From positions 1-52,045 of IMG/VR virus record IMGVR_UViG_3300047376_000089: DNA of 52,045 bases; one strand, written 5' to 3'. Below the pieces are notes generated by a model. The model was not told the origin of the DNA, searched no databases, and saw only the letters and a list, made by a program, of their open reading frames with translations. Below are positions 1 through 52,045 of the stretch, piece after piece. The position numbers and the translations under genes were made by a program. Positions within the stretch are counted from its first letter, which is position 1; every line of letters starts with the position of its first letter. The stretch comes from a virus (lineage: Duplodnaviria > Caudoviricetes).

Positions 1-276
1 TGTAGGTGTTGGTAATAACCATCCTAATAATAACAGGATCATTACCCAAGGTGGTATGTTTTGAATGTTTAGTTTTCCAACCATACCTGTTTCTATTTCT
101 TTTGTAATTATATCTCTTCCTACAGATGTAGTCTCTTCAATACTTACAGCAGACTGTCTATTCTCTGCACCTATCTGTGCATTAGAATTTACTGTAGGAC
201 CGCCTGATCCTCCTAGCGGAAGGAGAGTACTCAAACCACAAGAAGATAAAAATAGCACGAGTAATAACCATCTCAT
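1..276 (-). CDS. Lipoprotein with C-terminal TM segment, candidate unimolecular spanin (3' truncated)
   Basis: Translated by hand: MRWLLLVLFLSSCGLSTLLP...NIPPWVMILLLLGWLLPTPT; lipobox LSSC; ATG overlaps endolysin stop (TAATG); absent from the ORF track. Confidence 0.7.
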   Translation of the reverse strand, partial: MRWLLLVLFLSSCGLSTLLPLGGSGGPTVNSNAQIGAENRQSAVSIEETTSVGRDIITKEIETGMVGKLNIQNIPPWVMILLLLGWLLPTPT

Positions 277-743
277 TACATCAACTCAAAATGGGGTGCG
301 TCAATAAAAGGTCTACGACCTTGTGACCTACGCAAATCTACATATGCCATCATAGCGTCCTCTGACGATCCTTCGTATGTACGAATGTCACCTTCACTCC
401 ATGCTGCTCCCCACTTAATGCTGCATCCTACTTCTTTAGCTGCCTCTTTAAATGCGTCACATATATCGTCATATACATTTAGTTCCCATGATACATCTGG
501 TCCTACATAAGCTACCACATCTACCGCATGGCTAAAGCCGTCGTCCTGTAACAAATGTTTACTAGCCATTGTCTGTGATCTTCCTGCAGCTACGTTAGCC
601 TTTTGTTCGTCTAAGGTTCTTACACCCTGCGTAACTCCAAAGTCTACTCCTGTTAATTGAATAGCTCTTTCAACTACTGCTGTCATGTGTGGATGTACTC
701 CCTCAAGTCTATCCATTGATCTTTGACTTAATCTAAAACTCAT
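276..743 (-). CDS. Endolysin, M15 family L-Ala-D-Glu peptidase-like
   Basis: MSFRLSQRS..L.GVHP; GVRT..EQ; SKHL; HAVDV; DAPHFEL zinc-peptidase motifs; start moved to ATG at 743. Confidence 0.88.
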   Translation of the reverse strand: MSFRLSQRSMDRLEGVHPHMTAVVERAIQLTGVDFGVTQGVRTLDEQKANVAAGRSQTMASKHLLQDDGFSHAVDVVAYVGPDVSWELNVYDDICDAFKEAAKEVGCSIKWGAAWSEGDIRTYEGSSEDAMMAYVDLRRSQGRRPFIDAPHFELM

Positions 744-1069
744 CTCATGTCCTTTTTCATTGCTACCTTGTTGCCCATTGGCTTTCCTGCCATGTAAGCT
801 GTAGCTCCCATATAAGCTGCTACCACACCTGTCTGTGCAATATAAAATAACCCAAGCAAATCTGCTAGGGCTTGAACTCTTGTATCTGTCATTAGTGGAG
901 TAAACAAGATAACCGTAAATACAATCATCATTCCCATTGCTACCCACGCCATAAACTTTTGTGACTCAGCTTTTTCTTCACGTAGCTCAACCTCAAGCAT
1001 ACGTTCCTTCATTGCTATTTCTTCTGCTGTGATTTTACCGTCACCGTCTATATCAAAATCTATCACCAA
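740..1069 (-). CDS. Putative holin: two TM helices with an N-terminal EF-hand-like loop
   Basis: Two hydrophobic segments, basic C-terminus, directly upstream of endolysin; loop DIDGDGKITAEE. Confidence 0.6.
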   Translation of the reverse strand: MVIDFDIDGDGKITAEEIAMKERMLEVELREEKAESQKFMAWVAMGMMIVFTVILFTPLMTDTRVQALADLLGLFYIAQTGVVAAYMGATAYMAGKPMGNKVAMKKDMR

Positions 1070-1327
1070 CTATGATCTCCTGTAACGTCTGGAAGTTTTA
1101 GCCGCAGCTTTAGGTTGTTTAGAAAACTGCTTACCTGCTGCCGTATCTTTTCTTTTCTTGGCAGTGCTTGCTGCGTACTGGGAACTAGACATTCCTTTGA
1201 TTGCTGCTTCTGGCAGGTATCGTTCACCAGTAGCTTTTGATCCTTGCGTAGAAGGTTTACCACTTTTAGTTCTCCACTTTTGTTTTGTCCACTTGTCGAG
1301 GCTTTGTTGTGATTTTGCTTTAGCCAT
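1070..1327 (-). CDS. Basic protein, DUF5872-like C-terminal half
   Basis: SLDKWTKQKWRTKSGKPS...GERYLP motif. Confidence 0.65.
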   Translation of the reverse strand: MAKAKSQQSLDKWTKQKWRTKSGKPSTQGSKATGERYLPEAAIKGMSSSQYAASTAKKRKDTAAGKQFSKQPKAAAKTSRRYRRS

Positions 1328-1778
1328 TGAACAACCACGCAAAAAATATTAAAGCACCTACTCCTGAAGCCATTATTAAACCTGTAACTGTCCATGTAAT
1401 TATAGCTTCCTGTATTTCAGCTTTACGGTACTCTTGATCTTTCTTTTGCTTACGTATCCTACCTTCGGTAGCTACAAGCTCATCCCAAACAGATGGGCCA
1501 TAAGTAAAACTAATCCAGTCTTTTAGTTCTTGTCTCATAGCCTGTGCTTTCTTTTTAGCTGTAAATATCTCTAGAGCTTCAGCTTCAACAGAACCTCCCA
1601 TAGCTTTCCACCAAGGGGGATTCTTATTTTTCTGTTCTAAGTAAGCTAGATCACTCATGCTACTAGCCCACTGATTTAGCTGACCGCCCATTTCTTGAAG
1701 GTCTTTTCCAAATTGGAATCCCTTTTTGAGAGCATTGAACGCAACCGTAGCCCCACCAATAATTGTAACTGGGTCCAT
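1320..1778 (-). CDS. Hypothetical protein with C-terminal TM helix
   Basis: 152-aa ORF in operon; hydrophobic C-terminus. Confidence 0.75.
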   Translation of the reverse strand: MDPVTIIGGATVAFNALKKGFQFGKDLQEMGGQLNQWASSMSDLAYLEQKNKNPPWWKAMGGSVEAEALEIFTAKKKAQAMRQELKDWISFTYGPSVWDELVATEGRIRKQKKDQEYRKAEIQEAIITWTVTGLIMASGVGALIFFAWLFNG

Positions 1779-1787
1779 TTTTAGCCT

Positions 1788-1967
1788 CTAGCTTTTGTAG
1801 CCGCCACCTTTGGCTTTATATTGTTTTGCAAGCATTTGGGCTTTACGTGCAGACCACTGACCTGCCTTGCCCCCTTTAGTTCCTGACTTAATGCGGTTAA
1901 ACAAATTCCTACGCATACTAGGGTTAGTATAATTTCCTGCCGCATTTACTTTAGACTTTGTAGCCAT
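1788..1967 (-). CDS. Small basic protein, DUF5872-like N-terminal half
   Basis: Hand-translated 59 aa: MATKSKVNAAGNYTNPSMRRNLFNRIKSGTKGGKAGQWSARKAQMLAKQYKAKGGGYKS. Confidence 0.75.
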   Translation of the reverse strand: MATKSKVNAAGNYTNPSMRRNLFNRIKSGTKGGKAGQWSARKAQMLAKQYKAKGGGYKS

Positions 1968-2115
1968 ATCGTAAAACTCTTTCTATATCGTACCGACCTA
2001 TGCCTATATCTCTTAGCTCTGAATCGGTCATGCTATATAATTGATCACGTGCAATTCTTCGTTTTGCAGATTCAATTCTAGCTTCAATAATTTTATGGAA
2101 TAATCTTTTTAACAT
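1951..2115 (-). CDS. DUF1127 (YjiS-like) small protein
   Basis: Hand-translated 54 aa containing LYSMTDSELRDIGIGRYDI; strong RBS AAAGGAG. Confidence 0.8.
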   Translation of the reverse strand: MLKRLFHKIIEARIESAKRRIARDQLYSMTDSELRDIGIGRYDIERVLRYGYKV

Positions 2116-2156
2116 ATCTATCTCCTTTGTTAACGGTAACGTTAGCTACCAGAGAT

Positions 2157-2201
2157 AGTTATATCATATATAGTTATAACATACTACAGATAAAAATGCA
2201 A
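2157..2201 (-). promoter_or_regulatory. Sigma70-like promoter for the DUF1127 gene
   Basis: TTGCAT-N17-TATAACT plus a second TGATATAACT; -35 lies in palindrome ATGCA-N9-TGCAT. Confidence 0.55.
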
Positions 2202-2214
2202 CCCCGATATGCAT

Positions 2215-2577
2215 TTACCTGTTAGGATTAAAATATAGTCTTCCAGATATTGTAACATCAAATGTACCACCATCTTTAGAACATACAAGTTTATCACCTG
2301 CATGAAGATGCATACGTGCTGCATCTAAAACATTCAATGCAGTATTACCTGCAACAGATTTTGCTTCTATAAAATTATGATAAGTTGTATCATCTGCATG
2401 ATAAAACTCTATAGTAATCTTTTGACTAGAGTTACCACCATTAGTAACCATTAACATGTCAATAGTTACATCGTGATTAGCAGGGCATGTATATAAAACA
2501 TTACCACTTGCTCCACCTGAAGTGGCAGCAACTGAAACTGATTCTGTAGTGGTGGTATATTTAACGTCTGTTACCAT
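2215..2577 (-). CDS. Hypothetical beta-rich protein, possibly virion-associated
   Basis: 120-aa ORF in late operon; LYTCPAN motif. Confidence 0.7.
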   Translation of the reverse strand: MVTDVKYTTTTESVSVAATSGGASGNVLYTCPANHDVTIDMLMVTNGGNSSQKITIEFYHADDTTYHNFIEAKSVAGNTALNVLDAARMHLHAGDKLVCSKDGGTFDVTISGRLYFNPNR

Positions 2578-2868
2578 TTACTTTTTTTTCTTTTTACGTG
2601 TAAGTTTCTTAACTACTTTAGTTGTCCATGCTTCATTCTCTGGTGTAGCAGGATCGTCCTTTACGTAGTGACCTTTAGTATTACGTGCACGTACTTTAAT
2701 TGTTTCTGTAGGTACAAGTATAGTTTTTATTTCTTCTATATCAGTAACCCAATTACCGTCTACATCTTTAGAGACAACAACATTCTTGTTCATGTCCTCT
2801 ACATACTGCCCCATGTTTACGACTATGTAACCTAGAGCACTTATCTTTTGTATTTGTTCTGGTGTCAT
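2578..2868 (-). CDS. Hypothetical protein
   Basis: RARNTKGHYVKDDPATPENEAW motif; basic tail. Confidence 0.7.
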   Translation of the reverse strand: MTPEQIQKISALGYIVVNMGQYVEDMNKNVVVSKDVDGNWVTDIEEIKTILVPTETIKVRARNTKGHYVKDDPATPENEAWTTKVVKKLTRKKKKK

Positions 2869-3131
2869 TTTTTCTTTGCCACTCCACCACGTTTCATCTT
2901 CTTAACTGCACCACCCTTTTTCATGTAGCCCATTTTATTACGAACTCCTGTTGGTAGTTTGCTTAGTCCTTTGTTTCCCTTTGGTACTGCTTTCACTGAT
3001 CCACCCTTTCTATATTGATTATAACCTGAAGCATTGGCAGCTTGTCCTTGCTTAACTGCGTCAATCCTACGTTTGTAGACTTTACCAGTTTTACCCCAAC
3101 GATAGCCACCCTCTACTTTTTCTACAGGCAT
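2865..3131 (-). CDS. Small basic protein with MxxGG repeats
   Basis: GYRWGKTGKVY; YRKGG, MKKGG, MKRGG. Confidence 0.75.
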   Translation of the reverse strand: MPVEKVEGGYRWGKTGKVYKRRIDAVKQGQAANASGYNQYRKGGSVKAVPKGNKGLSKLPTGVRNKMGYMKKGGAVKKMKRGGVAKKK

Positions 3132-3133
3132 TG

Positions 3134-3229
3134 TTATGCTTTACAATTACATTCAGGGCAACATTTTTTATTTATTAGTGCACATACTATTCTTTTTAAA
3201 TATCGCCATATCCATTTAACTATTTTCAT
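3134..3229 (-). CDS. Small Cys-rich peptide (31 aa)
   Basis: MKIVKWIWRYLKRIVCALINKKCCPECNCKA; fills the operon gap; GGAG RBS. Confidence 0.55.
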   Translation of the reverse strand: MKIVKWIWRYLKRIVCALINKKCCPECNCKA

Positions 3230-3420
3230 AATGAAACTCCCATTTTAATTTTTTTACATTCTGGTATTGCTAGGTATCCCTGTTGTTGAAAATACCTAGC
3301 CACTACCATTGCTTCTTGAACACAAGCTTCTTCTGTAGAAAATGTTGCCTCTGTCTTAGCCATAACCTCGCAAGTTAATGCGGAAGGTCCAGTACACAAA
3401 AGCATAAATGCAATCCACAT
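3226..3420 (-). CDS. Hypothetical protein (FSTEEAC motif)
   Basis: 64-aa ORF overlapping its neighbours. Confidence 0.65.
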   Translation of the reverse strand: MWIAFMLLCTGPSALTCEVMAKTEATFSTEEACVQEAMVVARYFQQQGYLAIPECKKIKMGVSL

Positions 3421-3803
3421 TAGAACTTAACTTTAGCACCTACTGTAATATCACCAAATTCCCAGTCACGGTCTGATGATACTTCAGTATATAAAGTTAC
3501 GCCACTTACTGCATACTCTGCTGCCCAGTCCATGCCTTTAAAAATTTCATCTTCGTCTAGTCCACGAATATCAATTTCAGTTTCTACTGACAGTCCTATA
3601 CCCATAGAGGTAGTAAATGATGCATATGGTGTTGCAGTCCAATCCCACTCTTCTACACCTGTGATGTAGTTAATGTCTGACTCTGCTCCTGCAGAAATAG
3701 TTTGTCCTGCAATAGTAAAGTCTTTAGCTTGAACAGTTGTAGCTGCCATTAAACTAGCCAAACCTATCCATGTTGCAACAACGGTAAGTTGTAATTTGTT
3801 CAT
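3420..3803 (-). CDS. Small outer-membrane beta-barrel/porin-like protein
   Basis: Signal peptide ending VQA, amphipathic strands, C-terminal beta-signal VGAKVKF. Confidence 0.65.
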   Translation of the reverse strand: MNKLQLTVVATWIGLASLMAATTVQAKDFTIAGQTISAGAESDINYITGVEEWDWTATPYASFTTSMGIGLSVETEIDIRGLDEDEIFKGMDWAAEYAVSGVTLYTEVSSDRDWEFGDITVGAKVKF

Positions 3804-3814
3804 TTTATATTTCC

Positions 3815-3952
3815 TTATTTCTTTTTCTTTGCCATGCCGCCACGCATCATTTTCTTTTTAGCCATACCACCACCACGCATCATAGGCTTTTTAGCCATAC
3901 CGCCACGCATCATTGGTTTCTTTTTCTTCATTGCTCTTGGTTTCATTGCCAT
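3815..3952 (-). CDS. Met/Lys/Gly-rich repeat peptide (45 aa)
   Basis: MAMKPRAMKKKKPMMRGGMAKKPMMRGGGMAKKKMMRGGMAKKKK; RBS AAGGAG; fills the gap between genes. Confidence 0.8.
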   Translation of the reverse strand: MAMKPRAMKKKKPMMRGGMAKKPMMRGGGMAKKKMMRGGMAKKKK

Positions 3953-4470
3953 TGTTGGTTTCTCCTTTGTCTTCTTTCTAATACGAGAGCTTCATACTCT
4001 TCGTGTGGATACACATCATAGTATCCTAGTTTCTCAAGTTTTAAACTTGCATCGTCTACCTGAGATAAAGACTGGATAAACATCATGGCATACTCTTCGT
4101 CTATGCTAGATGCCCAGTCATGGTCATACAAAAAATCTAAGTCAGCTTCTTCTGCTCCGTACTCTGGATGAAATCCCATTACATGTAGATCACACCACGA
4201 GTACGTATCATTAAGAAACCCGATAAATTCTGTAAACTGATATGGGGTAGGAAATTTGTAAGACGCAATTACAACTAATTCATATTGATGATCATTAAAC
4301 TTGTTAGCTTGTGCTATTGTTTCAATGCCAATGTGGTCTGTCTCTACAACTTCTACCTTATTCTTCTTCCATGCTTCACGTGCATATGGACAGGCAGGTA
4401 GTCCGTTTAATGCAGGGTTAGCTACTTCAAGTACTTCCTGCGACCAACTACGTAGGTCTGCCTCTATCAT
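3943..4470 (-). CDS. DUF1415-like protein
   Basis: L.GLPACPYA..AW and MGFHP motifs. Confidence 0.55.
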   Translation of the reverse strand: MIEADLRSWSQEVLEVANPALNGLPACPYAREAWKKNKVEVVETDHIGIETIAQANKFNDHQYELVVIASYKFPTPYQFTEFIGFLNDTYSWCDLHVMGFHPEYGAEEADLDFLYDHDWASSIDEEYAMMFIQSLSQVDDASLKLEKLGYYDVYPHEEYEALVLERRQRRNQQWQ

Positions 4471-4880
4471 TTCATAAACATGCCACCTCTACGCATATCA
4501 TAGTTACCTTTACGTGAGGCCATTCCACCTTTGTTAAAAGGTAGACTAGGTAACGTTACATTACCTTTCATTTTTTTATCTCGTGCAGACTGCTGTTGCT
4601 TACGTTCCATTTTATCTACATCTGAAGCTTGCTTTGACTCAAATTTTGTACGTTGATTATCTAACATATCTTGCATCATTTTCTTACGAGTGCCGTCTGG
4701 CATATCGTCAATTCGCCTTTGCATTGTATCCATTGCATTAGCAGTACTAGCTTCTTTAATATCAGTTGCACTTATTGTAGTCTTTTTAGCAATACTACCT
4801 TTTTTCTCTGTAATTTTATCTTCTGCTCTATCTTTAGCTCTTTGCTTTAATTTCTTTTTTGCTATACTAGATAATCCCAT
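4467..4880 (-). CDS. Hypothetical basic protein with C-terminal FNKGG/MRRGG
   Basis: 137-aa ORF with RBS. Confidence 0.75.
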   Translation of the reverse strand: MGLSSIAKKKLKQRAKDRAEDKITEKKGSIAKKTTISATDIKEASTANAMDTMQRRIDDMPDGTRKKMMQDMLDNQRTKFESKQASDVDKMERKQQQSARDKKMKGNVTLPSLPFNKGGMASRKGNYDMRRGGMFMK

Positions 4881-4892
4881 GATATATTCCTT

Positions 4893-5186
4893 TTACCATT
4901 TAACTTTGTGTGACCAATACTTTGCACTTAGCTTACTTGTTGGTTTACCCTGTGCATTGTGTCTTGCATAATAGCTCTTCTTACGAGCTTTGTCTTTTGC
5001 TGATGTAGGATTTTTACCTGCACCACTTACTCCTTGTTGTCCAAACCTAATAAACTTATACGTGTCTCCTTCTTTAGCCATAACACAATGAGACTTAGTT
5101 GGGTGCTTCGGTGTACGTTTAGGTTTATTAACACCTGTCAGCCCTTCGGCTTTCATTTTAGTTTTGACTCTTTCAGGAACTGCCAT
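4893..5186 (-). CDS. Basic hypothetical protein
   Basis: IRFGQQG...RKKSYYARH...SAKYWS..W motif typical of a phage basic-protein family. Confidence 0.75.
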   Translation of the reverse strand: MAVPERVKTKMKAEGLTGVNKPKRTPKHPTKSHCVMAKEGDTYKFIRFGQQGVSGAGKNPTSAKDKARKKSYYARHNAQGKPTSKLSAKYWSHKVKW

Positions 5187-5391
5187 CTGTCCAACCTTCC
5201 ATACGCATCGCCCACTCTACATGTTCTAAAGTAAATGGTTTACCATAGTGAGCCTGTACAGCCTCACGTACATAGTATACATCACTGTGGGGAATATGTA
5301 AATCTTCAATGTTACCGTCAAGTACGTGTTTGTAAAACTCTTCAAGAACATTGTCAGTATATAGTTTTACTGATTTTTTACTCATTGTCAA
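5173..5391 (-). CDS. Hypothetical protein, first gene of the - arm
   Basis: ORF overlapping the next gene; start codon uncertain. Confidence 0.6.
   Translation of the reverse strand: MTMSKKSVKLYTDNVLEEFYKHVLDGNIEDLHIPHSDVYYVREAVQAHYGKPFTLEHVEWAMRMEGWTDGSS
5364..5391 (-). promoter_or_regulatory. Leftward promoter
   Basis: TTGACA-N16-TAAAACTATATA. Confidence 0.55.
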
Positions 5392-5430
5392 GAACTTTCG
5401 TAATATTTATACAAAAATAATTAATATACT

Positions 5431-5521
5431 GCTCACTTATAGTGTTACATATAAGTGTATCTTAGTTTAGTATAATTATATTTAAGGTATATAACATTTA
5501 AGTGTATCACTTTAAGTGAGT
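5431..5521. repeat. Long imperfect inverted repeat
   Basis: GCTCACTTATAGTGTTACATATAA pairs with TTAAGTGTATCACTTTAAGTGAGT. Confidence 0.7.
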
Positions 5522-5540
5522 CTTAGTTTAGTTATATATA

Positions 5541-5568
5541 GTTTTACACATTTCACTCCTCGTGTCAA
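5541..5568 (-). promoter_or_regulatory. Leftward promoter of the late arm
   Basis: TTGACA-N16-TAAAACTATATA in intergenic DNA. Confidence 0.7.
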
Positions 5569-6025
5569 CCCCTAATCGTAAAAATAAGAATACTGTTCTT
5601 CATTTGCCATGTTTTACAGAACCATGTTCTATGTAAACCAGTATATACGTATTGTGGTTAACACTCCATTTTCCTGATCTGTGTGTGTATACATGTATAT
5701 ATACCACGTGACCCCCACTGGCCCTTGCCTACCCCTGCTCTCACTGCGCAATTCCGTGCATCATGCAACGTCATGGCGTGTGGTGAAATCAAATCTGCTG
5801 TCTCATCTCACCATCATATCAAAGATATGTTTAGTTTCAATAGTTTACTTGTCTACGACAACTGTTATGGAATCAGTTGCCACTCTAAAGAGTGTAAGAA
5901 TAGCTGACATATCACACCAAAGGTGTGTTCAAGTGCCGATGCTTAAAATACACCACCCACCATCTACGATGGTCAGATGCATGATCCTACAAGCCGTGCA
6001 TAGCTCTGCCAATAGTCAATCCAAC

Positions 6026-6041
6026 TGTCCAACGTTGGACA
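6026..6041. promoter_or_regulatory. Perfect 16-bp palindrome, copy 1
   Basis: TGTCCAACGTTGGACA. Confidence 0.7.
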
Positions 6042-6208
6042 CTTCACATCTAAAGATGTGGCAGAATTGTCACAGTTATCTTGCAATCCTAGGCCAGAAG
6101 CCTCGTGAGTTTAGCACACGTACTTCAAAAATATATGAAATATTTTTTGCAGTCACCTGTGAAACGACAGGCGCAGAGGATCACAGGAAGCAGCAAATTC
6201 AACTTATA

Positions 6209-6291
6209 CTATCTTCTATTCGTTTTTAATGATAAAGTATATCTCACTATTTGTGAGAGATATACATTTCTCATATAAAAACAGAAGATAG
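6209..6291 (+). repeat. Long bulged hairpin upstream of the first early gene
   Basis: CTATCTTCT..GTTTTTA..GTATATCTCAC pairs with GTGAGAGATATAC..TAAAAACAGAAGATAG. Confidence 0.7.
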
Positions 6292-6307
6292 ATAAAGGAG
6301 GCCAATC

Positions 6308-6925
6308 ATGGCAAATTCAATCTCAGTAAGCAAAACAACTCAAGAAGGAACTTCTTTGGATACTCTAGTAAAAGAGGGCAAAGCCCTGTACAACATTTGG
6401 AAACAGACTAACAGTCTGAAAGACTCAACAAAAGCCAAGGGCTTTGACACAAGGCTTGGCAAACTACTTGTTGAGCTAAAGGCTCAGTCTAGCCTAGATA
6501 GTGGTCAAATCAGTAGACAAACCTTGGCAACATATCATGTTGACAAAATAGATCGTAGAAGACGATCAGAAGCTTTGTGGTTCGTTGAAAACGAAGTTGA
6601 ATGTCGAGAGTTCATAGAAGCCTCAAAGAAGGGCTTCACATCTCTAACTGCTCTTCAAGCAGCAATGCGTAAAGCTGCTAAAGCAGATGATGCTGCTGCT
6701 GAACCAACCACTGCTAAAGCAGAACCGTCCAATGTTGGACAGTCTAACGGAGTTAAGGACACTGGTTGGGTAGATGTTGACAAGGGAACGTTCTCACTTG
6801 GCAATACTCGTACTGCAATCGTTGACGCAATCTTTGCACATTGCAACGATCACCAGATTGACATTGACACAATCATTGCTGACTTACAGTCAAAAGCAGC
6901 TTTAGCAAACAAGGTGGCAGCATAA
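6308..6925 (+). CDS. First early protein, helical putative DNA-binding protein
   Basis: RBS AAAGGAGG; RLGKLLVELK...RRRRSEALWF loosely DUF3102-like. Confidence 0.8.
   Translation: MANSISVSKTTQEGTSLDTLVKEGKALYNIWKQTNSLKDSTKAKGFDTRLGKLLVELKAQSSLDSGQISRQTLATYHVDKIDRRRRSEALWFVENEVECREFIEASKKGFTSLTALQAAMRKAAKADDAAAEPTTAKAEPSNVGQSNGVKDTGWVDVDKGTFSLGNTRTAIVDAIFAHCNDHQIDIDTIIADLQSKAALANKVAA
6726..6741. promoter_or_regulatory. Palindrome copy 2 (intragenic)
   Basis: CGTCCAATGTTGGACA. Confidence 0.7.
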
Positions 6926-6952
6926 GCTGTCACTAACATAGGAGTTATAAAA

Positions 6953-7111
6953 ATGATTACATTTTTAATGTTTATGATTAATGGTATGGCAATGGTAACT
7001 TTGTTTTTGATTGCTATGACAGTTGGAACGTTACAAGCAATACCTAGTATGTTAGTTGTGTTTGTGATTGTAATGGCAATCAACTACCTAGTGATGTATA
7101 TGAATGGATGA
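6953..7111 (+). CDS. Small hydrophobic membrane protein (52 aa)
   Basis: MITFLMFMINGMAMVTLFLIAM...; RBS AGGAG. Confidence 0.6.
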   Translation: MITFLMFMINGMAMVTLFLIAMTVGTLQAIPSMLVVFVIVMAINYLVMYMNG

Positions 7112-7140
7112 ACTTTAGTAGTCACATAGTTAAATAACAC

Positions 7141-7169
7141 TTGATACTTTAGTGAAAGTGTTATATAAC
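7141..7169 (+). promoter_or_regulatory. Early promoter embedded in an inverted repeat
   Basis: TTGATA-N17-TATAAC inside hairpin 7116-7183. Confidence 0.55.
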
Positions 7170-7201
7170 ATATGTAGACACTAACAAACTATAACTGAAA
7201 C

Positions 7202-7217
7202 CGTCCAATGTTGGACA
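7202..7217. promoter_or_regulatory. Palindrome copy 3 (intergenic)
   Basis: CGTCCAATGTTGGACA between promoter and RBS. Confidence 0.7.
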
Positions 7218-7235
7218 CTTTAAACGGAGTTTATT

Positions 7236-7463
7236 ATGAGAATATTAAGAAAATCAGTATTAACTGGTAACGTCAATACAATGGATATCAATGTAACTGA
7301 TGAGCAGTTTACTAAATATCTAGGTAGTAATGAGTGCATACAAAATGTACTGCCTGACTTATCAGTTGATGAACGTGAGTTTCTTATATCTGGTATTACA
7401 CCAGATGAATGGGATAATACATTTTCATTTACTGCAATCTCTCTAAATGCGGAGGAAGCATAA
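7236..7463 (+). CDS. Conserved phage hypothetical protein
   Basis: IQNVLPDLSVDEREFLISGITPDEWD motif. Confidence 0.8.
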   Translation: MRILRKSVLTGNVNTMDINVTDEQFTKYLGSNECIQNVLPDLSVDEREFLISGITPDEWDNTFSFTAISLNAEEA

Positions 7464-8047
7464 TGTCTGTAAGACAAATACTAAAAGTATACAAGTCGGC
7501 TACTGCTGACGAAGTGAAGCATGGCATGAAATGGTACGCCATTGCCAAACGTGATAGCACTAAGGTAGCCAAGGAATTTGGTATCAGTATAAATACTGTT
7601 GTCGGTGTAGTTGCTGCACTGTCACCCAACTTAGGTTGGAATATCAACATCAAAGCTGCTCGTATTCTAGTCGAGTGCTTTGCCAATGGTGGTGCAATGG
7701 ATGACGTTACTGTGTCAGCCTATCCACAGAACAAGCTGAAAGCTTGGGAAATGCTTGAACAAAAAATGGTTCGTAAGAAAACCATTATGGCTAAACTCAA
7801 TGGCCCTAAGACTACTGCGTTCTTTGCCAATATCATTGGCCTTGACGTTGTGACAGTTGACGGTCATGCTAAGAACATACATGATGGACTACGTAGGGTT
7901 CTCAAGAACAGTAACGTAGGTGTCAAGGAATACAGAACCATATCGGAAGCTTACTACAAAGCTGCTGACAAGGTGGGTATCAAAGGCTATCAAATGCAAG
8001 CTATCACTTGGGTAGCATGGCGTAGACAACATAACATTGCGAGGTAA
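7463..8047 (+). CDS. HhH-GPD/EndoIII-like fold protein, putative DNA glycosylase
   Basis: WY...GVVAALSP...GPKTTAFFANI...VTVDGHA...QMQAITW. Confidence 0.6.
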   Translation: MSVRQILKVYKSATADEVKHGMKWYAIAKRDSTKVAKEFGISINTVVGVVAALSPNLGWNINIKAARILVECFANGGAMDDVTVSAYPQNKLKAWEMLEQKMVRKKTIMAKLNGPKTTAFFANIIGLDVVTVDGHAKNIHDGLRRVLKNSNVGVKEYRTISEAYYKAADKVGIKGYQMQAITWVAWRRQHNIAR

Positions 8048-8051
8048 AATT

Positions 8052-8354
8052 ATGATGGACGATTTACACAACAACATTAATGTTTGGCATGGCACTACAA
8101 AAATATCTATATGCCAACACTGGGATACACCTAGTGATAGGCTTAATGGTGATGCTGCTATGCAAGAGGTAGGTATTATACCTGATGATGGTGACTGGGG
8201 AAATATGCACATTGAAAAATACTCTGCCAGTTTAGATCATCTTATAGATGTATTGGAAGGAATACGACATGAAATTGAAGCAAAGAAATATAACGAATCC
8301 AGTGGCAAAGGCGATGCTAGAGCAACGCAAACCGCCACAGGTAGTGCCACCTAA
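8052..8354 (+). CDS. Hypothetical protein
   Basis: ORF with GAGG RBS. Confidence 0.6.
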   Translation: MMDDLHNNINVWHGTTKISICQHWDTPSDRLNGDAAMQEVGIIPDDGDWGNMHIEKYSASLDHLIDVLEGIRHEIEAKKYNESSGKGDARATQTATGSAT

Positions 8355-8424
8355 GAAGGGCACGAAACGCAAGCCTAGTAAGAAGGAGAAGTATAATGCG
8401 TTACGAGATGCAAAACTTTGTTAA
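8269..8424 (+). CDS. Small basic protein (NPVAKAM motif)
   Basis: Hand-translated 51 aa; overlaps the previous ORF. Confidence 0.5.
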   Translation: MKLKQRNITNPVAKAMLEQRKPPQVVPPKKGTKRKPSKKEKYNALRDAKLC

Positions 8425-8542
8425 GTTTGCAAGCACCAAAAAAGTGTCCAATGTTGGACAGAAACCTAAACGTGATGAGCACAAACGTTTACGTAAAATT
8501 GCACGTAAAAACAAAAGCTTAACACAAAAATTATCAAACTAA
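8408..8542 (+). CDS. Small basic protein (44 aa)
   Basis: MQNFVKFASTKKVSNVGQKPKRDEHKRLRKIARK... Confidence 0.5.
   Translation: MQNFVKFASTKKVSNVGQKPKRDEHKRLRKIARKNKSLTQKLSN
8445..8460. promoter_or_regulatory. Palindrome copy 4
   Basis: TGTCCAATGTTGGACA. Confidence 0.7.
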
Positions 8543-8555
8543 AAAGGAGAAAACT

Positions 8556-8786
8556 ATGTTTGTATTACTAGCTACTAAACCCCTCAATGATGGCACTAAA
8601 GGCTTTCGTTTTAACTTCTTAGGACAGAAAGGCTTGCTACGTAAACGTAGTCGGAAGTCTCGTGGCTTCTCACTATTCAATCGTGACAAGTGCATGACTG
8701 CACACCATGTAGGCAAGTACAGTCTATATGTTGAGCATAACCGCAACCAAAAAACAGAACGTAGGTTCTGGCATTTCGCAGGTTAA
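8556..8786 (+). CDS. Basic hypothetical protein
   Basis: RBS AAAGGAG. Confidence 0.75.
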   Translation: MFVLLATKPLNDGTKGFRFNFLGQKGLLRKRSRKSRGFSLFNRDKCMTAHHVGKYSLYVEHNRNQKTERRFWHFAG

Positions 8787-8908
8787 TGGTGATAACACGT
8801 CATAAGGGTAAGTACACTGTGTACGGTGATGATGGGTATGTGCTCGTCATCACACGATACAAGAACGTTGCAAAACAAATAATCAAGGATTATAAAAATG
8901 AAAGTTGA
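8786..8908 (+). CDS. Small hypothetical protein (40 aa)
   Basis: TAATG coupling; MVITRHKGKYTVYGDDGYVLVITR. Confidence 0.55.
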   Translation: MVITRHKGKYTVYGDDGYVLVITRYKNVAKQIIKDYKNES

Positions 8909-9263
8909 AGTATATTTTAATCTACACAGACGTGTATTCTCTGTCCGTTCATGTAAGACTGGACGTGTAATACATCATGCAAAAGATGTACACATTGTGA
9001 ACCCAAAGTTTGTGGTTCGTGAAGGTGGCAGACAACGTGTACTGCGTGAACGTAAGAAGAATGTTCATGCCTTTGTTCGTGGTAATCTCACTGCCTTTAA
9101 AGATAGTCCAAGCTATCTTGCAGATACTATTGGGTATAATCCATTCAAGTATGATAGCTTTGTTAAGATGCCAGATGAAGCACCTGTGTACAAAGCATTT
9201 CGTGCATGGTTAAATGTAAACGGCAATGACATGCCAACAATACAAGCAGAAGGAGTACAATAA
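8898..9263 (+). CDS. Conserved phage protein of unknown function
   Basis: VYFNLH..FSVR...GRQRVLRERKKNVHAFV.G motif. Confidence 0.85.
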   Translation: MKVEVYFNLHRRVFSVRSCKTGRVIHHAKDVHIVNPKFVVREGGRQRVLRERKKNVHAFVRGNLTAFKDSPSYLADTIGYNPFKYDSFVKMPDEAPVYKAFRAWLNVNGNDMPTIQAEGVQ

Positions 9264-9541
9264 TGACAGAGAAAACAGTAAAGACAGAGCTAACTCGTGA
9301 AGAGGTAGTAGAACTACTAGGTCTGTATCACATCATAGATGAGATAGTCCATGACTTTGGAGAGATGTTCGACACTGACCTTGGTAAGGTGCGTAAGCTA
9401 CAAGAAATGTCTTGGACATTGAAAAATCTATTTGACTTTAGACCAACCACAAATGACAATGGTTATCCAGAGCACTATCGTCCATACGTTATGCCTGACG
9501 ATGACAGGGCGTGGTATCACACACCAGAGGAAGACCAATGA
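9263..9541 (+). CDS. Hypothetical protein
   Basis: Coupled ORF with RBS. Confidence 0.75.
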   Translation: MTEKTVKTELTREEVVELLGLYHIIDEIVHDFGEMFDTDLGKVRKLQEMSWTLKNLFDFRPTTNDNGYPEHYRPYVMPDDDRAWYHTPEEDQ

Positions 9542-9777
9542 TAGTAAACGGATATGAAATAGTAGTTGAGATTGATGGTGTCAAAAGCCTTATCAATCTT
9601 GACGATCTGTACCCATCCATCAAGGACTGGCACAGTGCGGCAGAGTTCGCCATGAAGATGGCACGTGAGGCAAATCCTAACGCAGTACACATTGACTTCC
9701 TTGAGTGTGGTGAGTATGAACTTGAAGGGTACGAAGAGATACCCTATATACATGAAGCACCATTTCAAGTGCAATGA
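9538..9777 (+). CDS. Acidic hypothetical protein
   Basis: ATGA overlap with previous stop; GAGG RBS. Confidence 0.7.
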   Translation: MIVNGYEIVVEIDGVKSLINLDDLYPSIKDWHSAAEFAMKMAREANPNAVHIDFLECGEYELEGYEEIPYIHEAPFQVQ

Positions 9778-9790
9778 AAGGAGAGTACGA

Positions 9791-10153
9791 ATGGAAGCCA
9801 AGATAAAACTAACTAAGACCATGCTCGACAAGAGCATAATAGATGCCAACAAATCTGTGCAGCAGTTTCTAACTGAGGAACTAGAGCACACGTTTGATGA
9901 GCTAGATGCAGGTGAAAAGATGCCTTGGAACTCATTGTATGAGGACAATACCCCTACAACTGTTACATTCTACAAAGCCAAAGGCAGAGGTGACAAACGT
10001 ATTAGCATCAAGAACTTGCGTAAGTTTGCAGCAGAGGGAGACACTGTGAAGCTACGATCAGAGGTTGTGATGATTGAAGATTGCATCTTTGATGTACGTG
10101 TAGTAGTGTATAAAGAAGATGATGACCAACAAGGAGAAACCGTTGCCGCCTGA
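9791..10153 (+). CDS. Stand-alone restriction-endonuclease N-terminal-like (EcoRII-N/B3-like) domain
   Basis: LTKTMLDKSIIDA...FYKAKGRGDKRISIKNL; RBS AAAGGAG. Confidence 0.5.
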   Translation: MEAKIKLTKTMLDKSIIDANKSVQQFLTEELEHTFDELDAGEKMPWNSLYEDNTPTTVTFYKAKGRGDKRISIKNLRKFAAEGDTVKLRSEVVMIEDCIFDVRVVVYKEDDDQQGETVAA

Positions 10154-10204
10154 TGATCCACACGATGACTGGGGCAACCACCCATTACCCAAGGAGACAC
10201 TAAC

Positions 10205-10714
10205 ATGAATAGATTTCTAATAAGCTACACACCTGAATGGATTGCACGTGAACTGTGTGACAAGCACATAGTCAAGATGCCATTGGAAGAGGCACAGATG
10301 TTATGCACTGCTGTATGGCAACATGCACCTGAGTATGCAGAGAAGCATGACCTATACAAGCCAGTGCATCAGAAGCACCCATGTACAATATGGGCAGCTA
10401 AAACTCGTGCCAACTACAACTATGGCCTTGCCTTGTTTGACCACATGCAAGCTGAGTACAGCTACAGGTATGGCAGACGCCATGCTTCCAACAAGCATTA
10501 CTTTGCCTTGCAAGATGCGGCACAGTACATACCTGAAGGTGACATGACACCGCACCCTGAGTGTTTCAGTGAGCACACTGACCTCAAGAGTGGTGAGAAC
10601 TGGCCTATCAAAAGCTATCGTAAGTTCTACATGACCAAGCAACGTAGGTTCAGTATGAAGTGGACGAACCGTCCAGTGCCATCATGGTTTCATTTTGAAG
10701 AGGAGTATGCATAA
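10205..10714 (+). CDS. Pyrimidine-dimer DNA glycosylase/endonuclease V family protein
   Basis: MNRF...CDKHIVKMPLEEAQML...YKPVHQKHPCTIW. Confidence 0.75.
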   Translation: MNRFLISYTPEWIARELCDKHIVKMPLEEAQMLCTAVWQHAPEYAEKHDLYKPVHQKHPCTIWAAKTRANYNYGLALFDHMQAEYSYRYGRRHASNKHYFALQDAAQYIPEGDMTPHPECFSEHTDLKSGENWPIKSYRKFYMTKQRRFSMKWTNRPVPSWFHFEEEYA

Positions 10715-10887
10715 TGATGTACGTATTAATATGGATGCAGTTGTTCAGTACACAGACGGTGGAGCACTACCAGTTAGGTAGCTATGCCACACTGGAAGAG
10801 TGCCAGATACAATTGAGTAAGGCAGCTAAGATGATAACACACAAGTCAGAGACAGTGGCTTGTCTAGAGGTGGAGACACAACAGTGA
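10714..10887 (+). CDS. Small hypothetical protein (57 aa)
   Basis: MMYVLIWMQL...YATLEEC; GAGGAG RBS. Confidence 0.65.
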   Translation: MMYVLIWMQLFSTQTVEHYQLGSYATLEECQIQLSKAAKMITHKSETVACLEVETQQ

Positions 10888-11216
10888 TACTATACAAGTC
10901 AAGTAAGGGTCAGTGGGTTGGCACTCAGAGAGATGCTCAAAGATACTTTCCTAGAGATTGGGAGCAAGTTGAAGTGCCTGTGTCTAAGGAGTACCTCATT
11001 GAGTTCCTAAACGTTCACAAGGTAGGGGCGTATTCACAGTCTCCACCACCACAACAGCCAGTGATGACTGCACCTGACCCAGAACAGATAGACCCAGAAG
11101 CATACAGTTGGGTGTCATGGGCGTATGAAACCCTAGCAAGGGGAGACAAGGCAGAGGCACTCAAGATGTTAGAAAAAGGTTTAAGTAAACAGAAGGAGTT
11201 GATGAATGACGCCTAG
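10884..11216 (+). CDS. Hypothetical protein
   Basis: GTGA overlap start; GGAG RBS. Confidence 0.7.
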   Translation: MILYKSSKGQWVGTQRDAQRYFPRDWEQVEVPVSKEYLIEFLNVHKVGAYSQSPPPQQPVMTAPDPEQIDPEAYSWVSWAYETLARGDKAEALKMLEKGLSKQKELMNDA

Positions 11217-11397
11217 TGAAGCAGCAGAGATAGAGGCAAAGAAAACATTCAATGCCTTTGTCAAATGGTCTAAGGTTACTTTGTATTGGATCATTGGTAT
11301 ACTACTTGTACTAGCATCATGTGACTTTGGAACGGACACCAAGACAGGTAGTCAATACAACGGTGCAGTGTATGCACCATCAAACATAGGAGAATAG
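11206..11397 (+). CDS. Small membrane protein/lipoprotein resembling aa3 cytochrome c oxidase subunit IV
   Basis: KKTFNAFVKW..TM..LLVLASC. Confidence 0.5.
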   Translation: MTPSEAAEIEAKKTFNAFVKWSKVTLYWIIGILLVLASCDFGTDTKTGSQYNGAVYAPSNIGE

Positions 11398-11398
11398 G

Positions 11399-11791
11399 AT
11401 GATAGCTGAGATGCTTACATGTATTGCACTTAACGTGTACTACGAGGCACGTAGTGAGCCATTGGAAGGACAGTACGCAGTGGCTCATGTCGTACTCAAT
11501 CGTGTAGCAAGTGACAGGTTTCCAGATGACGCATGTACGGTGGTGCGGCAGGGTCTGGAGAAGGGACTGGGTAGATGCCAGTTCAGTTGGTACTGTGACG
11601 GTAAGTCCGACACACCCACAGAGAAACGAGCATGGCTCTACTCACAACTTGTAGCACACAAGGTAGTGCATGGGTATGTCAAGGACAATACCGATGGGGC
11701 TATCTACTACCATGCCAATTATGTTCGCCCCTTTTGGAGCAAGCACTACGACCACACTGTGACTTTAGGGTCACACATATTTTACAAGTAG
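11399..11791 (+). CDS. Cell wall hydrolase (SleB/Hydrolase_2 family)
   Basis: CIALNVYYEARSE..GQYAVAHVVLNRV...CQFSW...GAIYYHA...HIFY. Confidence 0.92.
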   Translation: MIAEMLTCIALNVYYEARSEPLEGQYAVAHVVLNRVASDRFPDDACTVVRQGLEKGLGRCQFSWYCDGKSDTPTEKRAWLYSQLVAHKVVHGYVKDNTDGAIYYHANYVRPFWSKHYDHTVTLGSHIFYK

Positions 11792-11820
11792 CTTATCGTT
11801 ACTAGTACAGGGAAGGGCAA

Positions 11821-11833
11821 TATGATATAACTA
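11821..11833 (+). promoter_or_regulatory. Extended -10 promoter element
   Basis: TGATATAACT in an intergenic gap; weak -35. Confidence 0.5.
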
Positions 11834-11874
11834 ATTATCAGTTGCCAATATAACAAATGAAAAGGAGAAAATAT

Positions 11875-12705
11875 ATGCCATTTGATATTCCAACACACTT
11901 AGACTTTGATGTAGAATTTGAACCAACAAAGATGAATGACAAGAAATATGTTATAAATCAAGACACTGGCGATTACCTTGGTATCGTAGGTGATGGGTTC
12001 AAGTGTGCATCACACGGTGACTTCTACCGTAATATGTATGATACAATTACAGAGGAGTTAACAGACGGTGACATTGAAAACGCCAATTACAGGTGGTCAA
12101 CCGCACGTAATGGGGCATGGTCAATGCTCGACATTACTCTGCCTGACATGCAAGTACCTATCGTGACAGACAAGATGGAGACTAGCATTGGCAATCGTAT
12201 CATTGCTTTGCATGGTGTCGATGGGTCATGCAGTAACCAAGTATTCTTTGGGGCAATTGATTTCTTTTGTACCAACGGTATGATACGTGGTGAGTTTGAT
12301 AAGATACGTAGGAAGAACACCTCGAACTTTTCCTTGGAAAGTTTTATAGGTGAGCTACAACGAGCACGTACTGACTTCTATACAGAGGCAGCTAAAATGC
12401 AAGTGTGGGCTGAGACTGACACTAAGTACATCGACATCAAGTCATTGCTTGACGAGATGATAAAGTCTGACCGTAAGGCAGAGAGGATGTATGAATTGTA
12501 TCTGCATGAGGCATCACAACGTGGTCACAACAAGTGGGCATTGTATTCTGCGTTCACTAACTATGCTTCCTATGCTGATGAACGTAATGGTTTCAACCTA
12601 CGTAACACTGGCAATGACACACAGGCAATCAGCATGTGGTCACGTGAACAAGAGGTATCCAAATGGGTATCAGACAAGAAGTTCATACAGTTGGAAGCTG
12701 CTTAA
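11875..12705 (+). CDS. DUF932/DUF945-like protein
   Basis: LGIVG..F...H; HGVDGS; FFCTNGMI; WALYSAFT. Confidence 0.75.
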   Translation: MPFDIPTHLDFDVEFEPTKMNDKKYVINQDTGDYLGIVGDGFKCASHGDFYRNMYDTITEELTDGDIENANYRWSTARNGAWSMLDITLPDMQVPIVTDKMETSIGNRIIALHGVDGSCSNQVFFGAIDFFCTNGMIRGEFDKIRRKNTSNFSLESFIGELQRARTDFYTEAAKMQVWAETDTKYIDIKSLLDEMIKSDRKAERMYELYLHEASQRGHNKWALYSAFTNYASYADERNGFNLRNTGNDTQAISMWSREQEVSKWVSDKKFIQLEAA

Positions 12706-12887
12706 TGCGTAAAAGATATGATGTAAAAATCCTTAAACAGGATGAGCTTATACGATATTCAGATGGTACGTATAGTAAACGAGTAGACATGCCTTGGTAT
12801 GCCTTTGTAATCAGAATTTATGCAGATAATAAGGAGCAAATAAAAGAAATGGTAGCAGAAAATATAGAATGGATTGAGACAGTATAA
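12705..12887 (+). CDS. Hypothetical protein
   Basis: TAATG coupling on both sides. Confidence 0.6.
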   Translation: MRKRYDVKILKQDELIRYSDGTYSKRVDMPWYAFVIRIYADNKEQIKEMVAENIEWIETV

Positions 12888-14014
12888 TGGTAGCACTGCC
12901 TAGATTTGTACAACAACGAGTGTCACTTTCGGGTGACACATCGTATCGTTTCAACCCACCACAGAGACTTGTCAATGCAGGTGTCGTGTCACGTGAAGAG
13001 TTAGGTAATGACCTACGTGTAAGTAAACAACTTGCCAAGGAGTTAAACAAACAGATAGATGATTGGAGAGTTGAACAGTCAAAGGTTGTGAGCATCAAGC
13101 CAAGCAGCAAGGTTACAGACCTAATCAACTTCTATTATTCTTCTAATGATTTCAATATGTTACGTGACTCTACAAAGATCGACTACAGGTATTTCCTCAC
13201 CATCTTACATCAGACAATGGGCTGTCGTAAGTACAAGGATGTTACATCTAAGATTGCCAAGGCTGCGTATGAGGAATGGGTGTCACGTGGTATTAGTTTT
13301 GCTAATCATACTGCTACTTGTGCTAGTAGGATATACAACTATGCAATACAGATGGAACATGCAGAGCAGAACCCATTTGCTAAGATCAAACGTAAGCAAC
13401 AGAACCAACGTAAGGTTGTGTGGACACATGGTGAGGTTAACAAGTTTCTTGACGTAGCATACAGTGACTTTGAGTACCGTAACTTAGGGCTGATTGTACA
13501 CATGGCATATGAGTGGTGTCAGAGGCTTGGAGACATGCGTAATCTTACATGGGATTGCCTTGACCTCAAAAAGCAGCAGCTTACTATGGAGCAAAGTAAA
13601 CGTAGGGCAGAGGTGTTTCTACCTATCAGTGACAACCTCAACGCCATGCTGCTAGAACAGAAAGCTGACTTTGGTTTTCAACAGTGGGTAGTACCACACC
13701 CAAAGCCAAGGTCAGGTAAGTTTGAGCCGTATGCTATGGAGAGACTGTCCAAGGTTGGACGTAAGGTAATGAGACTGGCTAAACTGTCAGAGGAACTACG
13801 CCTTATGGACATACGTAGGACTGGTGTAACAGAAATGGTAGACAAAGGTGTGCCGTTGCCACAAATTATGGCAGTGACAGGGCATACACATGTGTCTTCT
13901 GTGAAACCATATATGAAACATACATATGAAAGTGCAAATAATGCCTTGACACAGAGAGATACTTATGTACAATCGAGTGTAACGAGTAACATAGAAAGTG
14001 ATATACATGATTAA
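12887..14014 (+). CDS. int: Tyrosine recombinase/integrase
   Basis: QRLGDMRNLTW, QSKR, MDIRRTG, TGH, terminal Tyr (KPY). Confidence 0.88.
   Translation: MVALPRFVQQRVSLSGDTSYRFNPPQRLVNAGVVSREELGNDLRVSKQLAKELNKQIDDWRVEQSKVVSIKPSSKVTDLINFYYSSNDFNMLRDSTKIDYRYFLTILHQTMGCRKYKDVTSKIAKAAYEEWVSRGISFANHTATCASRIYNYAIQMEHAEQNPFAKIKRKQQNQRKVVWTHGEVNKFLDVAYSDFEYRNLGLIVHMAYEWCQRLGDMRNLTWDCLDLKKQQLTMEQSKRRAEVFLPISDNLNAMLLEQKADFGFQQWVVPHPKPRSGKFEPYAMERLSKVGRKVMRLAKLSEELRLMDIRRTGVTEMVDKGVPLPQIMAVTGHTHVSSVKPYMKHTYESANNALTQRDTYVQSSVTSNIESDIHD
13746..13761. promoter_or_regulatory. Palindrome copy 5 (within integrase)
   Basis: TGTCCAAGGTTGGACG. Confidence 0.55.
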
Positions 14015-14801
14015 TATATTAGATCATATAAGTGATATGGACATTGGTAATGGAGAGACTAGACGTACTAACTGTCCAGTATGTAATGGTGTAAAAACAT
14101 TTACAGCTACCAATAACATGGGTCAACTTGTATGGAATTGTTACAAGGCAGGGTGTCGTGTGTCGGGTGGCACACGCACTCACCTTACCAGTGATGACAT
14201 TCGTAAGTCACTTGGTACTGTAGCTGAAGAAACAGAAGCTGTATCCTTTCAGAAACCTGAGTGGATAGTAAAAGACTACAGCATGATACAAAACTTTTGT
14301 AGGGATTGGGAATTGCATCCATCCAACTTAGGTTTGTTGTATGATGTTCGTGAAGACCGTGTGGTATTTCCTGTGGTGCACAACAATATCATGGTGGATG
14401 CTACAGGTAGAGCACTAGGGAAAAAGTTACCTAAGTGGAAAAGATATGGAAAAAACTCCTTGCCATATGTATTTGGATGTGGTAAAACTGGAGTAGTCGT
14501 TGAGGACTGTGTGAGTGCAGCTATTGTAGGTGCGACAGGCGGTTCTGGATGCTCAGAGGGTGACGTATATGTCGGGGTAGCAGTGTTGGGTACGTCACTC
14601 TCTGAGGTACATAAGAAGTACTTATCACAGTTCGACACGATTATTATTGCACTTGACCCTGACGCATTACCAAAGACACTGCAATTTGCTAAAGAGTTAC
14701 GTGGTTATGTTAATAACGTAAAGGTATTACGTTTGATAGATGACCTGAAGTATCGTAATCCTACCGACATTAAAAACTTAAACACACTAGGAGATATATA
14801 A
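14007..14801 (+). CDS. DNA primase (Zn finger + TOPRIM)
   Basis: CPVC...WNCYKAGC; VVVED; ALDPDA. Confidence 0.88.
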   Translation: MINILDHISDMDIGNGETRRTNCPVCNGVKTFTATNNMGQLVWNCYKAGCRVSGGTRTHLTSDDIRKSLGTVAEETEAVSFQKPEWIVKDYSMIQNFCRDWELHPSNLGLLYDVREDRVVFPVVHNNIMVDATGRALGKKLPKWKRYGKNSLPYVFGCGKTGVVVEDCVSAAIVGATGGSGCSEGDVYVGVAVLGTSLSEVHKKYLSQFDTIIIALDPDALPKTLQFAKELRGYVNNVKVLRLIDDLKYRNPTDIKNLNTLGDI

Positions 14802-16025
14802 ATGGAATTATCATTAATACGAAGCTTGATGGACAGAGAGTTCTACGAATCACATCGTGGTGCTAAATGCCCTGACAGATTATTCAGTAAGGATGTTCGT
14901 AAGATCAAGCAAGCTATCGACAAGGCTATGGATCGTTATGAACGTACCGTTACACCAGATGAGATTGAGGCACTGTTCATGTCAAACAATCCCACCATGA
15001 CAACAGCACAGAAACAGGCGTATGGTTCTTTATTCAACCAGATTAAACGTGAGTCACCTATGGGTGGTGATGTAGCACAAGAGGTGCTGTCGAAGCTGTT
15101 CCAACAGGTAGTGGGCGAGGACATTGCTAACCTTGGGTTTGACTACGTGAACGGAGACAAGAACAGTCTCGAACCACTACGTGATTTACTTGAACGGTAT
15201 GCAGATGACTTCACACCTGATCTAAACATTGAGTGGGATGACATTGAGATTGATACACTGCTTGCCAAGAATGATTTGGAATCACAGTGGACATTCAACA
15301 TACCAAGTTTGACACGTAAGGTAGAGGGCGTCAATGCAGGACACCTGATTGAGATAGGTGCTAGACCTAACACAGGTAAGACCTCATTCCACGCCTCTCT
15401 CATTGCCTCTCCTAATGGGTTTGCCCATCAAGGTGCACGATGTGTTATACTATGTAACGAGGAAGCTTCTCACCGTGTTGGTGCTAGGTATCTTACAGCA
15501 GCTACAGGTATGACAATGCAGGAAGTCAAGAACAATCCTTCCAGAGCACGTGACGTTTATGATGCAGTCAAGAAGAACATCAAGATCAAGGACGCATCTG
15601 ATCGTGACATGGCATGGGTGGAGTCAGTATGCAAGTCGTACAAGCCTGACATTGTTGTGCTCGACATGGGTGACAAGTTTGCTAGGACTGGTGGCTTTGC
15701 TAGACCTGACGAGGCACTGAAAGCTAATGCTATCTATGCCCGACAGATTGCCAAGTCACACAACTGTGCTATCTTCTACATGTCTCAGCTATCTGCTGAT
15801 GCAGAGGGTAAGGTACTACTCAACCAGAGTATGATGGAAGGTTCACGTACTGGTAAGGCAGCAGAGGCTGACCTCATGGTATTGATTGCTAAGAACCCAG
15901 TGGTTGATGGTCAGGATGAAGAGGACACACAACGTCACTTGAATGTTGTGAAGAACAAACTATCTGGATGGCATGGTGTTGTTCATTGCGAGTTGGAATA
16001 CAAGACTGCAAGGTACATGGTTTAA
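14802..16025 (+). CDS. DnaB-like replicative helicase
   Basis: Walker A GARPNTGKT; IVVLD; SQLS; KNK. Confidence 0.92.
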   Translation: MELSLIRSLMDREFYESHRGAKCPDRLFSKDVRKIKQAIDKAMDRYERTVTPDEIEALFMSNNPTMTTAQKQAYGSLFNQIKRESPMGGDVAQEVLSKLFQQVVGEDIANLGFDYVNGDKNSLEPLRDLLERYADDFTPDLNIEWDDIEIDTLLAKNDLESQWTFNIPSLTRKVEGVNAGHLIEIGARPNTGKTSFHASLIASPNGFAHQGARCVILCNEEASHRVGARYLTAATGMTMQEVKNNPSRARDVYDAVKKNIKIKDASDRDMAWVESVCKSYKPDIVVLDMGDKFARTGGFARPDEALKANAIYARQIAKSHNCAIFYMSQLSADAEGKVLLNQSMMEGSRTGKAAEADLMVLIAKNPVVDGQDEEDTQRHLNVVKNKLSGWHGVVHCELEYKTARYMV

Positions 16026-16040
16026 TGAAAGGAGTTAATT

Positions 16041-16574
16041 ATGTTTAATGTTGAATTTAAAGATGGTCAGTATGAGTACACTGATAACTCAGGACAAGTA
16101 CGGAAGTATCCATCGTATGATGAGTTAGATAAATCATGTATTCATTGCGGTGACGAGTTAGGACAACACAATCTCGTGTTAGGCAACCTTAGAAAAAACT
16201 GTTACATATGTAGAACCTGTGATAACAATAGAAAGAAATCACGTGAACATAGACGATTAGTAAAAACAAAGTATGAGTTTCGTAGGTCTGAGCCTGAGTT
16301 AAAAACTGGATATGTATATGTCCTTAGTATACCTGCTTATCCTGACTATGTTAAGATAGGTATGAGCATTGATGTAGACAAAAGAAAAAAGGGTGCAAAC
16401 ACATGGACGCCACATAAAGATGTGATGGAACATGGTAAAGTATATAGTGAAGACAAACGTACTCTTGAGGGTATGGTACACGATAAACTAAAGAAGTATG
16501 TTGCTACTTCACAGGAGTGGTTTAAGGTAACGCCAGAGGTAGCACTAAAAACTATACGAGAATGTAAGGGATAG
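16041..16574 (+). CDS. T5orf172/GIY-YIG-like nuclease with N-terminal Zn ribbon
   Basis: CIHC..CRTC; GYVYV...VKIGMS...EWF. Confidence 0.8.
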   Translation: MFNVEFKDGQYEYTDNSGQVRKYPSYDELDKSCIHCGDELGQHNLVLGNLRKNCYICRTCDNNRKKSREHRRLVKTKYEFRRSEPELKTGYVYVLSIPAYPDYVKIGMSIDVDKRKKGANTWTPHKDVMEHGKVYSEDKRTLEGMVHDKLKKYVATSQEWFKVTPEVALKTIRECKG

Positions 16575-16578
16575 TACA

Positions 16579-17229
16579 ATGATAGACGTAACATTAATTG
16601 ATAGCATGGGCAGTGACCTTACTGTAGTAAACTCTGCTCGTGTTAGCTTCAACAAGAAGAGTGGGTGGGATGAAGACAATACCCTCACTGTGTCAGACAG
16701 TATACTTATATCATATCTTGCACGACACAAACACATGTCACCCTTTGGTCATTGCTTTGCTACCTTCCATGTCAAAGCACCTGTGTTTGTTGCAAGACAA
16801 CTGGTCAAGCATAAGTTTCTTAGATGGAACGAGGTAAGCCGTAGGTATGTAGATGAAAAACCTGAGTACTACTCTCCTATGACATGGAGAGGACGTGCAG
16901 ATGATAAGAAACAGGGTAGTAAGGGAGAGATTGCACTGTCTTACAAACTCATAAGCACACTGGCTAAACACACAGTATGGTGTGACAAAGCATACAATGA
17001 CTTACTTGCTGAAGGTATTGCACCAGAGCAAGCACGTATGGTACTGCCACAGAGCACCATGACAGAGTGGTACTGGTCAGGTAGTCTGGATGCATGGTCA
17101 GATATGTGCAAGCTTAGACAGAGTGAGGACTCACAGTACGAGACACGGCTAGTTGCTAATTATATTAGTACTGAGATGGGGAAACTATTCCCTGATTCGT
17201 GGATAGCATTGACGGCTTATAACCGATGA
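16579..17229 (+). CDS. thyX: Flavin-dependent thymidylate synthase
   Basis: SARVSF, HMSPF, RQLVKH...NEVSRRY, EQARMVLP. Confidence 0.93.
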   Translation: MIDVTLIDSMGSDLTVVNSARVSFNKKSGWDEDNTLTVSDSILISYLARHKHMSPFGHCFATFHVKAPVFVARQLVKHKFLRWNEVSRRYVDEKPEYYSPMTWRGRADDKKQGSKGEIALSYKLISTLAKHTVWCDKAYNDLLAEGIAPEQARMVLPQSTMTEWYWSGSLDAWSDMCKLRQSEDSQYETRLVANYISTEMGKLFPDSWIALTAYNR

Positions 17230-17375
17230 GTGAGCAGTACTGTACAACAAAAGGATTAGGTTGGGCATTTCTACTATGTGTATTATTTATACTAGGTGTG
17301 CCTGTGGGTATGTGGTTAGCATTAGAAGGGCTATCATGGTACGAGACATTCAGCATGATGAACCCAATGTTCTAG
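17226..17375 (+). CDS. Small membrane protein (49 aa)
   Basis: MSEQYCTTKGLGWAFLLCVLFILGVPVGMWLAL. Confidence 0.6.
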   Translation: MSEQYCTTKGLGWAFLLCVLFILGVPVGMWLALEGLSWYETFSMMNPMF

Positions 17376-17384
17376 GAGACAGCC

Positions 17385-17627
17385 ATGAGAAGATATAAAG
17401 AAGTTAAATGTCATTTGTGTGAGGAATACTTTGACACAACTAAGTATACGTCCTGCCCGAAAGAATCGTGTAGGTCAGCAGGTGAATTAAAAGAATGGTT
17501 TATTGATAAACGTAAAGGTATTTCAAAAGAAATTAGGCACATGACAGATGAAGAACGACAACGTGCCAAAGAAAGAGAGGAAGCTAATAAATGTACACAG
17601 TCGAGTTTGAAAAAGACGCCTCAATAG
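17385..17627 (+). CDS. Hypothetical protein with Zn-finger-like Cys pairs
   Basis: CHLC...CPKESC. Confidence 0.6.
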   Translation: MRRYKEVKCHLCEEYFDTTKYTSCPKESCRSAGELKEWFIDKRKGISKEIRHMTDEERQRAKEREEANKCTQSSLKKTPQ

Positions 17628-17842
17628 TTACATCATTAGATGAGACTGATAGATTTGAGGACGTAGAGATGGTGATAGGTGAGGATGACACTGTTTATTT
17701 AAGACAGTTTGAACCTAACCTAAATGAACATCAAATTATTTATATATCATATCAGCAATTGCTAGATATAGTTACCTCTTTGAATAGCACAGAGGGAGCT
17801 TTCTATGCAAAGCTAAGAGGAGGCACACTACATGACACATAA
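17591..17842 (+). CDS. Hypothetical protein
   Basis: ORF in operon. Confidence 0.7.
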   Translation: MYTVEFEKDASIVTSLDETDRFEDVEMVIGEDDTVYLRQFEPNLNEHQIIYISYQQLLDIVTSLNSTEGAFYAKLRGGTLHDT

Positions 17843-18032
17843 AGATATGTTTGACGAGATAAGATTAAACACTTTTGTTAAGAGATTAGGACTAAGCATT
17901 GACGAAGTTGAACATGCATTAAGTTTGTATGCACACAATAAAAAGTTTGACAAAGAGCTTGATGAGTATTATAACTTAGATAACGACACAATAGATGATG
18001 ACTGGGATGAATGGCATCCCAACGACTTATAG
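17832..18032 (+). CDS. Acidic hypothetical protein
   Basis: GGAGG RBS. Confidence 0.65.
   Translation: MTHKDMFDEIRLNTFVKRLGLSIDEVEHALSLYAHNKKFDKELDEYYNLDNDTIDDDWDEWHPNDL
17947..17976 (+). promoter_or_regulatory. Internal promoter upstream of the DNA polymerase block
   Basis: TTGACA-N17-TATAACT. Confidence 0.6.
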
Positions 18033-18044
18033 GAGAATATATTT

Positions 18045-18737
18045 ATGAAACTAATAAAGTTCAGTACTAATGCAGAGTTAAAGGGTGTTATTCCAGACCC
18101 TGTTCCTGCAAAGAAATTAATACCTGATTGGTTCAAAAAGTTAGAATCTCAACATGGTCCTGTTGCATTTAAAGGTAGGCAGGTACAACGCCCTATGACA
18201 ATTAAGGCATGTCCACCTGTACTAGACTATTTATGTACTGGTTATATAATACCTCTACATTCAGACATGTTTGCACATGAAGAATCCGATGATTTTTGTT
18301 CATTGCAATGTAACTTAGATATACCTATAGTAGACTACCATTCTAAAGAACAGGTGAAGACATCACATTTTGAGGATCGTACATCGTACAAATTAATAAA
18401 CCCTTGGACAATTGAAACACCAAAAGGATATTCTTGTTTATTTATGAAACCTTTCTACTCAGACACAGGAAGTATTGAGGTTTTACCTGCTGTTGTTGAT
18501 ACAGACGTTTATCATAATATAAACTTTCCTTTCTACATCAATAAAGAGATCAAGGAAGGAGATATATGGACTAGAGGCACACCTATTGTGCAAGTTATAC
18601 CTTTTAAAAGAGAGGAGTGGAAAATGGAAAGTTCGACTGTTAATAACCTTAAAAAACACAAAGAAAATCTTTTTATGAGAAGTGTCTTTGGTGGTGGGTA
18701 CAAGAATTTTCTTAAAAACAAGAAGGTATTTAGATAA
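18045..18737 (+). CDS. DUF6065-like protein (dUTPase-like beta fold suspected)
   Basis: CPPVLDY..GYIIP; NPW.IETPKGYSCLF; VVDTD; GTPIVQVIPFKRE. Confidence 0.6.
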   Translation: MKLIKFSTNAELKGVIPDPVPAKKLIPDWFKKLESQHGPVAFKGRQVQRPMTIKACPPVLDYLCTGYIIPLHSDMFAHEESDDFCSLQCNLDIPIVDYHSKEQVKTSHFEDRTSYKLINPWTIETPKGYSCLFMKPFYSDTGSIEVLPAVVDTDVYHNINFPFYINKEIKEGDIWTRGTPIVQVIPFKREEWKMESSTVNNLKKHKENLFMRSVFGGGYKNFLKNKKVFR

Positions 18738-20783
18738 ATGAAACTAACACTCGACATAGAAAACACTGTGACCAAACGGAATGACAAGCTACACCTTGAT
18801 CCTTTTGAGCCAGATAATACATTGGTTATGGTGGGTATGCTAGATGATCTTGGACACGAGGACATTGTAACATTCGATCATTCAGAGCAACAACCTACCA
18901 CAGAAGGGCGGTACATTGTCCAAAAGAAACTGGATGAGACTGCCCTTCTGATTATGCACAATGCTTCACATGACTTGATCTGGCTATGGGAGTCAGGGTT
19001 TACCTACGAGGGTGACATATTTGACACAATGCTAGGTGAGTATGTATTGCAACGTGGACAGAAAGAACCTCTGTCTCTTGAGGCATGTGCTGAGAGGTAC
19101 GACCTTGACACTAAGAAACAGGACACACTCAAGGAGTGGCTTAAGGCAGGTAAGTCTGTACGTGATATGGATCATACTGAGTTATCTGACTACCTGTCTG
19201 CTGACCTACATGCTACTCAGCAATTGTATGATCGTTTGCGGATACAGTACGAGGATTGCAACTCACTGGAAGGAACGATCCGATTGACCAATCAATTGGC
19301 TGTACACCTTACACGTATATACCAACGTGGGTTTGCAGTTGACTTGGAAGCTTTGGAAGCTGTACGTAAAGAGTTTGAACAGGAACGTGACACATTGACA
19401 CACGAGTTAGAAGAACAGGTACGTGAACTAATGGGTGATCGTCCTATCAATCTCAACAGTCCAGAGCAATTGTCTTGGGTTATATACAGCAAGAAGCCCA
19501 AGGATAAGAAGGTATGGCCCGATTTATTTGAGCCGTACATGAGTGATGCCGACTATCGTTCAACGGTACACAACAACTCAGAGAAGTTGTATAAGCAAAA
19601 AGCAAAGCAGTGCCGTGATTGTGGTGGCACTGGACAAATTAGAAAGGTAAAGAAAAATGGAACACCATATGCAAGAACAAATAAATGTCCTACCTGCGAT
19701 AGTTCAGGTTATATATTTATGGATATTCATTCGTCTGTTGGGGGATTAAAGTTCAATGCTCCCACCTCAAAATGGATTTCAGCTAACGGTTTCGCCACAA
19801 GCAAGGACAGACTTGTATACCTTGAAGGTGTGGCTAGATCACGTAATATGCAGGACGCAGTTGACTTCTTACAACGAGTTCGCAGGTTGTCTGCCGTTGA
19901 TACATATCTATCAAGCTTTGTGGAAGGTATCAACAACTATGTAAAACAGGACGGTAAGCTGCACGTCAGCTTGCTGCAACACAGGACTGCCACTGGTAGA
20001 TTGTCAGGGGCTAACCCTAACATGCAGAACATGCCACGTGGCGGTACGTTTCCAGTCAAACGTGTGTTCAAGTCACGATGGGATAACGGAAAAATAATTG
20101 AGGCCGACTTTGCCCAGTTAGAATTTCGAGTGGCTGCGTTCTTGTCTCAGGATAAGATTGCAATTGATGAAGTAAATACAGGCTTTGATGTACACAGTTA
20201 CACTGCCAAAGTTATTTCTGATGCAGGTCAAAACATTTCCAGACAAGATGCAAAGTCTCATACATTCGCACCTTTATATGGTGCAAGTGGGTTTGGCAGA
20301 ACACCTGCTGAAGCTGCATACTATGAACAGTTTACCAAGAAGTATTCTGGCATAGCTAAGTGGCACAAAGAATTGGCACGTGAAGCATTGGGTACAGGAA
20401 AGATACAAACACCATCAGGACGTGAGTTCTCATTTCCAGATGTGGTACGTAGATCAAATGGAAGTGTGACATATTTCACACAGATTAAAAACTTTCCTGT
20501 TCAATCCTTTGCCACTGCTGACATCGTACCTATATCACTCATATACATTGATAAGATGTTAGGTATAAATCAAATGCAATCATGCATAGTCAATACAGTA
20601 CACGATTCTATTGTTATTGATGTGCATCCTAACGAGAAGGAGAAAGTACTAAAAGTAATACATGCAGCCAATGATAAGCTTCTTGGAATAGTAAATCGTA
20701 AGTGGAAACTAGACTTCAACGTACCTTTATTATTAGAAGCAAAAATAGGTAACAATTGGCTTGACACCGTAGATGTGTCGTGA
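18738..20783 (+). CDS. polA: Family A DNA polymerase with 3'-5' exonuclease and DnaJ-like Zn-finger insertion
   Basis: LDIE, HNASHD; motif A DFAQLEFR, motif B RQDAKSHTFAPLYG, motif C VHDS; CRDCGGTG...CPTCDSSG. Confidence 0.96.
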   Translation: MKLTLDIENTVTKRNDKLHLDPFEPDNTLVMVGMLDDLGHEDIVTFDHSEQQPTTEGRYIVQKKLDETALLIMHNASHDLIWLWESGFTYEGDIFDTMLGEYVLQRGQKEPLSLEACAERYDLDTKKQDTLKEWLKAGKSVRDMDHTELSDYLSADLHATQQLYDRLRIQYEDCNSLEGTIRLTNQLAVHLTRIYQRGFAVDLEALEAVRKEFEQERDTLTHELEEQVRELMGDRPINLNSPEQLSWVIYSKKPKDKKVWPDLFEPYMSDADYRSTVHNNSEKLYKQKAKQCRDCGGTGQIRKVKKNGTPYARTNKCPTCDSSGYIFMDIHSSVGGLKFNAPTSKWISANGFATSKDRLVYLEGVARSRNMQDAVDFLQRVRRLSAVDTYLSSFVEGINNYVKQDGKLHVSLLQHRTATGRLSGANPNMQNMPRGGTFPVKRVFKSRWDNGKIIEADFAQLEFRVAAFLSQDKIAIDEVNTGFDVHSYTAKVISDAGQNISRQDAKSHTFAPLYGASGFGRTPAEAAYYEQFTKKYSGIAKWHKELAREALGTGKIQTPSGREFSFPDVVRRSNGSVTYFTQIKNFPVQSFATADIVPISLIYIDKMLGINQMQSCIVNTVHDSIVIDVHPNEKEKVLKVIHAANDKLLGIVNRKWKLDFNVPLLLEAKIGNNWLDTVDVS

Positions 20784-20790
20784 TATAACT
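20761..20790 (+). promoter_or_regulatory. Sigma70-like promoter
   Basis: TTGACA-N17-TATAACT with extended TG. Confidence 0.72.
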
Positions 20791-20820
20791 AAGATTCGTT
20801 TTAACAGAAAAGGAGAATAC

Positions 20821-21711
20821 ATGAACCAAGTATCAACAATAAACACAGGTAACTTTAATGCAATGGCAGAGGCAATGGGTATGTCAGTAGACACCCAACA
20901 AAAGTCTCAGGCCAGTACACTTGCTAGATTGCGTGTCAATCACTCACCTATCATGGGTGAGGAAACCATCAATGGTAAGAAGGTTAAAGTTGAGGTTGTG
21001 TCAGGTGGTACATACAAGTTGGAGATACCAGATGGTCCGACTTACTACGCCACTTCAGCTACTATACGTCCATACCTACAACGTTTTATGTACAAACGTT
21101 TTGTAAAAGGTAGTGACAGTACACCTAATCGTTACGTCAAAACACTAATGGCTAACGACTTGAACAACGACATGAAGGACAATGACGGTGGCTTCAACTG
21201 TGGTAAACCTGCAGGTTACATTGAAGACTTCAAGGCATTACCTGAGAAGACACAAGACTTGATACGTCAAATCAAACGAGTACGTGTACTGTTTGGTACG
21301 GTAGAACTACATGGCATTGTAGATGCTACAGGTAAGTCAGTAGAGTTGTCACCACAGGCGTTCATCTACGAGATAGAGAATCGTGATGCGTTCAAAGGTG
21401 CAGGTGTAATCTTCAACAAGCTAGGCAAGATGCGTAGGCTACCAGTACAGCATAACGTATCAATGTCTACTGAAGAGCAGTCAATGCCTAACGGTAACGT
21501 GTGGTACTTACCTACATTTACACTTGACTTAGGTGAAACACTTGAGGTGGGTGATGGTGAGCAAGAAACCTTTGCTAATTTCATGGCATGGATTGAGAAC
21601 TATAATGAGTACATCAAGTCTGCATGGAATGATAATGCCTACAAGAATGACGATACAGATACAGATACTGTAGAGGAGTTCGTAGACATTGACGCAGAGG
21701 ACTTTGTGTAA
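20821..21711 (+). CDS. Putative ssDNA-binding/recombination protein
   Basis: Position after polymerase; highly acidic C-tail ending EDFV. Confidence 0.6.
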   Translation: MNQVSTINTGNFNAMAEAMGMSVDTQQKSQASTLARLRVNHSPIMGEETINGKKVKVEVVSGGTYKLEIPDGPTYYATSATIRPYLQRFMYKRFVKGSDSTPNRYVKTLMANDLNNDMKDNDGGFNCGKPAGYIEDFKALPEKTQDLIRQIKRVRVLFGTVELHGIVDATGKSVELSPQAFIYEIENRDAFKGAGVIFNKLGKMRRLPVQHNVSMSTEEQSMPNGNVWYLPTFTLDLGETLEVGDGEQETFANFMAWIENYNEYIKSAWNDNAYKNDDTDTDTVEEFVDIDAEDFV

Positions 21712-22562
21712 TGTATCACCGTGCTGAACTAGCAATACATCAGTACCTAGAAAATGCTGCCAACGGTAAGTCTACTATGTCGGATGAAACAATCGACACG
21801 GTAGCACGTGAGGTAGCAGAGGCACTGAAACGTCAGTTCGGTAGTGGTAATAAACGTGGTGAGTTCAGGTTAAGGATGTCCAACATTGGGCGTCCTACTT
21901 GCCAACTCTGGTTTGATAAGAACAAACCTGAAACGGCATTACCAAAGCCGACTACATTTGTAATGAACATGATGTTAGGAGATATAGTTGAGGCTGTTTT
22001 TAAGGGTGTTCTTAAAGAGTCTAACGTGGCTTTTGAAGACACTGATAAAGTTAGCCTTCCAGTGGGAGATAGTAATGATACTGTTGTTTCTGGGAGTTAT
22101 GATCTTATCGTAGACGGTGCACTTGATGATGTAAAGTCAGCATCAGATTGGTCTTACAGAAATAAGTTTGAGTCATACGATACGTTAGCCAAAGGAGATT
22201 CGTTTGGATATGTCGGGCAGTTAGCAGGTTATGCTAAAGCTTCAGGTAAGAAGGTAGGTGGTTGGTGGGTAGTCAACAAAGCCAACGGTGGCATCAAGTA
22301 TGTACCTGCTGACAACCTTGACATGGAAGCAGAGATGGACAAGATCAGACAGACTGTGGAGACAGTCAATAAGAACGAGTTCAAACGATGCTTCAGCCCT
22401 GTACCTGAGTTCTTTAGGGGTAAACCTACAGGCAATACGGTACTCAATGATGGTTGCAAGTTCTGCGACTATCGACACGAGTGTTGGCCTAACATGGTGG
22501 AAGAGCCATCACGAATGTCAAAAGCAAAAGACCCTAAGATAGTGGCATACATAGAGGAGTAA
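21711..22562 (+). CDS. PD-(D/E)xK Cas4-like exonuclease
   Basis: RMSNIGRPTCQLW; GSYDL..DDVKS; Y.GQL.GY; CKFCDYRHEC. Confidence 0.82.
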   Translation: MYHRAELAIHQYLENAANGKSTMSDETIDTVAREVAEALKRQFGSGNKRGEFRLRMSNIGRPTCQLWFDKNKPETALPKPTTFVMNMMLGDIVEAVFKGVLKESNVAFEDTDKVSLPVGDSNDTVVSGSYDLIVDGALDDVKSASDWSYRNKFESYDTLAKGDSFGYVGQLAGYAKASGKKVGGWWVVNKANGGIKYVPADNLDMEAEMDKIRQTVETVNKNEFKRCFSPVPEFFRGKPTGNTVLNDGCKFCDYRHECWPNMVEEPSRMSKAKDPKIVAYIEE

Positions 22563-22564
22563 AC

Positions 22565-22789
22565 ATGATAGGCGATGCAGAAATCCAAGAGTTACAGGAT
22601 AACATCAAAGAGATGGAACAAGAACTCACGGAGAAAAAGAAAGCCTTACGAGAAGCTAAATATGCAGGGCTACGTACAGCAATGCAAGCACGTAAGGATG
22701 CCGATGAAGCAGTTCGTCAAGAACTAAAGGAACTAGGTATAGCACCTTCTTCTTTTGGTCAACCATTACAGTGGCACTGGAAGTTCTAG
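22565..22789 (+). CDS. Coiled-coil hypothetical protein
   Basis: GAGGAG RBS. Confidence 0.75.
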   Translation: MIGDAEIQELQDNIKEMEQELTEKKKALREAKYAGLRTAMQARKDADEAVRQELKELGIAPSSFGQPLQWHWKF

Positions 22790-23241
22790 TGGACGGTAAA
22801 CGTTTCAAACATGCTTTAAAGCAGGGGTATAGGAGTGGTCTAGAGATAAAAGTCAAAGACTATCTGAAAGAAAAAAAGGTACGTTTCAAGTATGAGTCTC
22901 TCAAGATAGAATGGGAAGACTTAATGTACCGCACCTATACTCCTGACTTTATATTGCATAACGGTTTAATAATAGAAACAAAGGGAAGATTTACTACAGA
23001 CGATAGACGAAAGCATGTGAATATAAAAAAACAACACCCTAACCTAGACATACGTTTTGTGTTTGAGAACAGTAGACGTAAGTTAAGTAAGGGTGCAAAG
23101 ACAACGTATGCTTTATGGTGTGATAGAAATAATTTCTTATATGCTGATAGGGTTATTCCAGAGGAATGGTTGAAAGAAAAAGGTAAAGACCTTCATCCAG
23201 AACTTGTAGAGTTTCCTTACGAAAAGATAAAAAGGAGATGA
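22771..23241 (+). CDS. T7 gp3-like endonuclease I (Holliday junction resolvase)
   Basis: YRSGLE; YTPDF; IETKGRF; HPNLDIRFVF. Confidence 0.92.
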   Translation: MALEVLVDGKRFKHALKQGYRSGLEIKVKDYLKEKKVRFKYESLKIEWEDLMYRTYTPDFILHNGLIIETKGRFTTDDRRKHVNIKKQHPNLDIRFVFENSRRKLSKGAKTTYALWCDRNNFLYADRVIPEEWLKEKGKDLHPELVEFPYEKIKRR

Positions 23242-23242
23242 C

Positions 23243-23560
23243 ATGGAAGAAGAACAAACCTTTATTAACTTTGACCCTAACGATTTTATAATACGTATAT
23301 CCCCTGTTATGGAAGACGGTGAATGGAATGGAGATATTAATGTAGGTCAGGTTACAACAGAAATAAATAATTTATCTGATACTGATTATACACATCTTAG
23401 TATCTTGACAGACATGCTAGTATCTGCTATTCCTTTAATGGAGCAAGACAACGAGATTAGAAGTAGACTCTATAAACTAGCACAAGAACAGTTCGGTGAG
23501 GGTGAAAAGCCAGTTGTTACTGAACGAAAAGGAAACGTATTGAAAGTAAACTTTAAGTAG
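23243..23560 (+). CDS. Hypothetical protein
   Basis: RBS AGGAG. Confidence 0.75.
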   Translation: MEEEQTFINFDPNDFIIRISPVMEDGEWNGDINVGQVTTEINNLSDTDYTHLSILTDMLVSAIPLMEQDNEIRSRLYKLAQEQFGEGEKPVVTERKGNVLKVNFK

Positions 23561-23572
23561 AAGGAGACACGA

Positions 23573-23833
23573 ATGGCAGAAACATTAACGTTAACAAACG
23601 GTGAGCATACAATAACACTGGATGATCCTGTGAATAGTCCAAAGCATTATAACCAAGCAGGTATTGAATGTATTGATGCCATTCGTGCTGCTACTGATGA
23701 AGGTTTTGAGTACTATCTACAGGGTAATATTATGAAGTACCTGTGGAGATACAAGTACAAGAATGGATCAGAGGACTTGAAGAAAGCCCAATGGTATTTG
23801 AATAAACTAATAGAGGTGGTTGATGATAGTTAA
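23573..23833 (+). CDS. DUF3310 (T7 gp1.7-like nucleotide kinase family)
   Basis: DPVNSPKHY..IECIDAI..GNIMKYLWRY..KNG.EDLKKAQWYL. Confidence 0.88.
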   Translation: MAETLTLTNGEHTITLDDPVNSPKHYNQAGIECIDAIRAATDEGFEYYLQGNIMKYLWRYKYKNGSEDLKKAQWYLNKLIEVVDDS

Positions 23834-23990
23834 AGTATTTCTTACATTAGATATTGACGAGGAAGAGTACCCAATACCTGTGGACGGTTTCATTGACCCA
23901 GAGATAGAGGACGCAATGAATGATTTTATTCACGATGTGGACGGTATAAGAATTAGAAACATGAAGATAATTACACAGGAGCAGACATGA
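23823..23990 (+). CDS. Acidic hypothetical protein (55 aa)
   Basis: MIVKVFLTLDIDEEEYPIPVDG; overlaps both neighbours. Confidence 0.65.
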   Translation: MIVKVFLTLDIDEEEYPIPVDGFIDPEIEDAMNDFIHDVDGIRIRNMKIITQEQT

Positions 23991-24400
23991 AAATTTTAAA
24001 GAGACTGCCTGAGTTTCGTATGAGCCATTGGTTATTACGTATACCTTTAGTTGTTGTATTTGCACAACAGGGTTTAGATAAAATGCCAGTGGACGCAGAG
24101 ACAGCAGCTTCCTTTGACTTACCTTATTTGGTATGGTGGGTAGTTGCATACGGAGAACTAGGCGCAGCTATAGGATTATTATTTGGTGGTCTTTTTTACA
24201 TAAAAGATTTCACTGACTGGATAACAGAGATAGGAGATATACTAACTAGGTTTAGTGGGTTTACTATCGGCTGTATTATGACAGGAGTTATATGGATAGC
24301 TCAACCAGAAAGTTTATTGGACGTTATACTATATGATAACTTTCACGTAATGCTCTGGGTGGGTGGATTATATTTTGCATTGAGAGGAAACAGAACATGA
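23987..24400 (+). CDS. DoxX-family membrane protein
   Basis: LLRIPLVVVFAQQGLDK; VAYGEL; several TM segments. Confidence 0.75.
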   Translation: MKILKRLPEFRMSHWLLRIPLVVVFAQQGLDKMPVDAETAASFDLPYLVWWVVAYGELGAAIGLLFGGLFYIKDFTDWITEIGDILTRFSGFTIGCIMTGVIWIAQPESLLDVILYDNFHVMLWVGGLYFALRGNRT

Positions 24401-26301
24401 ACAATTATTTACCAACAGACTACCAAGCATTTATACACACCTCTCGTTATGCTAGGTGGCTAGAGACAGAACAAAGACGAGAGAGTTGGAGTGAGACAGT
24501 AGAACGTTATATGGATAACATTGTACGTAAGATTGTAGGGGATGATAGTTACATCAATCAAATACGTGATGCTATACTTAGCTTAGATGTAATGCCTAGC
24601 ATGAGAGCAATGATGACAGCAGGGGCAGCAGCAGAACGTGATAACATTTGTATGTACAATTGTTCATACCTTCACGTAGATCATCCCTATGCCTTTGATG
24701 AAGCAATGTTTGTACTTCTGTGTGGCACTGGGGTTGGCTTCAGTGTCGAGAGACAGTTTATCTCTAAACTTCCAGAGATACCACAACTGTTCGACAGTGA
24801 TACTACCATTGTGGTAAAGGACAGTAAGGAAGGGTGGGCTAAATCTTATCGGCAACTACTAGCACTCCTATGGGCAGGGGAGATACCTAAATGGGATGTA
24901 TCTAAAGTACGTCCTGCAGGTTCTCGACTAAAGACATTCGGTGGTAGAGCCAGTGGACCTGCACCTTTGATTGATCTGTTTAACTTTACAGTACAGACAT
25001 TTAAAAATGCACAGGGTAGGCAGCTTAGTTCACTTGAATGTCACGACATGATGTGTTTCATTGGGCAGATAGTTGTAGTCGGTGGTGTTAGACGTAGTGC
25101 CATGATCTCTCTGAGCAACCTGAGTGATGATCGTATGCGTCATGCTAAGTCAGGTCAATGGTGGAACGAGGCTGCACACAGGGCGTTAGCTAATAACAGT
25201 GTGTCGTATACAGACAAGCCAGATTCAGAGACATTCATGCGTGAGTGGTTGGCACTAGTAGAAAGTAAGTCAGGTGAGAGGGGGATATTTAATCGTGAAG
25301 CATCTAAGAAACAAGCTGAGAAATATGGCAGACGTGATCCTAACTTTGAGTTCGGAACTAACCCTTGTAGTGAAATTATCTTACGGTCAGGCCAAGTATG
25401 CAATCTTACAGAGGTTGTGGTACGAGCCACTGACACGATTGAAGACTTGGAACGAAAGGTTAGACTGGCTACAATTCTTGGAACTATACAGTCTACATAC
25501 ACCAAGTTCCCATATCTGCGAAAGGTGTGGCAACGAAATACAGAAGAAGAACGACTGCTCGGTGTGTCTCTCACAGGGGTAATGGACAACCCATTAATGA
25601 CAACAAAGAACAAAGGATTGGATAAGACACTTGAACACTTACGTAAAGTTGCAGTTGACACTAATGCTATGTGGGCTGACCGCCTTGGTATTAATCCTAG
25701 TACAGCAATATCGTGCAACAAACCATCGGGAACTGTATCACAGCTCGTGGACTCAGCCAGTGGGATACATGCACGTCATAACGACTATTACGTTAGAACC
25801 GTTAGAGGAGACAACAACGATCCCCTTACAACCATGATGAAGGATCAGGGTATACCTGCTGAACCTTGTGTATTTAATCCTGATACTACTACAGTGTTTA
25901 GCTTTCCAATGAAAGCACCACACAAAGCTGTTACTCGTAATGACATGACAGCAGTTGAGCAGCTAGAGACATGGTTAATGTATCAACGCCATTGGTGTGA
26001 GCATAAACCCTCAGTGACCTGTACTGTTCGTGATGATGAATGGTTAGAGGTAGGTGCATTTGTGTACAAACATTTTGATGAGATGTCAGGTGTGTCATTT
26101 TTACCACACTCAGATCATACTTATCAGCAAGCACCATATCAGGATTGCACTAAGGAAGATTATCAGGCATTACTAAAGCAGATGCCAAAGGCTATTGACT
26201 GGTCTTTGTTGTCTGACTATGAAAAAGAGGACGGTACTAGTTCAAGTCAAACGTTTGCTTGCACTGGTGATGTCTGTGAAGTTGTAGACATTGGAGCATA
26301 A
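24397..26301 (+). CDS. nrdJ: Class II (adenosylcobalamin-dependent) ribonucleotide reductase
   Basis: PSMRA; YNC; GGVRRSA; TNPCSEI; KPSGT; C-terminal CTGDVC; no beta-subunit gene. Confidence 0.9.
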   Translation: MNNYLPTDYQAFIHTSRYARWLETEQRRESWSETVERYMDNIVRKIVGDDSYINQIRDAILSLDVMPSMRAMMTAGAAAERDNICMYNCSYLHVDHPYAFDEAMFVLLCGTGVGFSVERQFISKLPEIPQLFDSDTTIVVKDSKEGWAKSYRQLLALLWAGEIPKWDVSKVRPAGSRLKTFGGRASGPAPLIDLFNFTVQTFKNAQGRQLSSLECHDMMCFIGQIVVVGGVRRSAMISLSNLSDDRMRHAKSGQWWNEAAHRALANNSVSYTDKPDSETFMREWLALVESKSGERGIFNREASKKQAEKYGRRDPNFEFGTNPCSEIILRSGQVCNLTEVVVRATDTIEDLERKVRLATILGTIQSTYTKFPYLRKVWQRNTEEERLLGVSLTGVMDNPLMTTKNKGLDKTLEHLRKVAVDTNAMWADRLGINPSTAISCNKPSGTVSQLVDSASGIHARHNDYYVRTVRGDNNDPLTTMMKDQGIPAEPCVFNPDTTTVFSFPMKAPHKAVTRNDMTAVEQLETWLMYQRHWCEHKPSVTCTVRDDEWLEVGAFVYKHFDEMSGVSFLPHSDHTYQQAPYQDCTKEDYQALLKQMPKAIDWSLLSDYEKEDGTSSSQTFACTGDVCEVVDIGA

Positions 26302-26312
26302 AGGAGATTTAT

Positions 26313-26756
26313 ATGATCAAACATCCATTTAATAAATCGTGGTACGACAAGTACGACAACGTTGCCAAAGACACCCTTGTAACTTACTTGAAGGGTGTAG
26401 GACATGACGTAGGTGAAGTGAAAGAAGATTATAATGTTGATGTTGTATCAACTAAAAAGGACTTCACCTACTTCAATGAAGCAGAGGTCAAACGTGCATG
26501 GAAAGGTGACTGGCCTAATCACTGGGCTGAGATACGAATACCAGAACGTAAGAAACGTTTGGTAGAAAAGTACAAGAAGGAGAATGGTGTACTTAACTTT
26601 TATATATTCCGTTCTGACTTAAAGCAGGTCTTCCGTATCAAGGATACTGCTCTAACAGAGGATCGTTTGAAAGAGGCACGTGGACGAAACATCCGTGCAG
26701 GTGAGAAGTTCTTTCACGTTCCATACAAAGAAGCTGAATTAATTAACATAGCATAA
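26313..26756 (+). CDS. Hypothetical protein, possible PD-(D/E)xK fold
   Basis: YNVDVV...EAEVK pattern. Confidence 0.65.
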   Translation: MIKHPFNKSWYDKYDNVAKDTLVTYLKGVGHDVGEVKEDYNVDVVSTKKDFTYFNEAEVKRAWKGDWPNHWAEIRIPERKKRLVEKYKKENGVLNFYIFRSDLKQVFRIKDTALTEDRLKEARGRNIRAGEKFFHVPYKEAELINIA

Positions 26757-26765
26757 GGAGTACAT

Positions 26766-27017
26766 ATGAAACAACTTACTAGAAAACAACGTGGCCTTGG
26801 CAAGTATGACGCACCGTTAAAGTTTCAATATGAGAAAGGGTATACTGATTTTAAACATGGTCGTGTGTTTAATCCATTCCATAAAGATACCATGCAGCAT
26901 CGGGAGTGGTTACGTGGGTTTAATAAAGCCTACTTTGAGCAACTTAAAAGGGTAAAGGGGAATGAACTTAAAGCAAGAAGCAGATCAATTTCTGGAGGAG
27001 AGGTACGGCATGTCTGA
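26766..27017 (+). CDS. Hypothetical protein, Rmf-like motif
   Basis: YEKGY...NPF...EWLRGF. Confidence 0.65.
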   Translation: MKQLTRKQRGLGKYDAPLKFQYEKGYTDFKHGRVFNPFHKDTMQHREWLRGFNKAYFEQLKRVKGNELKARSRSISGGEVRHV

Positions 27018-27339
27018 TTTTAATTCATATCAAAGGTCAGCATCAGGTACAGCAATCTATCCTGAACAACACAGGATTACCTATCCTGCCTTGGGCATGG
27101 CAGGTGAGGCAGGTGAGGTAGCCAACAAGGTAAAGAAGCTTATACGAGATGGGCCAGAGAACAGACCTGAGACATGGCGAGAGGACATAGCCAGTGAGAT
27201 AGGAGATGTACTGTGGTACTGTGCTGCACTGGCTAGTGATCTTAACTTATCGTTGGGTATGATAGCTGCACAAAACTTAATCAAGCTAGATAAACGTAAG
27301 GACAAGGGAACACTGGGTGGAAGTGGAGACACTAGATAA
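26962..27339 (+). CDS. mazG: MazG-like NTP pyrophosphohydrolase
   Basis: LGMAGEAGEVANKVKK...EIGDVLWY...N..KL..R. Confidence 0.88.
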   Translation: MNLKQEADQFLEERYGMSDFNSYQRSASGTAIYPEQHRITYPALGMAGEAGEVANKVKKLIRDGPENRPETWREDIASEIGDVLWYCAALASDLNLSLGMIAAQNLIKLDKRKDKGTLGGSGDTR

Positions 27340-27372
27340 AAAAAGGGGGAGCTAAATGCTCCCCTTGTTTGT
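27338..27372. terminator. Bidirectional rho-independent terminator
   Basis: A7-G-GGGGAGC-TAAAT-GCTCCCC-TTGTTT between convergent arms. Confidence 0.88.
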
Positions 27373-30300
27373 TATCGTATTGCCTTTTTGTAGGCTTTTC
27401 CTATTGTGACCATCTCCTGTAGGTCACTGGCACTTGATCCATCTGGTGATCTGTCATTTCGTTCTATAAATTTTACGGTAGCATACTTTCTAATGTCAGG
27501 TGACATACGCCTGTATTGTGTTTGACTTATTAAATAAGGATCGTCAGACATATACTCCATTCCTGTTTCACGTAAATCACGTTTTAAATTATTTACCTGT
27601 GATTTAATTAAAGGAATAATCTCAGAGTTTACATACTGCTCTTCTGTTACCTCTGCCTTAAAATCTGATGATTTAGATTCATATGCTTGACGTACATACG
27701 TTTCCATATTTTTAGCAATGTCTACTATAGTAGGAATATGTTTACGCAATTCTTTATTTTCTATACGTTGTATCTTAGGAACACGAGACTTACTTCCAAG
27801 TTCCCATTCTTGCATACCTTTACTCTTTAAATACTCACCATACTGTGCATCTCTTTCTTGAAAGTTAAGACCAGTAATGATACGTGTTAAAACATTGGTG
27901 CGATTTTTAGTACCGTCTTCAGCATATAGAAACTCACGTTCTGGTAATTGCTCTTCTGTGCTTGGTAACATAGAAAAACCACGTTGATCAAATGGACGTT
28001 TAACTTCATTACCAAGTGTTGACCAGAAACCTAGATCGGGGTCTTCACGTACATCCTTATACTCTGTTCCACGTAGTCCTGCTGCACGTTGACCTTCAAC
28101 AACTTGGGCAAACGGAACAAGCCACGTAGATAAATAGTTTCCTAGTGCACCACCAAGTAATTTGGCAGAGCTTTCCCCTTTAGTTAAATCAAGACCAGTT
28201 GCAAGGTCAGCAACCTCTTCAATAAAAACATTACCCACACCTGTACGTAAGTTTACACCTAAGAAAGTATCTTGAAACTCTCTTATGTTAAACCAATCGC
28301 CCATAGTGTTATCTCTAAATAAACGTTTGGCTGCTTCACCAAGGTATAAGAACTGACGTAGTGGATACTGTGGTGTAGTATCTAGCATCTCACCTTCAGA
28401 TGTATTAAGCATTTTATAGTCTGGGTTTGCATCATCACTAGTACGATATAAATATGCACCACCAATTGCTCCCCAACCCAAGACGTTACGTTGAATACGT
28501 TGACGATCTTTGGCTGTAAGTGGACCACGTTGCCCTTTCATTACGATGCTTGCCATTTTACGTGTTATAGGTATAGATGCACCACCTGCATATTGACCAA
28601 GTAATTCCATACTGTTAAACATAAAACGTGGGAATGGTGTAATTACAGTCAAACCATTACGTGTAATAAAACTTGACAATTCTTGAAGTGGGGGAAGATC
28701 AGGTTGTTTAGCATATGTTATATCAAGTGCTCTATTAACACTATCATCTACTAAATCCATAAAGCTACGTCCACCTGCAGGACGTACAGATTTAGAGTCG
28801 TTTAACAGGTCACGTATTTTACCTTGATTAAGTGCATCAACAAGATCAATATCCCATTCACGTCTTGATAACCTCTCAAGCTCACCAAAAAATGCACCAC
28901 GTCTAATAAGATATTCCTGCATACGGTTAGGTGTATTTAATACATCAACACCATCCTCAAGTGCAGTAAGGATAGTATCACCTACTCCACCCTTACCACG
29001 TCCTGTGAGTGCCTGTATTTCATTGAGGTTATTAAACATACGATCATATTGATCACCTAGTTCTGGACGATCTAATAGCATGTCAGTGTACCGTTTAGCC
29101 TCAACAGGATTACGGAACATATACTTCATCTGACGAAAGCTATCTGTCCATACATCACCATTGAATACTGCACCTACAGCAGACCCTAAACCATCATTTG
29201 ATAGACGGTATAAGGATTCATCCATGACATTACCAAGGCTTTCCATAGGTGCTCTTATCATGCCTGATGTAAGGTTACGTGAGGCAGTAGCAAGTTGAGA
29301 CACAAGTGCACCACGTCTAATATTTTCCATTCTCATAAATGTTTTACGTATGTTTCCTGCTGCTTCTTTGGCAGCTTTTTCTTTTGCTGCATTAACAGCA
29401 GTAACAGGACGTGCTTTAGCTATCTGTGATAGTTTGTTTAATATCTTACCTGCCTCAGAGCCAGAGCCTACAACAGATAGTACAAAGTCATCGTAAGAAA
29501 GGTTGTACTTTGTAAGAAGTTCATTTAATTTATCATCAGCAAACAGTTCTTTATCTACACTCAACTCAAACAAATCATCAATTATAGTTTTATTTTTACC
29601 AAATGCTTTGGGGTTAGACTTTTTAAGATCGGTAGCAATAGCTACAATAGCATCAAACTTTTCTGGTTTAAGTAGTGGTGAGACAAGCACATCTGGATCG
29701 TCTGTTAAGTGAGCAAATGGTACAGTCTGAGCAACTATACCCTCTTCAAGTGTATCTTTTACAGGTTTGTTTTTATAATTTAGTATTTCTTCTGATGTTT
29801 CTTTACCTGCTTTACGTGTGAGTGTAGGGTCAATTACCTTATTGCCCTTATCTCCTGTTGAAATTATCTTACCAGTACGTTCTTCAAACGCCTCAATGAA
29901 AGCTTGTTTCGTTTCTGGGTTAGCTTCAGCAATTTTCTTAGCTTTACCTGCGGCTTCTTCTGCTGCTTCACTCCCTGCTTCAGCAGCTTGCTTGGAATTT
30001 AATTTAGCACGTGAATATTTTTTAACATTGTTAGTACCCAATAGTTTTGCTACACCTTTACCACCAATAATTGCAGTACCTGCTATCTCTAAACCAGAAA
30101 GCACAGTTAGGGAAGCTGCCAATCCTTTATCAGCTAAGTCTCCCTCTCTCCAAAGCTCTCCTGCTAACTCTAAAGTATCATCTACTTCTTCAATAGCCAG
30201 TGCAGTACCTAAGAATGGAGTAAGTTCAGCACCAGTTACCACACGATATATTGAATCAGTGCCATACCCTGCATCTAATAGTTCATTAATTATTTTTCTG

Positions 30301-30806
30301 TGAATTGGATTTTCTGTACTGTTTATATAACTACGTATATACTCTGCTTCTTCTTGTACCTTTGTTTCGTTATCTTCTGTCCTATTTTCATAATCAGATA
30401 AGGCAAGTAAATCATTTTGTTTTTCAATTGCTTCTTCATTACCATACTGTGCAGCTAACCCTTCATAATATTCTTTTTCTGCACTTATATCCTTATCACG
30501 TTCAGCATAATTTTTACGAGCCTCTACAATTGCTGCTTCAATACGAGGGTCTTCAACAGGTTCGTCTGCTATTTCTGCATCTTCTTTCTCTGTTTCAAAC
30601 ACCTCATTCATTTGGTCTTGTGTAGGTGCATCAATATCAGTTACAGGAGTTGTGTTTTGTTCTTTAACATAGTCCTCCTGTTGTAAAGGTTCTTGTACTG
30701 TAGGTTCTTTAACGGATATAGGTTTTCCAAAGGGTACAAACTCGACTGTATCCTCTTCATCTTCTTTAGATTTTAATTGATTATCAAAAGGTACAAACTC
30801 TACCAT
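27372..30806 (-). CDS. Large internal virion (ejection) protein
   Basis: 1144 aa, helical, last gene of the structural arm. Confidence 0.65.
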   Translation of the reverse strand: MVEFVPFDNQLKSKEDEEDTVEFVPFGKPISVKEPTVQEPLQQEDYVKEQNTTPVTDIDAPTQDQMNEVFETEKEDAEIADEPVEDPRIEAAIVEARKNYAERDKDISAEKEYYEGLAAQYGNEEAIEKQNDLLALSDYENRTEDNETKVQEEAEYIRSYINSTENPIHRKIINELLDAGYGTDSIYRVVTGAELTPFLGTALAIEEVDDTLELAGELWREGDLADKGLAASLTVLSGLEIAGTAIIGGKGVAKLLGTNNVKKYSRAKLNSKQAAEAGSEAAEEAAGKAKKIAEANPETKQAFIEAFEERTGKIISTGDKGNKVIDPTLTRKAGKETSEEILNYKNKPVKDTLEEGIVAQTVPFAHLTDDPDVLVSPLLKPEKFDAIVAIATDLKKSNPKAFGKNKTIIDDLFELSVDKELFADDKLNELLTKYNLSYDDFVLSVVGSGSEAGKILNKLSQIAKARPVTAVNAAKEKAAKEAAGNIRKTFMRMENIRRGALVSQLATASRNLTSGMIRAPMESLGNVMDESLYRLSNDGLGSAVGAVFNGDVWTDSFRQMKYMFRNPVEAKRYTDMLLDRPELGDQYDRMFNNLNEIQALTGRGKGGVGDTILTALEDGVDVLNTPNRMQEYLIRRGAFFGELERLSRREWDIDLVDALNQGKIRDLLNDSKSVRPAGGRSFMDLVDDSVNRALDITYAKQPDLPPLQELSSFITRNGLTVITPFPRFMFNSMELLGQYAGGASIPITRKMASIVMKGQRGPLTAKDRQRIQRNVLGWGAIGGAYLYRTSDDANPDYKMLNTSEGEMLDTTPQYPLRQFLYLGEAAKRLFRDNTMGDWFNIREFQDTFLGVNLRTGVGNVFIEEVADLATGLDLTKGESSAKLLGGALGNYLSTWLVPFAQVVEGQRAAGLRGTEYKDVREDPDLGFWSTLGNEVKRPFDQRGFSMLPSTEEQLPEREFLYAEDGTKNRTNVLTRIITGLNFQERDAQYGEYLKSKGMQEWELGSKSRVPKIQRIENKELRKHIPTIVDIAKNMETYVRQAYESKSSDFKAEVTEEQYVNSEIIPLIKSQVNNLKRDLRETGMEYMSDDPYLISQTQYRRMSPDIRKYATVKFIERNDRSPDGSSASDLQEMVTIGKAYKKAIR

Positions 30807-31981
30807 TAGAATAATACACCGTAGTCACTAACTAATGCCATTTTTAATGTTCCATTTTCGTCCGTATACTGAACAACATCGTTTTGTCCATACATTCCTT
30901 TTGCAGCTTGGCTCATCACCTCTTCTTTTGTTCTACCTTCAGATGGAAGAGGCTTAAACTTATTAGCTGTTGCTGTATCCTGTGCTTCAATTGTGGTATT
31001 GTTATCTGCTGCAGCACGTTGAACACCTAAATGAGCACGATATACGTTTTGTCTATATACATTAACAGATTGATCTGTTCCATTTTTAACATTATTAATC
31101 ATAGTTGTAAATGCTTTGTCAGTAGAATCCCCATATTGAGAAACAAGATTACCATGTGCACGATAACGTAAAGCAAATGAGTTAGCCATATTACCTGTTT
31201 GTACAAGTTTAATTTTACCCGATATATCTTTTTCTGCATATCCTTCTAACTCAAATGTACGTTGAATTTCATTATCAACATGACTATCCCTACTTTGTTT
31301 ACTAAAATCTAAACCTGAAGTATCTGTACCTTTACCATCTAAATCTTCTTTAAATTTTTGGTACGAATCCAATGTATTATTGTATGCTTGATCAAACTCA
31401 TCACGTTTCTGTTGACTTGTTGCATTTGTACGTTGAAAATCCAACTCAACTAAACGTGCTTCAAACGTTTTAGCTTTAGTCATATCATCTTCTTTAGGTG
31501 GTTGTGTAAACCTTGATATAAATGGTTGAGTAGAATCTACAGGAGCTTCTCTTATTGCTTTATCTACCTGTTCTTTTTCCATAGCTGCCATTTGTGGACT
31601 TACTTGTGATCCACGAGGATCGTTAATATCAAAAGTAAATTCACTTTGAACACTTGTTTTAGGCATTGAGTAACTAGCAGAAGCACTTAGCCCTCTACCT
31701 GCCATATACTCTCCATGATTTATTGCATACTTAGCAGGGGCTTTACCATTTGCCATAATATCTTTTACTTGATCTGGTGTATAGAATAAACTAAGAGACT
31801 CTATAAGACCTTTAGCTTCCTCTTCATCTGCCTGACGTTTTCTTGTAGCTTCTACACGAGCCTCACGTAACCGTTCCTTCTCATCTTTTTGTTCTTCATA
31901 TAATTGTGCTTCTTTAGTCTTAATCATATTAACTAAATTGTCAGATGCACCACCAACAAATGCTCCAAAATTAAATCCCAT
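30806..31981 (-). CDS. Putative internal virion protein
   Basis: MGFNFGAFVGG N-terminus, coiled coil, position. Confidence 0.55.
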   Translation of the reverse strand: MGFNFGAFVGGASDNLVNMIKTKEAQLYEEQKDEKERLREARVEATRKRQADEEEAKGLIESLSLFYTPDQVKDIMANGKAPAKYAINHGEYMAGRGLSASASYSMPKTSVQSEFTFDINDPRGSQVSPQMAAMEKEQVDKAIREAPVDSTQPFISRFTQPPKEDDMTKAKTFEARLVELDFQRTNATSQQKRDEFDQAYNNTLDSYQKFKEDLDGKGTDTSGLDFSKQSRDSHVDNEIQRTFELEGYAEKDISGKIKLVQTGNMANSFALRYRAHGNLVSQYGDSTDKAFTTMINNVKNGTDQSVNVYRQNVYRAHLGVQRAAADNNTTIEAQDTATANKFKPLPSEGRTKEEVMSQAAKGMYGQNDVVQYTDENGTLKMALVSDYGVLF

Positions 31982-32511
31982 TACTGCCTCCGTGCCATTA
32001 GTCCTGCAGCCGCAGGTTCTTCAGCCATACTTTCTTCTTCTTCAATACCACTCTCAGGTAACTCCTCTATGGGTTCTTTACCTTCTTCTTCCATTTTTTC
32101 TTTTACACTACGTATTGCCTTTGCAATTGTTGAGTCACGAAACTTATCCTTATCTTCATCTTCCATCTCTGTACCTACAACATACTCAATCTTTTCTTCA
32201 TCACCTACATAAGATAACATTTCAATAAGTACAGGCATGATAAGTATACCTACATCTATACTATGTTTACCTTGCATTACACCGCCAGATTGTAAGGAGT
32301 TTGCTATGGTTGTAAGGGGAATACCTAGTTCCATTACATCTACTATCTGATCACGAAACTGTGGCTCTAGTATTCTTGGTGCATAGAAATCCATAGCTTC
32401 TTCTACTGTACTATACTGTGGTGGGTGTTGCCAAGGACGTGCACCCAGTTCAGCAGTCAAGCTCTGTCCAGGAATAGGAGCATTAAAACTCTTACGATAA
32501 TTTTGTGACAT
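31981..32511 (-). CDS. Conserved structural-region protein
   Basis: APIPGQSLT.ELG.RPWQ.PPQ motif. Confidence 0.75.
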   Translation of the reverse strand: MSQNYRKSFNAPIPGQSLTAELGARPWQHPPQYSTVEEAMDFYAPRILEPQFRDQIVDVMELGIPLTTIANSLQSGGVMQGKHSIDVGILIMPVLIEMLSYVGDEEKIEYVVGTEMEDEDKDKFRDSTIAKAIRSVKEKMEEEGKEPIEELPESGIEEEESMAEEPAAAGLMARRQ

Positions 32512-32729
32512 TAAAGTTTACTCCTATATTCACGAATTTGTTTCATTGCATCTAGCACCATATCATATGGTTCTTTATTGCTACCTTCTTGTTGTTTAGG
32601 CATACGTGACATATCACGTGCTAATAAACCACCAGTTTTTTGTGGTTCTACTTTTGGTTTATTTTGTTTTTCTAAATCACGTACAGCTTTTGAATATCCT
32701 TTTGCTGCAGCAGTATATAAATTAATCAT
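32511..32729 (-). CDS. Hypothetical protein
   Basis: Coupled ORF. Confidence 0.7.
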   Translation of the reverse strand: MINLYTAAAKGYSKAVRDLEKQNKPKVEPQKTGGLLARDMSRMPKQQEGSNKEPYDMVLDAMKQIREYRSKL

Positions 32730-32738
32730 ATTCTTTCC

Positions 32739-35522
32739 TTATCCTAAACCAAAGAGGCTTCCTGTAAATGTGTTACTTAAATCACTAAACAATAGACTAC
32801 TCACAAGGCTACCAAATGACCTAGATGACTCTGCATCAAGCATCAGCTTACGTTCTTCAACTGATAGCTGTTCTTGTGCTAGTTCGTTTATACGATCTTG
32901 TTGATTTTCTGCACTTGTCCATGCCCATTCCATCTGATCTCCAAATAGCTGCCACAGATTATTATAAGCAGTATTAGATATGTCAAGTGTATTTATTGCA
33001 TTTAATTCATTTGCACGGTTAATGGCAGCAGTATCTTGTGTTGCAATTTCTCTACGCCATGTAGCATTAGATTGATCTACTACTAGTTGGTTACTTGCAT
33101 TAAATTGCTCACGATTATTCTTCATCTCTGCGTTAAATTGGTTTGCTGCATTAATCTCCCCTGTATTAAAACGTTCTTGTGCATTTTTTTGTTCAGTATT
33201 GTGCATGTTAATTGTAGAGTTTAAGTTATCATAGAACTGATTAGCTTGATTTTCTGATTGAGAATTAAACTGTTTTGATGAGTTTATAGCAGCTTGATCT
33301 GTTAACATAGATTGTATATTTTGTGCTGTTTTAAATATCTCTGTTGCTTGCTCATTAGATAAGTTAGCTAAGTCTAAATTTAAAAAGTTTTTTGCATTTT
33401 CTACAGATGTTTGTTGTCTGTTATTTAAATTAGCTATATCTAAGCTTGCTAATGCAGATGCCTCTGCAAGGACCATAGCCTGACGATTAGATAAATTCTC
33501 TAAGTTCATTGTCTGTGCCATACGTGAATTTTCTAACTGCACCTGTTGGTCAGCAGTAAAATTTTGATTGGCTATATCACTAATGGTACTCGCATTTAAT
33601 ACACGTGACTGAAACTCTTGATCAAATTCTTGCCCAATAAATGTTGCACGTTGTTCTGCTGCAAGTAGTGCACGTGCTTGACGATTAGATAAGTTTTGCT
33701 TTTCAAAGCTTGCCTGTGTAGTAGCATCAGCTTGTGCAATTGGTAGTGCAGCTTCCATAGCTGCCTGTAAAATAGCCTGTCCTGCTATTGATGAAGAACC
33801 AAGACCACGTGCAGCCATTCTTTCATTAGCTAATCGTACTGCACCTGCAGCCCATGCAGGAGGAGTTTTACCTTCAAACTGTTCCATAAGGCCAACTAAC
33901 TGACCCTGTACTGTAGCTTTTTCTGAAGGTGTAGCTGTTGCAGCATCAATCTGTTCAGTAAACTTAGCTGCTTTAGTTGCATCTGCAGCAGCACCAGATA
34001 TTAATTCACCGTCTTGTATCTCACGTTGTACCTCATTCTCCATGATAGTAGCAGTACCTTGTGCTGCATTTAGATCACCTACCATACTTGATGTAGTAGC
34101 TGCAGCAGTTACTTTAGAACGAGGATCGTCTTCATCTGTCTGTGCAGAATCTAATGCATTTGTAGCTGCAGCAACTTTATCTGTACTTATATCTGCTTCA
34201 TACTTAGATGTATTGGGTTGTTCTACATTTGATGAAAGATATGTATCTGCTAGTGCAACTTCACTTATGCCACCATCACCAGATACTTGACCACTACCTG
34301 CCTCAATAAACTGACCTTGGTTTTGTTGAATACGTTTTGGATCAACACGAGCACCTTCTGGTAAAGTAGGATCAGTTGCACGTTCAGTCATTACATCTGA
34401 TATAGTTTTTTGTGTTGACTGATACAAAGGAGTAAGTTGATCTAAACGTAATTTAGTATCAGAAAACTCTTTACCTTTAGTTTCTACAAGTTCTTTTAAA
34501 TAAGGATCGTCTGGATTAGCTTTAGCTTGATTACTTAAACGTTCTAACTCTAACTGTAATTGTGTATACTTGGATTGAGTAGTATTAAATTCTTGTTCAA
34601 CATTTTCAATGTCACCAGTTACACCTGAAGTTACACCACTAGATAAAAAGTTACGGTACGCATCTTGTTGATTTTTATTTTGTGTATACTCTGGGCTTTC
34701 TTTAAACTTATTAATGTATTGGGGAATAATATTTTTAGCATCATTCTCTACACTTGCAGGATTTTTTGCTCTATTTTTAATTGCTGTACCATCTGCATAT
34801 GTAATTGTCCAGTCACCTGACTTACCTGTAATTTCATACTTAGTTGGATCAGAAGGAATATTACCAGATGTAAACATTTGTTTAAGTTCTGTATTAAAAT
34901 GAACAGGAGCATCACCTGTGTATTGATTGACTACATCTTCACCTAATGGCTCTGGCATACCTTGTGATGGATCATAGCCTCCTTGTTGACCTGTCATTTG
35001 CTGTGCTTGTTGTTGAGTGTCTATATTAGTTTTAATAACTTTACCTGAAGAATCAACTACGTCAAAAGTACCTGCTGCATTTTGTTGTACAGTATTAAAC
35101 TGATTCATCGTATTTTTCATACTAGAATTAAACTGATCTATAGATGGGTTTACCGTATCTGTATTTAATGCTACATTACCCCCACTAGAATTAAACTGAT
35201 CCATAGATGGGTTTACCGTATCTGTAAATTCTAACTGTGGTGGTCCTGTATTCTCTGGTGGTTTGTATCCCCCTTCAAGTAAGAATGAATCTAAACCTGC
35301 ACCTGTTGCCCCACCTGTTTGAAACTTTCGTACTGCACCACCTTTAGCCATCATCATAGCTGCTTTTTTAAACTCATCCATTTGGTTTTTCTTGTCAGGG
35401 TTTTGCTCTAGGTAAGAATTAAACCCAGACATCTCTCCTGTATAGCCTAATGTTCCTGCAATACGTTGCATTGCATTTGGTTTAAAACCACCGAATGTAG
35501 GATTTTTAAATTGATTATTCAT
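32739..35522 (-). CDS. Q/N/A-rich putative internal virion/pilot protein
   Basis: 927 aa; repeated NLSN.Q and QFN motifs; hydrophobic Gly-rich C-terminus. Confidence 0.6.
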   Translation of the reverse strand: MNNQFKNPTFGGFKPNAMQRIAGTLGYTGEMSGFNSYLEQNPDKKNQMDEFKKAAMMMAKGGAVRKFQTGGATGAGLDSFLLEGGYKPPENTGPPQLEFTDTVNPSMDQFNSSGGNVALNTDTVNPSIDQFNSSMKNTMNQFNTVQQNAAGTFDVVDSSGKVIKTNIDTQQQAQQMTGQQGGYDPSQGMPEPLGEDVVNQYTGDAPVHFNTELKQMFTSGNIPSDPTKYEITGKSGDWTITYADGTAIKNRAKNPASVENDAKNIIPQYINKFKESPEYTQNKNQQDAYRNFLSSGVTSGVTGDIENVEQEFNTTQSKYTQLQLELERLSNQAKANPDDPYLKELVETKGKEFSDTKLRLDQLTPLYQSTQKTISDVMTERATDPTLPEGARVDPKRIQQNQGQFIEAGSGQVSGDGGISEVALADTYLSSNVEQPNTSKYEADISTDKVAAATNALDSAQTDEDDPRSKVTAAATTSSMVGDLNAAQGTATIMENEVQREIQDGELISGAAADATKAAKFTEQIDAATATPSEKATVQGQLVGLMEQFEGKTPPAWAAGAVRLANERMAARGLGSSSIAGQAILQAAMEAALPIAQADATTQASFEKQNLSNRQARALLAAEQRATFIGQEFDQEFQSRVLNASTISDIANQNFTADQQVQLENSRMAQTMNLENLSNRQAMVLAEASALASLDIANLNNRQQTSVENAKNFLNLDLANLSNEQATEIFKTAQNIQSMLTDQAAINSSKQFNSQSENQANQFYDNLNSTINMHNTEQKNAQERFNTGEINAANQFNAEMKNNREQFNASNQLVVDQSNATWRREIATQDTAAINRANELNAINTLDISNTAYNNLWQLFGDQMEWAWTSAENQQDRINELAQEQLSVEERKLMLDAESSRSFGSLVSSLLFSDLSNTFTGSLFGLG
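35121..35226 (-). repeat. Direct repeat with 63-nt period in coding sequence
   Basis: TDTVNPSMDQFNSS / TDTVNPSIDQFNSS; ~43 nt near-identical. Confidence 0.85.
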
Positions 35523-35532
35523 TGTTTATGCC

Positions 35533-35787
35533 TTACTTACCAAATGTCATCCAAACAGCACCTGCTATGAATGTTAGTGTTCCAACTGTAGCTAACTTTA
35601 CTACAGTGCTCCATATACTTCTACGTGTATCTCTCCATGCTTCTATCAAGTTACGCATTTCTAATATATCTTTTTGTGCATCATTATCAAGTAGCCCAAT
35701 AGAACGTAGTGCCTCTTTAGCACCACGCCTAGCTGCATTGTCTAGCATTACCTCTATTTCTTCTGATGTTAGTTTAATATCTGCCAT
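35533..35787 (-). CDS. DUF6127-like small membrane protein
   Basis: AARRGAKEAL..IGL..AQKDI.EMRNL.EAWR; C-terminal TM. Confidence 0.65.
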   Translation of the reverse strand: MADIKLTSEEIEVMLDNAARRGAKEALRSIGLLDNDAQKDILEMRNLIEAWRDTRRSIWSTVVKLATVGTLTFIAGAVWMTFGK

Positions 35788-35797
35788 AGTTTACATC

Positions 35798-36262
35798 TTA
35801 TGGTTTAGTAGGCCAATCTGATTCTTCTAACCAAGGCCAGTTAGAGTGCGTAGAAATATTACGTAATGCTTCACGATAAGCTATTTGATCAGCAGTCATG
35901 TCAGGTGTATCAGATAAAGCCCAATAATCTGTTTCAGCAAAAAGAAAACTACGATGATCTCTTTGCATTTGTGCTTGTCTATCGTTTATTTCATTTATTT
36001 CTTCCTGAGTTTTATTTGTAACTGTCCATACTCTAGTCCATACATTATCTATTAAAGTAGGCACACTTGATAAATTTATATTCTGTGTTCTTGGGTTAAA
36101 ATCAGAAGGCGCATCTTGACTTACCACAGGATAAATATTATATGATGCTAATACACTTTCTGGTATTTCTTGAGGAAAAGACGTTTCGGGATTTTCCTTT
36201 TTTAACATGTTAAAAGTATAAGGAAAAACATCCACACTTCCATTCTTAATTTTTACGTACAT
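35798..36262 (-). CDS. Tail fibre assembly chaperone
   Basis: R...F.ETDY...D......YREALRNI.....WPTKP. Confidence 0.8.
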   Translation of the reverse strand: MYVKIKNGSVDVFPYTFNMLKKENPETSFPQEIPESVLASYNIYPVVSQDAPSDFNPRTQNINLSSVPTLIDNVWTRVWTVTNKTQEEINEINDRQAQMQRDHRSFLFAETDYWALSDTPDMTADQIAYREALRNISTHSNWPWLEESDWPTKP

Positions 36263-36275
36263 TTTTTAATCTCCA

Positions 36276-37823
36276 TTAAATTGGTGTTACACTAAATATA
36301 TTAGCCACAGAATTAGTGTTAGATTTATCTGTATAACTAGGGGTATCTTGACCACCATAATTACTAATATAATTGTTACTTACACTCCAGTAACTTCCTA
36401 CACTTCCAGTAGCTGCTGTTCGACTTGTTGTAGTAACTGAAGGACTTTCTATTGAAAATGGCATATTCTGAATTGTATAACTTCCATTTGAAGAACCATC
36501 AAGAGGTATCCTAGCTATAAAATGGCTATATCTATCGGAACTAGTTATACCATTATCAGCCCAAGCCCCTACCATGTAAATATTGCCATTCGTTCTATCT
36601 ACGGAATAACCATAAAGATCATTAGTAACTGATCCTGCAGTAGCTGTAAGGTCTGCTTTTATACTAATAGTACGTTGAACTGCTAAACTAGTATCTAATT
36701 CCATTACAAAAAGTTCTTTGTATCTTAGAGTGCTATCACTTGAACTTGTAAAATAATAACCAGATCCCCCAACAAATAGTCTATCATCTGTACCACATAT
36801 TAAACTCATTGTATTTAAATTAGGAACATGTAAAGTGTCAAATTTATATGATTTTACTGCTGTAACATTTCCTGTACTATACGAAATTTTAAAGATAGCC
36901 ATCTCCACCTCCAATACTCCGTTTGATCCATTACTTATTTTCATTTGATGACCAAAGTAAATATTATTATTACTATCTCTCACCATATTAGTGTGACCTG
37001 TTTGTTCTATTGTATTTGCTACCGCATAGCTACTACTCCATGATGCACCTGAGGCTGCATAAGGCCAATAAGTTGCAACCATTGCCTGACTACCATTAAA
37101 GTTAGATATTGAGCCTATATCAGTATACGTACCGTAAGCATTGGCTTTAGTTTGATATACACCCCCTAAATTAGGGCTAAGTGCCACACCTGCTAAATAG
37201 GTATTTACACCACTGCTATGTTGCCACTGCCACCCTCTTGTGTGGGTATTTACGTAATTACTTGTAACAGAATATTCGTCAAGGTTACTACTAGTATCGG
37301 CATCCCACGCATATCCATATTCAGAATTTCTTGCGTTTGCTGAACTTCTACTTCTATAACTTCCTACTACCGCATCAATATGTTCATCTATATGCATATT
37401 TTGAAAAGCTGTAGCAGTTGTAGTACCACCCTGAAAAGTTCTACTACCATCACCTGAAGCATAATCGGGATTTGTTTTTACCATAGCACAGTGATTATAA
37501 TTATTTGCTATAGTAGAAACTGTAGCACCTGTGTATACATGGCCTTCGTGAAATGCAACAGCACCTGTTGGAAAATAATTACTGTTTCCTCCTGAATTAG
37601 AGTCTATTTCAACTTCTTTTGTTAAAAGTAAATCAGAGTCAAATTTAACTAAAATTCTATTGTAGCTATCATTTACATTATACATTCCATAATATACATT
37701 TCCATCTGTATCGAAACCACAACCACGGTTATTTCCACCTGCGCCTGTGATTTTAAAATAGGACCAAAGACCATCACCACCACCTGCAGCACCACCTAAT
37801 AAAACTCTTTTCCAACTTGTCAT
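36276..37823 (-). CDS. Putative receptor-binding/tail fibre tip protein (beta-rich)
   Basis: S/G/N/Y-rich, blade-like D..GNVY repeats; lies between fibre and chaperone. Confidence 0.6.
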   Translation of the reverse strand: MTSWKRVLLGGAAGGGDGLWSYFKITGAGGNNRGCGFDTDGNVYYGMYNVNDSYNRILVKFDSDLLLTKEVEIDSNSGGNSNYFPTGAVAFHEGHVYTGATVSTIANNYNHCAMVKTNPDYASGDGSRTFQGGTTTATAFQNMHIDEHIDAVVGSYRSRSSANARNSEYGYAWDADTSSNLDEYSVTSNYVNTHTRGWQWQHSSGVNTYLAGVALSPNLGGVYQTKANAYGTYTDIGSISNFNGSQAMVATYWPYAASGASWSSSYAVANTIEQTGHTNMVRDSNNNIYFGHQMKISNGSNGVLEVEMAIFKISYSTGNVTAVKSYKFDTLHVPNLNTMSLICGTDDRLFVGGSGYYFTSSSDSTLRYKELFVMELDTSLAVQRTISIKADLTATAGSVTNDLYGYSVDRTNGNIYMVGAWADNGITSSDRYSHFIARIPLDGSSNGSYTIQNMPFSIESPSVTTTSRTAATGSVGSYWSVSNNYISNYGGQDTPSYTDKSNTNSVANIFSVTPI

Positions 37824-37827
37824 TTAT

Positions 37828-39168
37828 CTACCCCATATTGTTTGCTGCTAAAAATCCATACCACGTAGTTCCACCAGTATACGTGTAAAATCCAAACTGA
37901 TCTATACCTGAAGCTGCAGATGTTAAAGGAGGTGTAACACTTTTTTTCCATATTACACTAGTAGGCCATGTAACTGTATAGCCACTATTACCTGTATCTT
38001 GTTTAACTACTAAAGAAAAACCATAAGCTGTACCACTGGCAGGTGGATTACTAAAAACAAACGTTGTATTTTCACTTAATGTTGCTTCAAATACATTACC
38101 AGTTTCACAATTTACAGTTGTTGTATTACTTGATGATGAAATACTTTGATATGTTTCGTTGTAAGATTGTACCACAAGTTCACCAGTAATGTCAACATCA
38201 CCTGTGTGTGTTTCACCAACTTTTGCATCTAGTTGTGTCTGTATTGCAGATGTTACACCATCTATAAAATTAATTTCTGTAGTGCTTGCAGTTACACCAT
38301 CTAGCAAGTTTAACTCTGCAGTTGAAGCTGTAACACCATCAAGTATATTTAACTCTGCTCCTGTAGATGTAACTGCCGTACCGCCTAATGTAAGAGTTGT
38401 TGTAGCAAGATCAATATTTCCAGAACCATCAAAGTTAGCAGAGGCTGAAGTAATTCCCGATATAGCAATAGTACGTGGTGTAGCAAGTGTAGTTGCTGTA
38501 TCTGCATTACCTGTAACTGCACCTGTTAAATCGCCTGTAATTGTACCTGAAACAGTAGCATCTCCAGATACTGCTAGAGTTCCCACATTTGCAGTATCAA
38601 TAGAGCCAGTATCAATATTAGCAGTGCCATCAATATAGAGGTCTTTCCACTCAGAGCCACTAGCACCCAGATCATAAGTGTTATCAGCAGAAGGAATAAG
38701 ATTTGAAGCAATGTCTGCATTAACTGTCACCGTATCTGAAGCTGCATCACCTAGAGTTGTGTTACCATTAACTGCAAGAGTACCTGTAAGAGTAGTGTTT
38801 GTAGATACTGCTAATGTTCCAGTAATTGATGTAGAACCTAAATTTACTGCACCACTAGAAGTTACAGCACCACCAATATTAAGATCACCTGCTAAGTATG
38901 CATCTTTATATTTAAGGCTAGATGTACCTAAGTCTACTGTGTTTGTAGTTTTAGGACGAAGAACTGAAGTTGTTGCAACAACATCTTGAGCAGGACCAAG
39001 AACTGTAATAGGAGCACCTTCAGCAGCAGTACCATCGTGAGTGTGTCCACTAGAACTACTAAAAGCACTTTCTACCGCATTAAACTCTGTGTCTAGATCA
39101 TCAGCATCAATAACGTTACCGTTAGCAATGTTGTCTGATGTATCAGCACGTGTGTAACCTGTACCCAT
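37828..39168 (-). CDS. Tail fibre protein
   Basis: GHTHDG, ELNILDGVTAST repeats, C-terminal TWP.SV.W domain. Confidence 0.8.
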   Translation of the reverse strand: MGTGYTRADTSDNIANGNVIDADDLDTEFNAVESAFSSSSGHTHDGTAAEGAPITVLGPAQDVVATTSVLRPKTTNTVDLGTSSLKYKDAYLAGDLNIGGAVTSSGAVNLGSTSITGTLAVSTNTTLTGTLAVNGNTTLGDAASDTVTVNADIASNLIPSADNTYDLGASGSEWKDLYIDGTANIDTGSIDTANVGTLAVSGDATVSGTITGDLTGAVTGNADTATTLATPRTIAISGITSASANFDGSGNIDLATTTLTLGGTAVTSTGAELNILDGVTASTAELNLLDGVTASTTEINFIDGVTSAIQTQLDAKVGETHTGDVDITGELVVQSYNETYQSISSSSNTTTVNCETGNVFEATLSENTTFVFSNPPASGTAYGFSLVVKQDTGNSGYTVTWPTSVIWKKSVTPPLTSAASGIDQFGFYTYTGGTTWYGFLAANNMG

Positions 39169-39177
39169 GTTATTTCC

Positions 39178-40725
39178 TTACTTTTTATTTTCTATAGTAT
39201 ACTCTAAGATTGCAGTATCTAGAGTAAAACTGGCGTTAGTACTATTATCTTCAATACGTAAAGCAACTGTTGTACCTGAACCCATTAAATTATTTTTGTA
39301 TGTTTCGTCCTCAACTGTACTAAATAAAGACGTACCAAAAATTGATTGTGTAGAACCATATGTTGCACCACCACCTGTTCCAGTTATATCAAATACAGGA
39401 GGCTGTATTTTATTTGCATCGTTTCTATTTAGTCTAGTACTAGCTTTACAAGTAAACGATCCTTGAGGTTTAATATACAAATCTAATTTATAAAATGTTT
39501 TACGTACTTGTGGGTCGGTAATAGGCATATAAGCTGATTCATATATTGCATCAATTGCACTACCATCCCTATTAGAACCTACTTCTTTTTTATATATAAA
39601 TCCATCTTCATTTGCAAAATATATTTTTTCAACATCGTCTATTAAATTAGAGTCAGAAACATATACCTTAAAACCTTTTAACTCTGCCCACTGAAAACCT
39701 TGCCCACCTTGATCAATAAATTTAGTAGCTAACATTCCTTTAGCAACACTTGCACGTTCTGTGCTTGTATAACTAAATATTCGATACTGAGCTTTTTCAC
39801 GAAGTATATAACTATTAAAATGTGTTCCTGTAGAAATTTGTCTACTTAGGGTAGGTCTTACATTTTTAGATGCAACATCCAATCCAAAGTCACCAATACG
39901 TTCTGTTGAGCTAAGTGATCTAATGCCATCTGGTGCAAGAAACAAAACATCACCACCAACTTCTTGAATAGTATCTGGTTCTAAACAACCAATGCTATCT
40001 GTAACTGTTGATACTGTAAAATCTGCAGAGCTAGAACCTGTCAAACGTAGTATCTTATCTACACAGAATATAATAAGGTTATCACGATATACTGCTGTAC
40101 CTGTAATAGTTGAAGATACATTTATACTTCCTGCACCATTTGCAGGATTAAAGTCAGTATCTGTTTCTGGAGAAGTAAACACAAGGTCTGTGCCAACTGT
40201 AAAAAATAAAGTACTTTTAAATAGTGTTACATAAGAGGCATCTTCTACTGCAGTATTACCTGTTCCTGAATTTGTAAGATACGTTAATGCACCACTAGTA
40301 ACATTAAAATAAGCAGGATAGTTTACACCATCAACAAATACAATTTTTTCTGTGCCTGTAAAGTTATAGTTTTCTTTACGTACTTTTAAAATATTAGTGT
40401 CTGCAGCAGTTGCTAGAGAAGACCAACTAGGTGATCCATCGTTTGCATTTGCTAAGTAGTAAACACCATTACGTACTGCAATTACTTTTTGTGAGCCTGA
40501 GTCAGGAACTACACATACACCTTGCACAATACCTGATCCTGTTACTGCAGTGTTTATTAATTTGCTATAACCAAGAACTTTTTTATAACCACCGTCTAAT
40601 GTAGGTTCAAAGTTTTGTAGTATAGCCCCAGAACCTATGTTAGACATACCATGTTGTAAAGGACTAAGATTAGAAATTAACCCTCCACCAAACTGTATAG
40701 GAAATGTTTGCCATTCTGTAGCCAT
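39178..40725 (-). CDS. Tail tubular/nozzle protein (B-like)
   Basis: F.GGL N-terminus, beta-propeller-like, position after adaptor. Confidence 0.7.
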   Translation of the reverse strand: MATEWQTFPIQFGGGLISNLSPLQHGMSNIGSGAILQNFEPTLDGGYKKVLGYSKLINTAVTGSGIVQGVCVVPDSGSQKVIAVRNGVYYLANANDGSPSWSSLATAADTNILKVRKENYNFTGTEKIVFVDGVNYPAYFNVTSGALTYLTNSGTGNTAVEDASYVTLFKSTLFFTVGTDLVFTSPETDTDFNPANGAGSINVSSTITGTAVYRDNLIIFCVDKILRLTGSSSADFTVSTVTDSIGCLEPDTIQEVGGDVLFLAPDGIRSLSSTERIGDFGLDVASKNVRPTLSRQISTGTHFNSYILREKAQYRIFSYTSTERASVAKGMLATKFIDQGGQGFQWAELKGFKVYVSDSNLIDDVEKIYFANEDGFIYKKEVGSNRDGSAIDAIYESAYMPITDPQVRKTFYKLDLYIKPQGSFTCKASTRLNRNDANKIQPPVFDITGTGGGATYGSTQSIFGTSLFSTVEDETYKNNLMGSGTTVALRIEDNSTNASFTLDTAILEYTIENKK

Positions 40726-40732
40726 TACGTCT

Positions 40733-41452
40733 TTATACTTTCAATAAACCAAAAGTGCTTGGATTGCTATACTTTACAGTAGAACGTACATAGTCATAAG
40801 TATTAATATGTAAACTACGCATGTACTTAATACCCTGCTCAAATTTTTGTTGTGACAATTGTGCAGATGGATTATCACCTCTAAATTGATAAGCATAGTA
40901 CATAGCACCATCAGTTATTACATGTTTAAACTCTTGAGGTACTGTAGGTACATCATCTTGTAATTCTAATTCTACAGGATTACGATAATATTCATATACT
41001 AATTCATATGCTTTATCAGGTGTAGGAAATATTATAAATTCTTGACTAGGTGTTCTAGTTACATATCTTGGTTTACTTCGTATACCTGTATCGGTATTAT
41101 ACTCATAGTCAGAATACTTGTCAAGATATTCTTGATAGGTCATGCTTTGTAGTTTAGTAGTTGTGATATTTAAGTTACTATTACGTTTAATACGAAAGCT
41201 ATTCATGTCAATTGTTTTAGCATCATAAGGATAGCCGTACCGTGTAACACCTGCAGTTAATATATCTTCTTCTTCTACGTGATTCCAAGGCCAACCAAAC
41301 TCTTCATGGTTAATATGACGAATAGCAGCATTTACTGAATCTTTAGCTGAATTATAATAACCTGTAGCTGTAGAAAAGTTAGAACTTGTAAGCTCTACTT
41401 CATTGAGCCTACGATTTATTTCGTTGACAAGACCTAAAAAATTATATGCCAT
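40733..41452 (-). CDS. Tail tubular protein A/head-tail adaptor
   Basis: LVNEINRRLNE..WPW..FPTPDKAY..Y. Confidence 0.72.
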   Translation of the reverse strand: MAYNFLGLVNEINRRLNEVELTSSNFSTATGYYNSAKDSVNAAIRHINHEEFGWPWNHVEEEDILTAGVTRYGYPYDAKTIDMNSFRIKRNSNLNITTTKLQSMTYQEYLDKYSDYEYNTDTGIRSKPRYVTRTPSQEFIIFPTPDKAYELVYEYYRNPVELELQDDVPTVPQEFKHVITDGAMYYAYQFRGDNPSAQLSQQKFEQGIKYMRSLHINTYDYVRSTVKYSNPSTFGLLKV

Positions 41453-41772
41453 TATTTTTCCCTCACACGTAAAGATACTGTACGTTCAAATGTCAAGCCA
41501 TCAGATGTAGTTACAGTACAATGAAATTTATACTTTATATTATCTGTGCCTAAACTTATTCGTGCAGTAGCTACTGTATTTGTAAGTGTTGAAGATACGA
41601 GTTGTATACCATGTACTATAGGACCACTTGCAACAAGTGTAGTCTTAACTCCATCTGCATTGTCTACACTCCAAGCTGCAGTGTTTAAAGTTGCAGAACC
41701 AATAAAACGTGACCAGTCTATGCTGTAGTCTAGTATTTCATCAGGGTCTTTGTTAGGCCATTTTAATGACAT
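41452..41772 (-). CDS. Virion structural protein (fibre adaptor-like)
   Basis: KDPDEILDYSIDWS...ERTV.L.V motif. Confidence 0.65.
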   Translation of the reverse strand: MSLKWPNKDPDEILDYSIDWSRFIGSATLNTAAWSVDNADGVKTTLVASGPIVHGIQLVSSTLTNTVATARISLGTDNIKYKFHCTVTTSDGLTFERTVSLRVREK

Positions 41773-41784
41773 TATATATTCCTA

Positions 41785-42573
41785 TTATGCTGCACGTACA
41801 TATGACGTGTTTGTATTTGAAGAATGTGAAGACAAATAAACTGTACGTGCTCTACTATAGTTTTGTTTTATTGACTCATAGTCAAACTGTACTGCATTTA
41901 TAGTTTCATTACCTACAGTAAACGTTCCTTGAACTCCTGTTGGTACAACTACAGCCTTACAGACTATGGTTACAGTTCCTGCTGCAGATGTTCCCACTGC
42001 ACTGGCAGGTGTTTGTACACATTTAGCTACAATAGTTACAGAGCCAATAGAGCCTGTGGCTTCTTGTCCAGTAGGTACATTAGTTGAACCACCCTTACCT
42101 ACTGCTGCAGTTATTGCACTTGTACCTGCTACACCTGTAATACTAAAGTTAGCATCTGCTGAAGGAGTAATTTCATCCCCATTAACAGAAGGGTCATCTG
42201 TAATACAAGTAGCTGATACACCTGTTAATGCTACGTTCGCATCACCACCAAATGTAATGCCATTGACTGCACCTGTACCTGCTACACCTGTGACTGATAT
42301 TACAGTACCTGCACCACCAGTAATTGCAATACTACCTAATGTACCTGTACCTGCGACACCTGTAACACCATGTGTTACTCTACCTTGCTCGGTAGGTGTG
42401 CCTATTGTACCTGTAGCAGATACACCTGTAATAGCTACACTAGCACCACCTTTACCTTCTGCTGCAGTTACAGCACCTGTGCCTACTACACCTGTGAGTG
42501 CAAATGTAGCATCTTCTTGTTGTGAGCTTTCACCAAAAGCTACTACAGAAAAAGGATTTTGTCCAAAAGACAT
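41785..42573 (-). CDS. G/T/V/A-rich repetitive structural protein
   Basis: Repeated TGV.[GA]TG..G units. Confidence 0.7.
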   Translation of the reverse strand: MSFGQNPFSVVAFGESSQQEDATFALTGVVGTGAVTAAEGKGGASVAITGVSATGTIGTPTEQGRVTHGVTGVAGTGTLGSIAITGGAGTVISVTGVAGTGAVNGITFGGDANVALTGVSATCITDDPSVNGDEITPSADANFSITGVAGTSAITAAVGKGGSTNVPTGQEATGSIGSVTIVAKCVQTPASAVGTSAAGTVTIVCKAVVVPTGVQGTFTVGNETINAVQFDYESIKQNYSRARTVYLSSHSSNTNTSYVRAA

Positions 42574-42583
42574 TAGCTATTCC

Positions 42584-44935
42584 TTATGCGTAAGCAGCAG
42601 CAGACAGTACGCCTATCCAGTTGCTACCACCATCTCTTGTGTAAAAAGAATACAGATTACTTTCCCCACTCGCAGGGGCATCTGGTGCAGTACCACCTGC
42701 CCAATCTACTGTGTTGGGCCATGTGAGTGTGTGAGTACCACCTGCGACTACTTGTAAAACAAAACCAACCGCCACCCCTGATGTGGGGCTTGTGAAAGTA
42801 AATGTAGTATTGCCACTGGTTGTAAGGCTAAATCCACCACCACTGTTTACGTCAACGTTTGGACTTGTACCTGAAAGAGCATCGTAGTCCTCACGGACAC
42901 TGTCTGCGAGTGCTATACCATGGGTAGTTGCGCCAGTTGATGTTGTCTCAAACTTCTTGGAGTTGTCGTAGTAAAGGCTTACTGCGCCATCAGTGCTAAA
43001 GGTTGCCATTACCTCTGAGCTATTTTTATTTATAGCAACACCATTACCATTAGATGTAATTTTAAGGTCACCAGTACCTACATCAGTAATGTAGGAATGT
43101 GTACCATCATGATACATTTGTAAATCTGACCCTGCGCCAAAGATAGCTTTGCCGTTGTCACCTAATTTTATGTCATGGTTAAAAGTAGCAGACCCTGCAT
43201 CTGACATGTCTAGAATGAGGGCAGTAATATCCGCACCATTGTCTGCACCTGCAAACTTTATGTCTTTGTCGTTTACACTTGAAGATATAACAAAATCACT
43301 TGAGGAATTGGTTAACTTACCAAACTGAGTTCCACCATCTAGTAGGCGTATATTACCACCGTCAGCATCAAGGTTAATATCACCGCCAACATCTATGTAA
43401 AAGTCACCACTATCACTGATAGCTGATCCATTGATTGTGATGTCATCAACCGTAAGAGTTGTAAGTGTACCTAAAGATGTAATGTTAGGTTGTGCAGCCG
43501 TTGTGACTGTACCTGCTGTTGTTGCTGTAGCTGCATTACCAGATGTGTCCTGATTACCTGATGTATTAACTCCTGGTAAGTTTATATTTCCAGTACCATC
43601 AAAAGATACACCGCCTATATTCCTAGCTGTTGCAAGGGCAGTTGCAGTAGCTGCGTTGCCAGAGGTATTCTGATTACCTGCAGTGTTTACCCCTGCTAGA
43701 TCAATATTCCCAGTACCATCAAAAGAAACACCACCGATATTTCTAGCTGTTGCAAGGGCAGTTGCAGTAGCAGCATTACCTGTTGTAGAACCAGATGATC
43801 CCGACACATTACCAGTTACGTTACCTGTTACATTACCTTCTACGTTAGCTACAAGTGTACCTGTGCTAATTGTAAGATCACCAGTGCTTGCACCTGTAAA
43901 TGAACCTGTACCTACAATAAACTTATCTGCTGATTCATCAAAACCTATAAATGCATTGTTACTATCACCACGTTCTATAACAAGTCCTGCATCATTTGCA
44001 GGTGTACCTGTTGTTCCATTGGCAAGTTCTATCAATGCATCACTAACAACCATGTTAGTTGTGTTAACTGTAGTCGTAGTACCATTTACTGTAAGATCAC
44101 CAGACAGTGTTAAATCTGTACCTATTACTGCTCCTGTAAATGTACCACCTGTAGTAGATATACTTTTAATCTCTGCTGCTCCACCCATACCTGAGTGAGC
44201 ACTACAATAGTAATATAGTTTTGCAGCTACATCTTGTTCAAAACGTACCTCAGTATAAGCACCTGCACTACCTGCACTACCTGATGTAGTAACACCTGTA
44301 GTAAACTCACTACCACCGACATGAGTACCATTTGACGTTGTACTAAATCTTAATGGGTGTCCTGAGTTAGAACTATCCGATTGATCAAACCGATATGTTA
44401 CAGATGGTTTAAGTATTGCAGTTTGTTGTACTGTACCATCAAGTGCATACTTGTTACCACCAGAGTTTACTACTGTAACTGTAATTGTTGATAAAGGACT
44501 AATGTTGTCACGAGGTAAGTTTACATCTATATTACCTGAACCGTCCTCTGCAGTAATTGTAATAGAACCACTAGAACTGTCTACCTTTAAACCGTCACCT
44601 AGTTCAGCTACATCACTACCATTTAAATAAACTGCTTTTTCAGCAGGTTGTGTAATAAACACTTCAGCTTGTGCAGTAATGTTTATGGCATTTCCTGAGT
44701 TAGAACTTTCAAGAACAGTAGTACGAGCTAGGGTGGCACTACCTTCTGTCCACGTTCCTAGCCCGACTTCATAATCATTTGTACTAGGCACAAAGATACC
44801 ATAGTAAGTAGTATCACCGTTTGCTAAAGCAGCAGCAAAAGTTTGAAAGCCATCAATGTTACCATTAAGGACTATATTACCAGTGCCAGTTGTGGTTGTT
44901 GTTTGTTTTACTCTGTCTTTAACTACGAGAGCCAT
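42584..44935 (-). CDS. Mosaic tail fibre protein
   Basis: DRVKQTTTTTGTG N-terminus, cupredoxin-like domain, TARNIGGVSFDG repeats, C-terminal TWP..V.W domain. Confidence 0.82.
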   Translation of the reverse strand: MALVVKDRVKQTTTTTGTGNIVLNGNIDGFQTFAAALANGDTTYYGIFVPSTNDYEVGLGTWTEGSATLARTTVLESSNSGNAINITAQAEVFITQPAEKAVYLNGSDVAELGDGLKVDSSSGSITITAEDGSGNIDVNLPRDNISPLSTITVTVVNSGGNKYALDGTVQQTAILKPSVTYRFDQSDSSNSGHPLRFSTTSNGTHVGGSEFTTGVTTSGSAGSAGAYTEVRFEQDVAAKLYYYCSAHSGMGGAAEIKSISTTGGTFTGAVIGTDLTLSGDLTVNGTTTTVNTTNMVVSDALIELANGTTGTPANDAGLVIERGDSNNAFIGFDESADKFIVGTGSFTGASTGDLTISTGTLVANVEGNVTGNVTGNVSGSSGSTTGNAATATALATARNIGGVSFDGTGNIDLAGVNTAGNQNTSGNAATATALATARNIGGVSFDGTGNINLPGVNTSGNQDTSGNAATATTAGTVTTAAQPNITSLGTLTTLTVDDITINGSAISDSGDFYIDVGGDINLDADGGNIRLLDGGTQFGKLTNSSSDFVISSSVNDKDIKFAGADNGADITALILDMSDAGSATFNHDIKLGDNGKAIFGAGSDLQMYHDGTHSYITDVGTGDLKITSNGNGVAINKNSSEVMATFSTDGAVSLYYDNSKKFETTSTGATTHGIALADSVREDYDALSGTSPNVDVNSGGGFSLTTSGNTTFTFTSPTSGVAVGFVLQVVAGGTHTLTWPNTVDWAGGTAPDAPASGESNLYSFYTRDGGSNWIGVLSAAAYA
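43531..43780 (-). repeat. 120-nt tandem duplication in tail fibre
   Basis: GNAATATALATARNIGGVSFDGTGNI.L.GVNT.GNQ.TS twice. Confidence 0.9.
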
Positions 44936-44950
44936 AGTTTATGCTCCTAT

Positions 44951-45388
44951 TTATGCTATACGTATGATTGCGTTAGATGCATCTGCAGTTGGGAACTGAA
45001 TAGTGAAGTCACCGTTTGTAGATGTTTTAGTTCCACCAAAGTCAATTACACAAATTGCTTTGTTAGATGCAGATGAATTATATATAATACAACCATCAGC
45101 AGATATGGTAGCTGAAGCAAATACTTCATCAGTAAAGTCTACGATAGCTGTAGTTCCACTTACAGTAATAGCAGCACCATCTAGGTTTTGCCCACCTGCT
45201 GAGTAATTAGTACCAGAAGCTTCATCTGAGTTACCAGTTACATCTGAATAGTTAGTTGTTGCTGCACCATACGTTCCTGATGGTGAAGCTTTAATAAGTG
45301 CAAGCTTTAGAGTGTGGGTATCCAAGTCGTGAATACCACCCAATAGTTCTGACTTAAAGCTCGTGCACATTGCGGTTGTGATAGCCAT
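44951..45388 (-). CDS. Virion structural protein
   Basis: TSFKSELL.G.HD..T..LKLAL; DFGG.KTSTNG.F.IQFP. Confidence 0.72.
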   Translation of the reverse strand: MAITTAMCTSFKSELLGGIHDLDTHTLKLALIKASPSGTYGAATTNYSDVTGNSDEASGTNYSAGGQNLDGAAITVSGTTAIVDFTDEVFASATISADGCIIYNSSASNKAICVIDFGGTKTSTNGDFTIQFPTADASNAIIRIA

Positions 45389-45418
45389 TTTCTTGGATTC
45401 CTTCTGTTAAATATGACT

Positions 45419-45445
45419 AAAGGGGCAAGTTGCCCTGCCCCCCTA
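45419..45445 (-). terminator. Terminator-like hairpin after the capsid genes
   Basis: GGGGCAGG-GCAA-CTTGCCCC followed by a short TTT. Confidence 0.65.
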
Positions 45446-45458
45446 TAGTTGTTGCTAA

Positions 45459-45932
45459 TTAAGCAGCATCTCGACTTACTTCGTCAGCAGTCATTTCGCC
45501 TAATGCACTAACGTCCATCAATACAGCATACACACGTAGTGTACCTGCAGTGAATGATGCGCCAGAACCTGCAAGGGTTACATCAAGTGTATCTGCAGAA
45601 GTGATAACAATATCACCTGCTACAGTAGCTGAAGGGGCATAAGCTCCATCAGCAGCACCGTCAATATCAAATGCAGCCACATACTCATTGTCGTCTACAG
45701 CCGTACCTAAAATTGCGGTTGCGTCTGTAGATGCGTTCATAGTAGCAGAAGCTGTTACTTGAATACCTGCAGCCATAATTTTAGTATTGGCAGGTACTGT
45801 AAGAGCCTGTACTACATCGCCTGGAGCAATGCTGTTTGCGGTTAGGTCGATAGTTTGCTCAATCATATAAGGCTGTCGCCCTCGTGAAGAACTCCCATGT
45901 GCAGGAGCTAGTTGTGCAGTAATAGTAGCCAT
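45459..45932 (-). CDS. Capsid decoration/minor capsid protein
   Basis: Beta-rich 157 aa directly after MCP and before the terminator. Confidence 0.6.
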   Translation of the reverse strand: MATITAQLAPAHGSSSRGRQPYMIEQTIDLTANSIAPGDVVQALTVPANTKIMAAGIQVTASATMNASTDATAILGTAVDDNEYVAAFDIDGAADGAYAPSATVAGDIVITSADTLDVTLAGSGASFTAGTLRVYAVLMDVSALGEMTADEVSRDAA

Positions 45933-45947
45933 TGTCTAGTCCTCCCC

Positions 45948-47012
45948 TTATCGCAAGTTGTATATCGCATTGACCAACGCCTCTGGGCGTAGAATCTTGC
46001 GACCATATAGATGCATACCACGAACAATGTCAGCAAAGCTGTCCTGATCACGATATGTTTCTGTCTTATTGATCTGCTCTGCAGTTGCGACTGCTGAACT
46101 GTGACCGCCTACGATAACACCGTAGTTAGTCGCATTTGAAGCAGCTTCAGTTGCAGGACCAGTACCAATTGTAGGTAGATTGTTTGAAACATGTACTTGA
46201 AAGCCATGTAGGTTATTTACTACAAGACCGTTTCGTATTCCACCTGACTCACCAAAATCTGCGTTTTGAAGACGTGAATCTTCGTCACGTAGGATTTCCA
46301 TGAATACGGGGTCTACGACAAGCCATCTACCTTGTGAGTCAACATTTTGTTGATCCAACTTACGTGCCATACGAGCAATAAGTTGTAGTGGGTTTGCTTC
46401 ACCTGTAGTTGAAGGTGTAGCAGTTGCACCGCCTGTACGTGGCAATAATGCAACTGATGAGCCACTTGAACCTGCATTAAAGTCAGAACCGTCTAACTTC
46501 ATTGAGGTAAGCAATTCGTCAGAACCTGCAGTTGATACAGCAACACTACCGTTAGTAGTTGTGTTGGCAGTATTAGCATTACCATGTATTGCAGATTGTT
46601 TAAAACCAGATAGATAACCAAGTACATCTTGGTCAAACTGGTCTGATAGTCTATATGCAGCACGATCACTTGCAAGACTTTGGAAATTTACGTGGCTGTG
46701 GGCCTCTTCAATATCGTCAACCTTAAAAGCAAAATAATTGGCTTTATCAATAGTCAATGAAAAATCTTCATCGTCTAAATCTTGTGGTGTAATAGTCGTA
46801 CCACGTGCATATGATTTCACGGTGATCTCAGGTTCTTTAATAATTTTCACTGAATCACCCATTTGGGCTATCTCTCCAAAATAATCAGAGTTGGTGATAG
46901 CTTCAACAACAGATGCCTTGCGGAAAGCAAGTTGCACCTGTTTGGAATAGATCACTGGGCTAAAATTGCCGTTAGGTAAATTGCCGTGACCTGCTGCTGA
47001 TGAAAACGCCAT
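45948..47012 (-). CDS. Major capsid protein
   Basis: FSPVIYS; GEI..GDSVKI; LTIDK; D.VRGMHLYGRKILRPEAL. Confidence 0.9.
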   Translation of the reverse strand: MAFSSAAGHGNLPNGNFSPVIYSKQVQLAFRKASVVEAITNSDYFGEIAQMGDSVKIIKEPEITVKSYARGTTITPQDLDDEDFSLTIDKANYFAFKVDDIEEAHSHVNFQSLASDRAAYRLSDQFDQDVLGYLSGFKQSAIHGNANTANTTTNGSVAVSTAGSDELLTSMKLDGSDFNAGSSGSSVALLPRTGGATATPSTTGEANPLQLIARMARKLDQQNVDSQGRWLVVDPVFMEILRDEDSRLQNADFGESGGIRNGLVVNNLHGFQVHVSNNLPTIGTGPATEAASNATNYGVIVGGHSSAVATAEQINKTETYRDQDSFADIVRGMHLYGRKILRPEALVNAIYNLR

Positions 47013-47024
47013 TATGGTTTCTCC

Positions 47025-47216
47025 TTATATTAGCAGTAACAGATGCGAAACACACAGATACTTGATTGGAGGCTAGACATCGTAGGGTGCATATTTACAA
47101 CACTTGGCCTTTGTGTTGTATTTATGGGCCATGATTTACTAGGTAAGTCCGTAAGCCACTGTTGTTTGCTTGGGGATATAGATAACGCAGGTATCCATAG
47201 TGGGGCTGCGTTAAAC
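47025..47216 (-). ncRNA. Structured 5' leader RNA of the major capsid gene
   Basis: Stems TAACGCAG/CTGCGTTA, TACAACAC/GTGTTGTA, CTAG/CTAG, AACAG/CTGTT. Confidence 0.55.
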
Positions 47217-47229
47217 TATCATATATATA

Positions 47230-47257
47230 GTTATATCATAAATAACTATAATGTCAA
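47230..47257 (-). promoter_or_regulatory. Capsid gene promoter
   Basis: TTGACA-N16-TATAACTATATA with extended TG. Confidence 0.72.
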
Positions 47258-47263
47258 TACTTT

Positions 47264-48136
47264 TTATCTAGCTGACCCAGATAAATCGTAAATAAAGTTG
47301 CCTGTACGAATAGCTTCCATAATCTCATCCGATTTTTTCTCGTATTCGACTGCAGACATTTTCTGTACGTCAGACTCTCTGACTGCATTTCCCGATGCGT
47401 CAGACTGAGGTTTACTACGTTCATTCCGTGTACCTACGGAACGTGCAGCATCTTTTGATGTGGCACTTTTCTTTTTACCAATGCCACGATCAGACTTATA
47501 AAGATCAATTGCACGAGCAGCAGACTTTGCATCTTGGTCATTCTCATACAGTGCATCTTGTACCCACTTAGGCTGTTCGTCTGCCCACTCATGGAAATCA
47601 TCACTGTCACGTATCTCACTAAAGTCAGGGTGTATTTTAATTAACTCTGCTTCAGCTTTCTCACGTGCTGCTGTTTCACGCATCTCATCAATAACTTGTA
47701 CTCGTTTTTCCAAATCTGCAGATTGTTCTTTTGCTTTTTTAATTGCAATTGTTTCTACAATAGCTGCTACGTCTGGATATGTTGAAGCCCACTTATCTAA
47801 GTCATCGTCTGACTTTGGCAGTTTAAACTCTGCCTTAGTTGCTTCACCAAGTTGTTGCTCAAGTGCATTTATACGATCTTCGTATTCTTTTTCTTTTGTT
47901 TGCTGATGCCTACGTAGATCACCATAACGTTTCTTAAAACTACGTTCTTCAGCATTTTTAGGTTCAGCTTCTTTGGGTTCTTCAACCTCTTCTGCCTCAC
48001 CTTTTTGTTCAGCAATTAATTGCTCTAGTTCTTCTTCTTCTTTTTTTACTCGTTCTTCATTAGTATACTTGCGATTTGCAAATGCTACTTTCTTAGGTGA
48101 CTGCATTTCTTCAGCCATAATTTGTTGTTCTGACAT
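47264..48136 (-). CDS. Scaffolding protein
   Basis: Acidic coiled coil, FKKRYGDLRRH, HPDF, directly upstream of MCP. Confidence 0.78.
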   Translation of the reverse strand: MSEQQIMAEEMQSPKKVAFANRKYTNEERVKKEEEELEQLIAEQKGEAEEVEEPKEAEPKNAEERSFKKRYGDLRRHQQTKEKEYEDRINALEQQLGEATKAEFKLPKSDDDLDKWASTYPDVAAIVETIAIKKAKEQSADLEKRVQVIDEMRETAAREKAEAELIKIHPDFSEIRDSDDFHEWADEQPKWVQDALYENDQDAKSAARAIDLYKSDRGIGKKKSATSKDAARSVGTRNERSKPQSDASGNAVRESDVQKMSAVEYEKKSDEIMEAIRTGNFIYDLSGSAR

Positions 48137-48212
48137 TATCTGTCCTTTCACTAGGGCCACCGTAGCCATGTTGGATGGGGGATGGGTAGCTAGTCATATT
48201 GGTGGTTAATTA

Positions 48213-49982
48213 TTATTTACGTGAAGCCAATCCACCAGACTTCATCATTCCTCTACGTGGGTCGTTTGCATCAGGGTCTTCTTTAGGTTTACTCATTTGC
48301 TCTTGTGTTTTAGCTACAGTTTGTATTGGGGTCATACCTTTTTTAACAAGACCTTGTTCTTTAAATTTTTCTGCTGTTTTTTTAATTTGATCTTTTCGAT
48401 CAATTATACTTTGTCTTTTTTTCTTTCTGTCTTTTTTTCTTTTTGTTCTCATAGCTGTAACAGAGCTAGGTTTATCTGCTATTACTCCTGCAGATGTAGT
48501 ATCTTTTATAACAGGACCAGATTCTAATACTTCATCTGTTTGTTTTTCTATTGATCTAGTATTATTTCTTACTTTATTTCTTCCACGTAAATTAGAAGTT
48601 TGTGTTTGATCTATAACATTTGTTACAGTAGAAAGTGTATCTGCTGCAGTTTCTGGGTCTTTAATACTTTCGATATAAGCACGTATATCTTCATCTGCCA
48701 TTTGAAACTCTGCTCTTTGCATTTGCTCTGCACTACTTGTTATATATTCTGGTTGTTGCTCAAACTCACCCATCATTTCTGCTCTTTGCATTTGTTCTGC
48801 ACTGCTTGTTATATTTTCTTTTTTAGGTTTAGTAAACTCGCCCATAAATTCTGCTCTTTGCATTTGTTCTGCAGTGCTTTCAAAATTTTCTTCTTTAGGT
48901 TTAGTAATACCTTCATTTACTGCTTCATCTATAGAACCTGCCATTGATAGTTTTTCTATATCTGCATCCGTAGTCTCTGCATTAATTTCACCTGCTTTTT
49001 TTGTTAACTCCCCAACCTTGGCATCTATTTCAGTACCCTTTTCTATTCCTAGTAAAGATTTAAAAGCACCTATTACTGTACTCTGTGCTTGTTCAAGTAC
49101 ACTCTGTCCTTCTGGTGACATACGTTTCTTAACAGCTTTTAATGCAGCAACTGAATCTGTTAGCCCTGCTTTTTCTGCCTCTTTAATACGAGCATCTATA
49201 GTATTATTAAGTTTTCTTTTTTCATTTTTTAATGCACCAAATACAAATGCACCTACTACTGGATTTAATGCAGCAGTTGCACCTGCAGCCATATTACCAT
49301 AGGCACTTACTTTTTCTGCTTCTTTAATGTACATGTCTAATGGAGAACCTGCCCAACTACCTGCCTCAGTAAAAGCATTTACAACAGGTTTCTTTTCACC
49401 ACCACCGCCATCATCTTCTGCAGGTGCAGGTGTTTCTGCTTCAGTTTCTGTTGGAGCTTGACCTACAGGAAAATACCCTGCAGGAATTGGGTACACAGGT
49501 TCACCATTTAAAAATGGAATAAATAAACTTTCACCTTGTGCATTTTTGTATTCACGGTTATCTTGATCTGATGGATTAAACATAGGTGTTATAAATTTAC
49601 CTGTTTGTGCTTGTATAACTCCACCCTGTGCCATTTCTTTTGGCTCATCTGAACCTTCAACAATAACTATGTCTGCCATACCAAATGGCATATCGTCAGG
49701 TAGTGTGGCTTCATCACCATTACCCATCTGACCCATAGCTTCCATTTTCTTTAAACCCATCTTAGCTTCTTGACGCATGTTCATAAGATTGTTAAGACCA
49801 ATGTATCGTACAACGTCAGCAGGAAAAACAAACTCACCTTCACTTACCATAGCAGGTATATCATCACGAACTTCTTCTTTAGTAGAACCAATAGGTACAT
49901 CGTTTCCAGATACAGGGTCTACTTCTCCACCCTCATCTTTTAAACCACCTTCGTTAAACAATTCCATTTGTTTTTCATACAT
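48213..49982 (-). CDS. Head-associated hypothetical protein with MxxGG tags and internal repeats
   Basis: DDIPAMVSEGEFVFPADVV motif; FNEGG, MAQGG, MKSGG. Confidence 0.75.
   Translation of the reverse strand: MYEKQMELFNEGGLKDEGGEVDPVSGNDVPIGSTKEEVRDDIPAMVSEGEFVFPADVVRYIGLNNLMNMRQEAKMGLKKMEAMGQMGNGDEATLPDDMPFGMADIVIVEGSDEPKEMAQGGVIQAQTGKFITPMFNPSDQDNREYKNAQGESLFIPFLNGEPVYPIPAGYFPVGQAPTETEAETPAPAEDDGGGGEKKPVVNAFTEAGSWAGSPLDMYIKEAEKVSAYGNMAAGATAALNPVVGAFVFGALKNEKRKLNNTIDARIKEAEKAGLTDSVAALKAVKKRMSPEGQSVLEQAQSTVIGAFKSLLGIEKGTEIDAKVGELTKKAGEINAETTDADIEKLSMAGSIDEAVNEGITKPKEENFESTAEQMQRAEFMGEFTKPKKENITSSAEQMQRAEMMGEFEQQPEYITSSAEQMQRAEFQMADEDIRAYIESIKDPETAADTLSTVTNVIDQTQTSNLRGRNKVRNNTRSIEKQTDEVLESGPVIKDTTSAGVIADKPSSVTAMRTKRKKDRKKKRQSIIDRKDQIKKTAEKFKEQGLVKKGMTPIQTVAKTQEQMSKPKEDPDANDPRRGMMKSGGLASRK
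48703..48905 (-). repeat. Three tandem ~72-nt repeats
   Basis: S[TS]AEQMQRAE[FM] three times. Confidence 0.85.
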
Positions 49983-50190
49983 TTTTTAGTACCTCATCTC
50001 TTAGTAATTTAAGTCTACGTAATTGATATACTGCACCTTGTGCTCTATGCATTGCAGTGGCATTATCTGATTGTTCCATTATTCTGTGTTGTTGTTCAAT
50101 TAAACTATCTAAATAGTTGTCAAATTTATCCCACTGGGCTTGGTTGCTGACCAACGCCTTGAGCTTGTTGAGGTGCTCCCTGTCCTGCAT
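49975..50190 (-). CDS. Small protein downstream of portal
   Basis: HRAQGAVYQLRRL motif. Confidence 0.7.
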   Translation of the reverse strand: MQDREHLNKLKALVSNQAQWDKFDNYLDSLIEQQHRIMEQSDNATAMHRAQGAVYQLRRLKLLRDEVLKNV

Positions 50191-52045
50191 TACCTGTAAA
50201 TCCTTGTTCCTGTGGTAGTGGTGCTTGGCCTACGCCTATGTTACCACCACCTGCTCCTGATGTATCCATTGGGTTAGCTCCTGCAGGTGCTCCCTCTGGT
50301 GTCGGCTGTTCTGTTTGCATACCTTTCATAAGTTCTGCTTGCAGTGCAGCTTCGTCCATATTGTTAGTTACTTTGTCAGGGTCAAGGTCAAGAGACTTTG
50401 CAATCTCTCTAATAATATATTGAAACTTAGCAAATGGTGCAAGTGCAGGGTTGGAAGATACTTGCAAGAATTGCATTAGTCGTTGACTACGTACTTCGTT
50501 AGCCATCAGTGATTCAGTACCACGTGCTTTAACTTCTAAGTCACCACGCATCTCTGGGTCAAAGTCAAACTGCATATTAAATCTAAACAGCCCTTCACCA
50601 AGAGGACGTAGTAAGTAGTCATCTATATTTTTAATTACATTCTTAATGCCGCCACTGGCTGCACCCATAAGCATACTAATACCACTAGCAGTTCTACCTA
50701 CACCAGATACACCTGTTTGCCCATGTGCAAATGATGGAAAGCCAGTAGACTCATCTGCTAGTACTCGTGCCTTATCAAATAGTTGTAAGTTCTCACCTGC
50801 AACGTTTGGAAACTTAGTGCCAAAGATAGCTTGTCCTGGTGCTCCACCTTGTCTCCTAAACACTTTGCCTGGATATACTGATAGGTCTTGTCCTGGAACT
50901 AAGTTAGTTTCATCCACCTCTATCAACAAGTTGCCTGACAGTACAGCATTATCTACAGCCATTCGCATAAAACCATTCATCAATGTCTGTGTATCGTCCA
51001 TGTTTTCAGCAATACCTACACCAAAGAATGAGTATGGGTTTAGTTCATATGGTACAGCTTGATATGGAATACGAGCAGGTTTAAACGGATTAAGAACCAT
51101 ACGGATTAATTTACCATTACAAATCCATACGTTTGCTTGTAGTTCATCAAATGCTGATAGTTCATCTGGAATATCTACACCTTGATCTTCAAGCATCTCA
51201 ACGTCACACATACCCCAATACTCTAGTACTTCAAATCTTTCTACACCGTGTTCTGGTGCATAGTCAGATAGATCATCTTCCCAGTATTGTTTGTCGTAGT
51301 TCTCACCAAGTGATATAGCTTCATCAATAACTGAACTACGAAAGTATGGACGTTTCTTTAATGCTCTAATTTGTGTACGAGAAAGTTTATGACGTTCAAT
51401 TACATACTGTGCTTCGTCCATGCTGTTTGCATCTGGATCAGGATAAAAGTTCCACACAGATACATGAGATACCTGTGGTATTGTTTTCATTACAGGATTG
51501 TATTCACCTTCTTCATCCCAGTTAGGATACTCTTTATCTACAGCAAATGGTCCTTTCATTACACCTGTACCAAACAGTGCCATTTCAAAAGCAGTGCTTC
51601 GTAAGTGTTTAGATGCAGAGGACTCTTCTAATTGATCCTGTATTTTCTTTTGCATCTTCTTTGCTGCAATCATTGCAGGACTAAATGTAATAGCTGTAGC
51701 TGTTTTGCCTACACCCTCTTTAACATTATCAATACCCTCAAACTTATCCTTAATAGGACCAAGCATTTCATTTAATGTTTTAAGTGTAGCACCTGCAGGA
51801 AATTCTTTACCGTCACCTTTAAAACCATATGGATTAACATCTTTGTCTAAACCATTTTCACGCATCTGTTCTGGTTCAGCAGGATCAAAACTTACATCTG
51901 CAACTACACCATCTGGTAATTCGGTAGGTTCTATTGATAAAGGAAAACGATTATTAGCAAAAAGTACATCAACGATTTGTCCATATGCTGCCAAAGTTTT
52001 TGTCTTAGTAACCTTAATAAATATCCTAGATTTTTCTGCCTCAGT
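50126..52045 (-). CDS. Portal protein (5' truncated)
   Basis: FGTGVMKGP; WNFYPDP; FFGVGIAE; RMAVDN; frame open to the window end. Confidence 0.9.
   Translation of the reverse strand, partial: TEAEKSRIFIKVTKTKTLAAYGQIVDVLFANNRFPLSIEPTELPDGVVADVSFDPAEPEQMRENGLDKDVNPYGFKGDGKEFPAGATLKTLNEMLGPIKDKFEGIDNVKEGVGKTATAITFSPAMIAAKKMQKKIQDQLEESSASKHLRSTAFEMALFGTGVMKGPFAVDKEYPNWDEEGEYNPVMKTIPQVSHVSVWNFYPDPDANSMDEAQYVIERHKLSRTQIRALKKRPYFRSSVIDEAISLGENYDKQYWEDDLSDYAPEHGVERFEVLEYWGMCDVEMLEDQGVDIPDELSAFDELQANVWICNGKLIRMVLNPFKPARIPYQAVPYELNPYSFFGVGIAENMDDTQTLMNGFMRMAVDNAVLSGNLLIEVDETNLVPGQDLSVYPGKVFRRQGGAPGQAIFGTKFPNVAGENLQLFDKARVLADESTGFPSFAHGQTGVSGVGRTASGISMLMGAASGGIKNVIKNIDDYLLRPLGEGLFRFNMQFDFDPEMRGDLEVKARGTESLMANEVRSQRLMQFLQVSSNPALAPFAKFQYIIREIAKSLDLDPDKVTNNMDEAALQAELMKGMQTEQPTPEGAPAGANPMDTSGAGGGNIGVGQAPLPQEQGFTGNAGQGAPQQAQGVGQQPSPVG

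Follow-up and report, generated by a model that had tools for sequence, protein, structure and literature searches.

Dispersed copies of a palindrome in the early genes of a marine phage type as candidate operators of a putative early regulator

Within the window, i.e., the whole stretch of 52,045 nt analyzed here, the motif GTCCAA-N-GTTGGAC was searched for as exact matches and then with up to two mismatches. The exact search yielded five copies of GTCCAANGTTGGAC (sites 1 to 5; Table 1), whereas 100 dinucleotide-preserving shuffles of the window contained none. The five copies had been noted at these positions, the 16-bp coordinates used then corresponding to the sites with one additional base on each side, and their number beyond chance as well as their location both between and within genes, with two copies reading SNVGQ and one SKVGR, could be confirmed. 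Allowing for mismatches added one near copy on the minus strand, at an expectation of 0.9. The same one-mismatch copy is found in phage CRP-1, while the related locus L208 has an exact copy at the matching place; CRP-345 contains an exact copy at 14469. The palindrome is composed of 6-bp arms (GTCCAA/TTGGAC) flanking a 2-bp centre, which is CG in site 1, giving 14 perfectly palindromic bp (16 bp with the flanks), TG in site 4 and GG in site 5.

Table 1. Palindromic sites and neighboring elements in the window.
Feature	Position	Strand	Description
Non-coding structured region 5′ of the candidate reader gene	5800..6307	+	Conserved; contains site 1, hairpins and invariant blocks
Site 1	6027..6040		GTCCAACGTTGGAC; perfect palindrome, 281 nt 5′ of the 6308 gene in the conserved non-coding leader
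Candidate reader gene (6308 gene)	6308..6925	+	First early gene, 205 aa
Site 2	6727..6740		GTCCAATGTTGGAC; in the part of the 6308 gene coding for the disordered linker; reads SNVGQ
Promoter-like block (putative)	7141..7169	+	TTGATA-N15-TATATAAC; about 33 nt 5′ of site 3
Site 3	7203..7216		In repeated cassette GAAACC-site-ACTTTAAACGGAG-N6-ATG(7236)
Gene of a 48-aa lysine/arginine-rich (basic) protein	8396..8542	+	Carries site 4
Site 4	8446..8459		Inside the 48-aa ORF; reads SNVGQ
Tyrosine integrase gene	12887..14014	+	Pfam PF00589, E 6e-17; carries site 5
Site 5	13747..13760		GTCCAAGGTTGGAC; within the integrase gene; reads LSKVGR
Near copy, one mismatch	21878..21891	-	GCCCAATGTTGGAC; inside Cas4-like exonuclease gene 21711-22562

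Site 1 is unchanged across an alignment of 14 sequences (A5). Several hairpins of the surrounding non-coding region covary among relatives, and an Rfam search with this region gave no match. Site 2 is lacking, together with the SNVGQ peptide, in the divergent homologs of the 6308 protein encoded by L208 and L221. Site 3 is followed after 20 nt by its start codon, with GGAG at 7226-7229 in between, and lies, as had been proposed, between a promoter and a ribosome-binding site, the promoter part being deduced from the conservation of the promoter-like block in relatives. This block escaped a consensus promoter scan of the window, as the last base of its second hexamer is a C. In the window the block is situated within a longer palindrome, TTAAATAACACTT-N13-AAGTGTTATATAA, the arms of which are completely complementary in most relatives. 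The 48-aa ORF and the site inside it are both conserved in relatives. For the integrase, the expected conservation at synonymous positions was only partly observed: among nine close integrases with the LSKVGR peptide, six keep site 5, and it is absent from the remaining three, which use synonymous codons. The assumption that the phage has no recognizable CI repressor is supported, as a repressor-like family was detected in none of 50 window proteins.

Clustered palindromes, as sought by the original prediction, are also present in relatives. In 67 of 81 IMG/VR loci, which were picked solely for encoding a relative of the 6308 protein, two to nine copies of GTCCAA-NN-TTGGAC (class A) were found, and the 81 loci together hold 336 exact-arm sites in 767 kb. 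Twelve of the 14 loci lacking the canonical motif contain two to six copies of the symmetric variant GTCCGA-NN-TCGGAC (class G) in the same places; L254 has three copies of GTCCTA-NN-TAGGAC and the partial locus L331 a single GTCCGA copy. The motif is present in every family-encoding locus that spans the early region. One arm sequence is common to all sites of a genome, with mixed classes in 3 of 84 genomes (L225, L313, and L315). The 2-bp centre varies across loci (TG, CA, CG, GG, TA), which matches the expectation, since an uncontacted spacer would be free to vary. Furthermore, the hairpin 3′ of site 1 varies freely with compensatory changes while the motif arms are invariant in the same relatives, which counts for sequence-specific reading. 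At the sites it is the nucleic acid that is conserved, in support of the claim that the constraint does not act on the protein. With regard to position, 54 sites are located upstream of the family gene (median 255 nt before it) and 60 inside it in 80 loci. A Shine-Dalgarno (SD) sequence and a start codon follow 101 of 298 sites, 90 of these 101 lying 19-22 nt before the start, and 143 sites are found within genes or distant from starts.

The 19-22 nt spacing places these sites within reach of an initiating ribosome and might imply that the palindrome acts as an RNA hairpin (5-bp stem GUCCA/UGGAC, 4-nt loop) in early mRNAs just 5′ of the ribosome-binding sites, where a 6308-family protein or another factor would read it and control translation or mRNA stability instead of transcription. 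This possibility, which we consider unlikely but worth keeping in mind, is in line with the fact that changes in the arms are always symmetric (GTCCGA/TCGGAC, GTCCTA/TAGGAC), so that pairing is retained, and with a loop-like centre that is free to vary and is 3 nt long in one copy of the phage contig L184. In addition, the 26-nt cassette folds into the hairpin (-6.4 kcal/mol, z -2.2), and the 6308 protein has an invariant arginine-rich stretch, DRRRR, which may resemble RNA-binding arginine-rich motifs. However, the hairpin is a weak one, longer contexts fold like shuffles (z -0.6 to -1.5), and none of the 12 arm positions varies over hundreds of sites next to a structural hairpin that covaries freely. 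Loops and bulges are what most known hairpin-binding proteins recognize, whereas the putative loop is here the variable part. The 54 sites some 255 nt 5′ of the first gene, in a region that may not be transcribed, and the 143 intragenic or start-distant ones speak against this explanation, and the 6308 model has an HTH-like helical domain in a KorB-type layout. In boxB-type RNA hairpins a conserved loop is read by an arginine-rich peptide; antitermination of the lambda N/boxB type was rejected, since the loop would be the variable part and the model places the arginine-rich residues within a folded helix.

In the 6308 protein, a helical N-domain (residues 16-131) with the invariant stretch IDRRRRSEA (81-89) is joined by a disordered linker (about 132-167) to a C-terminal domain of two helices (168-204); the AF2 model (pLDDT 85) displays these three parts, the C-terminal domain being small. 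Sequence searches of the family against Pfam, PDB, and PHROG yielded no match, and Foldseek returned nothing at E <= 0.001. With VIA-align, the best match was the operator-bound DNA-binding domain of KorB (1r71_A, Z 5.0, rmsd 3.4, 87 residues), which is weak, as a Z of 5 falls within the stated noise for helical proteins; the Spo0J DNA-binding domain (1vz0_A, Z 3.7) matched weakly as well. No ParB family was among the 25 of 51 families listed for the 89 family members scanned. Of the likeness to parS and partition proteins suggested originally, this weak KorB/ParB fold match is what stands, whereas a ParB N-terminal domain is absent.

The same fold matches could point to a protein-site pair for replication or segregation, with an iteron-like origin or KorB/ParB-like loading, in place of transcription control. 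Gene O of lambda contains the origin of that phage, and one of the sites described here is likewise located within the gene of its putative binder, in the linker-coding part; L184 moreover contains three tandem copies with a 27-nt period ahead of its first gene. Nevertheless, such a role appears very improbable, given that the sites are spread over 2.5-7 kb at gene starts and form no cluster, that the protein lacks a ParB N-terminal domain, that a ParA partner was not detected, and that the phage carries its own T7-like set of primase, helicase, and polymerase.

Additional information on the reader comes from the switches between site classes. The change from GTCCAA to GTCCGA occurred five to seven times on the tree of the 6308 protein, each time in all sites of a genome together; class G requires at least six changes on the family tree and seven on a tree calculated without residues 106-146. 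Each switch is accompanied by T114S and by loss of R121 in the 6308 protein. A scan of 3,436 columns from 44 ORF clusters, in which at most one exception was allowed, returned 19 class-linked columns. Once site-encoded residues (such as the one in the 48-aa ORF, where N to D follows the site class), antisense shadows of the same DNA, and nine heterogeneous columns with few class-G rows had been set aside, only T114S and R121 were left. Residue 114 is T in 65 and S in one of the class-A proteins and S in all 12 of class G; residue 121 is R (60) or K (6) in class A, and N (6), A (2), S (2), Y (1), or K (1) in class G. In the AF2 model both residues are located on helix 113-131 as i and i+7. Exceptions with class A sites are L277 (S114/R121) and the divergent L221 (T114/N121), and an exception with class G sites is L301 (K121).

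Residues 114 and 121 are encoded 60-80 nt from the in-gene site, and within this short stretch class-G lineages resemble one another slightly more than they do their class-A neighbors (e.g., 0.91 vs. 0.87); for this reason, short-tract recombination may account for the linkage. On the other hand, serine 114 of class G is encoded by two codon families (TCT in ten cases, AGT in two) and local linker haplotypes group by sister clades, both of which argue against a single shared recombinant tract. An independent-pairs test with five well-supported pairs was underpowered (p 0.06-0.25); R121 was lost in the same direction in four to five pairs and S114 gained in four, with no pair in the opposite direction.

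Given the co-occurrence of motif and family, the concerted switching of the sites, and the covariation of T114 and R121 with the site class, the 6308 protein, one of the proteins singled out originally for binding assays, is taken as the candidate reader. The original idea of a protein-binding site can thereby be narrowed to a sequence-specific reader that is probably encoded by the phage, as far as such patterns in sequences indicate. In accordance with this, the cultured phages CRP-1 (five copies) and CRP-345 (six copies) both encode the family, while neither family nor motif was found in CRP-2 and CRP-207. Gp74 of HMO-2011 is a divergent family member (E 6e-42), and this phage contains GTCCG-ACAG/CTGT-CGGAC five times in the corresponding positions. 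A search for prophage copies in 185,579 bacterial species genomes found none.

The complete, unrelated 54.7-kb phage contig L184/G001 counts against the 6308 protein as reader: it has ten copies of GTCCAA-NN-TTGGAC upstream of early-gene ribosome-binding sites, in the same place relative to these, and no detectable family member, its first early protein showing no profile similarity to the family. The palindrome might therefore be read by a host factor or another small phage protein, with the 6308 family linked to it through common descent only. The 16-mer with central CG presumably resembles LacI-family operators in its general look, and the 48-aa basic protein also has a site in its gene. 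Still, we regard such a reader as improbable. Phages of one host strain differ in the motif, which is present in CRP-1 and absent from the whole record of CRP-2 and from the first 12 kb of CRP-9, and the concerted class switches among close relatives would require repeated moves to hosts with an altered factor. Regarding other phage proteins, the column scan detected class-linked residues elsewhere solely in the three kinds of columns that were set aside.

Gene content between the cassettes varies among relatives. The intergenic copies sit in a longer repeat, GAAACC-site-ACTTTAAA-SD, among small variable early genes, and a near-identical promoter block often precedes the repeat unit. The sites could consequently be seen mainly as PeSL-like recombination or duplication cassettes, which shuffle early genes without a dedicated trans-acting reader. 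There is little to recommend this as the main explanation, because it leaves unexplained the copies that occur within conserved genes amid unrelated flanking sequence, the invariant arms beside freely changing hairpins, and the genome-wide concerted class switch with its linked protein changes. As a secondary property of the sites, cassette shuffling is compatible with the data.

Taken together, the palindromes are probably dispersed double-stranded DNA operators of an autoregulated early-gene regulator, following a stoperator- or KorB-like logic, and the product of the 6308 gene would then represent a new family of helical DNA-binding proteins. Each subunit of the putative dimer would read one 6-bp arm, with the small C-terminal domain on its flexible linker holding the subunits together. 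Binding 5′ of and within its own gene would result in autoregulation, whereas occupation of the sites that separate promoter from ribosome-binding site in later early genes, or that come immediately past the preceding stop codon, would block RNA polymerase. The early operon might thereby be shut down, be it at a late stage of infection or in the lysogenic state. The motif recurs across the early genes of a marine phage type that is abundant and whose first early protein was previously unnamed; if the proposal is true, the sites of a regulator and two of its residues changed together several times.

The proposed regulator shares some features with lambda Cro, a small early regulator that binds palindromic operators and turns down early transcription including its own, and with other early regulators encoded by a first gene. 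Like Cro, the 6308 protein is small, encoded by the first early gene, and would bind palindromic operators, also for its own gene. Cro operators overlap both early promoters, whereas the sites described here are mostly intergenic or positioned at about +26 to +40, with one inside the regulator's own gene.

L5-type stoperators number roughly 30 per genome, in contrast to the 5-10 sites per genome of the present system. The analogy to them drawn originally stands insofar as many sites are dispersed beyond promoter operators, downstream of promoters and mostly in the short intervals between early genes (five plus one near copy in the window). As described for Cluster A mycobacteriophages (L5 gp71, Bxb1, TipsytheTRex), the repressor stops elongating RNA polymerase at stoperators, which are asymmetric, read by a monomer, and functional in one orientation (PMC9283540), and co-evolution has sorted repressors and the motifs of their sites into specificity groups (PMC6550527). 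The analogy fails with respect to symmetry, as the sites analyzed here are palindromes with a free 2-bp centre and TG and CA centres occur in one genome, although the flanks keep their orientation. The 6308 family, which gave no Pfam, PHROG, or PDB match, is probably unrelated in sequence to the Cluster A repressor.

KorB of the IncP plasmids RK2/RP4 is described as an alpha-helical DNA-binding domain that an intrinsically disordered linker connects to a small C-terminal dimerization domain, with sequence-specific contacts that lie elsewhere than in the helix-turn-helix; its operator OB is a short palindrome present in many copies per replicon, near and far from promoters (PMC5577506). The palindrome studied here is similarly short and multiply present on its replicon, the AF2 model shows the same domain order, with a presumed dimerization role of the C-terminal domain, and residues 114 and 121 are located outside the putative HTH (70-94). 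Unlike KorB, the 6308 protein has no ParB/Srx (CTPase) N-terminal domain, no sequence similarity to it, and two modeled C-terminal helices in place of a beta-barrel. PeSLs of T4-type phages, finally, are composite promoter/terminator motifs mediating modular shuffling (PMC4122927; PMC2839356), and the promoter-like block, palindrome, and SD repeated between small variable early genes in the window and its relatives resemble them. Unlike PeSLs, which are not described as having a dedicated binding protein, the palindrome is also found on its own within genes and covaries with a protein.

Five matches to GTCCAANGTTGGAC were found in the window and none in 100 dinucleotide-preserving shuffles, and a pattern search allowing two mismatches returned one additional near copy. 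The true symmetry of the site comprises two 6-bp arms (GTCCAA/TTGGAC) flanking a 2-bp centre, which in the window reads TG in three copies and CG and GG in one copy each. The gene map agrees with the original prediction, which had placed four sites in the initial 2.5 kb of the early arm and one more inside the integrase gene. The window record is an IMG/VR virus contig with a completeness of 94%; among cultured phages, the HMO-2011-type roseophages CRP-1 and CRP-345 are closest to it.

Features of the window that are discussed in the text, with positions in window coordinates
Feature	Position	Strand	Remark
Lysis and structural arm	5391 to 1, then 52045 to 27372	minus	
Gene of 72-aa protein	5173-5391	minus	first gene of the leftward arm
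Direct repeat TATATAGTTTTAC	5358 and 5535		
Non-coding DNA	5392-6307		
Stretch with direct repeats in the divergent control region	5443-5553		79% identity to HMO-2011 non-coding DNA (53276-53364), the sole DNA-level match to HMO-2011
Direct repeat TAAGTGTATCTTAGTTTAGT	5452 and 5513		
Conserved structured non-coding region	5800-6307		
Matches to GTCCAANGTTGGAC (sites 1 to 5)	6027, 6727, 7203, 8446, 13747		
Short hairpins 3′ of site 1	6057-6074		
Gene of the 6308 protein	6308-6925		first early gene, 205 aa
Early and replication arm	6308-27339	plus	with integrase, primase, helicase, ThyX, DNA polymerase A, RNR and MazG
Larger palindrome with promoter-like block	7130-7172		equivalents in L173, L198, L223, L242, L244, L224 and L213
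Gene of 48-aa protein	8396-8542		holds site 4
Integrase gene	12887-14014	plus	carries the fifth site
Putative homing endonuclease gene	16041-16574		T5orf172/MUG113-type (GIY-YIG-like); between helicase and thyX, missing there in CRP-1
Near copy of the site	21878		two mismatches allowed

A pattern scan of IMG/VR yielded at least 167 stretches on at least 116 contigs; among the matches listed, 33 contigs contained two to seven copies within a few kb, the other 83 a single, largely chance-level copy. Inspection of 15 clustered loci with 10-kb flanks identified 13 as HMO-2011-type relatives having early genes in common with the window. To avoid selection by the motif itself, a second locus set was picked by protein homology alone and comprised the best 80 of roughly 196 IMG/VR loci encoding relatives of the 6308 protein, plus one divergent locus. 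In 67 of these 81 loci, two to nine exact-arm GTCCAA-NN-TTGGAC sites (class A) were present, with 336 sites in 767 kb. Twelve of the 14 loci without this canonical motif contained two to six copies of GTCCGA-NN-TCGGAC (class G) at equivalent places; the other two were L254, with three copies of GTCCTA-NN-TAGGAC, and L331, a locus cut short, with a single GTCCGA copy.

A census of 298 non-redundant sites in 80 protein-selected loci showed that 54 precede the first early gene by 111-404 nt (median 255 nt), 60 lie within this gene and 101 ahead of a Shine-Dalgarno sequence and start codon, 90 of the latter at 19-22 nt; the remaining 83 were found elsewhere, mostly within other ORFs. CRP-1 and CRP-345 contain five and six copies of the canonical motif, respectively. 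It was not found in HMO-2011, CRP-2 or CRP-207. A related palindrome, GTCCG-ACAG/CTGT-CGGAC, is present five times in HMO-2011, at the same three kinds of position. Intergenic copies are embedded in a repeated unit, GAAACC - site - ACTTTAAA - (A/C)GGAG - 6-8 nt - ATG. Ahead of some of these units, at a distance of about 33 nt, lies a promoter-like block of nearly constant sequence, cacTTGATACtttagtgaaagtgtTATATAACat; other units begin directly after the stop codon of the preceding gene. The promoter-like block is part of a longer palindrome, which in most relatives reads TTATATAACACTT-N13-AAGTGTTATATAA, with ACTTT/AAAGT as an inner repeat, and in the window has the left arm TTAAATAACACTT with one mismatch; it may represent a second operator or a bidirectional element.

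The flanks of in-gene copies are unrelated to one another. In the first early gene, the site falls in the part coding for a disordered linker and reads SNVGQ. Since divergent homologs of the 6308 protein that lack the site also lack the SNVGQ peptide, the constraint acts on the nucleic acid and not on the protein, as had been claimed originally. The integrase copy provides weaker evidence of this kind: the site is kept in six of nine integrases with LSKVGR, and the other three use synonymous codons with the site gone. An attP or recombinase core site was rejected as an explanation, given the misfit of 6-bp arms with a 2-bp spacer and the three of nine close integrases in which the site is missing. 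The conserved gene of a lysine/arginine-rich 48-aa protein contains its site in the same frame (SNVGQ) as the first early gene, and in locus L219 it is present in two tandem copies with one site in each.

Within a class, all 12 arm positions are invariant and the variable part of the site is its centre. The same phages possess, directly 3′ of site 1, one or two short hairpins whose stems differ with pairing kept (CACATC/GATGTG, CATATAC/GTATATG, TAGATG/CATCTA, CACAG/CTGTG). If the site acted as RNA, its constant spacing from start codons and the matching changes in both arms would be explained, as would a copy in the unrelated phage L184 whose centre has 3 nt. However, the arms are invariant whereas the neighboring hairpin varies by compensatory changes, the RNA hairpin of the site itself is weak with longer contexts folding no better than shuffles, one site per genome precedes the first gene by about 255 nt and many sites lie within ORFs. 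Because of these observations, it is probable that the sites are read as duplex DNA, putatively by a symmetric dimer, and an action as RNA appears rather unlikely. RNA-library contigs from four runs, covering small parts of 5400-9400, were not accepted as transcript evidence, as they show neither starts, ends nor strand and their joints at the motif are effects of repeat mapping. Rfam searches of 5300-8700 identified no family, the sole hit being to csRNA and below threshold (E 0.73). A tRNA search of the window was negative, and the counts of a consensus promoter scan were no better than those of shuffles. In a consensus terminator scan, the motif was terminator-like only on the minus strand.

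The region extending about 400-500 nt upstream of the first early gene is itself conserved and structured. An alignment of 14 sequences revealed invariant blocks (e.g., GAGTTT...AACTTC and TGCAGT...GAAACG...GGATC) interleaved with hairpins covarying among relatives, including TATATCTCAC-N6-GTGAGAGATATA about 50 nt ahead of the 6308 ATG. This region has no Rfam match; it may encode a small RNA or a long leader RNA, or serve as an origin or packaging element.

The candidate reader of the sites is the first early protein. A tblastn search with the 6308 protein matched only CRP-1 and CRP-345, and iterative searches detected the family in every clustered HMO-type locus spanning the region. A profile search of 1.84 billion representatives yielded 129 family clusters, all of about 200 aa, with no Pfam match and no PDB sequence match for the family. 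HMO-2011 gp74 (NC_021864.1, 54168-54785; L335, L416), annotated as hypothetical and missed by the single-sequence tblastn, is a divergent member (profile E 6e-42). HMO-2011 gp01, which gave no significant BLASTP or hhalign match to the family, was rejected as the homolog. Neither a family member nor the motif was found in CRP-2 and CRP-207, and a scan of 185,579 bacterial species genomes found no relatives, including as prophage. The 72-aa protein at the start of the leftward arm was also considered as reader and rejected; it is present in all HMO-2011-type phages, motif or not, and has no class-linked column.

A first AF2 model of the 6308 protein, based on 13 sequences, was poor (pLDDT 67.7). 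In the second (89 sequences, pLDDT 85), a helical domain (16-131) is joined by a disordered linker to two helices at the C-terminus. Judged by pattern, helices 70-75 and 83-94 may form a helix-turn-helix, with an invariant DRRRRSEA in the second helix. Foldseek returned no match for either model. The best structural match among 48,161 chains was the KorB DNA-binding domain in complex with its operator, which aligned over 87 residues with Z 5.0 and rmsd 3.4; Spo0J scored Z 3.7, and both scores are within the noise quoted for helical proteins. For the 6308 protein, ESM Atlas returned nothing beyond viral clusters without a name and a lead to DUF3102 (29% of members, score 0.93).

Both arms of the palindrome switch jointly, as do all sites of one genome, mixed genomes being limited to 3 of 84 (L225, L313, L315). 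On a quick IQ-TREE phylogeny of 71 distinct family proteins, class G requires at least six changes, forced by well-supported branches. All ORF clusters with at least five class-G and at least 12 class-A loci (44 clusters, 3,436 columns) were scanned for columns separating the site classes with at most one exception, which yielded 19. Three of them are in the 6308 family (T114, R121 and the site-encoded N142D), one is a site-encoded N-to-D change in the 48-aa protein, six fall in shadow ORFs read antisense from the same DNA, and nine are poorly populated, heterogeneous columns in four other clusters. Residue 114 is T in 65 proteins and S in one for class A, and S in 12 for class G. Residue 121 is R in 60 and K in six for class A; in class G, five different residues replace R (N in six, A and S in two each, Y and K in one each). 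The Ser114 codons (ten TCT, two AGT) represent two distinct one-step routes from threonine, and the linkers of class-G proteins resemble those of their class-A sisters. L277, which combines S114 and R121 with class A sites, has the look of an intermediate. In the divergent relative L225, both classes of site occur, two of each (8882, 9525, 10091, 10340), and the protein has T114 and K121, possibly a permissive state. In gp74, the two class-linked positions are occupied by K and D.

On a tree built with residues 106-146 and four long-branch rows left out, five well-supported independent pairs were available. Loss of R121 accompanied class G in four to five of the five and S114 in four, with no pair in the opposite direction; with five pairs, the sign test is underpowered (p 0.06-0.25). 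In the 21-codon segment round 114 and 121, the similarity among class-G lineages slightly exceeds expectation, so exchange of short tracts there is conceivable. A second family scan retrieved mostly the same contigs, its seven new loci all being class A, and searches for more site-class lineages gave one locus (query P0026) and none (query P0113).

The same palindrome is also found outside this phage group. L184 is a complete phage contig of 54.7 kb that encodes a Mu-type portal, an XkdF protease and DUF932 and showed no protein similarity to the window over the 19.7 kb compared. It carries ten GTCCAA-NN-TTGGAC sites, all between 6484 and 15318, with centres including GG, GT, AG, AC, CT and TG. 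Three tandem copies precede its first early gene, the first of which is outside this count because of its 3-nt centre, and most remaining copies lie 8-12 nt ahead of ribosome-binding sites. No family member was detected anywhere in the contig; its first early protein, with ESM Atlas scores of about 0.8, was rejected as a relative after non-significant BLASTP and hhalign comparisons with the family. A very divergent or non-homologous reader may have converged on the same site, a cassette may have moved between phages, or a host factor may be involved.

The layout suggests that the sites would act as operators, one far upstream of the first early gene, one inside it and others between promoter and Shine-Dalgarno sequence of the following genes, and that the 6308 protein would be an autoregulated repressor blocking elongating polymerase. 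In agreement with the original observation of an integrase without a recognized repressor, protein family searches of the window revealed no repressor candidate besides the 6308 protein for these integrase-bearing phages. It is conceivable, though on balance unlikely, that this protein is their missing lysogeny or immunity repressor, silencing the early arm via palindromic roadblock operators. New immunity specificities would then have arisen each time the operators went from A to G along with T114S and loss of R121, so that nature would have flipped a two-residue recognition code on five or more occasions. According to the text of PMC6918029, lysogeny has not been shown for CRP-1, and early shut-off in lytic growth is an equally plausible role.

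HMO-2011-type phages infect SAR116 and Roseobacter hosts and are described as being among the most abundant marine viral groups (PMC9038755). If the 6308 protein is an immunity repressor, this would bear on the lysogeny frequency of these phages in streamlined ocean bacteria. In the literature searched, nothing was found on gene regulation in this group and no paper contained the 14-mer; the text of PMC9038755 and PMC6918029 yielded no mention of repressor, palindrome or promoter. The analysis provides a candidate regulator family, its sites and a natural specificity switch that predicts residue-to-base-pair reading, a prediction directly testable with CRP-1 and CRP-345 in culture. While a phage regulator with dispersed operators is already known as a kind of system, novelty lies in the protein family, the palindromic form of the site and the natural switch of specificity. 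Concerted specificity changes that recur are described as a feature of immunity systems (PMC6550527). KorB has the same domain order as the modelled 6308 protein and derives its specificity from contacts made elsewhere than in the helix-turn-helix, as reported in PMC5577506. The originally proposed analogy to stoperators holds in part: the layout fits the elongation-block logic described for those of Cluster A phages (PMC9283540), but the sites found here differ from them in being palindromic.
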